The notes under the pieces were generated by a model, which was not told the origin of the DNA, ran no database searches, and worked only from the letters and a program-made list of their open reading frames with translations. The position numbers and the translations under genes are program-made. A DNA stretch of 63,372 bases, counting the filler, from Folioceros fuciformis (taxonomy: Eukaryota): assembly GCA_049999805.1 (NCBI GenBank). It is 3 parts of 3 records of this genome, joined end to end, with 100 filler letters (N's around TTAATTAATTAA, not from the genome) between each part and the next. Parts side by side here need not be neighbours in the genome. Positions count along the whole stretch, not along the records: positions 38,332 to 63,372 come from JBNGIO010006274.1; 2 more parts are not named here. The stretch is one strand, 5' to 3'. The first letter of the stretch is position 1, and each line of letters begins with the position of its first letter. This document shows, one piece after another, positions 1 through 63,372 of the stretch.

Positions 1-96
1 GAATCGAGGGCAAGGTAAAGGAGAGATTGGCGGTCGGCGCTGCTGCAGGGAGAGCAGCAACATTATCAAGGTGGGAGAGGGGAGAGGGGAGAGGAG

Positions 97-1434
97 ATGA
101 GAGAAATTCTGCACATCCAGGGCGGGCAATGCGGGAACCAGATCGGGGCCAAATTCTGGGAAGTGATATGCGATGAGCACGGAATCGACCCGACGGGCAC
201 GTACCATGGCGACTCGGACCTGCAGCTGGAGCGCATCAACGTCTACTTCAACGAGGCCTCAGGGGGGCGGTACGTGCCGCGCGCGGTGCTCATGGACCTG
301 GAGCCGGGTACCATGGACAGCGTGAGGTCGGGGCCCTATGGCCAGATCTTCCGCCCGGACAACTTCATCTTCGGGCAGACTGGGGCGGGTAACAACTGGG
401 CTAAGGGCCACTACACGGAGGGGGCCGAGCTCATCGACAGCGTCCTGGACGTGGTGCGCAAGGAGGCCGAGAGCTGCGACTGCCTGCAGGGCATGCAGGT
501 GTGCCATTCCATGGGCGGGGGCACGGGATCCGGCATGGGTACCCTCCTCATCTCCAAGATCCGGGAGGAATACCCCGACCGGATGATGGTCACCTTCAGC
601 ATCGTCCCCTCCCCGAAGGTCTCCGATACCGTGGTGGAGCCCTACAACGCCACACTGTCTGTGCATCAGCTGGTGGAGAACAGCGACGAGTGCATGTGCC
701 TGGATAACGAGGCGCTCTACGACATATGCTTCCGAACACTCAAGCTCACCACTCCGACGTTCGGGGACCTGAACCATCTCATCAGCGCTACCATGAGCGG
801 CATCACCTGCTCCCTCAGATTCCCGGGCCAGCTCAACAGCGATCTGCGCAAGCTGGCGGTGAACTTGGTGCCCTTCCCCCGCCTGCATTTCTTCATGGTC
901 GGTTTCGCCCCGCTCACCTCCCGGGGCTCACAGCAGTACCGCGCGCTCACCGTGCCGGAGTTGACACAGCAGATGTGGGACGCCAAGAACATGATGTGCG
1001 CGGCAGATCCCCGCCACGGCCGATACCTCACCGCGTCCGCCATGTTCCGGGGAAGGATGTCCACCAAGGAGGTGGACGAGCAGATGTTGAACGTGCAGAA
1101 CAAGAACTCGTCCTACTTCGTGGAGTGGATCCCTAACAACGTTAAGTGCTCCGTCTGCGACATCCCTCCCAAGGGCCTCAAGATGTCCGCCACCTTCATC
1201 GGCAACAGCACCGCCATCCAGGAGATGTTCAAGCGCGTCAGCGAGCAGTTCACTGCCATGTTCCGGAGAAAGGCTTTCTTGCATTGGTACACCGGCGAGG
1301 GCATGGACGAGATGGAGTTCACCGAGGCCGAGAGCAACATGAACGACTTGGTGTCCGAGTACCAGCAGTACCAGGATGCCTCTGCCGACGAGGAAGGCGA
1401 GTTTGAGGAAGAGGAGGAGGCTGCTGCTGCCTAG
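97..1434 (+). CDS. TUB: Beta-tubulin, single-exon, axonemal-type C-terminus
   Basis: 445-aa ORF starting MREI, with the GGGTGSG GTP-binding motif, full-length beta-tubulin sequence and acidic tail [10 protein letters not shown]. No introns in the CDS. Confidence 0.99.
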
Positions 1435-1906
1435 AAGCCTTGGCCTTCCCCACAACTGCCCCTGCTCCCGCTGCTCCTGCCGCCATGCTGCTGCTGCTGT
1501 ACATAACACAACAACCCTTAGCCTCCAGCATCCCCCACACGTCGTGTCCTGCTGTCATGTAATGATCTTCTGTCTCACCTGCCTGTGATGCTGTCGAGAA
1601 TCTCAAACCTTGTACTAGAACGTCTGATAGGTGTATGTACTATTTAGGACACCTTGTTGTACAAACACACACTTGTACCGGTACACACTTGCACAGACAC
1701 ACACGCACAGAAACACAGAATGCACCACGGGCGAGGATAATAAGCCTTGTGAATAAAACAGAGGAAGACTCCAAGAGTTCCCATGTTATGCTGCATGTTT
1801 GCATCTCTCACAGCCAGTCACCAAGCTCTAGGCTAGCTAGCTAAGAGGGCGGGGCGGGAGGAAGCAAGTCTTGCAGAGAAAGGAAGGAAAGCCAGAAGCC
1901 CAGGGA

Positions 1907-2602
1907 TCAATCCCGCTTCTGGTCGGCACAGTGTGCGAGGGAGAGGACGGAGGCGAGGCGATCGGGATTGAGCCCGATCCCATCCTCCTGCTCCTGGTGC
2001 AGGAGAAGGCTGTCAGGTTCTGCCTCGTCGTCCTCATCCGGGGGGACCCAGGGGAGGCCGAAATTAGGGTCGCTGGCGAGGATGTCATAGCGTTGCTTGA
2101 GCTGCTGTTCCAGCAGGACGGCGGCTTTTACCACGTCCTCGAACTCCTTGGAGAGCTTGCAATCGGAATCCGCGTCCGGTACAGCTGCGCGGCCAGCTTC
2201 CAAGACCTTGAGAGTGCGCTCCAGGCTGAGGATCTCGCCGTCGATCTGCGAGGACTTGCGCTCGGCTGCAGCGAGCCGCTTGCGCCAGTACTCCAGGGCG
2301 GCTTCCTGCTCCTCCTCCGTGAAGGCGAGGCCGGGGCTGCTGTCGCTGCTGTCGTCGCTGCTGGAGCTCATGCGGTCGGCATCGCCATCTCGGGTGCCGT
2401 CCGGCGGGTCTGCGGAGAGGCCTCTCTCGGGAAGGATGGCTTCCAGCCTGTCGCAGTATTCCTCCCAATGCGCAATGTTCATGTGCACATTGTCCTGCAC
2501 TTTCTGGTACAGCTCGTCCGGTCCCGCCTGGATGGCGTCTAGATCGTCGTCCTCCTCCTGCACCCGCCCGTAGGTCTTGTAGCCCACATGCTCTTCCATC
2601 AT
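1907..2602 (-). CDS. Hypothetical acidic protein (~231 aa) with a predicted coiled coil
   Basis: GC-rich ORF with first ATG at 2602 (MMEEHVG), a heptad-like segment (ALEYWRKRLAAAERKSSQIDGEILSLERTLKVLE) and a Ser/Asp-rich linker. No family recognised. Confidence 0.7.
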   Translation of the reverse strand: MMEEHVGYKTYGRVQEEDDDLDAIQAGPDELYQKVQDNVHMNIAHWEEYCDRLEAILPERGLSADPPDGTRDGDADRMSSSSDDSSDSSPGLAFTEEEQEAALEYWRKRLAAAERKSSQIDGEILSLERTLKVLEAGRAAVPDADSDCKLSKEFEDVVKAAVLLEQQLKQRYDILASDPNFGLPWVPPDEDDEAEPDSLLLHQEQEDGIGLNPDRLASVLSLAHCADQKRD

Positions 2603-2930
2603 CCCGTCTGTGCTCAGCGCGATTTGCAAACCCTCAAGAAGGACCGTGTTAGCAGCGAAGGGGGGCGAGCAGTTGTGCTAGCCAGCCTGGTCGATTTCAA
2701 ACGTAACGTCTTTCCAGCATCCCATCTCCGGGATTCTCCCAGGTGTAGTTACACCTGGAGACAAAGGAGCAACGCTACGCTGATGCTTCCTCTCCTGCCT
2801 GGCTAATACTTTCTGGGCCAGTCTCACTCTCTACCTGCAAAAATCTGCAAGGACTCTGTCCTCGATGTACTCGTTCAATGGATAAGCCCAGACACTTGGG
2901 AGTGTCTCGTAACCCTGCTGCAGAAGCATC

Positions 2931-4429
2931 TCATGCAGCCCTTCTTATGGCTTCATATCCGCCCGCTTCAAGCTGTGCAGCCAGGGACACATCTCCTGTT
3001 TTGATGATCCGACCTCCCTCCTGCACAATCCAGGGTAGAAAGGGGGTCAGGTCATCAGCCTTGGCGACCTGAGGGAAAACCATGGCTCACAAAACTTTGA
3101 CTCCAGCTCCCCACACTGACCATGATGTGCACGTAAGTGGGATTGATGTACTCCAGAAGCCGCTGATAGTGAGTGATCATCAGGACGGCGTTGTCTGGCC
3201 TGCGGAGGCCGTTGATGGCCTTGGCAACATCCCTGAGAGCATCTACGTCAAGCCCAGAGTCTATTTCATCCAAGATGGCCAGATCTGCTTCCAGCACCTG
3301 TGAGACCACATGTAAGAAACGATCCCGCATAAGTGTGCCGGAACCTTGTGCGTGTCGAATTCATAGAGGACAGGATGGGGAAACAAGATGGCACCACACC
3401 GCAAGCTGCAGAATCTCATTCCTCTTCTTCTCGCCGCCACTGAAACCTTCATTGACGTTGCGGTCCAGGAAGGTTGGATCCATGTTGAGAGCATCCAGCT
3501 TCGGACCCAAGTAGCTATAAAACTGTGACGAGGTATGGCAGCAGACGCCATTTCAGCAAAACAAGGCCGTCTAAGAGACGGGCGCAGCAGGATGAACTCA
3601 GGCAAGCCATACCTCAAGAGGACCGAGCTCTGGGCGGCCAAGGACTTTTTGCCGCGCGTTGTAGGCCATGAGCAGGAAGTCCATGTTGCTCACTCCTGGA
3701 ATTTCGATAGGAGACTGGAAGCTCAAAAACAGGCCAGCATGACTTCTCTCCTCGGGCTCCTTCTCCAGCAAGTCTTCCCCTTTGAAGATGGCTGTCCCAG
3801 ATGTGACAGCGTAGTCCGGGTGCCCAACCAGAACCTGGAACGGCACAACTATGCGTGTCAGGCCACGCGAATGCCACATCTCAAAGCAATAAAAGACAGC
3901 CGAAAACGTCACTCACCTTGGAGAGCGTACTCTTGCCTGATCCATTCTTCCCCATTATAGCATGGACCTGGCAGCACGGAGAAGGAATGAGCAACAGTTC
4001 CAATCCACCACGACTCTAGAATCCTCCTTGCTCAGCTCAGCTCACCTCACCCTCCTTGATGACGAGGTTGACACCTTTGAGAATCTCCTTGCCGGAGTCG
4101 GACACCACAGCCGACAGCCCTCGCACCTCTAAGATGGTCTTAGCACCACTCGCACCATCTGCCCCGGCCCGCTCTTGCTCTGTAGCCACGGCCGCCTTCA
4201 CCGGCTGCCTTTGCGATGGAGAACAGGAAGAAGAGGAAACATCTGCAGCTACAGCTGCACTCACACTAACGGTCAGGCTGAGGCGAGCATCTCCGCAGAG
4301 GGCAGCGGTGGCCCGAGGGAAGCTCACAGCGCAAATCCCATTTACGTTGCTGCTGCGCCTGGGCACTGGATCAGACAAGACGGCAGAACAAGGGCATCTC
4401 ACCGCTTGCTGCCCTTGCAAGCAAGCCAT
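2931..4429 (-). CDS. SUFC: Plastid Fe-S assembly ABC ATPase SufC (ABCI6/NAP7), 6 exons
   Basis: Exons 4429-4046, 3967-3917, 3834-3613, 3522-3400, 3297-3121 and 3020-2931, all with GT-AG borders. Walker A GKNGSGKS, FQSPIEIPGV, signature FSGGEKKR, Walker B AILDEIDSGLDVDAL, H-loop ITHYQRLL, and a Ser/Ala/Arg-rich transit peptide. Confidence 0.97.
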
Positions 4430-4762
4430 CGCCACAGCGCCCGGTAGTAGGCAAATGAGAATCGCAAGCGTTCACAAGACTGAAAGGAAAATGACAAACG
4501 AGCATGGCTCAACTGCCATCCCGCGGGTTGGCTTGAGAGAGAACGACAACATCGTCCGAAAACTTTCATACATATGCTAAGTATAGTACAAACAAGTCCA
4601 TGAAAATGGAAGAATGAGACATACTTTCCCTTGAACAAACCAAGGATAAAGGAACTACTAGCTACAAAAGGGAGCAAATGGCAATGTACAACCTCAACGA
4701 GTGCGAAAACTTTCTCCATAAGGGAACTAATCCAGTCACAGACGAGCAAGCAGGCTTTGATT

Positions 4763-7700
4763 TTATCTCAAAGTGATCTGGCCGCCTATAACAGAGGCGC
4801 CTGCATTGATGGCATCACGAACGAAGTCATCACAAGACGTGCAGCCACCTGACAACGCGTCACCCAGAGCTCCCATCACATCCAGAGCTTCCTGCACATC
4901 ATCTACATTCTGCATCTCTTCCAGCCACTCCAAAAGTTCCTTGGCAAATCCCAGCATCGAGCTCACATCCCTGAGTCTCTCCTTCATCACAGCTTCCCAG
5001 GGCTCCATGCCGGTCACAGTCACACTGGACCCTGAGGTGTCTAGACTACCGTCCGAGCCGCCAGGTGTTGAAACCTTGCGTTGATCCAACTCCATCTGAT
5101 CCACGTCTCGCCCAGCACCTTTGGCGAAGGGCACACCGCTTTTGAAATAATGCTGCATCCTGTCCACCAACCCTGTATAAACAAGCATCGGATGCAAGAC
5201 CAGAAACAACTGTTTCCTACTGATGGAATTTCCACCACCTGCACCCCTGCCCTCCCTCTCCCTAAGATCCTCCGAGCTGTGGTTTGGGAGAGAGGAGTCA
5301 GAAGTTGTTGTGCTGGCTACCGGAGAAAGGGAACTAGGGGCTGCAGGTGGATTTCTTACAGGTGAAGGGGCGGAGGTTACAGGGGGACTGGGAGACGCAT
5401 TTGGCAACACAGCACGACCCTGCTTGTGGTGGGCATAGGCGTGCAATATGGCCCGTTGTAGGAAGGTGCGTCTATGCTGGAGCCAATCATCCAGTGACTG
5501 CAACAGAAGTGACTGGACCATCATAAACTGAACAGATTCATCCGAGCTTCCGGTGCCTGACCTTGAGGCCTGAGGTGTAGTAGGAGTTGACGGCCTGAAA
5601 CCTGTGCCAGACTCTCCCTGTGTGTCTGCTGAGTTGCTAGAGGTGGGACAGATGTATGACGCCAATGATTTCGCTTGGACACGGCGGTGACTGGCCCCTC
5701 CCTGATCCAGCAAATGTCTAGCCATTTGAATCATGAAAGGAAGAAGCCGGGAATTACTCTCTCGCCCACCACCCTTGCAGTCAACACTGAACGATGCACC
5801 TGTCGCAAATCTCCCAAGCATCTGGAGACCATTTGAAACAATTAGAGGCATGGAGAGATGGGATCAACAGACAAAACATGACAAGGATAGCTCACAGAAG
5901 ATACAAGAGTTGCATCAAACGAGGTAAAGCTGTCGTACCAAAACAATATCATAGGTGAGCAAACGAACACGGCTTCCATCGGCCCGGCCAAGGGCACTGA
6001 GGTTGTCCCAATGATGATCCACACATCTGGAATACTGCACCAAGGGAACAGCAGGACCTCGGAGTGGGAACAAATTATTGCATAGAGTCTCACTGTTCCG
6101 AAGAGTAGCACCCTCCCATTCCTTTTTGGGATTCTTCAAAGATGCATCTGCGCGCTTTGCTTCCTGATGACACTGGAAATGGATCACATTGAAGTGACTC
6201 ACCGTGGTGTATACCCATTCTGCCTTGGCATGGGTACCTGTATTGGAACCCAGATTCACTCGTTTGCTATAGCAATAGGTGCCAAGCATGTCTGTTGGCC
6301 TTAATCGATATCCTTCTCTGCACACCATGCATGCCAAGCCCGCCTCCTCTTCTTCTATTTCTTCCAGACCCTCAATATCTGGCCTCGAAACAAGAATCCT
6401 CTCCCCTCCATCAGACCTCACTTCGCTGCGCATACCCAGCCCCTGCCACACATTTCTTTCGCAGTCAGCACAACATCGCATGGCTTTCATCAATTGTCAA
6501 AAAGCATGGAAACAGCCGCAGCATCTACCTCTAGAAGCTCTTCTCTTTTCCGCAATGCTCTGCGTCGCTTCTCATCTCTCGTGGCATGCCTCAGGTTTGC
6601 AACCTTGTCGGGCAAGAAACCAACCCCAGTGCCGTCCTTGTCTGCTAATGTGTCCAGCAAGTTCTCTGCCCTGGTTCCAATTTCATTCTCACCAGCCACA
6701 CCTTCTAAGGCATGCAGAAGTGGTAAGACACCTTCCTCATCTAAACACTTTTGAGTTAACTTGTGGCCTTTTGACAAGCCCCTTAACAGCAACAAAATGA
6801 TAGGGACAGAGGGCATCTCCAGTCCACGGGTCCATTCAGATGTTGCTTTATAGTCAGCAGCCCTGCCAATTGCAGGAAACGCGTTCTTCAGATACTGAAT
6901 AGCCCCTGAGCAAACACGTGGAAAGGGTAAGTACACATCCTTGAGAAATAGCAATTCATCCCTCCCAAGCGCAATGGACAAGCTCCCGTACCTTTCGTGA
7001 TACTCTTCTCCATTATCACGTTCTTCAGCCTCTCGCCATTGGAATTCACCTGTATGGACTCTGTCACTCGGACAAAGTTCTCCAGAGAAAATTGATGTTC
7101 CACTGCTTGCTGTGCTAGTCCTTCGTCTTTCAAATTTTCACGATGCTGCTTCTGCAGTTTATCAAAGGCGCCCCAATCCTTGAGGTATGGCATGAAGTGT
7201 TTTACAAGAACCTCCATAGCAGTTTGCTCTCCATAGGTCAAGTAAGGCAAAATCCTAGCCACAGTGTCATTGTTCCGTTGCTGTCTGTTTGACTTCTGTA
7301 TTGCTGCAGGATGAGAGAGCCGCTCAAGGAACATCAGAACGGCATTTGCAGCCTGCCCATCAGTTCTGTCTAGCGCCCTGAATGGACTTGAATTGCTCTC
7401 AACCACCCCAACATCATTCTCATTAGCCTCGGTGACAAGGCTCTCAACGATAAGCAGCAGTCCCTCTGCTGGCTCAGCAGCGTCAGTTGAGAAAGCCCGG
7501 CGAGCTGTATCAAGCAGCACCTTCAAAGCATCAAGCTGAAGAAGAGCCTGCCTGTTTGCCCGAATTTTGCAACAATACATCAGAAGTTTCAGCACCAATG
7601 CCACCTCCTCCTGCCCACATCTGATCTCTTCGTCGCTCAGTTGCTGCTAGTCCACAAAGACAGCCACTTGAGATACTTTCCACCAGAAGCCATACAACTT

Positions 7701-10700
7701 TATAGAGTGGCAAACAGTAATTCAGTCCAAGGACCAATTCTGAAAACCAACAGGAGCATCTGTGCATAAGAGACAAGCATCTTACCTGCACCATGCTCAC
7801 GATGGTATCCAAACCACCGCATTCTCGCATAACCCCGGTAATTGCAAACTCAACTTCCGGATCTTGAGACTCCTCTCTGTCATCTTCAAGCTCTTTGATC
7901 ATTGGCTCAGTTGCCTCTCCATCAAGACCCTGCTCATAGCTCAATCTCAGTAATGATACAATTTCAAAGGAAACCACAAGCAGGTGACAGACGGACGGCC
8001 CTCCCTGATGTCAACTACTGACCTGCAATCTATATGTAACTGTCATTGGAGGACACTCGCGACCAGCCTGACCTCCAGCTGCTGCCAGAAGACTTGCACC
8101 AATAGTTGAACTTGCTGCCTGACTGTGTGCTTTTCTCCAGACCTGCTCATATACCTGAGCTACGCTAAGATCTAAAGCAATAATGTTTCCAGCCACAAGG
8201 AGCTCCATCCCATAGTCGTCTTCCAGAAGTCCCAGGAGCTCCAGTGATTGACAGATCTTGTTCTTTACATCACGCATAAGTGGCCCAACTTCAAGACTGT
8301 TATAGGGATTCTTTGTCATGGACCCTCGGATGAACTCCTCCTGTGTGCTAGACTTATTTAGGACCATCATATATGCAGGCTCTGGCTTCGATGGACATAT
8401 GATGCTGCACAGCTGCTCCAAAATGAACTACCAGAACAAAAACACCTGTATCAATGCACAGACATCATCAAGAAACAAATTCATGCCGCTAACAAAGCAT
8501 CCACTGCTTACCAAGGGAGTACGATCCTTTCTGTCCTGGCAATGTATTTGAAGACCAGAGATGCAGGCTCGCATGAAGTGGCGCTTATTCTCATAACTTT
8601 CCTGCAGAAGACTATCCAGTAGTTCTCGGAGGAGCCGACCACAATCACCTGTGAGCTTCGTCTTCTGCACGATCAATCCTCTAATGGCCAACAGCGCTTC
8701 TAAAACTTGTGCCAATAGCTCCTCTTTCATGAACCTGTCACAAATTCAACTAGAGGTCACCCACCAGTCCTCCAAGAGTTTGTGTGGAAGAATACTAACT
8801 GGAAGCCGCGGAACACCTCTGCAAAGGTAAAGCACTGGCGTTTCCATTCAATCAAAATCATCCAACAGCAAGGCATACCTCGCCCGAATGTTAGGAACTT
8901 GCAGAAACTTGTTTAACAATTCAATTAGCTTGTGCAGAACGTAGCCCTGCGAAATGTCGGTGTGAAAACTGTGCTCCTGAGCTTGTATGTGTTTAACTTC
9001 GTCAGCTATTAGACCACAAGCTGTCTTCAAAAACCCTTTCACTGTAAGATATAGACGAGCTTCTTCTGCCTCAACCATCTTGAATAGAAGCTCAAAATAA
9101 TCAGCTGCACTTTCGCCTACAGCACGTGTGGCAGGCAAGAGAGTCATAAGTAGGTCGAGGAATCTGGACCGTCGAGACGAGCTTTGTGAGCATAGCACCT
9201 CTATTAACCCACACATCTCTGCTCTGATTGCTTGTGAGCATGCACTCAACACGAGTCCATTCACCCAGGAACTTTCCTCAAAGGCTGCCAACTCATCAGT
9301 GACAGGCACCTTGCAGGCCTTTCTCTTCCACCTGAGCGCACACTTTAGGGCCAAGTAATCTACCCTATTGACGTCCTTTTTAATCCCTGCTGCAGTTGGT
9401 TTCAGATTCGGTGAAACAGTGTACTCCCTCCTCACAAAATCTGAAAAGGACGTTCCATTCTGCCACTCTGCATAGTTGATGAGAGATAACTCGGGGGCCT
9501 TCAATTCCTGTTCAACATCTTTCTGACAAGAGCCAGGAGCAGGCTTTGGCAGCATGCTAGTCTGAATGACAGAGACACCCCTCACAGGTTCCTCAGAGGA
9601 CGGCTCAGGTCGTGATGGTGAAGGCGCAACACCTGGTTCAGATTCTGGTTTCGGAGGAGTGCATAGTTGGGACACAATCTTTAAGCAAGGGAGAATAATG
9701 TGCTCAGCAATAACAGGGTGACGGGCTCCTAGCTCGATTGACCGAAACAACAGCTGAAAGACTACTCGCAAACGGGCTTCCCAAAAGTCATCATTCAAAG
9801 AGCAAGTTTCCGAAAGCAGCTGCAGTTCATCCCTGACACAAGATGCAATATCCATGGATCGATGATGCTCAAGGCAGTAGATAGCCTTCTGCTGTATCAA
9901 ACTGTTCAGCTCCGCAACAGCTGATCCATCACCTTCGGTAAAAGCGCAAAGCACAGCTCTAGCTTGAATCCTTGCTGTCCTAGGACCTTGGTGAATGTTG
10001 TTCTCGAACAGTTCACGCAAGACACCTCCTGCAACCAATTGTTGGCGACATTGCTGCTGCCTTGCTAAAACTTGCAACCATTCCAAGCAGTGCCCAACAA
10101 AAGTATTAGCACAACCAAAGCATCTATTAGGAGGTCTCGGAGATACCACCACCCTTTGTGTAGGGTGTCCCCTCAAGTTCTTGCGCTCAAGATAAGACAT
10201 GAGGACTCGCCGAAGGCCTTGCAGTGTCTGCACACTTTTGCTGACAGAATCAAAAGCCATCTTGCACTTCTCACCATACAGCACCCCTAGAATTGCTATC
10301 TTCCGGTTGGTTTTGAACGAAGGAGATCCGGGAAGGTTGACCATCTGCTGTACGGAATCCTTCTGCTGGGAATCCAAATCCGATTCTCCAATACTCGATA
10401 CGAGTTTCATCAATGGCTTCTTGAAACCAAGAAGCTGCTGATACCTCCTGTGAGCATTTTCAGATTCTGCCTCAATAGCAGCAAGCCCCTTCTTCATGTC
10501 GTCTTCATTTTCCATGCTATCAAATGTAAAGCTCGGTTTAGCCATGAAATTGAACTCGAATCGGCCATATTTGCTGTACCCACACTCGTTACATAGAAAC
10601 GAATCTAGGTTCTCATAGTTGATATTCCTGCATTGCCGACACTGATACGCATTCTCATGGCAATTGCTGCAGATACCATGCTTATCTGTGACAAATCGAC

Positions 10701-13700
10701 TACACCTTGGGCACTGAAGAGATTCAAGCGAGGATGCCTGCAAATTCTCATAGAAGGAATCCAGCTCAATCATAAAGTTACAAGCCGTTATTGGAATAGA
10801 AAACTCCACCTTGAGCTCTGTCTGATTGACAGCCAATTGACAGCACCGAGCCCTCTTCCAAAGCGACCAATTATTCTTTAGCTCTGAAAGATCAGCAACA
10901 GGCCTGTTATTGTAATACAGATTGAGCACTTTTACGGACTTGGATCTTCGAGCATCATGCACGTTCATAGTCACGCTCTGAATAGTATGACTCCCGACAC
11001 ATTTCACAAGAATTCTGTTGTCTGTGAACTTCGTTTCTGCCTTGAGACTGTCTAGTTTCATGCGGGTGTAAGGAACCTCGGGACTGCTGCAGGCTAGACA
11101 GGGTTCACTCTCCAGGTAATAACCATCAAATTCAACTAAACTGGCCAGCGTGTTGTAGATCCGGGAGTTTGGATGATTTGCAAGTAGCTCGTTCTGCGCA
11201 CACAATGTGCTGTATATTCTTTTGACCACATCAGCATTCAAGCATCCTTGCACAGCAGCCATCTCCTGGCCATTGTGACCCCCCTCTGAACCTCCTTTAC
11301 CAAGAAGCCAAGTTAACAAATCAGTGTATTCAACAATGTTCTGACCATATGAAGGCAAAAGTGGAACCCTCTCTAGCAACAGCGTCAGCATCAGGATTCG
11401 GAAGGGCAGCCTACCATGGTGCCAAGCACCATGCAGAACCGACTTAGCCTCGGAGCGAACTGACGTTGCATTCCACTCCAGCAGAAATTTATCGACAAAC
11501 TGCCTTAGAATTTTACCATCCTCAGCAGCTAGCTGATCCACAGCTGCTTCCATATCTATATACATCTTGTCACTTGTACTCATTGAAGTGAAAGCTTCAT
11601 CACTGCCACCTTTTTTCTTCTTCCTCCCATTCACTGTCTGTGCTGCTTTCACTGAAGTTACAGCAGCGCCGGACGCGCCAGAAGCGGAGGTTACAGGGTC
11701 AGGTAGTTCTGCAGCTGCAAGTTTTGCCGAAGGACCTCCAAGTTCTTTGCCAGTATAAAACACTAACATCAACAGCTTCAGAGTTTGGACAACAGATTCT
11801 TCCCCGAAAGAGAACACCCCATTTAGAAGAAACTGAAGGACATCAATATGACGGACACAATATTTTTGCCAATTCCGAGGCCTAGCTACAGCGACATCCA
11901 CAATAACTGTTAGACACTTCACCAACTTGACGCTCCTTTCATACGACACCGGCACCTGAAATCCGCCTGACTTCTGAGCCAACTTGTTAAGCCTCTTAAC
12001 TTCCCGGCTAAGCTGCCAAGCATCACGCACATTGTAATAATGTCCTTTCGTTCCGCACATATGCAACAATAGCTTCCTGGCATACTTTCTGATGAAGGTT
12101 GTGTGGGGATTGTTTATGTAGCTACATAATATTTCTTGCCATCCTTCCAACTTAAGCTCTGGACTAGAACAACTTCTGGAATTCTGGTCCTTCTCAGTGC
12201 CCTTCTCCAGTTTATCTGGTCGAACAAGACTGTATGCCAGCCGGAAAGTATTCTCTAGGAGCAGGCGGTAAAAATCCCCAAAAAGATCCCCCCTGTGAGC
12301 TTTCGCATATGAATCCGAAAAATATGGAGTGAAGCTTCCGGATGCAAACTCACGTCTGGCCGTCAACAGGGCGCCACATGCTGACCCCCCTGTGCTGGGT
12401 GGGCTCGATTCTGAGGCTCTAGAGGAAATTTTGAAATTGTTACTCAGTTGTTGCACAATATTGAGCAGATACGACAAGAAGGGTTGCTGACGCAAGGCAG
12501 AGCATGCTTTATCCAACTGCGACCCTCCTTCGTTAGCAGCTTGACCCTCACTGGGACAGGGTGAACTTGATCCTGAGAAAGACATCATGACAGTCTCACT
12601 GCTTAATGCGGTAGCTCGGCTCTGAGAGTGCTCTGAACCCGGTTGGTGCCAGTTCCTTAGCACAAGTGTGAAGAACATAAAGACCAAGATGATCACCTCA
12701 CCAAAATTTGTCCGCACCTTGACCAAAAACGGAGCTGACAGATCCATCTCTTTCAGGAGCAACTTGATAAGCCTCTCCAGATTTAGACTTCCACTGTCAA
12801 GTGTTGGCTCCACAAGTGGCCCTGAAGATGCTGATGCAAGGCGATAAAATAACTGCATGATAGGAACTGCCTGGGAACCTGAACTTGTCCTCATCCATCC
12901 GTGTATATCTTCAACAAGACGATGGAGGAGAAAGGAATTTACTGCACTTTTGGAGGCAGAAAACACAAACCCTTTTGAGTCATCCAACGCTGTATGGACA
13001 AGCCCAGTGCTATCACCGCCTACAACTCCTCCCACAATAGGGGGGCTGCCAGCGGCCTGTAGGCTGAGTTCTGTTGCCATCTGCAACAAGCTCTCGTCAC
13101 TCAAATCATCAATAGCTGAGTACTGAAGATCACCAGGATCTCCTCCTCCTGCATCCATCTCTATGGGGATTGCAGACATGGGATGATCCCTGGTATGAGG
13201 ACGGGGAAGTTGATCTGCATCCATCACTTCATAGCAACCTTCACAGAGGTCAAAATCATCACAGACATTACAATGCCATCGGCGTCTGAGTATTGGCACT
13301 GTTGAACAGCCGTCACAGCAATACTGAACAGATGCAGTGGTTGGATCTTCTTCCACCATGACTTGGGCAGAGCCACTTGTGCCATGTGCGCCTTCTAGAG
13401 GTGATGACGTTGCTCGAGAACTTTCTGCGACATCATCCATGGCCAGCATTGTTTGCTTTGGAAGGGGTACTTGCAACAACCTTGACGAAATAGCCAGACT
13501 GCAGAACACAGGTCCAATCACAAAATTCCATTGTCGAGCATCAGGCATAAGAGAAAATCAATCAACCCGTGAATAACTGGATTCATCACCATCTCTATAC
13601 CTGCATGATGTTCGAACTGCCTCATACGGAGAAAACAGTAGTTTTCTCAGCAAAACAACTGCAGGTGCGACTGCCACTTCAGCAGGAGCTGAGCGAGTTC

Positions 13701-16700
13701 CATGTGTAGAGAGACACTCGGCATAGCTATAGATTAGGTCAACCATAGGTATAACCAAGTTGTTGATGCTTTGAGCGTCAAGTTGCTCTCTAACAAGAAT
13801 CTCCCAAAGCACTTTCACTAGTCCATCCACAACTGCGGAGCCTGCAACCAAGGGAAGTCAAGTCAGAAGCGATGTCCTGTGATAATAGGACCAGCCGCTT
13901 TCAGTTGAGAGGGCTCCAAATAACAAGCTCTGATCACTGTTGACAACCCGTAATAAGACGCTTGCATCCCAGACACCTCTCCATCCATTTTACGTACTTA
14001 CCATGCTGTTCTAGAAAGCTTGCCAGGTTTGCTTGACGATGAAGCGCAATCTTACAAACTGAACTCATTTGCGCAGAAAATTCCTGTACAACCCAAGAGG
14101 TAGTAGACCCTCCAGCAGCGATATTTGATACAAGCAGTGGGCAAGAACGAGCAACTCCAGCCAAACGCATACTGTCCTTCGCCTGCAGGGATGCAGGGAT
14201 ATGCATTAGTATCACCAGCATCCAAAATCTCTGGAAAGTCAAAGCTCACTGGGATGTCTAACCTGATAGTACATGTCTTTTGAAGGATACAGAGCTCGAA
14301 GAACATGCCTTGCTGCAGACTGCAAAAGCGGCTGTCTGTCAGTTTCAAAAATCACTTCCAAGACGGGTATGCACTTCTTCCTACTCAGTGCAACCCTTGC
14401 TTCATCTGTCTCCAGTAGCAACAGCATCCTGAGTGCCAGATAATAGCCATACAACAACCTCAAGCTGTCAGACAGAATATTTTCTGGCAATGATCCACTC
14501 TGCACCACTTTATTTTTCGCCTTCCCAGTTCCAGCGCCAGACAATGAAGCAGCTGTTCCATGCCCTTGAGACTCCATGTCCAGGACAGCATCCAGTTTTT
14601 CTTTCCATCCAAATTCATCTTTGGACCGTCCATAAATCTCGAGATTATCAACCCGTGGCAAAGAAGACCCATTGAACGTATGACCCACTGTAATTGTTAT
14701 TTCCTCATCAGCTAAGAGAGCTTCGGAATTTGTAAATGGTACATCGTACCAGCAGCGCATTCCTTCCTCCAGCCTTATCGTTCGTTGGAAAACACGAACC
14801 TCAGAGGGTATATGGCTGGCTGAGGTGTTTCCAACATGAATTCTACACCCGACCATCACTTGCTCTGGATTAACATTGAGCACCACAATCTGCTCACAAA
14901 CAGGGCATATTGTCAGACAGGATACACGTCACAAGCAAGAGAACCACAGCCACTAGGAAAGCAAACCAGCACCTTCTGCAGACCAGCGAAAAGAGAACAC
15001 AAACAAATATCATCTAAACCCTTGTGTGATGGCATTACCCTGAACCCACTGGCATTTGGACCTTCCAAGTAGCCATCGTCTGATGACAGACTCGACTTTA
15101 TACTTTCAGAATCGGTATTCTTCGCCATATCACCACCAAATTTCACCTCTGGTGTGATGCATGTGGTCTTCTCAAAAAAGTCAAGAGGAAAGACTGGTGC
15201 AGTTCCATTGCTGGCCCGGTTTCCAAGTAGCATTGCACCTAGTTTCTTCACCTGCTCTGCTTCCAGGCTGGAACTATGCCTTTGTGAATCCATGTTCAAG
15301 GAACCGTTGACTGCATCCAAATGGGACGCCAGGTATGCATACACTTGGAGGCTGCCATCATCATGAAGTGTCAAGATTGTGTGTCTGTCCTTTGACAAGG
15401 GCCTGTATGATGCCACACCATCCATCCGTATAGAGGTAGCACTACCAGCTGCGCGAAGATACTGGCAATGAACCTCAGCATTTCCTATGTGAACTGCAAC
15501 AGCTGAATTCGATCTCACACTAGAGAGGGAGACAAAAAGGCCACTTCCATCAAACATTTCCCTCCAATGATGCAGCCCGGCAGGTTTTCTCTTTCCGTCT
15601 GATTCAGCATCAAAAATGCTGGAAACCTGAAGAATTCCTGTCGCATCTTGGTTCATACGGGCAATTAAGGACGTACCATCACTGTATGAAAGGAAAAGGA
15701 CTTTTCTACAGGCATAGTAGCAGATAGACACACCCTTCATAGGTCTATGCATGTCTGGCAGCTGTATGTTTTCTGTCAGGATGCGTGAACCTGAATCAGC
15801 CCCGACACCAACATGCTGGCTGTAGAGGACCCCTTGATGTGAGAGTACCAAAGCGGCCAGCCGGCCCTGCCCAACTGGTATAACAGTTGCATCAGCGATT
15901 GAGTCCTCAATGACAGTGAAATAATGCGAGGGACTGATTTTATCTTGTGACAAGTCATAAATTTTAACAAACTTGTTGGTTACCACCAGCAGCTGAACTT
16001 GTGATCCAGGGACCCAAGCAATACGGCGAATGTGGGCATCCTGCAACGCAAGCTCAAGAGCCAATCGGTCAGTAACCTCACCACGAGGATGCACAGTGAA
16101 GATCTGGCAATCCTCAAAACCTGCAACTGCCAAATAACTCTCATTTGCACTGTTAAAGGCCAGATGCACAATTTCAAATCGAACTGAATTCCTCGAGAGG
16201 GGCTTCACTGTAGTCTTATCCACTGTCACTGGAATTGCGGTTGGCTGGCCTATGAGCTGCCCAACATCAAATATTGTAACCTTATCCCCTTCTCCTGCAG
16301 CAAGTCTACCTCGACTGCTCACACTGAGAAGAGACTTGACAATAGAACCACTAACGAGATGAGACTTCAGCTCCCTTGCATTTGAGTACTCTGCTTTTAT
16401 TTTCATATCCAGCGATCCACTCTTGTAAGCCCTCTTCAGGTGTAGATCAGCAGCAGAAAGAAGGATCTTGGCATCGCCTAGGACTATTTCCTCGTCCTGC
16501 CCTGCTGCCACCTGTAGTCCCAGATTCAAGTCAGTTGACAATCTTTGACACAACAATAGGATACGGGCCTCCACATCTAGATCTGCAAACAGAGCCAACA
16601 TTTTCCTTTCATCTCCTTCCGATATGGATATTCTGAAACTGGAATCGCCCTCTGGCTGGTCCTCCTCATCTGCATCTGAGTCACTATCAGATTGAGGCAG

Positions 16701-19700
16701 ATGGACTTGTGGTGGAGTCAGAGGAATGAAATGCTCCGCAAAATTGCTGGCAGAAGCCGTTGCACCCCCAGAAACAGGAGACACGTATTTTCGTGGCTTA
16801 AGGCAGAGGCAGGTACTACCACGGACACCTCCAGCTCCACAGTCACAAAAAAAGCGACTCAGGCGTGAGTACACCACCTTGTGCCCTCGATGACAAACTT
16901 TGGCGCATACCGAGCAGCAGCCTTTTGAAACAGTTAAATCGCAGGTGTAACAGAAGTACCAGTGTTGCTCCATAAAGTTACTCCCACTTGATGTGAAAGT
17001 GCAAACCCTTGCTGCTAGTGCACGTTCACTAGTGCTGGCATCATCTTCATCATCTCTTTCCAAACTCGCTGGTTCTCCGTCAGATGTACCATCGTCTTCA
17101 TCATCCTCCACAGACGTTCCATCACAATCACCAGAGGCTCCCCCTGGCTCCACAGATGGGCGTAACATGTGCTCACTTTTGCAGAAAATATTCTGTTTCG
17201 CTTTTGCACCTGCTGACCCCAGGCGAGAGAGTTCATGACAGCCATCCAAAATTCTGCTCTGAGATTGTGCCTTGTAAGCACCACATGCAGACAGCACCGA
17301 ATTCAGAAAAGACAGAAGGCTGGCGAACCCTTCCAAATGGCCATTGTTGATGGGTAACTTGCCAAGAAGCTCAACAACATGCCTCACCACCGAGCTCAAC
17401 AGAGGCTCACCCACTGCTAGCTGAACGAGTAGTCCGAAATATGTTCTTGCAGCCAGAGCATCATAAGCAAGAAAAGCTCGTTCCAAGTTCAACAGCATTG
17501 CTCCCACCAGATGGGCCCTTAGGTTATCTTTAAGGTCATTTTCCTTGCCTTCTGATGACAGCAGAGCCTGAGCAAAAGCTGTTGCCAGATCTCTGACAGA
17601 CGAGGGAGCACTTCGAGTTGAAGCACCACCAGCAGATACATCAGAAAACTGACCCAGAAGCCTATGCTCCAACCATCCAGCCAGAGCTGGGGGAGACATG
17701 CTCAGAAACTTCTTCTGCACATCTTGCTTGAAGCCAGATTGCACAACTGGTTCAAGAGAAAGGAGATCAACCAGTAGCTGTAAAACTTTCACATTCACCA
17801 CTTCACTGGTGCAGCCAACCAGCACATCCACAAGCAAGCACAATCCAGCACTCTGACCAGAGCCTTTAGAAGATTCTGATACTACCAGCCCTAGTTGCTT
17901 TCTTGCCCATCTGTCCGATTCCAATCGGGACAAAAGGTGAGCTTGAAGAGCTTCAAACCTGATAGGATCACTCCGAATGCTGTTGATGACTTCAGCTGCC
18001 TGAACTGCAACCGCTTCCTTCACTGCCCCATCTACACTCTTCAGGGAGCATAGTGAAAGCAATACATTATCGACATGTTTCAGCACAGAGATGTCGTTCA
18101 TTCTAGTCAAATCCTCCTTGGAGGGTAGCAATGTACTGAGAAGTAAAGAGCATTTAGAGTGAACATTTTCAAACGTGCTATCAAGCATAACTGTATGCAA
18201 GATGGTCTGCAGATCTCCCAGGTCCGCAATATTCACTACACTTCCTCGAGCTAGAGTCTGGTATTGGATAAGCTCTTGCACTGTGTCTAGAATTGTCTCT
18301 ATCACGAGCATGCATGAGACAATTCCAGCACTACCTGGATTCACAGTTGCAGGGAAACCATGCAGCAGAGCTGGGAGGAATATGTAAGTAGGATCCCTAA
18401 AGTCACCTCTCTCGTGACTGGTCCCAAATAACAGGGCCATGGTCTCAACTAGCCACGTCGAAGATGAACCCCACCTCAGGAGTGATTGCACTGTTGCAGT
18501 ACCAATTCCAGACTTGTCAAGGAGATCCTGCTGCTTGCTCCTGCTCAAGCACCCTTTCAACAACAGGTCGAGGGAGGCAAGGAACTTGTTGCCCGGGTAC
18601 CTGCTGTTGAGCACATGCAAGAGGCAAGTTCGAAGAGCAGTAACATACCAGGCCAGCATGGAAGACAGCTCCTTGATTAACTTCAGGGAGTGGCCATCGT
18701 GAAAAAGAAGCACCACGGATTCTTCAAGGAATTTGCACAACCCACCATAATTGCTATTATCTGCAACATAGCCCCCTCCTTGGGAACCCTTAATAGAAAC
18801 AGCCCACAGTCCAGCCCGTAGAGAGGAAAGCAATAGGTTCAAAGATGCATTTTGCCTCAGGAAATCCCAAGACATGAGATTCTTAGCCCCTCCTTCCTGC
18901 AGCATCACATCTACAACAGACAGTGTATGCATCAAATTTGATACCCACTCCTTGACATCCAAGGTGCACTCCTTCTGGATGCTGCTGTGAAAGCACCTGG
19001 ACAGACTGATGAAGAAATCAGCACCTAAAAGACCACCATTGCTTAACTGAGCTAAGTCCCGGGTCACGACAGGCTTCAAGGCTGGACCGATACTCCGTGC
19101 AATATTCCAGACGAGGAAAAAAATGTATCTTTCAAGAATTAGCTCATCCACTGTGGTAACTGTCTTGCCTCTCCATGTCTCGAGGATGTCACCAAGACAT
19201 TGTGCCAGTTCAGATAGATGTGGGGACAAGGCATGCAGCTCAGGAGAATCCACCAGACCCACTTTTTCCACCATACTGCCAATGTCAAACAGATGCTGAA
19301 TAGAAACTTCATCCAGGTGATGCTCATCCACTCTTTGATCCTTCAGTACTTTCTTTGCAATACGGGCCGACAAGGACAGAGCAGGCCCATCCTCAATAGC
19401 CACATTGACTACTTTCAGAGGTTGGTGCCTCACATTATCCCTCATGTGCAACAATAACCATCTCGGGAAGTTGTTGAAGTAGAGCACCAAGTACCTCATT
19501 GCCAGCAGTAGCCTTGATACAAGCAAAGATGAAGCCGCCAAAGCATTGCCTATGTTATTCTGCTTCTCACAGACATAAAATGATTTCAATGCTGAGAGTA
19601 GGTTACCGAATACACCCATCCGGCCTGGAATGCTGAGTGAATGGAAGCCTGTGAACAGCACCTCCATGTGGATGACAGAGGGTAAGCCTGCAGCAGCTTT

Positions 19701-22484
19701 CCCAATATTCATCTCCAATGCTTTCAAGTTTCGCCCTTTCCATTGAAGGGTGTCAGTGAAATTTTTCCAAATCTCTGAGGTCACTGGGTCATCAGCTGTC
19801 TTGACTGATCGAGTTACTAAGAGGTTGGCCAGGAGTACAAGACTGTCCTCTGATAGTGCACAAGCCATCTCTGCTTCCTTGAACATTTGACGGGCAAGAT
19901 GTAACTCCAAAGTATCGGATAAGGCACCCCTTAATATGAGGGCGTGGAGCAAGTCGAATGAACCCTTATGCAGCTGACGAAGCAGGTCTGAACTTCCTTC
20001 GACATCTCCCATCTCATCAATACTCATCCCTCTATCCATCATAGTGGATTGTGAGAAAAGAACTTGAAGAAAGATGTCAACATGTTCCTTAGTCAACTGC
20101 TTGCAACCAGCAGCAAAAGTCTGTTGATGCCAATCTGGGGAAAATGCACAATCCTTTAAAAAGCTCAGCACTTGAAATGCCGTCTGAAGGGGGGTATTGT
20201 ACAAACCATCTAACTTCTTGGTTGAGGAGCAGCCTTGAGTGTTGCCATCCGAATTAACGGAATTCCTGCCAGATTCAGAAAAAAGGTCCCCAAACAATGC
20301 ATCATCTTCACTTGCTATAGTTACACAATCAATTGCGCCTATAGTCTCCTCCTCACTTTGAACCGACGACGCAATCTCAACCAGTGGCCTGACCTTTAGG
20401 CCTTGAGCATGAAGAAGACTAGTGACTCCAATAAGGTTGTCCAGCCAGCGGACATTGCCAGCGAAAACAACCTCCAAATGCTCCTGCTGACTTCGTTCTT
20501 GGTACAATGCAAAGCTCCGTCCACGAAGCTGTACATTCAGGGATCTGTCCAACCCCCCAGCATCCATTCCACTGATCCCCACATTACCAGCCGCTCTTTT
20601 TCCTCCCGGTGCCTGAAATCTACTGTGTGAATGAGCATGAGTGTCCTGGAACATGCCAAGAAGATGACTGATGACATGTGGAGTGCAGGCCAATGGCAAC
20701 TGCTGGGCAAGAGAAGCTTCATTTCTTGCCTTGGAGAGCTCCAAAGCATCTAACAGGGAGGCCGTGAGATACGTCCTCAGATTGAAAAAAATGGTCTGAT
20801 CTGGCAGAACAACCTCTCCCAACTGAAGCAAGCCCTCCAGGACTGCAGGCAGAGGAAAAGCTTGATCGTTGTCAAGAATATCCTCTGAGTCTGCATTGCT
20901 AACGTCATGAGTAAGCTTCAAAAACGCAGGCACCGTTGCTGCCAGTTCCACCAATTTTGCTGGCACGTCCTTCTCTAGCTTTCCACACCCAGATTCCCGT
21001 GCAACGCTGACCAGCAGCTTGAGAATGCCAGATACCAACGAAGCCTTTCCCTGTGCAAGCCTGTCCTCTTCATCAGAGTCTAGATGCAGGCAAGCATCAA
21101 GCACTGTCTTGCATATGGCTAGCAGACGGGATACACACTGCGTATTCGCCATTGCAAACATTTGTGTTGCAGATAAGATAGTTGTAATAGGCTTCAGAAG
21201 TCCCCCGGAAACGTTACTCCTCGACTCATGGGCAAGAAGTTGCTCACCAGCCAAAAGAGTCAATATACTTGCCGAACTGCCAGCTTCGTTATAATTACAA
21301 GAAGAGCCTACTGTTCAACACCAAGCCACAAATGTTATTGCTCCAAAACATAACGTCTGGAGGGGTGCGATAATGAGGACAGGAAGTTGGCAAATTGTCA
21401 TTGCAGAAAGCAACTTATTGGGTACGGTACNNNNNNNNNNNNNNNNNNNNNNNNNNNNNNNNNNNNNNNNNNNNNNNNNNNNNNNNNNNNNNNNNNNNNN
21501 NNNNNNNNNNNNNNNNNNNNNNNNNNNNNNGTATCACATTCGGCCCCGTCCAAATCCAGCTACGGCAGACACTTAGAGACTCGAAACAACCTGCACAAAC
21601 GTCACTCATGTCTTTAGAACTGTCCTCAGTCAGCACCCTGCGACCTCATGCCAGAAACCCTAACTCTTGCCACCAAAAGACCCTGTCCTGGGCAGTGTGT
21701 TCCAGTGACGGTGGTAAGAATTACTGTAGGTTCAGACGCGACGGTGCTGGAGGGAAGAAAGGTCGTCCATTGGATCTAACAATTAATTTGCGCAAGCAGT
21801 AGGTAGCCAATTCTACCATCCACCCTCAACCTCGCATTCAGTTGCGACGTGCAGGATTGCAGGCGGCATTCAGGAGGAATTGGCAGGAGCTGGGATTAGC
21901 CTACAACGGAAACACGATCGGGCATTCCTTCCGTCCCGGAGACTGTAGCTGGAGTAGGAGCAGAGTGAGATTACCTCCTGGATCGAAGGAGAGACGGTGA
22001 TCGCATGCGGTTGCTGGACATAATGCTCCAAGCCGTGCAAAGAAAGGCGCACCGCCAGAGCATAGACCTGCTGAACAACCTCTTTCTCCCCGGAATCTAC
22101 AGCCACCGAAGCCCACATTTAGCCTGCTGGCGGCAATGGCAGGAGCCCAATTTACGGCCGGAGCGGCCTGGATGCAGCAAAGGAACCAAAAACAGCAGCA
22201 TTGGGAACGACGAATCAATCCTTCCATCCATCCGTAACCCAGGAGCAGGCTCCAGATCCCGAACCTAGAACCAAATCGCAGCACGCAGAGACGAGCGCCT
22301 CGAGAAGCGCCAATACAAAGTCCCACTGCTGCTTGGTCCAGCGCGCCAGGCCCTGGTCTCCCAGGCCGGCGAGCAGAATAGCGGCAAGCTGGCGCAGGCC
22401 GGCCTGGAGCGCGGGGTCTGGGAGGCGCGCCAGCAGGCCCCGGCGCTGCTCCAGGACCTGGGCGAGCTTGTGCAGCGGGTCCAT
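4763..22484 (-). CDS. BIG: Auxin transport protein BIG / UBR4-like E3 ligase (multi-exon, roughly 5000 aa)
   Basis: UBR box [21 protein letters not shown]...CHRGH...FFCDCG (~16800-17005), ZZ finger CCDGC...[15 protein letters not shown] (~13230-13325), Cys-rich CPRC...CSNC...CRQC...CNEC (~10580-10715) and C-terminal CMVCREGY...HFQCH. The putative first exon [11 protein letters not shown]...WTKQQW at 22484 resembles the BIG N-terminus. The 5' model is uncertain because of the N gap at 21431-21530. Confidence 0.96.
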
Positions 22485-23368
22485 GGCATACGGCTTGGGC
22501 TCCCTGCTCGGCACTCTCAGCGGTGCCGCAGCGAGCGGGAAGACGCTACCGTCACGCCATAGCTCACGACTCGCAGTGGGAAGCGTGTGCACATTCCCGG
22601 ATCTCTTGTATTTGCAACGGTCTCACTCTGCACTATCGTCTTCCTTCCAGCACGCCACGCTCGCCCTTCATGCTTCGCGTCTTCCTGCCTCCATCAAGCT
22701 TTGCTTCGCCCAAATAAACAGCGCTACAGCAACCCATCGCCCATCATACTCGATGGACCGGCAGGCACCAGCATTTGGTTAGTAAATCACCTAGTCCTCT
22801 ACTACTGCCTTCAAAACTTGATACATACGTCCATGTTAATTTCTAACAGCACCCACCCAGGGGGGTTTGAGACTTACGTAAGTTCCGTGAACTTTTCTTT
22901 TTTGGCATTTATTTCCCCATCGCGCGCAGATTAGATGCCCACTACGTATATAGAAGTGGCCCGCCAGCCACCTTCTAGACACTTGCGGAGGCTCATGGGA
23001 TCTAGAAGAAGAAAAAGTCTATTCTAGTCTAGACTAACAACGAATTTTGTCGGTGTACACGGACGAGACGAATTTTGTCATGGGACCATATGTGTACTTA
23101 ATAACTGATCATGTTAAACTTATCTACTTGCACTAAGGGCATCTAGGCTTGCCAATGTTTTCTTGAAAGAGATACAAACAACAGATGATAAGAAAGTAGA
23201 CCGACACTAGTTGGACGGGGACTGGGACTGGGACTGGGACTCGGCTTTCAGCAACTCCAGACCAGCGGTCCATCAAAACATGGTACTGTTTGTGGCTGAT
23301 TCTTCGCTGAGGAAGAAAACTGTGAATGTCAACCGTGAGGTCATGAGCATGAGTATTGAGTCCCTCGC

Positions 23369-24495
23369 TCACACAGATTTCTTCTGTGGAACCACTTCCT
23401 GGAAGAAGTCCCCGAAGTAACCATCCGGTTCCACCACAAATTTGGAGATGATGTCTCTGAGTGTAACAACACCTTGCAGCTGATGCTCTTCACCGCTCAC
23501 AACGTAGATGCGATGAATTCTTGCTTCATCCAGCTTGTTGATCACGTCTTTCAGAGTGTCAGTGGCACGACATGTCACGGGTGGTCTACCAAGTGGAGAA
23601 TCCAATCCCTGTTCTTCCAGGTGAGTTCTTGCTGATTCCAGAAAGTTGCCAACAGTGAATCGCCTGTCACAGGTTCGAGCGGATAACTGTCAGTCAAGAG
23701 TAGGTGATGAGGTGGTGCCTAGTTTCCAGAAAGGGAAGGGTGGAGGACCGTACTTGTACTGCCTGAATGCTCTGGGAGATGTGAGAAGAATGAGAATATC
23801 GCGTGTGCTGATGTTTCCCACCACCTTGTTCCCACTTCCGGAAGCGACGACTGGAATGCCACCGAACCCGTGTTCGCTCATCCGCTTGAAGGCATCAAGC
23901 ACCGGGTCGTCCTCCGAGACCTTCGCAACACAGAGCAGATGTTACGTTACTGCTGGATCCGTGTAGGGAGTGGACAGTCTCGACTCCAAGCCACAGCCAC
24001 GTACCTTTACCACGTCCTCGTGCTTCATGGCAGGAAGGCTCAGCTCGTGCAGCTTCCTCTTTCCGACGCTGTCAAACCAAGAGTACCCGCTGCACTGGGA
24101 CAGCATGTGGATGATCCCTATCTGCGAAATCAGCCCCTTGATCTCTCGGTCCCCGGTTTCCACCACAGGAAGGCTCTTCATCCGATACTTCGACAACAGC
24201 AGCAGAACTGTGAGCAGGGAGTCCGCCGGGCGAACGGGCAGGAAGGGAGCCCACCGGAAGGACCCCACTATATCCTTCACCTGCACTGCCGAAAGACGCC
24301 CTCAGCCCTCAAAAGCGCAACACAACACCCACCATGCATCTCTACCTCCGAGTGGGAGTCCCTCCCCCATCACCATCCCCACCTTCGATTCATGATAGAA
24401 CCCAGATTCCGTCAGAGCCTCGAAGAACTCCCCGCCCATGGACGCCGCAGCCTCCGGCCCGGAAGTGCCTGGGCCCGAGATGGACACCCCCAGCC
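23369..24495 (-). CDS. CBS-domain protein, SnRK1/AMPK gamma-subunit-like (5' part lost in gap)
   Basis: Exons >24495-24383, 24280-24005, 23920-23754 and 23663-23369. Motifs GSFRWAPFLPV, LLLLSKYRMKSLPVV, GIPVV...VGNISTRDI and IHRIYVV...GVVTLRDIIS are typical of plant KIN-gamma CBS pairs. Confidence 0.92.
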
Positions 24496-24595
24496 NNNNN
24501 NNNNNNNNNNNNNNNNNNNNNNNNNNNNNNNNNNNNNNNTTAATTAATTAANNNNNNNNNNNNNNNNNNNNNNNNNNNNNNNNNNNNNNNNNNNN
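24496..24595. other. Artificial scaffold linker N44-TTAATTAATTAA-N44
   Basis: TTAATTAATTAA at 24540-24551 (stops in all six frames) centred in Ns; an identical construct occurs at 38232-38331. Confidence 0.95.
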
Positions 24596-27500
24596 CACTT
24601 GCAGTCCTTGAGGCAGGGATGTGCAGACCCAGGCTGGATAGCGTTCTCGGTTCACAGCCCTGCAATTCGTCGCCTTGGAAACCGCTTAGGGACGTCAAGG
24701 TACCCCAACCACCCAACCAGCCTGCAAGAAAGGTTAGGCCCTGTGGATCTAGCCACCTAGATCTCAGCGATTTTGGGAGCCGCCACGTTCCCCTAGTGGC
24801 ATGGGGAATCAAGGTCGAGGTGCATCTGCACACTGGATTAATCCCTCTAACCCAGCAGCCTGCACACAAGGTCAAGGGCACTCTTCACCAAAAAAAACCT
24901 ACCCCCTCAATGACAGGCCTGGCCTCTTATACTCCTTGGCCAAGAACCCCTGTCACTGCCTAACCAGGTCAGCGCGACTCAGACAGAACCCTCCACTCGT
25001 CAAAACCCTAAACCTAACTCCGACCTAATCCTAACCCGACCTAAGAGGGGCTGCCCGCTGCCCCTTGGACTCTGCTGGTTAACCCTTACCGTAATCATCA
25101 GTGCCTCACAACACTTCCTTCTTTCCCATGCATCTCCACAAGTCCTATGATCGCATCTTCAAAATTGACTACTCCTTCTCCCCCAAGCCGTGGGATCCCA
25201 AGCTGGTTCCTCACGACCTTGCCTCCCACAAGCCCTATATAAACTTACAGATATAAGCTGAAACTAGCTCAGGAGCAGGCCTGTCATCCGTGGAGTGTCA
25301 TTCAGAACATCCCCCATTTGTTTCCCCTTAACAGCAAGCTTAAGGGCAAGCTATTATCATGGCAATCCGCTCTACCACCATCGGGCTTTTAGCAGCTCCC
25401 CGGACTTCTTCGTCCTATCAAAGCTCGTAGCAATAGCAGCCCCCCACGCCAGACTCCCCTTGGCTAGTCCCTCCCCTGGAGCCACCTTTTGCGACTCCAC
25501 CTTCACTAACAGTACTTAGCAAGACCAACCTCCAATTCTGGCTTCGGCCGCGAGGATGTGACTGGTTTCATTCAAGAGAGGCCAGCCGACAAGCCTCTAT
25601 CCCTTCTCACTGCCACTTAGCACCTGCGATCCTCCTTGCAGCCCTATCCAACGGGAGTCTCCAATCCCCAAGCAACGAGCCGTCAATCCGGTCCAACAAT
25701 CGAATCGGACGCCTCACTGCTGGCCATCACCACCGCCTACTATCCTGCCACGATCCAGCCAACCTGCTATCCAGGTCTGATTCGATTGCACCAGCTTGAT
25801 GTGTGGCTGCCTGCTGATCTGGCCAACCCCCGCCTTGATTCGCCTCGGAGTCGCCTACAACCGCCTGGCTTTGATCTAGCCAAACTGCCTGCTTGTTTGA
25901 CTCCTTGCAGGATTCTAGTCAGTCAGCTTGCCGCCGGCCAGCGCTAGCCTTTGCCAACCGCCGAATCCAATCTCTCGCTGCCCGCTTAGTTCTGTCCTAC
26001 CTTCAGCCCGCCTGCTTCGCTCCAGCATCATCCACAGCCGACCCGGTGATAGCGCCTACCTGCAGCCTGAATCAGCTTGAGGCCTGCCTGGCCTGGATCC
26101 GCCTACAAGGCCGCCTCCAGCCGGCCAAGCCTCCCTCCGGCCAGCCGCCGCCTCGCCTGAGCCTCACCTACCAGCCAGCACGTCCTGTATCAGCCCGAGG
26201 CTTGCCTGGCTTGGACCCAGTGTTGCCTCTAGCTGCCTGTCTAGCCGGGTCTAGCTGCAGCCTGGCCTCTGCCTGGCTTTCGGATCCGGCCCCGACCATC
26301 GGGATCTAACACCGCTCCCTGGCCTGGATCCGGTGCCACCGCTGGGCTGCTGAGAGCCCGCCGCCGATTGCCCCCGACTCACGCCCTATAGCCTTTTCAG
26401 ATTCACCTACTGGCTAGGCTGCATGTCGCTGTTCGTGTTGCTGGGCCACCTGCAGCTGGTAGGCCGGTCCGAGCTGCCTACCTGCGCCGGACTAGGCTGC
26501 CTGCCTCCAGCCGTCCCCCAGCCAGCTAGCCAAGCAAGCGGCCGCTGCTGGTCTGGCTGTCCACCAGGCTGCTTGCCAGGCCGTCGGCAAGCCGGCCTGC
26601 ACCTCAACAGCCCCCACGGACAGCTCCAACCGCGCAAATCCAGCATCCAGCCAGGATTGGGCGCCACTCCAAATCCACGCCAGCCAGGATTCGGCACCGC
26701 CTCTGGCCTGCCTGCCTGGCCCGCTTGTTGGCTGCTTGGCAAGTAGGATCCGCCTGCCAGACCACCTCCGGCCAGCCCGCCAACTGGCCATGGTCCAGCT
26801 AGTCGGCCTAGCTGCTTGGACCCGCAGGTCCGCCTGCCTACTTCAGCCCCTGCCACTACCAACGGTCCGCCAGGATCCACTCCAACCTCACCTGACCAGC
26901 TCTGGCCAGTCGACCAGCAGGCCGCTACATGCCTCGACTCCACCACCGTCTGCTACAACCTGGAGCGTCCTATCTTCGACCTTGGCAGGCGCCTACCTAG
27001 ACTACCCGACTACCTGCCATGATCCCACTCCGGCCTGCCACCATCCGATCACTACCCACCTGGCCTAGCTCCAACTGCCGCTAGGCCGCCTGCCGACCTC
27101 CCTATGCGGCCCCGGCGGCTTGCCTCCAGCCTTCCGGATCTTTCGGCCACATCGGCTAGCCTAGCAGCCAGGCCGCTCGCCCAAAGGCCACCTGCGCCCC
27201 ACCTGCTAGATGCCTGGCTAGATCCGGCCAACCAACCTTCCCGGTCCAACCTGCCGAACACCATCCAGGCCAGACTTAGATTCGCTGCCAACCAGCCACC
27301 CTCCAGGCCGGCCTGCCCTCCAGGATCTGGCCAGGATCTGGGCCAGGCTGGCTGCCCGGTCGGATCTGCCCTCCGCTAGTCCGCCCACAGCCGCATCCAG
27401 CCGGTCAGCCCAGCTGGTCGCATAGTCGGGCCTCCACTGGCCCAGCCACCCTCCAGGCCGGCCTGCCCTCCCGGATATGGCCAACCACTTGCCATGACCA

Positions 27501-28059
27501 TCCCATCCAGGCAACCAGCTTGCTGACTGGCTAGATTCGGCTGCCTTGCCACCACAACCCAGCCTGCCTGGAGCCGCCCTATGGTCACCAGGCCTATTGA
27601 ATCTTGCCTGAGCTTGCAGCCACCAATCCGTCCGCCCGTCAAGATCCATCCCAGCAGTAGGCCGGCCCGCCTACCGGCCAGGATCCTCAGCCCCGGCCAC
27701 TTGGCCGAAGGCCAGGGCAGGCCTAGGCACCCTACCTCCATGCCTATGCCCAACCGCCTTCTGCACGCTCCCGAGGCTCCAACTCACCCTAACACGCCCG
27801 ACTTAGGGTTCCACACATGCCGGCGTCCCTCTCCACGGGCACACCCTACCCCCTACTTCACATTTTCTACGGCCACGGGTTAGCTGGACGATTGCTGTCT
27901 TTCTAAACTGCACCACCACTATCTCCTGATCATCCTATTTAATCTAGCCTATTCTAACATAGTTTCCTAATTACCTCTCCAAGGAATTCTATCAAAACTC
28001 CAAAAAAAAACAAATACCACCCATTTTCTAAGAGGCCTATCTACCATGTGGTCTCCACA
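24596..28059. mobile_element. Unclassified GC-rich, internally repetitive sequence, probably a TE nested in the Copia element
   Basis: Plus strand is C-rich and low in complexity, with recurring motifs (AGCCACCCTCCAGGCCGGCCTGCCCTCC at 27294 and 27444; GGCCTGGATCCG at 26090 and 26321). Copia homology stops abruptly near 28060, where the minus strand starts TGTGGAGACC. Confidence 0.45.
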
Positions 28060-29800
28060 ATAACCAGCATGCTTGCTCATGGAAATCATGGTTGTGCGAT
28101 TGACATGACCCAAGCGTGCGTGCCATAAGACTGATTGCTGAGTAGCTGAAAGGTTTCCTACACTTGTAGAATGAGCCTGAGGATTAGAACTGATGATGCA
28201 TTTGATGTCCAAGCGATACAAGTCCTGTTCAGGATGTGCTCGAAACACACATATGGACGGAGCAGAGTTCTGATAAAAGCAATAGGAGGTATCTGCAACT
28301 TGGAGAAGAAAACACTGGGTCTTCATCAACTTGCTCAAAGATAACAAGTTTTTGGCCATACGAGGCACATAGAGGACATCACGATATGTAAGCTCAGTCT
28401 TGTCATTTAGTTTGAATTTACAGCAACCTTGACCAAGGATCTGTAAACTCGTGTCAATGTGTTCATCACCCAGGTAAACACACTCCAAACCCTAAGGACA
28501 GTCTTGTCATCCAGTCTGAATTTACAGCAACCTTGACCAAGGATCTGTAAACTCGTGTCAATGTGTTCATCGCCCAGGTAAACACGCTCCAAACCCTAAG
28601 GACAGTCTTGTCATTCAGTCTGAATTTACAGCAACCTTGACCAAGGATCTGTAAACTCGTGTCAATGTGTTCATCACCCAGGTAAACATGCTCCACGTTT
28701 GATGTGAGCTGCAGACTGTTGAATTGAGTCTCATCATGACAAATGTGTGCTGTGGCTCCAGAATCCAGGAACCAAGAAGATCTGTCATGTGTCGATGAGG
28801 TAAGACAGACAGTCAGTATTTTTACCACTAGCTTTGAAGAATATGCACTGGAGAATTTTTCTCTAACAGTGGTAGTTGATGCAGTTATGGGAGCCTTCTG
28901 AGGTTTGCCAGCTCTCTTCTTACGACATTCCTTCGCCTAGTGTCTAGGGATACCACACCAGTTACATGTGCCCTGACGCTTAATAGTTGACGAACTGGCC
29001 TCATGGCGAGTCACATGGAGAGGAGGATGTGTACCTATCACATGTCCTGCTCCTCTGGAATGGTTTACCACGGAAAGCAGAAAACACTCTGTCAGCTTTG
29101 GACTTGGATCCAGACCGTGACAAGAGCCTGCTTTGCTCTTCCTGGTATAACGCGCCTATCACCCCGTCAAGGGTGAGTGGAGAGGCTTGTCCAGCAGCAA
29201 CAGCAACATTTGCTGTTCTAATGGGAGCATTATGTGAAGATACGAAATTCTGGTAGCTAGGAGGGAGGCTCGTAAGCAATTGAGCCACAGCATCAATCTC
29301 ATCCATTTTGGTGCCTACAGCAACAAGTTGAGCTCTCAAGTCACGGAACTTGTTGCAATGTGTAAGTACCTTATCCCCTTCTTTTAGTTTCAGTCCATAG
29401 AATTCCAAGCGAGGTGCACATAACGTCATGACATTGCGCACTTGATAAGTATCAGCAAGCTGTTGCCATATTTGACTTGCCTTGGTGAGGAATTCTACGT
29501 CGGGGAGGAGGTCTTCAGAAAGACCAGCAATGAGGAGGGCCATGCATACGCTGTTGGCATGTGCCTAATGATCCTTTTCTCCCTTGGTTGCTGTAGATGC
29601 TGGTTCAAGAATAGAACCGTCAGCATATCCCCAGACATTTCTGGCAAGCAAAGTGGACTTCATCCTCACCTTCCATAGCTCATATTTTTGTCCAGTAAAC
29701 TTGTCGTTTTCTTTTAACTCAGACGTGAAGACAAGTGTAAAAGATCCAGGCACTGGTGGAGGAGGGGGAGGATGCTGCGCCGACAATGCTAGAGAGTCTG
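28060..29800 (-). mobile_element. Ty1/Copia LTR retrotransposon remnant (gag, zinc knuckle, protease, GAG-pre-integrase), truncated
   Basis: KFTGQKYELWKVRMKSTL gag N-terminus, UBN2-like LLTSLPPSYQNF, knuckle CNWCGIPRH*AKEC, protease WFLDSGATAHIC and LWHARLGH. Contains in-frame stops and frameshifts; no integrase or RT seen. Confidence 0.93.
28395..28695. repeat. Tandem triplication in Copia pol: 93-bp unit plus 11-bp filler (period 104 bp)
   Basis: Near-identical units start at 28395, 28499 and 28603, separated by AACCCTAAGGA. Confidence 0.95.
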
Positions 29801-29946
29801 TGATGTTTTGAGCAGCAAGGGGAAACAGGCGGATGTGATAGGAGGAGGCACCAACTGAGGTGAGGAGGCGCTAAGGTGCTTAACAAGTAAGCCACAAACC
29901 CCCTATCAAAATGGTATCCCGTTAGGGATAGAAGTTCAAAAAACAA

Positions 29947-30101
29947 TGTTAAAATGAACTAACCCTAAAAACGGCTGGCAGTTAGGATGTGGAATGTCAC
30001 AAGACGTGGACAGAAGCAGAACAGGTGCATCCACGTGTGCCTTTCCCTCTACGGCCTATGACTCTTCACCACAGTTGGAATCTCGAGCTGCTAGTCGAAC
30101 A
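29947..30101 (-). mobile_element. Possible short 5' LTR of the 28-30 kb Copia element
   Basis: Bounded by TGTT...AACA, and its TGTTAAAAT end matches the LTR end at 37080. No canonical PBS recognised. Confidence 0.3.
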
Positions 30102-31029
30102 TCCAAAATCTGGCCGGGAGAAATCCTGACTTGGTTTGGTAAGATTTGTCAACTTCACCAGTGCATAGTCTTGTAGTTGAATTGGCTGTGATGGTGGTTG
30201 TTGTGATAGTTGCCATTCGCTGTATATCCTGCAGGCACTCCATTAGGTTTGGGTTGACCAAAAAGTGATGGCCTTGTGGCATGCTTGTTTTTGCGTCTAG
30301 GCATCTTTTAGAGTACACACAACAACAATCCTCTATACAGGTTGGGCGTCTGGATAATCATTTCAGATTAGTAGCATAATCCATAGAAATTAGGCTAACT
30401 CTGACTTGCAGGAAGGGAAGCAGGGTCTTCGACAAAATTCAGCTAGTATCCTAAGATGGTGTTGAATTCTGTTGAATTCCCAGCTGCTCTTCTTACTTGT
30501 CCACATATTAGCTCATATAAATTAAGTTCTTAGCTTCTCATTCTGCTAGACAGTGGGAGTGTGTACGATGGCAAAGTTTGTAAATAAAGGCTTATATATG
30601 ATCGCCTGTTAAATCGCATTGAAGATACACTATACACTAGATCATAAGATCCATTTGTTGTTTCGATGTACCATACTGCTGGCCAAGCAAGGACATCAAT
30701 AGCCTCTACCCATAGTCATTGAATTAAGCCTAATAAACTCCATGATTGATCAAGGTACCGATATCTACAAACTTGGGCATAGGAGTCAATAACCATCATA
30801 TATGTTCATGGCTTTGATACGAGGACAATTATTGGACAGGACGGTAGGACATGACCAGAAAAGAAGAGCAGGAGAGAAAGAACATAATACAATTGAATAA
30901 GTAAATGAATACAAAAAGAGTTTAAAGTATGTCTATATATGCAATAGATGCCTCTTCACTAGATGACCTTTAGATAATATAATCTAAGTAAAAATAAGCC
31001 TATAATTAACCCTAAGCGAGTAAGGTCAA

Positions 31030-31862
31030 ATTCCTAACAAGGGGCAACGCAAACCATCCCCATAGATAATTGTCCCACTACCGCTGAAGAGGATGCGGGT
31101 GTAAGACCATTAAAGCAAAGATAGATGTATCTCGGACCATATCGACCCACGATGACGATGGCAACCAAGGAGGCGAGGCTGGAAGGTAGTGTCAACGAAA
31201 TATAAACGGGAGATATGATCGCTGCACCATGTGAGGGCGATGACAAAAATAGACCTTTTTGGATTGCGAGGGTTGAGGACGTCGATACGATAACACCACA
31301 ACCATCTCTTCTAATACAATGGTGGGCAACAGAAAATAATAATGCCTTTGAAGTAAGATATCTACCGGAGGAGATTTGCCCATCGACACAATCGCGCCCA
31401 AGCAGGAAACGCCATCGCTTTCGTCAACTTCTGAAATTGGATCGCTTGATTCTACCAGAAACTTTTATATTAGCATATGGATTCCTATTGACGCGCAATA
31501 ACACTCTGCAACTATAGACACAAGAACTGATCACAACTAAGTTATATGAACTTCACAATCAATCCCAAAATATTCCATGCAACCGAGGAGACATTCTCGA
31601 GATGGAAAGGACCATGAAGGGTATCGAAAAGAGACCAATTGTATAAGATTTTCAGGAAGCTGTAGAAGTTGTTGGCGAGACATGAGAAGACCAAATAGTA
31701 GTCCAAGACACCCCTCAAAGATCAACTTTTGGCCCGGTCGCTAGGAGAACAAGAGCAAGGACTCATGGGCACCAACCGGTGCATGGTGCTTTCGAGGACA
31801 TGTTTGACAAAAACCCAAAGCAAGCGATGAAGAGGAAGAAGAAGAAGAGTGTGCCCGACTAG
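31030..31862 (+). pseudogene. Decayed ORF of unknown, probably TE-derived, protein
   Basis: One frame of ~275 codons (YLGPYRP...GDMIAAP...RPFWIARVE...LIQWW...KRKKKK) broken only by isolated stop codons, with no frameshift. Confidence 0.6.
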
Positions 31863-31868
31863 CATTGG

Positions 31869-32087
31869 CTAATCCCTGACTTGAGGCTGCTAGCATAGTA
31901 CGATGGTTCATCATGCATGGCGTGCACATGGGTGTGCCATTCTAATCCCTGACTTGAGGCTGCTAGCATAGTACGATGGTTCATCTTGCATGGCGTGCAC
32001 ATGGGCGTGCCATGCTAATCCCTGACTTAAGGCTACTAGCATAGTATGATGGTTCATCTTGCATGGCGTGCACATGGGTGTGCCATG
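31869..32087. repeat. Tandem repeat, 3 x 73 bp
   Basis: CTAATCCCTGACTTGAGGCTGCTAGCATAGT... starts at 31869, 31942 and 32015. Confidence 0.95.
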
Positions 32088-32517
32088 CGTTATGATGGGC
32101 GTGCCATGATATTATGTAGGGCTCGTATCCTCTTGACCCACTATTTGAAAAGAATCAAATACATGCAGAAAATAGGGGTTTTTGAGAACAAGTAGTATTA
32201 CTTGACATTCAGAATCATGTTGGTCTAAGATCAAAAACATTTGTGTCTCATCATATCATTCCCGATGTGATTGCACCTTGAAGAGTGCATGGTGTGCACC
32301 GGTTACCACCGTCAAAAACTAGCAAAACAAGCGGATGATTACTAAAATAGCCATTTACTGTTTGGATTTTCAGTGAAACCCAATTTGCCAATTTAATTCA
32401 GATGTTGTTATGTATGGAGAAGATGTTGTAGAATATTCGCATATAATATAAGGTTGAAAAAAAAACCCTAATGGAGGACCGTATGCCCGTATGGGTATTC
32501 GATACGGAGGCAGTTTG

Positions 32518-32750
32518 TTTCTGAGCTTGCTGATTGGGTGAAAGAAATGAAAGGTGTTTCCTGGAATGCACGGAGCAGTGGCCTGGAATTCACGGGACAA
32601 GGTCGTAGGCCGGCTATTTCTGAGCTTGCTTCCTGATTCGGTGAAAGAAATAAAAGACGTTTCCTGGAATGCATGGAGCGGTCGCCTGGAATTCAAGCGA
32701 CATGGTCTTAGGCCGGCTGTTTCTGAGCTTGCTGCCTGATTCCGTGAAAG
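32518..32750. repeat. Diverged tandem repeat of ~100 bp, about 2.3 copies
   Basis: TTTCTGAGCTTGCT at 32518, 32617 and 32720, with shared GTGAAAG, TTTCCTGGAATGCA and GCCTGGAATTCA blocks. Confidence 0.85.
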
Positions 32751-33515
32751 CGATAGCGCGGAGACAGGAGGTCGATTATGTGCGAATATCATTGTGTGGC
32801 AGACAAAGGTCCATCGCCCAGTATTCAGAGTCGTCGTTGGACACACGGGGCCAACTGGCAACCATATGTCCAGAAAAAGCCCGCGCTGAGTAGCCCCCCA
32901 CCCAGGGACGCAACCAGGAAGTCACCTATTTAATTTGTATGTACTCTAATGTAACATTATATAATATAGTAATAAAATAAAATAAACCAAAATAAAACGG
33001 TCAACATTTCATGGCACAGTTTCCGTTTTCGTGTTAAAACAATGAAAACACAATTGGCACAATCAGGTGCGACACCTCCTATCGTCCCTGTCAGCTCCCA
33101 GGAACCGAGACACAATCGAAGGCGCCGCGTTGGTGCCGTGATGGTTTCAAACAGTACCAAACCTCTGGTCAACATGGATGCCCGAACGAAGCGCCTCCAT
33201 GGAGAGCTGGCGCCACCCGGGCTGGGCAACGGTAGCAGCGCGGATCAGCTTCTCTGCCCACGCCCTCAAGGGCCTATAAAACCAGCACCCACCACCGATC
33301 ATCAGCACAGCATCCGGAACCGCCAATCCTTCTGCTTTTGAGTTACTCTCCAGCATAGCTTCACCCATGCTCGTACGTATACGTGTCTGCTATCTCCTGC
33401 GACTTGATCGCATAGTATCAAGAGCAATCCGACATCTTTGGAAGCAGTGGGAGGTATAGCGCGCGGGACCGTCCCAACAGCGGATCCATTGGAAGGTTCT
33501 AAAGCCATCATCGAC

Positions 33516-34957
<1,442 letters not shown>

Positions 34958-35129
34958 CACCACTCTTCATTCTTCACCTATGCCAAGCCAAACGCTTGGC
35001 TCACGATTTGTACCCATTGTACCACTTTTTGTTCGCAAAATGTAACATCCGGTGAGCCAAACTTCACAATCCAGCTATCCAAAGCTAAGTGAAAGTGAAA
35101 GCGCTGGATGCTCATCGAGCCCAAGCTGC

Positions 35130-35400
35130 TGTCACCAAGTTTGGCTGTACCAATCGAGATCGATTTGACTGTGGTATCCTTCCAATCCCAAGGAAGAAGC
35201 TCCTCAGCAATCCTAGGTGGTATTGTCACCGTCTAATCTGTGCCCTCAACAACAAACATGAGTTCATTCCCCTCCAAAATCTGTGTCAGCCTCATTGACA
35301 ATGTAGTGTAATCGGTTCCATTAAAACCATCCCTATCTCGAAACTTTATTTTCAAGAAACTTGGAAGCATCTGCAATGTTCCTGCCATACTTGTCTGGTA
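35130..35400 (-). mobile_element. Degenerate Copia gag N-terminal fragment
   Basis: DGFNGTDYTTLSMRLTQILEGNELMFVVEGTD*, resembling the F-x-G-x-[ND]-Y-x-x-W gag start also seen at ~29700. Confidence 0.7.
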
Positions 35401-36888
35401 GATGGCAGGAGCAAACGAGTTAAATCTTGCCCTAGCTAGCACGGCCTAAGGGGAAACATTCCCAGGATCGAAATAGTCAGGATGAGCGAAAAACCAATAC
35501 AGATCAAATAAAGATCATCATGTTCTTCAAGGCTAGCCTCACCCGTATCTTGTCATAGAAGTCACAAGACCTCTATGCTGCAGGCACTCGCTGGCTTCTC
35601 CACTAAAACAAGTGAAGGGTTTATGATGGAAAGAGATTTGAACTTTTCACAAATGTGGTGTAGGACCTTGATACCATCAGACAAGTTGTTGATCAGATCT
35701 CGTAGGTCATGAGACCTTTTGTGAGCCATAGTGAGTTGTTTCCTAAATGAGATCTTAGTTGGAGTCGGCACTATCGTTGCTTCATGAACAGAGAGGAAGG
35801 GCCTTGCAATGCCTTTGATTGCCTCCGGCAGAGAAACTGATGGCTGTGGCTAGCAGGTGGAGTTGCACACCATTTTGTGGCACTATTAAATCACATACGT
35901 TGCTCGCTCGCAGAAACGATCGCATTGAGCCTAGATGGCTTTGATGCCACATTGGTTTCGAGCGCGGATTGGGTCAAGCTATCATCGCAAGCGAGCACAC
36001 GAGCAACTGTCATTAATTATTATAGTCATCGAGCCACTAGCTTAAGTGTGCTGTAGCCTGCTGAGTTAATAACGGTCTATCACTTGAAATTCTAAACCAC
36101 CATAATGGAGTTATTTACTACATGTAACTTTGGATTTCCTACGTAGATGCACCTTCTGTTCTCCTAATATCTCCCCCTTCCTCTTATTCTTGACCCAACC
36201 GTATCCACTAACGATGGTATAGAGGGTAAGGATGATTGAAAGTTTGCACCTCCGCCAATAGTTACACGCACTCCTCCTGTTCCTCAAGCTGCAATTCGTC
36301 ATCCAGCAATTGTGTTTACACCGTTAGCACCTGCACCAGCTCTACCTACCACTCATGTTACCCCAGCTTCTCCTCCCAGCTCTCCACACTACTAGCGCAA
36401 CAAACATGCCTTGTTTGTTATGCCTTTTGTTACAATGTTTGTTATGGTGGACAAAACCCTAAACTGGGTAAGCCCTAAACTGTGGTTTGGCCCACACGTA
36501 GTGGCCTTGTTACGCTTTGCGATGCATTAATCGCATCAGCCTTTAAATAAAACGAGCGCTCAGCTTCTTAGGTAGCATTCCTCCTTAGCCATAATCGCTC
36601 AAAATGACCTCCTGGATGTTGTGCGATTACATTTATAATCTATTTGATTTGATACGTGTCTGATGTTCAGGCAGTATAGAACAAACTTTTAGGGGGCCCA
36701 CATTCAGAGTTTTGTAGAGAATCGTCTAGCCAATGGCTGCGCCTCCCCGCGTTAGAGGTCCTCCTCCTTGGATCGTAGGAAGGCATTGCATGTTGCTGTA
36801 GGGAGGTGGAAATGCCTAACATTGCATTTCCTCTTGANNNNNNNNNNAGGGAGGTGGAAATGCCTAACATTGCATTTCCTCTTGACAC

Positions 36889-37079
36889 GGCATGCCCAAT
36901 CCACATAAGCTCACTGACATGCCCAAACCACATCGGCTCATTGACATGCCCAAACCACACCGGCTCATTGACATGCCCAAACCACATAAGCTCATTGACA
37001 TGCCCAAACCACATCGGCTCATTGACATGCCCAAACCATATAAGCTCATTGACATGCCCAAACCACATCAACTCATTGA
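36889..37079. repeat. 27-bp minisatellite, about 7 copies
   Basis: Consensus GACATGCCCAAACCACAT(CGG/AAG)CTCATT; it generates the spurious MWFGHVNEL and DMPKPHRLI ORFs. Confidence 0.97.
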
Positions 37080-37339
37080 TGTTAAAATCCTAGCAGTAGG
37101 ATTGCATCTAATCTAGCATGATTAGGATTGCATCTACTCTAGCATTATCAAGATGCAATGCTCAGAGAGATATTTAGTGTTAGTCTCTAAAAGGTGTATA
37201 TAAAGTATGTCTTAAATAGCGTCACTAGGTGTCTCTTCCGAAGAGGCACACCTGTTCGTAATTATTAAATACTATTAATTACAGTCTATGGTAACTAGCT
37301 GGTCCGCAGGGTTACGGGCAGATTATCCATTCCGTAACA
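37080..37339 (-). mobile_element. 3' LTR (260 bp) of a Copia element
   Basis: TGTTA...TAACA termini, directly preceded on the minus strand by the polypurine tract AAGAGGGAG (37340-37348). Confidence 0.85.
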
Positions 37340-38231
37340 CTCCCTCTTAAGCTGAGCATAACCTGACCAGTGGTGGAGGCTATCTCCCATGGACCACGAT
37401 GCTCCTCTTTGATGCGCTCCCTCTAAAGGCTAATAAGAGCCTGTACATGCCGTCTTGAGGCACGGCACTAAAGAGGCACAAGTCAGGATTTGTGGTCCTG
37501 AAAAGGTAGCATGACCCCCTTGAATCAAGCATCTTAAGATCGCCTTGCTTCAGCAGCTAAGTCATGGACACCAGGTTCTTGCCCATCTATGGGACTAGGA
37601 GCACAGGCTCCAAGGTAAGCACCGAACTGTCCTCGAGGGGAAATTTGCAAGTGCCTTGTTCCATGTTTGGCAGGCTGGATCTACTCTGTTCGTCACCGAG
37701 TAACACCCTTTCCTTGAGAGGACGAGTATCCAACTTGGTGAATAGAGTACAATCGTTGCATATGTGGTTGGTGGCTCCGCTTTCGAGATACCACCCCGCA
37801 TCCTGATGCAACTGGGTTGAGGTAAGCCGTAAGTATCTTTGCGGTTCTTGTCTCCGCTGTGCTGGCATTCCCCTTGACTACAATACTGGCTGCCTGTCAC
37901 AAGTCAGCCTTCTACAACTCTCTGGCCTCTTTCTTGCGGCACTCTTGTGCCCAATGGCCGGCAGCTCCGCACCAATCGCAGTTTCCAGCTCGGTTAGGAG
38001 GGGCAAAGGTTGAGTCACCCTTAGGGGTGAAGTTCGCCTCACCCTTTGAATTCCTCCCGGGCTTGAAGCGGGTGGAAAGCGCCTTGTCTGCTTTGGGCTT
38101 GGACCCTCCTGCAAAACATAAGCGGCTCTGCTCCTGCTAATACAGAGAACCGATGATGTCCTCTACTGTTAGAGTGGGGGCAGTACCCGGCTTACCCTGA
38201 GTTGATACCAACATCAGGCTAGTAACAAAAT
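37340..38231 (-). mobile_element. Internally deleted Copia (gag end, knuckle, protease, then PPT); 5' end in gap
   Basis: Knuckle CDWCGAAGHWAQEC, protease WYLESGATNHIC and VLLVP*MGKNLVS. The PPT follows within ~250 bp, with no integrase, RT or RNase H. Confidence 0.9.
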
Positions 38232-38331
38232 NNNNNNNNNNNNNNNNNNNNNNNNNNNNNNNNNNNNNNNNNNNNTTAATTAATTAANNNNNNNNNNNNN
38301 NNNNNNNNNNNNNNNNNNNNNNNNNNNNNNN
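38232..38331. other. Artificial scaffold linker N44-TTAATTAATTAA-N44
   Basis: TTAATTAATTAA at 38276-38287 between two 44-N runs. Confidence 0.95.
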
Positions 38332-38661
38332 GGGTCGCCGCGAGTAGAAGTGCAACGTACTAGCAGCCGTGAACTGAGCGTTGCCCCTACCAGGGTCCAG
38401 CTTCTCTACCACAAAATCCGTGTACTCGAAATACATCTTCCACAGCAGGGGCCGGAGGTGCGCGCCGGGCATCTGCTCCTTGAGCGCCATCCTGACTTCC
38501 CCGACATTGTCCGCAAGTCTCGACCACCACTTTGTGGAGAAATCCTTGAGCTTGCTATGCGACGGTACTGAGTCCCCCAGCTCGACTGCGAAGGGCTGCA
38601 GCTCGAAGCCGTGCACGTCGGTCCCGCGCTCCTCCATACTTTCCGGATATGGCAGAATCAT
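38332..38661 (-). CDS. Possible exon of an unknown gene running into the gap
   Basis: GC-rich open frame MILPYPESMEE...KWWSRL...LWKMYFEY, preceded by an acceptor-like TTCCTGCTAG; a donor-like AAG|GTAAAG lies near 38887. Confidence 0.4.
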
Positions 38662-39057
38662 CTAGCAGGAAGCAGAGTCGGCACAGCGGACGAACCTCTC
38701 CCGGCATCCTGCTTGCTTCCGGGCGCGCGGAACCCCCGGGCCGATGGTGACGGTGGAAGAGCTGCAAGGCAGCAGCATGCCAAGTTGCGCAAGTTGCACG
38801 AGTCGCACCAAGTTGGACGCCTCACGGGAGTTCCAAGTCAGATGACTCCACGGCGGCAACAAGCAATACGGGATTAGGAGCTTTACCTTGAGGAATTAAT
38901 AAAGAGAGCCAGCCAGCTAGCTAGCCGGCCGGCTGCGGCCTGTGCACCTTGGAATATGCATCTCCCGGGAGGCGAGGTCGGAGGCAGTTAGATGTCGAAC
39001 ACGTCCACTTGGACGCGCGTCAGCTACGAATATCCGTGGTAGCTCACACTCTTTCCA

Positions 39058-39205
39058 CTCCGAAAGGGAACCTATCCGGTCAATTTGCACCGCATTGAGT
39101 CACGACGCTCCGAAAAGGAACCTATCCGGTCAATTTGCACCGCATTGAGTCACGACACTCCGAAAAGGAACCTATACGGTCCATTCGCACCGCATTGAGT
39201 CACGA
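39058..39205. repeat. Tandem repeat, 3 x 50 bp, each with TGAGTCA
   Basis: CGAAA(A/G)GGAACCTAT...GCACCGCATTGAGTCACGA at 39061, 39111 and 39161. Confidence 0.95.
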
Positions 39206-39597
39206 TTTGCGCATGGATGCACTCTGCCTTGATGAGCTAACGAAGGGTGCGACAAATGTTGAATTCCCATTCAAAATCAGAACTTCAAGAGCATGCATCC
39301 ACCTTCTCTTCCCGCCTTTCTCTTGCCGAAGCACAAAAGTGCAAGCACGAGCTGGTGCTACAGGAATGTACGACAACGAGGTGCTACAGCTGTCGGCGCC
39401 GCTGGGACTTGAGATTGTGATGAGATTTCACTGAATCGGTCTTTTGCTAGGCGGGCGACTTGTCTCCTTGCATGTGGAGCTTCACCAGGCATCCGATCTG
39501 AATATTCTGGGATTCCGGGACCCACCCCGTTCTGCGCAGACGTCACTAGCCGCACGCCAGTCGGAAGACGTCGTTCAGGTGGCACCGGATTTGATAT

Positions 39598-42500
39598 CTA
39601 ACCATGCTGCTTGCCCAATATTTTTTCCATGGCTACAACAAGCTCAGTAGCGCTGAATGGTTTGCCAAGATAACCATCCATGCCAGAGTAAAAACAAACA
39701 TCTTGATAACCCTGTATAGCATGTGCCGTAGAACCTAAGATTGGGAGCCTCCTCAGACCCTCTGCTTCCTCTGCGTCCCTTATCTTCCTTGTGGCTTCCA
39801 GACCGTCTATCTTCGGCATCTGCAACAACAAATAGACATTTAAAATGTTTCGTATGTCAGAATCGCACCAACCAACAAGACAAGACACAGGCAGCGTACG
39901 AGTGGGCACAGCAGACGACCACTCAAGACAAAGGAAAGTGGAAGGCACCTGTACATCCATGACTATAAAATCCAACAACTCGTGATTGGCTTTTACAAAC
40001 TCGAGGGCCTGCAGTCCATCTTCCACCACCGTAACAATATGTCCTTGCCTTTGTAGCAGGCGGCATGCTACCTTCTGGTTGATGACGTTGTCCTCTGCAA
40101 GAAGAACGTTTAGACCCCTTGTTGCTGACTTCATGGGAGAAGCTGTTCTTTCTTGCAGTTCCCGGCAATTACGTGGTTCTTGCCGCGTATTCACACTCCC
40201 ACTCGCCATTTCTGTCACACCCCCGTTTGGTTGCCTACTACTACTGCCTAGAACAGTTGAGGACCCACATGTTATGCAAGCGTCGTACACAGCTGTGGTT
40301 GCAGGATCTGCACACTGCTCCACTTCCAAGGGCTGCCTCGCTTCCAGTTTCTGTTCGTGCTCACCTCCTGCTTCAATATCTACATCATTACAATGTTCCC
40401 TTGCACTTGGCTGTCCCAGGGCCCCATGAGAACCGCTAAATGACAAGGCCTGCTGTCTTGCTTCGGCGATGGAGTCCATCCTTTGGAAGGTAGCAGCATC
40501 TCTCCTGGCTTTCTCTAACCCTAAAGTGGCACGCACCTCAGACAACAACCTTGCTCTCAAGCATGAGCCTGAAGCAGCATTTTTGGAAGGGCCGTCGGCG
40601 CGACTTAAACCGGAATCTCTAAGGCTGCCTTCCCGACCAGGCAGCAGTCGCGAGTTACACACATCCTCATCCTCCTCTTGTGAAAGGATGGTGCCAGGCT
40701 GGTTCACACAAGTTGCAGCAGCTCCCAGAGATAGTGACGTAGACTTCCTATGGGACTTACCAGACCAGAAAAGCCTATGAAGAGCTCCTGGATCAGACAT
40801 GCTCCTTTCCAGAGGACCATGAGACACATACTTCGTCCTGGCCCGGGCTTCCTGATGCTGGCCCCCTCTCAAACTGCCCCCTCGCTCTTCGTGTGGGGCT
40901 TGTTTTGCCTCTAGAGCAGCATGCTGCAAAGCCTCAGGAGAATGGGAATCCTGCGGGGCAGTCAAGACCGCATTCCCTGTCACAGAGGAAAGCGTACAGA
41001 GACCCCTCAGCCCTGTGCTGAGAAGTACTTCCTCTACAGCCGAGATGATGCTACGCAAAAGAAACCCCACTACTGGATACCCTTCCATTCTCCCCACGGT
41101 GTCCGACGAGCAAAAGACTGTCCAGAGCTATACCATACATACCTGTGACAGCCAGGGCTGCACTAGCCTTTGGAGGTGTTGACAGCACAGACGATTCGCC
41201 GAGATCTCCAGAATCCGAGATACGGACTTGCAAGTCTCTGGCATTCGTGTCAAAATCCACTGGAATGGCAAAGAAGAATGCACTTCCAGAACCCAGCTGA
41301 CTTTCTGCCCAGATGTGTCCACCCAGCAGCTCGCAAAACCTGCGAGGAGAAGGCGAAACCCCACGTAAGGCATGCACAAGAATGCCGCAAGGCAAAGAAA
41401 AGCGCAGAGCAGCAGGCTCGTGGGAGCAGGCAGCGGCAGAGCATACCGTTGCACGATACACAGACCGAGGCCAGTCCCACCATAAAGCCGAGACGTAGAG
41501 GCATCGGCCTGGGTAAACGGATTAAACATATCCTGCAGCTTTTCACTGCTGATCCCAATGCCGGTATCACGCACTTCGAAAAGCACATCCGCTCTCCCGT
41601 CCCGCCCCATCTCCGAAAGCGGCTGGGACACTCTACCAGGCACATGCTCTGACTGCGGCTCCAAGACATCAATCACGGTGGAGCTGGAAGTCTCATCCAC
41701 AGGCTCCACCTTGAGCCCGGGGCCTGGCCAGCTGGACCAGCTCCGCAGCCTAGGCAGTGCACTCTCTTTCCTTGTACTCGCCAGAGGCTGCCTGTGCAAC
41801 GAGACCTTCACCGTGACCGATCCCTGTTGCGTAAACTTCAAGGCATTACCAACTGCAGCCTCGAAACCAAGAGAGCCAAAGGTGAGGCGTGCTGCTGCAG
41901 GCGTCTGCAGGCACACACACATAGCGTCCACTTGAACTTCACGAGAGACAAGGGAAGAGAAGAGAGAGAGCACAACGGTGCCACAAGGCTCTCCAGAGTG
42001 CAAACTCACGCACGAAACTCACCAAGATTCAGCAGGCACTGCTGCACCTTCCCCGGATCCCCGTTGCACAAATCTGGCACGTCGGCATCCACGCACCACT
42101 TCAGCAGCAGCCCCCGGGCCTGCGCCCTGGGCAGCAGCATCCGCATGGTGCTCGTCACCGTCCGCCGCATGCTGAACTGCACGCACTCCACGTCCAACCT
42201 CCCCGCCTCGATCTTGGCCAGGTCCAGAATGCTGTTGATGATGTGCAGCAGCAGGTCCGCGCACTCCTTGAGCGAGAGCAGATTGTCTCGCTGGTCCGCG
42301 TTCAGAGAGGACTCCAGCAGTAAGCCCGTCATCCCCAGAATCCCATGAATCGGAGTCCTGCATTCAACAACAAACCCAACAGCCCCGGGCCACAGCCCGC
42401 CCACCCCTTCTCATCAGTCCCGGGCCACAGCCGAGCCACCAAAGCTGTATATCTCTCCACGGCCCTCTACAGGTACGAAGGTGATAATAAACATTCAAAG

Positions 42501-43797
42501 TCTGCATGTGGTGTGCATAGAGAGGCAGAGGCATTTGCCTGATCTCATGGCTCATGTTGGCCAGAAAGTCACTCTTGGCATGACTGGCCTTCTCCGCCCG
42601 GGCCTGGCTGGCCTCCAGCTCCTTCACCTTGTGCTGCACGGCCTTGGTCCGCTCCTCCACCTGCTGCTCCAAGTGCTGGTTGTACCCGCTGAGCTGACGG
42701 GCCAACTGCTTGTTCTCCGTGACGGCAGCGGCGAGAAAAATTCCCACCAGTGCCACCACGGCCACGTAGAGCTCGATCTGCACCAGCAGCTTGGGGGAAC
42801 TGGGCTCCTGGCGGCCGGACATCTGGTAGAAGGCCCCGCGCTGGTTGATAGTCGCCCAGCTGCAGATGAGCGCGTTGCAGAGCACCACCAGCGCCCAGCC
42901 CCACCTGGGCTGCAAGAACACCCCAGCCACCACCACCGGGAAGACGAGGTAGGGAAGGGGGCGGACGACGGGCGTGGTGACGAAGCAGAAGATGAGCACC
43001 TGGAGCCCGACGCTGACGCCGTGGAAGCACACGAACTGCGCGACAGCCCGCCAGCGCGGGCACAGGCAAAGGCGGAGGCAACGGACGGGGCAAAAGGGCC
43101 CCAGCCCGGCCGCGGCGGCATACAGGTGCACCAGGAAGGGCGTCACGGAGAGCATGGCAGCCACCACCCCGAAGCACCAAGTCCCCCAGAAACGGGCCAC
43201 ATCCGCCCACGCCACCAGGCCGCTGGCACACTGGGAGAGCGCGATGAGCGTCTCGAAGGAGAGCGCGGAGAGCAGGACCGCAGCCACGAACTTGCATGCG
43301 TCGCCGGTGGTGTCGATGGTGGGGATCCGGCGCCTGCGCCTTTGGCAATCCCGGGAGAAGAAGCGACGCATCACCATGCCACCCGCCTGCACCTCGAGCG
43401 TGGCCAGCATCGCCATGAACAGAATCATGAGGACACGCACGGCGGTGATGTCCTTCCTGGCGTAGAGCATCTGGACGGTGAAGAAGCCCACGTAGGAGCC
43501 CGCGGACACAGCCGGGCCCAACAAGGCCGCCGCTGCCAGCCCCGCCGCCCTGGGCAGGTACACGGGGAAGATAACAGTCTTGTCCACCCGCTCCCGCACC
43601 GGGGACACGGAGAATCGGTACAAGAAGGTCCCCGTGGCCACAATCATGATCAGCACGGCCGCGTTGTGCACCAAGCTCCACGGGGTCTTCCACTCCCGCC
43701 TGGGCTCCCCCTGCTCCCCCTGCTGCTCCTGCACTTCCTGCTCCCAGCTCCACCCCATTGTGGAGTACTCCTGCTCCTCGGACCCACTGCGCTCCAT
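39598..43797 (-). CDS. Membrane-bound hybrid histidine kinase (MASE1-like multi-TM sensor, HisKA, HATPase, receiver)
   Basis: Exon 1 (43797-42539) encodes many hydrophobic segments, a coiled coil and [13 protein letters not shown]. Exon 2 (42357-42023) gives TPIHGILG...[11 protein letters not shown]-box [13 protein letters not shown]1/F/G2 boxes [21 protein letters not shown], and receiver LLAEDN...MDVQMP...GKPF. The MASE1 call comes from architecture and motif resemblance only. Confidence 0.93.
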
Positions 43798-43914
43798 CTC
43801 TCCCACTCCACCCTACTACGCCCTCACGCCTGCCACTGAAGGACACCACAATCCAGCCAGCGCCTCCTGCTGGCCCGCACCAATTCCACCTCCCACTCCC
43901 TCGTCCTCGTCCTC

Positions 43915-43956
43915 GTCCCCGTCCCCGTCCCCGTCCCCGTCCCCGTCCCCGTCCCC
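43915..43956 (-). repeat. (GGGGAC)7 hexamer repeat upstream of the kinase ATG
   Basis: Seven perfect GTCCCC units on the plus strand, preceded by GTCCTC variants. Confidence 0.97.
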
Positions 43957-44613
43957 GAGCAGCTGCGTGACAATCTCATGCTCTGGACAGGCGCAGGAAC
44001 AGCGAGCATCAGGCAGAGCGAGTCCCACAGTCACCACAAGCGCAGTTGAGGCGGTTGGCATGGGTGAGCTCGCCTCCGCGCATTGGGATGCGCGACTACC
44101 AGCTTCCCGAGCGCACCCGATCGGGCAACTGCACTCTCCACGAATCCGATTCTGCCTTTCCGCTGCCAGTTCTTCCCACTCGCACATTCTCAAGGCAGAA
44201 CAGAAAAGACAGGCATGCACGAAACGGGCAATTTTGCCCACTTATTCACGCCGCAGGCCCACGCGTCGACCGCCCAGTGCCGGACACCTGCCCTCGGCGC
44301 TATCAGTCGGGGAATGCAGCCGCGCTGACCCGTGTCATAACGCCGACAAATATTCGACTTTTAATATCACACATATTAAACACCAGCACGTACAGTATGT
44401 GCTCTCTTACCTGCGCAGGGAACAATTCCCAACGAGCCAACAATTTGAGACCCCCAACCCGATCCAAACCACACAGCGTTTACTATATACCTACGCACGA
44501 GCCCCCTCGTCCCGACGCCAAAGCCGGCATCGTTACCATCTACGTTAAGTTCCCAGTAGCTGCGTCTGTGTGCTGGGGTGTTCACTCACGTTAGCGTTGG
44601 GTTATCTGCTTGG

Positions 44614-47512
44614 TCACATGTGGCCCTTCAAGGCTTCCTGGATGTCTTCGTGTTTCCGCAACTTGGCTTCGTCCGCAGGGGTGTTCCCATTTCTGCAACA
44701 GAGACGATATTCTGGTCTTTAGGAAGACGAACCCACAATTGTGATTAGTTTTTTAGAGAGCGGGGAACGCGGGAGAGTTACCTGGATCTGACGGACACGT
44801 CAGCGCCCAGTTCGAGGAGGAGTTTCACGGCTTCCACAGTCCCGTAAGCGACAGCAATGTGCAGCGCGGTCTGCTTGCCATAGTCCTCGCTGTTGATATC
44901 CAGGCCGTGGAGGACCAAACGCTTCACATACTCCATGTCACCACAAGCTGCTGCTTGGCAGAGCTCCAGACCTGGATCCTGCCACCACTTGCCACGTTAA
45001 GTCATCCGTCCCTCAAATGGAGGGCGACATATACAGCCCAAGCTACCAAGGCACACACCATCTCACCTCCAGTAGAAGAGCCGCGCCATGCTGACACAGA
45101 AGTTCGGCGACCTTGTCATGGCCCGCCTTCAAAGTGCTCACCAAGGCAGTCCGGCCCCACACATCTGGCGCGTTGGGAAGTTAGCATGTCACCGCCCTCA
45201 ATAACGGGTTGTTATCACAATCCTGATCACAAGGAACGGGAGAAGCTGCAGGTGGAATTTTTGGCTACCTTTCGCATTCACGTCCTCGCCTATCCCTATC
45301 AGGAGCTCCACACAGTCGAGGTGACCGTTCATGGCTGCTACATGCTAAACATAGAGCACACACAAACAAGTGTTACATCGTGCGAATCACCAGTTAATGA
45401 GGAAAGAACGAAACAACGCCAACGAGAACCAGGATTGGTCTCAACAATCATATACTACTCAGCAAGCATCACCCCATCCAAGTCCACTAAAAGGAAAAGA
45501 CTCAACCCGAAAGTCCCAGCCAAGTATCGGCAGCGCCACTCCTGCCCGGACACCTGCCCCAGCTCTGAAGCAGGCTTGACGAGCCAAGTTCGCGACCCTC
45601 CAGCACCAATAGATAAACACTGACACGTCTACACTTGACTAAAGACCACGTAGACGTACTTCCACGCTGACTCCTAGAACATAGAACAGAAAGGGGCGAA
45701 TGATTTCCAACTGCAAAACCCTACCAGCCGCTTAATACTTGTGAATGCAAGCAACAATGTTGGGCCAGTGTGTTCCAGTCATGTCATCATCAAGCAGAAA
45801 CTGAGCTGCTTGTTGATGCAAGGATTGCTGGCTTCACAGCTTTTTTTTCCCTGGTAGGTTTCTCTTCGGACTTGCCGCAACATACCACCAGCAGCAAACA
45901 GCAAAAGCTGCTGCTACAGTCACTGGCAAAATAGAGTGGAGAACATGCATCCACAAACCACAGAGTGATGGTCAAATCCCGCAAGACATCCTACCTATCC
46001 TGTCAATGCTCAAGCACGAGCAACCAACAGACTTCCATCAATAAGCCTGCATGCCCCACGTTACCCCTGCACGTCACACACTATCGAGAAGCTAGAAACA
46101 ACAGCTGGGCCAACTTTCACGGCTGCAATACCCTGCAAAAACACAACACCATCCTCTCCGACCTCACAGTGAAATCTGAACAATTCAGTGTAGGGAGAAG
46201 CTGTGAAGTTGGAATAGATACCAATGCTGTCCGCCCCAAGAAATCAGAAGAAGGCGCACTGCCAGCCCGCAAGGCTTGTCGTAGTGATGCCACATCTCCC
46301 TTCTCCGCAAAGGTCCAAACATCTTGAGTTGATCCACTTGTCGCAGCACTCGACACAGCTTGGGCATCAGCAGCCTGTGGCGGCTGACCGAGCTTTCTTA
46401 AAGCAATGGCAAACTCGAAGGTAGCTATGGTGTACTGGCCAGCTTGCACAGGGTTAAGAATGTCGATGATCTCCCTCAGAGCACGGCATCGCAACATCTC
46501 TGCCTCAACAACCAGCTGGCGCAATGCAGCAAGCTTGGGCGCAATCGCATCTCGTATCCTAGAGAGATCAAAAGATTCACTCGGTGGAGGCTCTGCCAGT
46601 GTTGCGCTTGCCAAGGGTTGGTCAGCCACATTCATCTGCAGTCCAGGAAACGAAGGCTCGCAGATCAAACAAGACGTCCAAAAACTCTCACACAGCATGC
46701 ACACTTGTTATTTACGCCTCTCCCATCTGGTCTACTAGCAGAACCTTTTTCCGGTCACATTTACCTACCTATCCATCAGCAGAAATCGGGCGTTTCCTCG
46801 CGATGCAGGAAAAGAAGGGAAGAAATAGGACAAGAAAAGGACGATTCAAGAAAAAAGACACATCACGTGACAAATTCTCCCACTGCTTTCCCTGGCAAGA
46901 CCAACACTGTTATGACGCGAACCTGCAAAACTGCACTAGGATCAGCCATCTCCCTCAGTCTGGCCACCTTAAGAAAAGGAGCATCCAGCTCACCACAGCA
47001 CACACAGTCGCTGCTACCTGCTGCAGGGCGAAGTTCTTGTCAATGCTGTCCTCCTCGTCCCGCAGATGTCGTTGCAATGAGTCCACCTTGTGAATTTGAG
47101 TACTGGAAAGAGATGCCAGCGCTGGCACGTCGCAGCCTTCTAGCAGACTCAGCAAATCTGCCTGGAACTCGTGGCCGGCTGTCAACTTTGGAAAGGATTC
47201 CTTCACCTGCGCTCCCATCAAGGAGAAGAGGAGGACGGTGGCTGTGATTGGCCTGTAGCCCCCTAGCCATAGCAAGCCCGATATGTAAGAGGTCTGCCAC
47301 CGGCCTCCCGCCACATACGACAAGTCCTCCTCAGCAACCTGAGTCTTGACCCGCGCACAATCATGGTACAGCTTGCAACAGCTTTCCACAAGCAGGATGA
47401 TCTCCTGGTCCGAGTGGTGCTGATCCAAAGCCTTGCGCAGAGCTGCGAGCTGGTGTTTCGCCTGGTCCAGCCAGTCGGCGTAGAATCTCTCAAATCCTTC
47501 TCCCACATTCAT
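44614..47512 (-). CDS. DOG1-domain protein with C-terminal ankyrin repeats, 6 exons
   Basis: Exons 47512-47018, 46635-46222, 45344-45269, 45164-45067, 44978-44782 and 44692-44614, all GT-AG and in frame. DOG1 motifs FERFYADW, WQTSY..LLWLGGYRP and AEMLRCRALREIIDILNPVQAGQY. Ankyrin motifs GRTALHVAA, GRTALV, KQTALHIAV and GNTPADEA. Confidence 0.92.
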
Positions 47513-48250
47513 GGCGTCCGACGCTCATTGGAGGACTCAGGAAAGCAATCCAGACGGTGTCGCCACCTGAGGCTGCAAGCGGAGGAGTGCGACACTCCAC
47601 ACCATATAAGTAAATAAAGTCTCGACCCGACCTTAGCGCGGCCAGCTCCAGGACAACTTGATCGGAAGAGACGGTGAGACTCAGAGCACGAATGCAATAG
47701 GGAATATGAAGTACATACTCCTGGGCCTCTCAACTTACGTCGTCACTAGCACTGGGCGCGTACGTATGTACCTGGACAGCTTCACCCCGTCACTCTCGTA
47801 CTAGTTTTCAAAGAAGTTTGATTTGTGAGCGTTAGGGTTTTTCTCGAGTCACTAGATTTCGGTGCTTGAGTCAGCAAGTACATATAGCAAATATTGTAAG
47901 ATATAGAATTTTCATTTGACAATGAGGTCTAATAAGAACAAACAAAAAGCAGATAGACTCTTTCTTTTAGAAAGGAGATAGGAAGACCATCTATTTCAAG
48001 CCTTCCTATGTCCCTTCAAAAGAACAACCCACACAATGAAAAGTGCAACAACTAACTCCTATTGTCATTCATTGTATGTATACTTTCCTTTTGAAATGAA
48101 AGTTTCATAGTTCAAGATATGAAAGAACCATCCTTGTGAAAGATGTCACTTGCTCTGCAACATATTGTCGTCCTAAACATTGTGTTGGCTAGCACCCATT
48201 GTAGGACAATGAACAATCTTTGTCATCAAGCAACAAACTAAGATTGGACT

Positions 48251-48432
48251 AGGCAGTCTACATTTTCATAGCTCCGTTGGTCATGGCAACAAACTTTGTC
48301 AAAGGTTGGTTAGGCTCATCCAACTGGAGAGTTCTTAGCAATCCAAAAGTTAAGTGTAGAAAGACCCATGCCAAACAACCTTTGACAAAGTTGTTGCCCT
48401 ATCCAACGGAGCTCTGAAAATGCAGCCCGCCT
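48251..48432. mobile_element. MITE-like long inverted repeat
   Basis: Arm 48251-48315 (AGGCAGTCTACATTTTCATAGCTCCGTTGG...CTTTGTCAAAGGTTG) is an imperfect reverse complement of 48369-48432. No clear TSD. Confidence 0.75.
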
Positions 48433-50372
48433 CCTCTGCTTTTCTGAACCATGTGAAAAAGCGGAATGGAGGGAATGATACATATCAGCGTGTTGATACG
48501 CGGACTGCTAGTCTGGAAGGGTGCAGAGACGTTCTCCACGATCATCAGTGTTTGTCATGGATTGTGTGCCTGTTGGTTTGGGCCACCGACGTCGGATCAC
48601 CGGCATGGGGTGGCAACACAGGCAGCCTTGCCTTCCACCTGTCTGCATGCCGCGCCTTCAGGCGGTTGTTGGCCATCCCTAAACGCGTTTTCAAGCGGCG
48701 GGGGATGGAATTAATAAGCAGGGAAAGATGGCGTCGGACATCGCTGCGCAGAAAGACAAGATTCCTCAGCAAGAAATCAATGTTGTGGTAGGTCAGCGGC
48801 CTCTGGATGAGATTCCGGTCATCGACAAGCAGTCACCGGAAGAAAGTGGAACCACGGGAACGGGTGTTCGCGCACTCCTCAATCCAACTCTTGTTTCTTG
48901 CTTGAACTTCAGTTTTGAAGCTCGAATGCTGGTTTAACTTATTCAACATAATCCTGTCCGCCCCCGCCTTGAGTCTGGCAGGCATGGGAGGGAAAGGGCG
49001 GTCCGGGCAGGAAAATTATGAGGATGGGGGCGGCGCCGCTGAGGCGCCTGGGAGCAGGCAGGACACCAATTTCTTCCTCTAACTGCCTGACGCTCGGGCA
49101 GGGAACGACGGGTAAAAGGGAGGCAGGTTTGTAGGAACGGCGTGAACGAGGTGAGAACATGGTGTGTAGGACTGACATTTGGATGCCCTCGCGTTTGTAC
49201 TGTGACGGGACGGTCCTTCTCGAGCCGCAAACGCGTTTTGCCTCTGAATTTTTCGCTCAGGCGACAAGGCATTTTGTATGAGTTTCCTCTACAGTGTCCG
49301 CTTCAACAGTCCAAAATGCTTGCCAATTTGATCCCAACAACGGACATTTTCGTATGTTTTGTCGTCCCATGGTCACCATCGTTCGTAAAATATGTTCCAT
49401 AAATGTGCACCCGAATCTACGTCCCTGGGAAATCTGCTGTTGTCCAATGGCAGTTAGCTCTTGTCCAAGGTCGAGCTGTGCCACTTGAACTAAATAGCGT
49501 AGATGACAAAATGTATCTAATGCACCAGTACATACAACAGAATCACGTCTCACGTTACGAGGACAAGGGAACGTTTGCTGCGGCAGCGGAGAGACCTGAC
49601 TGGCATTAGTAAACATAAGACCGGTGACGGATGAGATGGGTAAAAGCTTCGCAATGTAGTAGAACAGTCTTCAAGAAAGCAGAAGCAACTCTGATAGGGC
49701 GGCGAGCGGCTTCTGTTCCAACCCTCCCTTGCGTAATGCATCGCTGTGTATCACGGTACGTTTTCAGTCCACAGTGAGTGCACTCAAGACTGAGTTTATT
49801 CTGCGATCCCCAGGAGGGAGAAGAAACAATACAGGACATCCAAAGAGCTGCCGCCCTATTAGCATTCACAGCACTGGCCACAATGTGATACCTCTTGAAT
49901 AATGCTAGCCCCACAGTAAACATCCGGACTGATAACATCCCTGTCCTCTCAGCAAAACTAGCTGAGGAACACCAGCCCTTGGGAATGATGTACAATTACA
50001 ACCTCAAGTGAAATGCAAGGTGCCCAAGTCTCACCTGAATTTTCAACAACAGCCCCCTACCCTAGGCACACAGTGCAAGCTTGCTCCAGGGAAACTGTCA
50101 CCTCACAAATAGATGAAGCCACCCTCTCAAGGCAAACTCGCATGTCAGACCTCTCAACACTTGCTACCCCACCAATCATGCGCCTTAAAGCTGCTGGACT
50201 CATAAATAAGTCTCAAAACTCTCTACTACACTGCCTTGAGACAGCGGAACATTCGTCGCAATCAACAGGTGCCGGGTATCAGCAAGCAGTTTCTTCTCTG
50301 TTGCACCAACTCTTGACATACACAGAAGACATGTAACGAAAATGTGGTCATTGAACATGACTTGGCTGGCAC

Positions 50373-52199
50373 TCATCTGTTTCCAGGTGGAGTGCTGTCA
50401 CCGTTAGTCGTGCGGCTTCCCTCAGCTGCACCGCCGGTTAACGCAAGAATGTCCGGCGTTATCTCCCAGCTTCCGCTTTTCCGACCCCAGCTCGACCGCC
50501 TGGGGTGAGGCGCACTCCTTGGCTCATGATTATCATGAGTCAGAGGCCGCCCAAAGCCAGGGGCAAATGCGTCCTCATATCCATCTTTGCTATCCATGGG
50601 CAGATCTCCAACGTCACTCACACGAGTGTGCAGGTCACCCAATACCTCTTCTGTGGGTACAGGCCATGACGTTTTCCCCAGTTCAACGTCAGTTGACGGT
50701 TTCATCCCATCCGATCGGGTCAATTCGTTGTCTGAAACCTGAGAATGGATCTGCCCAGACGAAGGCTCCAACTCCGCTCTGGCACGAAACTTGTTCTTAG
50801 ATTTCTCAATTTTGGTGAAAAATATCTCCTGGAAATTCCTCCACACTCCCCGGTTGTATGGATTCACCTTACTGTCATAGCGGTACCTGAAGTTTTCATA
50901 GGTTGTCTGCACAACACACAACAGGACGGATCAGATGCGTACCCTAGTGCGGTGCGCTGAGCTGAGCTCCAGGTCATTGATCATGCTGATGGGGGGCTAG
51001 CATGGGGCGGCAGAAAGCGCACCATGTTCTCAGTACGCTCTAACCAAACATCACACCAACGACTGTGAGGGGGAGGGGAGTGCTTTTGTCAACCAAGGCG
51101 GACCGTGCAACATTGGCTGACGCACAGACAAAAGGCTGACCACAGCAACAGCAAAGCTATCTCTGCTCTCTCAGAAGTAAGAGGCTATCGTTACAACAAC
51201 AAAGNNNNNNNNNNNNNNNNNNNNNNNNNNNNNNNNNNNNNNNNNNNNNNNNNNNNNNNNNNNNNNNNNNNNNNNNNNNNNNNNNNNNNNNNNNNNNNNN
51301 NNNNGTCCTTGGAAAAGAAAGGCAGACAAAACGAGGCAAAGCAAAAGAAAAAGCAAGAGGAGCCCCTAGTTGGAGATTTCCAACCACAAGCAAAGAAAAA
51401 GGAAAAGTCCGGCTGAAACACGGCTGACCTGATTGGTGCTGATGAGGTACAGGTGAAACATGGTAAGCCCACCAACAAACCACACTGCTACGAATGTGTA
51501 TACCATGAGCACAATGGATGCAGGAGCATGTGCCAAAGCCCTCCACACTGTTCGCGAGTGACCCGTTTCGGGCTTCATGTGAAACTTGATGCTCCAAGCC
51601 GACACGGAAAACACAAAAATGCACAATAGGGTGGTGGAGAAGACAAACATGAAGAAGAACCTGTAATTTCGCTGGCCAATGCACTGCCCGACCCATGGAC
51701 AGTGGTGGTCAAAGCGCTGGACGCAGTTGTTACAGATGGAGCAGTGAGAGCAGCGGGGAGGTCTGTATAGCATGCAAGTATCGCAATACTTGGTCTTGAC
51801 CGCCACGCCATTGACAATCACATCCTTAGTGCGAGGAAAGCGGAGCCTGGGCGTCTGGCCACCCCACTCAGCTGGAGACGCAGCATTGTCATGATCCTCT
51901 TCAGGCTCTGGCGGATGCGTATTCCTCGGGAGAATACCGGGATCCCTTCCTGACGTGAGCAGCAGCAGGAAGAGAAGCCCTATCATGTAGACCAAGGTGA
52001 CCGCAATAATGGCTACCCCCCAGACGTGGTCTATCCTCTTGAGCAAGTCCCTCCCAACAAAGGAGCAGAAAATGACGGTGGGCACGACGATGAGGAAAAT
52101 GGTGAAAGCCAGAGACCTGACATCCGGGCCGAATATTAATCTCCCGCCGAGGAAAAACCTGTTGTGCCCTTTCCACTCCTCGTAGACACGCTTGGCCAT
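50373..52199 (-). CDS. PAT: DHHC palmitoyltransferase (protein S-acyltransferase, Erf2-like plant clade), 2 coding exons
   Basis: MAKRVYEEWKGHNRFFLGGRLIFGPD, DPG, KYCDTCMLYRPPRCSHCSICNNCVQRFDHHCPWVGQCIG and TTYENFRY. Exons 52199-51429 and 50906-50373; an alternative ATG lies at 52253. Confidence 0.96.
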
Positions 52200-55100
52200 G
52201 ATGGTGTCCGCGGATCCCCCAGTGACGGGCGCCTGCGCGTGAGCTACAAACATCTCCACTTCATTGCAGCGGATGCACCTGGCCCTTATCCGACCTAGAT
52301 CCCTTCACCAGCAGACTGAGGCGAGCCCGGTCGCGCATCTGCCACATCTCATCAGTCTACCAAGCCAGGAGTGCAAAGTCAAACCCTACGCCAAAAAATG
52401 CGATCGCGCGCAAACACGAGGGGACGGAAGCTATAGCTAGATCCAGCCAAGAAGCACAAGGATGCAGCCCCTAAATCCTACGCCGGTGCCGAGAGGCACC
52501 AAATCCGGAGGCTGCGACTGGGATCCTCCATCCAACCCTAGCGAAGCCAGAAGTTTGCGTACCTTGCCAAGGCAGTGAAGCGTCCAGCCCCCGGCGGCAG
52601 CGGGATGCGCTGGAGGCAGAAAATTGCGGCCCGCGGTGCGTCAGGCCACGACAAAGAGCAGCAGAGAAAGCGAGGACATCCGTTGCTCAAGCAGCGAGAC
52701 CCGATCCATGCCACCCCCGCCCTCGATTTGCTTGCCCTGCCCCTACGCTGCCTCAGGGCGCCACAGGCCCTCGGGACGCGCTCCCGGGCCAAGGCCAAGC
52801 GTGACGGCCCCCCTCGCCGGGCTCATTGCGCGGGAGCGGTCGCATCTGGCGTCGTCCCAGTGTGCGTCCTGGTTCTGCTGCTGCTGTTCCTCCTCCTCCT
52901 CCTCCTCCTGCCTCACCGCGTGGTTGCCGCAGTGCTTGGTGTGGTGTGGTCCCAGGTCCCAGGCGGGCCGGTCTGGACTACGCGGCTCTATGCTGTGGTC
53001 TAGCTCTGGTCTGGGCTGGTCTGGTCTGCTCTCGTCTCCTCTGGCCTGCTATGCTATGCTACGCTATGCTATGATCTGATGTAGCGTGCGAGGGGTACGA
53101 GGTCTACGAGGCCAGCAGGCTGCCGCAGAAGGGACCCTGGCAGCTACCCGCAGGCCGAGCGTGTGGGCGTGGGCGAGAGAGAGATGGAACCAAGACACCC
53201 GTCCCACGGACGCATATATCGCTTTGCTAACGCACAGCTGGAAGCGAGTAAGTCTGTGCTCACCCACCTGCTTCCATGTCTAAAAAGAGCTCGTCTTGTC
53301 AGCCTACCCTCGCTTTACCGTTCCCACGCCCGCACCCGAACATGCGCCTCTTGCAACGTTTCTTTTGCACTACGCCCACCGCGCCCCCTAAACCAGAAAC
53401 GTTTCTCTTCTTTTCCCACCCTGGCCAGGCCAGCCTTGTCGCACCTCTTTGCCACGCCCACCATCCCCTCCATAAACCCCCACTCACTCTATCTGCACCC
53501 GCCTCCGCCTCGTCTCTACAGTAGGAATACGTACGTACCCGCTCTCGATACGCGCTTCCAGATTTTGAATTTTTGTCCATTTTCAAAAAAAAACCTCTTT
53601 TCTCCAGATCTTCGCTGGAACCTGCCTTCTCTATTACCAGCACTTCTTCCTCTTCACCTCCTATCCACCAGTCCCCATCCTCCTTTGTTACACAAGGACA
53701 TTGAGAAAAGTATCCAGGAGAACTGACTATGGAGGGAAACTACTTCTTAGGGTAGATCTAGGGAGCTTTTATTCACTACCTTTAAAAAAACAATTAAAAT
53801 TAAAATAAAAATAAAATACATGTACGGAAACTAAAAAAACCCATACCTACGTGCACAAGTTCAAGAACCAAAGTATCTAGAACGGTCCATAAAGTTCTTC
53901 AATTGAAGAAGAACGCACATATCATATTAGGCTACCCTACACTCTAACAAACTCCGACCAGCAAGCCATCACAAATCGCAGTGGACCCATGCAATTCTAA
54001 AACAATGATCCACCAACGGCAGGAACGGAAATCAAATATCACCCACGAAATTTATCGAATACAGAAGATCTCCTGCGTGACCTGGCATTGGCATTGGAGA
54101 CCACGAAAAGAAAGTCTAGACACTACCTACTCTTTGCCTGATCTGCAGCAAAAAGCGAGAACAGAGGACGGGCTTATTTGCAAGCAACACCACGGCTACC
54201 TTCGCGCTCTCCGTTGCCGGGGGAGGGAGGTGTGTGACATGTTATGGACAGGCAATATGTGCAGCCTCGCCAGAGTGTTTATCAACCAACTACATGTATG
54301 GACCTGTACCTCGTACCTTGAATCTGCTGGTTTGGGTAGAGCTCCCGGCACCATACCCCGCCGACGGAGTGGAACCCTTCCCTGGACCAAACCGCCTGCA
54401 CGACCTCCTCAACAACGCCCGTCCACATACTGTATCAAGACCAACACCCGTTTCAGACGGCGTTCCTACCGCACACAATTGCGGTGCGGTTAGCAATGTG
54501 GTGCCGCTTCTTCCGGCAGTGGTCGCCAGGAAAAGCACAAACAGTGATATCCACTTTCCAGAATTGTTCGGTGCGAATCAAGTGGATCAAAGAACGAGCT
54601 AAGAGGACAGCGAAGTAATGTATGGACAAGATGGCGTGGTTAGACTTACGCACTCGGAAAGGCGTGAGGACAGTATACCAGTCAAATCACACCAGTAGCT
54701 CTTCCCATGGCTTCGACTTGGAAGGCTGAGCAAACTCGTCCTCGTCCACTTCCCACGAGACTGCGGCGCATCAACCTGAGCCTTCGTTTGCGTTCCCACC
54801 CGCAGGCCTAGTCGGAAGGACTTCATGCAATCAGCCAGACGAAATCCGACATCAGGCACCACCGAGAGATATCTCAGTCCGCTGAAGGATGAAGCTCGTA
54901 CTACAAATATAAAAGTCCGCTCTAGAAGGGAAGATGATTATCACCTGCATTAAACTCGGGACTCTTGGAATAGTTGTACATTCCGGCTCTTGACAGCTAG
55001 CTCCGAAAACAGGTATCCTACAGTCGTGGAGGAAGTCGTTCAAGTCAAAAGGAGTTACACCGAACAGAAACTGAGCCAACTTGTCCCGGGCACACATTAG

Positions 55101-55557
55101 TTGGCGCACACTGCATACCTTTGCCTGTAACACTGAGGACTGATTTGATTGATATTCAGCTTCCCTGGTGGCCTGTCCTCAAATTCCAGCGCCGTAAACA
55201 TAAAGCTCAAGGTGGGTCAAGATGAACCTAGGCGCAGCACTCCCTCTCTGATCAGAAAAAAAGAATTTCACTAAAGACAGAAACAAAAGGAAGTAAGATA
55301 CATATTGCATTTGCGCAACTTGAAGGCAGACGCATACAAGTTGAGGAGTCACGTGTGACTGGCTGGGTGTAGTTTCGGTGCTGACGAGTTCTTGGTTGAA
55401 CCTGGCTTTCCAGTTGCACGGGGATGGCTTTGAACAAGCGTTCGCAATGCCCTCAGCACCCAGTTGTGATCTTGTTTCCTGCTGGCTAGTGGCTCTGTGG
55501 AGTTGATTCTGCTACGCTCCACTGAGGTTTAACAAAGGGACAAACCATTTCTTTTGG

Positions 55558-58500
55558 TCACTCTTTGGATGATCCATAGGGAGACATTAGCAATTTTCTC
55601 CTGCTACTCATCTCGTAAGAACCAAAGCCTGAGAAGCCATGGAGTTTAGGCCGTCCTTCGGATCTGGGATACGTTCTCATGTACCCGGCGACATCTCTCT
55701 CCCCCCTAGCAACAGCATGTGCGTGTTCAGAGATGGCCAGATCGCCACTACTGTTCAAACTCCTCTGTCGGCACTCGCCTACGAGACCTCTTGATTTCGG
55801 CAGTGACCTGGAATTATCAAATTTCATATCAAATCTCTGCTTCTGGCTGCTTGACGTGGGTGTACAATAAGGTGAACCCTGGGTCGATAAGCTCCGAACC
55901 CATGGTGCTGATGGTGCAAACTGTTGAGGACTGCTATGTCGAGAAGATCCATAAGGTGATGAGTGCAGCGCATCTAATGACTGAGCGTACTGTTGCATGT
56001 CTTCCTCCCACTCGGCCCGAAGGCTCTGTTGTTCTTGTAGTCGGTTAAGCAACTGTATCCTGTCCACGCTTGCTTCATCTGATGTACCTGGAGCCTCATG
56101 AAGCATATGAGCCTTTTCTATCTGGCTAGAAAGGCCTTCTTCTATTTGCTCCATGAAATTCAACTTTGCTGAGAGATCATTAAGGGCTGCAGTCACATGA
56201 GGGACGAATACAGCGGATGATTGAAGATTTCTGAGGAAGTTCTCTGCTTGATGCAGTTTGTCCCTACCTGCCTGACTTGCTTCTTTCAAAGTGTCCATCA
56301 CTCTCTCCAACCTTTCCTGACTTAAAAGTTTGTCCCTGTTAACTTCACTTGTTGCATGAAAGCTTGCCTGCTTTTGAAGATTTCCGTAAGCACTCCCCAT
56401 GTCACTATTGACCGTGGATCTATAGAATCGTCTAGGGGACGGGTGCACTTCCGTGAACATATCTCCAATTCGCAACCTCCTAACAGGAGTGTGTGGCTCT
56501 AACGTGCCTACTGGAAAATCATACTGAGTGTGAGCGAGGCCTCCAATTCCATTCACGAATCCTTGTCCAATGCCAGATTGCCCTTGGCTTATCTGGGTAG
56601 AATGTTCCATCCAATTCGCACCATCAGTGCTCCAGGTGTCCCCTGCCTTAACATACTTGGGGGTTGAATCTTGCCACCTGTTAGACCTTCTGCTACTTCG
56701 CTCCAGCTTGGAATGATCTTCTGATTCAGCATCCCTTCCTGAGACTCCTGCAATCTCTTCTTTCGGAAGGCTATCTGCCGCAACTGTTGCATTGTGAACA
56801 GCCCTTTCCACGTTGTCATCAATGGATCCAGCTGGGCGTGGGTTTAGCCATTTTTCAATTCCTTCTCCAACTATGCCCAGATGAAGCCCGTCTTTGGCGT
56901 GGTGACTACTAACCCAATACTTGTCACCCTCTACTGGAGCTGGTGAACGCACGTTCTTCTTTTCTTGTGTCTTGTGCTGCTCTGGTGCTAGTCCTGGCTT
57001 TTCGATGTTAGGTACCGTGGCTAGAGGAGGAACTGTTTCTTGTTCCTGCCAAAGAGCATGGAGCGTATGTTCTTCGAGAATACGGTCTGGTGCGGAGGAT
57101 AGTATGCTGCACGAGTCCCAGTATGACAAGTAGCGAGTTAGTGATGCATACGATTGAGAGAGACTCCTAGCAGTCTACCAGCTGCAAATCCATACAGAAA
57201 TACAGGAGGGCCAGCCAACACACCTGGACAAACGTTGCGTTAATCGGGGCGCAACGACTGCTGGGTGAGCAAAAAGATCAGCTTTGCTCGTACCTTGTTT
57301 TTCGGATACCTGATTCGACACAAACTAGTGGCTTTCAACCTTTCAGATTTGGGAGCCTACTTTGCATGACACTGGAAAAATCAGAAAGTGGAGAAGAGCG
57401 GAAGTATACCAATCTGCTAGATTTGGGCAGTTGAGTGCTGCACACGCTGTCCCGTTGGACAGAATGCTTGTCTGCACCTTCCTTTGTCCTTTGATCATCC
57501 ACCTTCAAAAGCGATAGCGAACATTCCGTCAAAGTCGGTGGAATAAGCCTCTTTAGCACATCTTACTATAATCGAAAAGTGCGTCAAATTTGAAAGCAGT
57601 CATGGTTATCACATGAAGTCCGTCCTACCTCCGCCTCGGTACGTGTCACACACTTCGCATTGGGTGCCGAGTCCCGCATGTCCAAGCCCTCTCCCATGGC
57701 AACCCCTGGTTCTCCGGCCGTTTCCTTCTTAGCCAAAGAGCTAATCAGGCCTTCGATGGTTCTCTTTCTTTCTTCTGATTCAATCCTGTCCAGGTCTGAT
57801 CGTGCACCCCTAAGTCGCTGCCAGAAGTCTTTGATGTCTCTTCCTCTCTGGTCTATCCCTTCCTCTAGCTGCTGCTCACTTTCATTCAAAATTCGTTCCT
57901 GCTTTTCTGACAGACCCGAATCGCATATACCACGCTGCGAGTGAGGGGGCACTGATGCACCAGTTTCCTGGTGCTGTGAATGGGACATCTGGATTGTAGC
58001 CGCAGCCTCAATTTCCTCCAACTTGCTAGCACCTTTGAAATGTAGCTGCTTCGCACTGCGATGGGTACTCCCAATGGCTTTTCTGGTTGTGAGATCTTCC
58101 TTCAACGTCTCCCAACCTGTGAGGCAGCATCAGTATGATCTCACTCCTCTTCATCCAAAAGATCCAGTTTTGTTACCTCCCAAATGCACTCGAAGAAGAA
58201 AATCGAGCAGCGAGAGACGTGCTTACTTAAATCAAGGACGCACGTGTAATCTTCGACATCTCCAGCTTTGTCGATAGTTTGACTCAAGTCTTGGTTGAGC
58301 TGTGAGAACTCATTACGGCCAATTTGGTCATTTTCCATCAACTCAAACGCTCGCAACTCGTTGCGCATACCACTGACATCGTCCCTTTTGGTAGAGGATT
58401 CCTTGTCCAGCGTCGTGAGGAGTGATACCTTTTCGATGGCTAAAGCTCTCTCTGTTCTCGACAAAGCCTTCACACGATCAGAAGAGTCAGCACCTAGATT

Positions 58501-61500
58501 TTGTTACAGAAATTTGCGGCATTGGTTTGAGTTCTAGCACAGGTAGTCTGTAGGTGAGACCTCTGCCCGGGTGCGGAGACTTTCTTCCGTGTTGGCAGTT
58601 GCCCTTTCAAGGTTCGCAACATGGAGCTGGAATTTGCTAACTCTTTCTTCAAAGCTCCTCTTTTCGTCTTCTAGCTTGGCCTCCACGACCTATGCTCACA
58701 CGCTTTAGTGGTCAGCCTTAAGGTGCTCTAGAGCCAGAAGGAAAGGCTTGGCGTTTGTTTGATTGTTGAGGTCAGATTCACCTGCAGATGGTTCATTCCA
58801 TTGATAAGAGTCTGTTCCCTTTCCTTCACAGAAAGATTATTAGCTTGAACTTCTGCAGCCATATGCTCCAGTTGATTCTGAGCCTCCAGAACTTTCGACT
58901 CCTGATCAACATAGCAATATGATTGCAAGAACAATTCACGTTTATGTCTCTGTATAAACGGGCTAGAGATTTTCATGTCCTTAGAGAAACGGCTGAGCAA
59001 TTGCAACATAAGGGCAACAGTGCTTCGTCGTGCTACCTTCGAGCGGAGCAAAGTCTCTCTTTGTATCAAGGAGTCTTGCTGCTTTGTCAGTTTCTCAGCA
59101 CACTCCTTCACTTTCGAATGAGATACTTCAATGTTTTGTTGCTTCAATTCGAGTTTCGCTGCGAGCTGCTCTAACACTTGAATACTGTCTGTTACTTGTG
59201 ATCCCATTCTTTCTATTTGGAGCTGCATCTCGTTCTGCCATAACGCAAATAATCTGAGAGGAGACTTTTAAGGAGCCTATGACAATGCGCTTGCACAGAA
59301 ACATTTCAGATGCAGAATGGCGATTGATGGTGGGTTCAAGAATGCGGACCAGCCGCTGTACGTATAATTCGAGATCCGCTTTATCCTTGACAATGCCTTT
59401 GATCTTTTCCTCGAGGCTGCATTCCAATTGGGTCTGCCACAGTTGTAGCGCTTCCTTGTGGATGCTTAACTCCTCAAAACCTCGAGCTGCTTCAGACTTC
59501 AGACTGCGTTTCATAGCTTCTAACTCTTCCATACGAGCCTTATAGTTCTTCACATCCTCATGGACCTAATCAGCAGCAAATCGGTTCACTAGATCAGGTG
59601 CTGCGAGGTACGTACAGGCACTAAATTGAAAATCACTTACACCATGGCTGTCCGACGAAAGGCCTGGTACCACATCACTCTAACATCCACTCTCTACGAG
59701 GAGCCTAGCTTGAGTAAAGAAAGTCAACACGACTCGAGTCAAAGTAGCCAGGATCTTACTTGCTGTAACAGCTCTTCATGTTTACTGCGGAGTCCTTTGC
59801 TTACATAGCATATCCTTGATTCCATTTCTGACAAATTCCTTGTAGCTTTTAAGACCTTCTCCTGCTCTTCATGCAACTTCTCCATCTCCCTCTTGATGTC
59901 TGCATGTTTTTGGTCTTGCATTGCTGATCTTTTGACCAAGGTACTTTCCCTTCTTTTCAGCTCCTCCGACAGCCCTTGTTGCTCTTCTAACAGCTTTTGA
60001 TGGAGAAGCTCACAGTGCTCTTGCTTGCCCCGAACTCTAATTTCAAGTTCCTGGATGGAATCTCTCTGCTGCAATAACTCCGTCTCTCTGTTTATCAGTC
60101 CTCCTTCCCACTCCTGAAGCCTTCTGTCCATTGTCCGAATGTACTGATCCACTTCTTGACGATCTTTTGAAATGCACGCTCTTGCTGTATCTACACTTTG
60201 CCTAGCACTGTCGACATCTAACTTAGCTTCTTGTACTTGTTTCTGCAGGCACTGCAGCATATTTTCTTTTTCCATGAGCTTGTCCTCCATTTCCTGAAAG
60301 AGGACAGCTGTTTTTGTTTTCTCTTCCTCTGCTAGGGCAATGTCCTGTTCAAGTTGCTTTTTCTGTGCCATGACATCATCTTGCATTTTGCTACAAGCTA
60401 GCAATTGCGCTTCAGCATCTCTATCCTTTGCAGCGACCTGACGTAGTTTTTCCTGTATTTTCGATTTCTCTTTCGTTATAACCTCCAGATCTTCATGCAG
60501 GCGCTGGGAAACTATCCTGACCTCTTCCTGAAGTGTGGAGATCTCCAGTGCTCTCGCATCTATGGCTGATTCTCGGACAAACAAATTTGCCGATCTCTTC
60601 TGGACGTCTGCTAGTGAGGCTGCTGCTTCTTTCTCGCACTCAGACACGGCCTGTGACATGATGACGGGTAGTTAATGTTGAAGGCAAGAACATTCGTCCA
60701 AAAAGCACTTTGACCACCGAAGTTACAACTCATAGGGAAAGGAATGGTGAAGACACCTTTCGGCGCTCCTGAAGATGGCTAACCCAGAGAGAGAGAGTCT
60801 CTCGCTCTTTAGCCAAATTCAATCGTTCCTCCTCAACAGTGCGACACTTCTCCTCCACCAGCTTTTCCAACGCAGAAACCCGTTCAACCTCCTTAGCAGC
60901 ACTTGCTCTGATGTTAGCCACCTCGTCCTCTATTTTCAACAATCTAACAGTTTCTTTCTCCAAAACGATAGCCCACTTCTGCAAGTGGGTTTCTCTACCA
61001 AACAACGCAACCAATCGCTTGCATATCGAGATAACAGGGCCCGCCCAGTTGTCCGCACTGGCATCTTCAGCAAGAAGTGAGAGACCATCTAAGTGCTTGG
61101 AAGCCGATGAAAAGCCAGAAAGGTATTCTCTAATCTCGGAACCTACTTTCCCAGAATGATTCAAGCTATGCCAATAGTCCTGCAAGGTTTTGTCCTTCTG
61201 TTCAAACTGTTGCAAGACATCTCGTAAACACGAACACAGTGTCTGCAGTACCACCTTCCCCGTCTCCACAACCTTGGCAGATGCTTCCACATCCGCTACC
61301 CCTACCTCCTGTTTCTGCTAAGGGCAGCCAATGTCGTCTCAGAAAAACCGCTGAAGTATGTACCTTCAATCAACTTTCATGGGCAGAAAAGCGATCAGTC
61401 CTCACCTTGGCCCAGTTTTGCGCCGAACCATCCTGGGCTGGAAATCGAAGTTTGCTCTCTTTAATAAGCCTTTTCTTGGAAAAAGGGCTAGCAATCCCTC

Positions 61501-62715
61501 CATCGGGAACCAATGCTATCCCCGCCCCCTGCAGTACGACAGCAGCTTCCCATCACCTCTTCACACAAAGACTCAAACTACAGAAAAAAAAACCATCCAA
61601 ATCGAATTCGAATTCGAATTCCAATGCCAGCGTCCCAGTCACCGACCAGAATTGCCTCATAGCCCATCCTTACCTTAAGCCGATGTCCATGTGGCTTGTC
61701 AGGAAAAAGCGCATGACACCCATCCCAAGACTCGTTCCTGGCTTGCTCCCTCTTCGCCGAACGCTCACGAACAGAGTCATCCAACTGACAATTCGACTCC
61801 CTGTCCGAACTCGGAGCTCCATCAGGGAGCGAACGTGACAGCCGTGCATCGTCACGACCACCAGACAGCTTCTCCGGGGGCCCTTTCCCCGAAGAGTAGA
61901 TAGCTGGATCCGAAGCTGCAAAAGCAGAGATTCTTCCATCCCTGTCCAACAAGCGCCGACCAAGTTCCTGGAAAATATTTCGCCTTCCAGAATCCCCCGA
62001 CCTGTAAGTCTGAACATCCGAATTGTCCCTCTGCTTCTCTCGCCCGCTCACGGTCCCAGTAGTGGCCACAGCGGCAGCCCGAGACGAATTGGAGCCACCA
62101 GCCGAAGCAATGGGACCTTTCACCCTCCCCTTGTCCAGGACACTCGCCGGGCCGCGATGTGCAGGCGTGGTCCTCCCGGCGTACCCCGCGAAAGACACCG
62201 TGCTGCCGCGTTGCCTGCTGATCCCTGCCCGCCGGTCCCCGTTCCCGTCCTCGTCCGAGCACTCCCGACTGGTCGGCGAGCCGTCCAGGAGCTCGGTCCT
62301 GGCACGGGACTTCCCTCTCCCTCTCCCGCTCGCTCTGCTCAGCTTGGGGGAAAATCGCAAATTCGGCGATCGCTTCCGCGCCTGGCTCGGAGTCGCGTAT
62401 TGCAGTCCCTCCTGGAACGAGCTCAAAAGGTGCGGAGAAGAGGCTAACGACGTTTTCGTCTCGTCACGCTCCGCCGATTTCCTCTGGAAACTCAGCCACT
62501 GCGTGCAAGAACAAGCGGAAGAAGCAGCGAGCGTGAGCGGGGAGGGAGAGCGGAGACGGATACACGGACGCCCGGGGCTCTAGGCAGCGCGTCACCTGAT
62601 TCTCCAGCTGCTCGAACCGCTTGGCGATGTCCTGGATAACCGGCGTCTCCTGAGGAGCCTGGAGCGGGCCCGGCCTGCGCAAGCCCTTGCCCGCGTGCTC
62701 CATCTTGAGTACCAT
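55558..62715 (-). CDS. Large multi-exon coiled-coil protein of unknown function
   Basis: Series of minus-strand ORFs with splice signals. Exon 1 (62715-62596) joins in frame to the exon starting at 62498. A disordered Ser/Arg/Gly N-terminus precedes long E/K/Q/L heptad-rich exons (58.1-61.3 kb) and a 523-codon terminal ORF. Internal boundaries are not resolved. Confidence 0.8.
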
Positions 62716-63372
62716 GGCGGCACCACGGGAACCGAGGATCAGAGCATGTGCGCAATCTTTGCATTCGCGACGGGGTGGAGGGAATGGCAACCGAGCACGA
62801 GGCGAATCCTGGGAGGGTGATCGGTGCAGGCAACTCGCGGCTGGAGCGTCGACTCCATAGCCACCATCTGCTTCGCTTCCGTGCAGGCGCGGGACGCGAA
62901 TTCGCGTCTCGATCGCGTCTGGCTTGGCCAGGACAGGAGAGAACAGCACAGGACAGGAAGGGGCCTGGCCGCTGCGACGCGGCAGCACCGGAAGTGAGGT
63001 TCTTGGCGGGTTTGCACGCGCCAACTGCTATCGGCATTTTCCTGCTTTTAGCCGGTGTTAAGCGCGGGGTTTTGAAATTGACGACGCTTGGCTTTGGATG
63101 GTATGAACTCTGTAAATAAATAGGTATGTATCGTGTACATGGGAGTGGTGCTTGTTGACATATGCTATGTGCATGGATTGATGTTGGGTACTTTGCAGAG
63201 CGGGGCGCTGATCGATTGCGGAAGCGGCCATGGATTCCGTGGCGACTTGCCGGGCATGTGGGGAGGAGAGCGTGGTGCTGGATCCCGTCTCCGGCTTGAT
63301 GGCATGTGAGGCATGCGGGCGCCTGGCTGATGATGCTCCGATTTTGTTGTCTGGGGACGCAGCTCAGTATAT

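What the first reader, a model, noticed from the sequence alone, without database searches (positions are those of the whole stretch)
44614..47512. DOG1 domain fused to a Shaker-channel-like ankyrin module
Seen: four small exons absent from the ORF track complete the tail DFLGRTALHVAAMNGHLDCVELLIGIGEDVNAKDVWGRTALVSTLKAGHDKVAELLCQHGAALLLEDPGLELCQAAACGDMEYVKRLVLHGLDINSEDYGKQTALHIAVAYG...GNTPADEA. From memory this is colinear with the ankyrin domain of SKOR/GORK-type K+ channels, including the G..LC.A...GD...KRL repeat that lacks the TPLH start. Seed-plant DOG1 binds heme and clade A PP2Cs and has no ankyrins; I recall ankyrin-bearing DOG1-like proteins in moss, so the fusion itself may be known. 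Inference: the module came from a Shaker channel and may link dormancy/ABA-type signalling to partners of channel ankyrin domains.
Basis: partly seen in the sequence, partly recalled or inferred. Interest (0 to 1): 0.7.

Follow-up and report, generated by a model that had tools for sequence, protein, structure and literature searches.

The report
DOG1 protein with channel-derived ankyrin tail
A seedless plant gene joins a DOG1 dormancy-type domain to an ankyrin module most likely copied long ago from a potassium channel gene, hinting at an old link between dormancy signalling and channel regulation that nobody has yet tested.

Summary
Observation confirmed. Six GT-AG exons give an open 452-aa protein: a DOG1/TGA-type helical domain plus six ankyrin repeats. 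Spliced contigs from one run skip all 5 introns, and a full-length transcript orthologue (Nothoceros, 67%) and Selaginella orthologues exist, so the fusion is old in land plants.

Channel origin is well supported:
- 3 of 4 ankyrin introns sit at the same column and phase as in both GORK/SKOR-type genes of this genome (0 of 7 control introns do).
- A GORK/SKOR-type module is the best single match for 8 of 8 family members.
- Structural searches rank GORK and a plant channel ankyrin domain first.

The tree is not decisive. It cannot separate outward channel, inward channel or their ancestor, and the AU test does not reject generic ankyrins.

The C-terminal DOG1 helix has no His, so DOG1-type heme binding is unlikely, and CIPK23 docking is a feature of AKT1-type, not GORK-type, ankyrins. 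Most likely it is a heme-independent, non-DNA-binding adaptor; partners are untested. The fusion is already in databases and may be described for moss (paper not held). I found no paper on its channel origin.

The parts
47018..47512 (-). Exon 1 (aa 1-165): N-terminal part of the DOG1/TGA-NID helical domain
   Evidence: Pfam DOG1 E=1.4e-14; TGA7/TGA3 E=2e-15 to 2e-13; covered by spliced contig
46636..47017 (-). Intron 1, 382 nt, phase 0; same position as in the ankyrin-less DOG1-like paralogue on G000 C6342
46222..46635 (-). Exon 2 (aa 166-303): end of DOG1 domain (to about aa 248), low-complexity linker, ankyrin repeat 1 and start of repeat 2; the fusion junction lies inside this exon
45345..46221 (-). 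Intron 2, 877 nt, phase 0 (TAL|H); same column and phase as in both outward and the inward channel genes of this genome
45269..45344 (-). Exon 3 (76 nt), ankyrin repeat 2; the following phase-1 intron is shared with all three channel genes
45067..45164 (-). Exon 4 (98 nt), ankyrin repeat 3 (short, 31-residue step to repeat 4); the following phase-0 intron is absent from the three channel genes
44782..44978 (-). Exon 5 (197 nt), ankyrin repeats 4-5; the following phase-2 intron is shared with both outward channel genes, not the inward one
44614..44692 (-). Exon 6 (79 nt), ankyrin repeat 6 and stop; no KHA domain follows

Best explanation
Shown: one spliced gene encodes a soluble protein with a DOG1/TGA-NID helical domain, no bZIP, and a six-repeat (3+3) ankyrin module; the same architecture occurs in another hornwort and a lycophyte. 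Strongly inferred (about 0.85): the module was copied at DNA level, introns included, from the 3' part of a plant Shaker-like K+ channel gene, either the GORK/SKOR lineage or the ancestor of inward and outward channels. It landed in exon 2 of a DOG1-like gene before hornworts and vascular plants split, without the pore, CNBD or KHA. Inferred (about 0.5): it works as a heme-independent two-handed adaptor. The DOG1 domain binds the partners known for this fold (clade A PP2C, DELLA, or another DOG1/TGA domain), and the ankyrin module gives a second docking or pairing surface like the one channels use, so that it tunes ABA/dormancy-type signalling in spores or stressed tissue.
For: Gene and splicing. 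Orthologues with both domains: Nothoceros transcript, Selaginella RefSeq models, 5 unnamed clusters. Introns: 3 of 4 match both outward channel genes and 2 of 4 match the inward one; 0 of 7 introns in three other ankyrin genes match. Channels typed by pore: GORK/SKOR E=1e-48 to 2e-44, AKT1 E=3e-51. Best single alignment among 270 ankyrin sequences is an outward channel for 8 of 8 queries, with 0-1 gap columns. The repeat-4 signature is in 2 of 270, both outward channels. Foldseek rank 1 is GORK; VIA rank 1 of 48,161 is a plant channel ankyrin domain, Z 22.1. GORK has the same 3+3 layout (10.1101/2024.12.17.628833 passages; internal duplication). His-less DOGL5.2 still binds AHG1 without heme (PMC5989226 passages).
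Against: Tree: family plus outward channels has support of only 36/11, and AU tests reject no alternative, including grouping with generic ankyrins (p=0.33). The supported 19-row clade also holds an ankyrin histidine kinase and two ankyrin-only proteins. For the window protein itself the margin is thin: 130 bits against 129 for an unnamed cNMP-ankyrin protein. Fold margins over designed ankyrins are small (Z 22.1 against 20.5). ESM Atlas gave only generic ankyrins. The comparison set had no seed-plant, moss or algal channels and no asparaginase-type ankyrins. There are no data on partners, location or stage of expression.
Confidence: 0.65

Rival explanations
1. Direct channel regulator: the ankyrin module pairs with the ankyrin domains of GORK/SKOR-type channels, breaks their autoinhibitory dimer or brings them a phosphatase, and so couples dormancy/ABA signals to K+ efflux.
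For: Ankyrin pairing holds GORK autoinhibited and is also seen in SKOR (passages). The genome has two outward channels whose modules are 36-48% identical to the family. PP2CA binds the GORK C-terminus (PMC8644596 table).
Against: The window's module has drifted to 39% identity with the outward channels and has changed hairpin-loop residues. No co-expression or localisation data.
Confidence: 0.12
2. Transcriptional cofactor: a one-chain mimic of the TGA-NPR pair or a bZIP-less TGA/DELLA partner acting in the nucleus, with the channel origin functionally irrelevant.
For: The N-terminal domain has the TGA3 NID fold (Z 18.5, rmsd 2.9, 201 aligned), and that domain binds NPR1 ankyrins (PMC9360754 passage). 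Moss PpDOG1-L1 binds DELLAs (second-hand in PMC12251688).
Against: The ankyrins match channels by introns and best hits. NPR-type ankyrins were not in the tree, so that comparison was not run. No localisation evidence.
Confidence: 0.22
3. The module came from a non-channel protein carrying a related ancient six-repeat module (for example ASPG-type asparaginase, recalled to have a similar G.ELC repeat), and resembles channels only by deeper common ancestry.
For: The AU test does not reject grouping with non-channel ankyrins. The family has ELC where the outward channels have FLC.
Against: Three shared intron positions and phases and gapless colinearity. No asparaginase match in this genome (exon-wise search of a fragmented assembly, so weak).
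Confidence: 0.1
4. Artefact: a DOG1 gene and a separate ankyrin remnant wrongly joined across the 877-nt gap.
For: No single contig of X1 spans both halves, the joint has a 30-letter side, and an intron-retaining contig exists. Some database models stop at this intron (P0157, P0003).
Against: Repeats 1-2 begin in exon 2, before the intron. The spliced joint is in the deeper contig (167 against 19.7). Full-length orthologues are colinear.
Confidence: 0.02

Closest known systems
Selaginella moellendorffii 'protein DOG1-like 3' (XP_024522828.1, XP_024533576.1) and Nothoceros aenigmaticus EP00246 P005258
   Same: Same DOG1 plus six-ankyrin architecture, colinear over the full length. NCBI auto-named one Selaginella isoform 'potassium channel KOR2'.
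   Different: Database annotations only; no function seen in the papers searched. The two hornwort-type proteins carry a 13-residue insert in the DOG1 domain and a faster-evolving ankyrin module.
Arabidopsis DOG1 / DOG1-like family
   Same: DOG1 domain without bZIP; Y..W kept in the segment matching DSYLEW, the AHG1-binding motif (passage; the match is by eye and TGAs also keep Y..W).
   Different: Has an ankyrin tail. No His from aa 150 to 255, so no equivalent of the heme ligands His245/His249; more like heme-less DOGL5.2.
GORK/SKOR (and AKT1) plant Shaker-like K+ channels
   Same: Six-repeat 3+3 ankyrin module, 31-residue step at repeat 3, shared introns, 36-48% identity to this genome's outward channels.
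   Different: No transmembrane core, CNBD, bridge helix or KHA; one extra intron; not a channel.
TGA3-NPR1 complex
   Same: A DOG1/NID fold meeting an ankyrin domain (passage; fold).
   Different: There the two domains are on separate chains and the ankyrins belong to NPR1; here they are on one chain, channel-like, with no DNA-binding domain.
Physcomitrium PpDOG1-L1 (Vollmeister et al. 2024, doi 10.1111/tpj.16537)
   Same: Seedless-plant DOG1-like protein tied to spore dormancy and DELLA binding (seen only as cited in PMC12251688 and PMC12851517).
   Different: Paper not held. Whether it has ankyrins or is an orthologue was not verified, and no named moss sequence came up in my searches.

Membership tests
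DOG1/DOG1-like family | DOG1 domain (PF14144, TGA-NID fold) | tested here: met
   Pfam 54.5 bits over cut-off 27; VIA Z 18.5 to TGA3 NID for the orthologue's model
DOG1/DOG1-like family | No bZIP domain upstream (unlike TGA) | tested here: met
   A stop lies 4 codons before the ATG in frame, contig cover from 47749 into exon 1 has no joint, and orthologues start at the same place
AtDOG1/DOGL3 heme-binding type | His pair (His245/His249) in the C-terminal helix | tested here: not met
   No His from aa 150 to 255 in the window protein; 0 His in that helix in 10 of 10 aligned relatives. Placing the AtDOG1 residues in this helix rests on recall, not on a direct alignment.
DOG1/DOG1-like family | Binding to clade A PP2C through the N-terminal motif | not testable with these tools
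   Y..W is kept but is not diagnostic, as TGAs share it
Plant Shaker-like (CNBD) K+ channel | S1-S6 core, TxGYG pore, CNBD, KHA | tested here: not met
   The 452-aa product consists of DOG1 domain, linker and ankyrins only; the KHA search hits three other contigs only
Shaker-type ankyrin module | Six repeats as a 3+3 tandem with a short third repeat | tested here: met
   31-residue step in 8 of 8 family members and 3 of 3 channels; halves 44% identical without gaps in P0002 and in the C1665 outward channel, 29% in the window protein
Shaker-type ankyrin module | Shared intron positions and phases | tested here: met
   3 of 4 with both outward genes, 2 of 4 with the inward gene, 0 of 7 control introns
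Shaker-type ankyrin module | One clade with channel modules in a tree | tested here: inconclusive
   19-row clade 99/95 includes non-channels; 94/92 in the smaller tree; no AU rejection of any alternative
GORK/SKOR (outward) lineage specifically | Sister to outward rather than inward modules | tested here: inconclusive
   27 residues shared with outward only against 9 with inward only, but the single inward sequence is a long branch and support is 36/11
ASPG-type asparaginase ankyrin module | Closer grouping than channels | not tested
   No such sequence was retrieved; no Asparaginase match in G000

The most novel reading that the evidence does not exclude
Early land plants built a soluble regulator of outward K+ channels by grafting the channel's own autoinhibitory ankyrin module onto a DOG1 domain. 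The protein docks on GORK/SKOR-type ankyrins and delivers or sequesters clade A PP2C or DELLA, coupling dormancy/ABA status to K+ efflux in spores, stomata or drying tissue, in a branch of the DOG1 family that seed plants may have lost.
Probability: 0.12. Interest if true: 0.85.

Novelty: new variant of a known kind. Interest (0 to 1): 0.52.

Why it matters
It gives a datable domain-shuffling event in the DOG1 family. Because a hornwort and a lycophyte share it, it likely predates their split, and so it shows what pre-seed DOG1 proteins looked like: heme-less and fitted with an ion-channel module. It makes testable whether ancestral DOG1-type signalling touched K+ channel regulation, and it shows that models truncated at intron 2 hide the architecture in some annotations.

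Tried and rejected
Complex prediction of two copies of the ankyrin module gave no verdict; not used either way.
ESM Atlas returned only generic ankyrin clusters.
Whole-protein and ankyrin-only homologue searches were swamped by many-repeat proteins and listed no plant channel, so channels were taken from the own genome. PDB sequence search with exon 5 was likewise led by designed ankyrins.
The metagenome scan found no relative: 180 pattern matches, none confirmed.
Runs X2 and X3 had no cover, and no listed holder is on record as RNA.
Calmodulin/centrin hits to exon 2 (E 0.02-0.6) were treated as chance.
Homologue searches were insensitive (one search found 3 proteins and missed Selaginella), so absence from seed plants, mosses, liverworts or algae is not shown.
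Earlier scan findings: none in three look-ups.
Literature: seven searches on DOG1, one on a recalled moss gene id and two on channels showed no title or abstract start on a DOG1-ankyrin fusion or its channel origin. Passages checked had none. The moss paper is not held, and Nishiyama 2021 was not looked up.

Full report
Observation. I built the gene from the minus strand. Six exons (47512-47018, 46635-46222, 45344-45269, 45164-45067, 44978-44782, 44692-44614) give 452 aa with one terminal stop, and 5 of 5 introns are GT..AG. Exon 1 matches Pfam DOG1 (E=1.4e-14) and exon 5 matches ankyrin models (E=1e-11).

One transcript. Of 3 runs laid, one (X1, guessed RNA, one study) had cover. Its contigs skip all 5 introns at the predicted places. 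Against this: the 877-nt joint has 30 letters on its short side where the tool asks for 31, no single contig spans both domains, and a contig running into that intron exists (depth 19.7 against 167). Independent support is P0001, a complete Trinity ORF labelled Nothoceros aenigmaticus, 304 of 453 identical with 1 gap over the whole model. Ankyrin repeat 1 and the start of repeat 2 lie in exon 2, so the fusion junction is not at the long intron. From P0001 I infer that the window is a hornwort-like genome; that is an inference.

Distribution. DOG1 plus ankyrin also occurs in Selaginella moellendorffii RefSeq models ('DOG1-like 3'; one short isoform is auto-named 'potassium channel KOR2') and in five unnamed clusters. 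A Ceratopteris model has the DOG1 domain and repeat 1, then diverges just where intron 2 lies; one Selaginella model does the same, which suggests that intron is conserved. These searches were insensitive, so absence from other lineages is not shown. This genome has 4 DOG1-domain matches: a TGA-like gene, a single-exon DOG1-like gene, this gene, and a paralogue on C6342 that shares intron 1 but shows no ankyrin in the 9 kb fetched.

Origin of the ankyrins: introns. The own genome has three KHA-bearing channel loci. The pore region of C1665 matches GORK/SKOR (E 1e-48 to 2e-44, against 1e-17 for AKT1), and C6248 matches AKT1 (E 3e-51). C5991 was typed only by its 74% ankyrin identity to C1665. 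In the aligned module the window's introns fall at columns 63 (phase 0), 88 (phase 1), 121 (phase 0) and 186 (phase 2); both outward genes have 63/0, 88/1 and 186/2. The inward gene has the first two and lacks the last. As a control, read by eye, 0 of 7 introns in three other ankyrin genes of this genome (two kinase-like, one acyltransferase-like; labels recalled) lie at those repeat positions and phases. This is a small control.

Origin: sequence and fold. I compared 8 family modules with 270 sequences: 259 stored hits (16 DOG1-family proteins left out), 3 channel modules and 8 own-genome ORFs. An outward channel ranked first for 8 of 8, both took ranks 1-2 for 7 of 8, with 0-1 gap columns; the inward channel ranked 15-35. 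The margin is wide for less diverged members (176 against 133 bits for P0002) and thin for the window protein (130 against 129). The repeat-4 signature occurs in 2 of 270, both outward channels, and the 31-residue step is in all 8 family members and all 3 channels. An AlphaFold model of P0001 (mean pLDDT 69; ankyrin part mostly 77-93) hit GORK first in Foldseek, with designed ankyrins interleaved. VIA ranked a plant K+ channel ankyrin domain (5aar; AKT1 by recall) first of 48,161 at Z 22.1, rmsd 3.2, 185 aligned; the next was a designed protein at 20.5. The N-terminal half matched TGA3 NID at Z 18.5, rmsd 2.9, 201 aligned. GORK is described as two tandem three-repeat units (10.1101/2024.12.17.628833, passages); the same internal duplication shows in P0002 and C1665.

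Origin: tree, against a strong claim. In a 44-row tree the family is one clade (100/99) inside a 19-row group (99/95) with the three plant channels and eight other rows. Of those eight, 4 have Ion_trans or cNMP matches, one is an ankyrin histidine kinase and three show only ankyrins at that threshold. Inside the group the order is open. In a 25-row tree, family plus outward channels has 36/11, and AU tests reject nothing: with the inward channel p=0.31, with generic ankyrins p=0.33. The family shares 27 majority residues only with the outward channels and 9 only with the inward one, but the latter is a long branch. So a channel origin rests on introns, colinearity and best matches, and outward lineage versus common ancestor is unresolved. 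ASPG-type modules, recalled as similar, were not available for testing.

How it arose (inference). Kept introns mean DNA-level copying, not retroposition. The DOG1 half shares its intron with an ankyrin-less paralogue, the junction lies within exon 2, and pore, CNBD, bridge and KHA are absent. A partial channel duplicate was therefore probably captured by a DOG1-like gene before hornworts and vascular plants diverged.

How it works (inference). AtDOG1 binds AHG1 through DSYLEW and heme through His245/His249; DOGL5.2 lacks these His, binds no heme, and still binds AHG1 (PMC5989226, passages). This protein has no His from aa 150 to 255, and 10 of 10 aligned relatives have none in that helix, so DOG1-type heme binding is unlikely. 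GORK/SKOR ankyrins pair through hairpin loops to autoinhibit the channel. The most likely reading is a soluble two-handed adaptor in ABA/dormancy-type signalling. A nuclear TGA/DELLA cofactor and a direct channel regulator are the rivals. None of these steps is shown.

Known or new. Ten searches showed no paper on the fusion or its channel origin. The library lacks most subscription journals, and I read no supplements, which may bear on this. All papers were seen as search listings or passages, none in full.

Verdict. A real, old fusion with a well-supported channel-derived module and untested function: a new variant of a known kind, interest 0.52.

Noticed in passing
G000:C1665 (L011) and G000:C5991 (L003, L013): Two GORK/SKOR-type outward K+ channel genes in a hornwort-like genome, whereas PMC4565715 (passage) says outward features first appear in vascular plants. 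Later work may already report hornwort outward channels (recalled, not checked).
   Followed up: partly
G000:C6342 (L018, L026): DOG1-like paralogue sharing intron 1 with this gene, but with a long Ser/Pro-rich tail and no ankyrin in the 9 kb fetched.
   Followed up: partly
G000:C5475 (L016): Single-exon plain DOG1-like gene, 33% identical to the DOG1 half.
   Followed up: partly
window 43812-39601, minus strand: Neighbouring histidine kinase gene with MASE1 (28.2 bits, just under the cut-off of 29.8), HisKA and HATPase matches, starting about 800 nt after the stop; a (GGGGAC)n run lies near 43960-43915.
   Followed up: no
P0069: Unnamed 1521-aa protein with many ankyrins fused to HisKA, HATPase and receiver domains; its repeats group near the channel-type module.
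   Followed up: no
P0161, P0162, P0164: Prymnesium proteins with Ion_trans or cNMP domains and long ankyrin arrays related to the plant channel module.
   Followed up: partly
window 21314-1910 minus; 19-1431 plus; 29564-27970 minus; 52304-50376 minus: Long ORFs that look like a BIG/UBR4-type gene, beta-tubulin, a copia-like remnant and a DHHC acyltransferase (labels recalled, not tested).
   Followed up: no
window 21431-21530, 24496-24595, 36838-36847, 38232-38331, 51205-51304: Seven N runs; none lies inside the gene studied.
   Followed up: no
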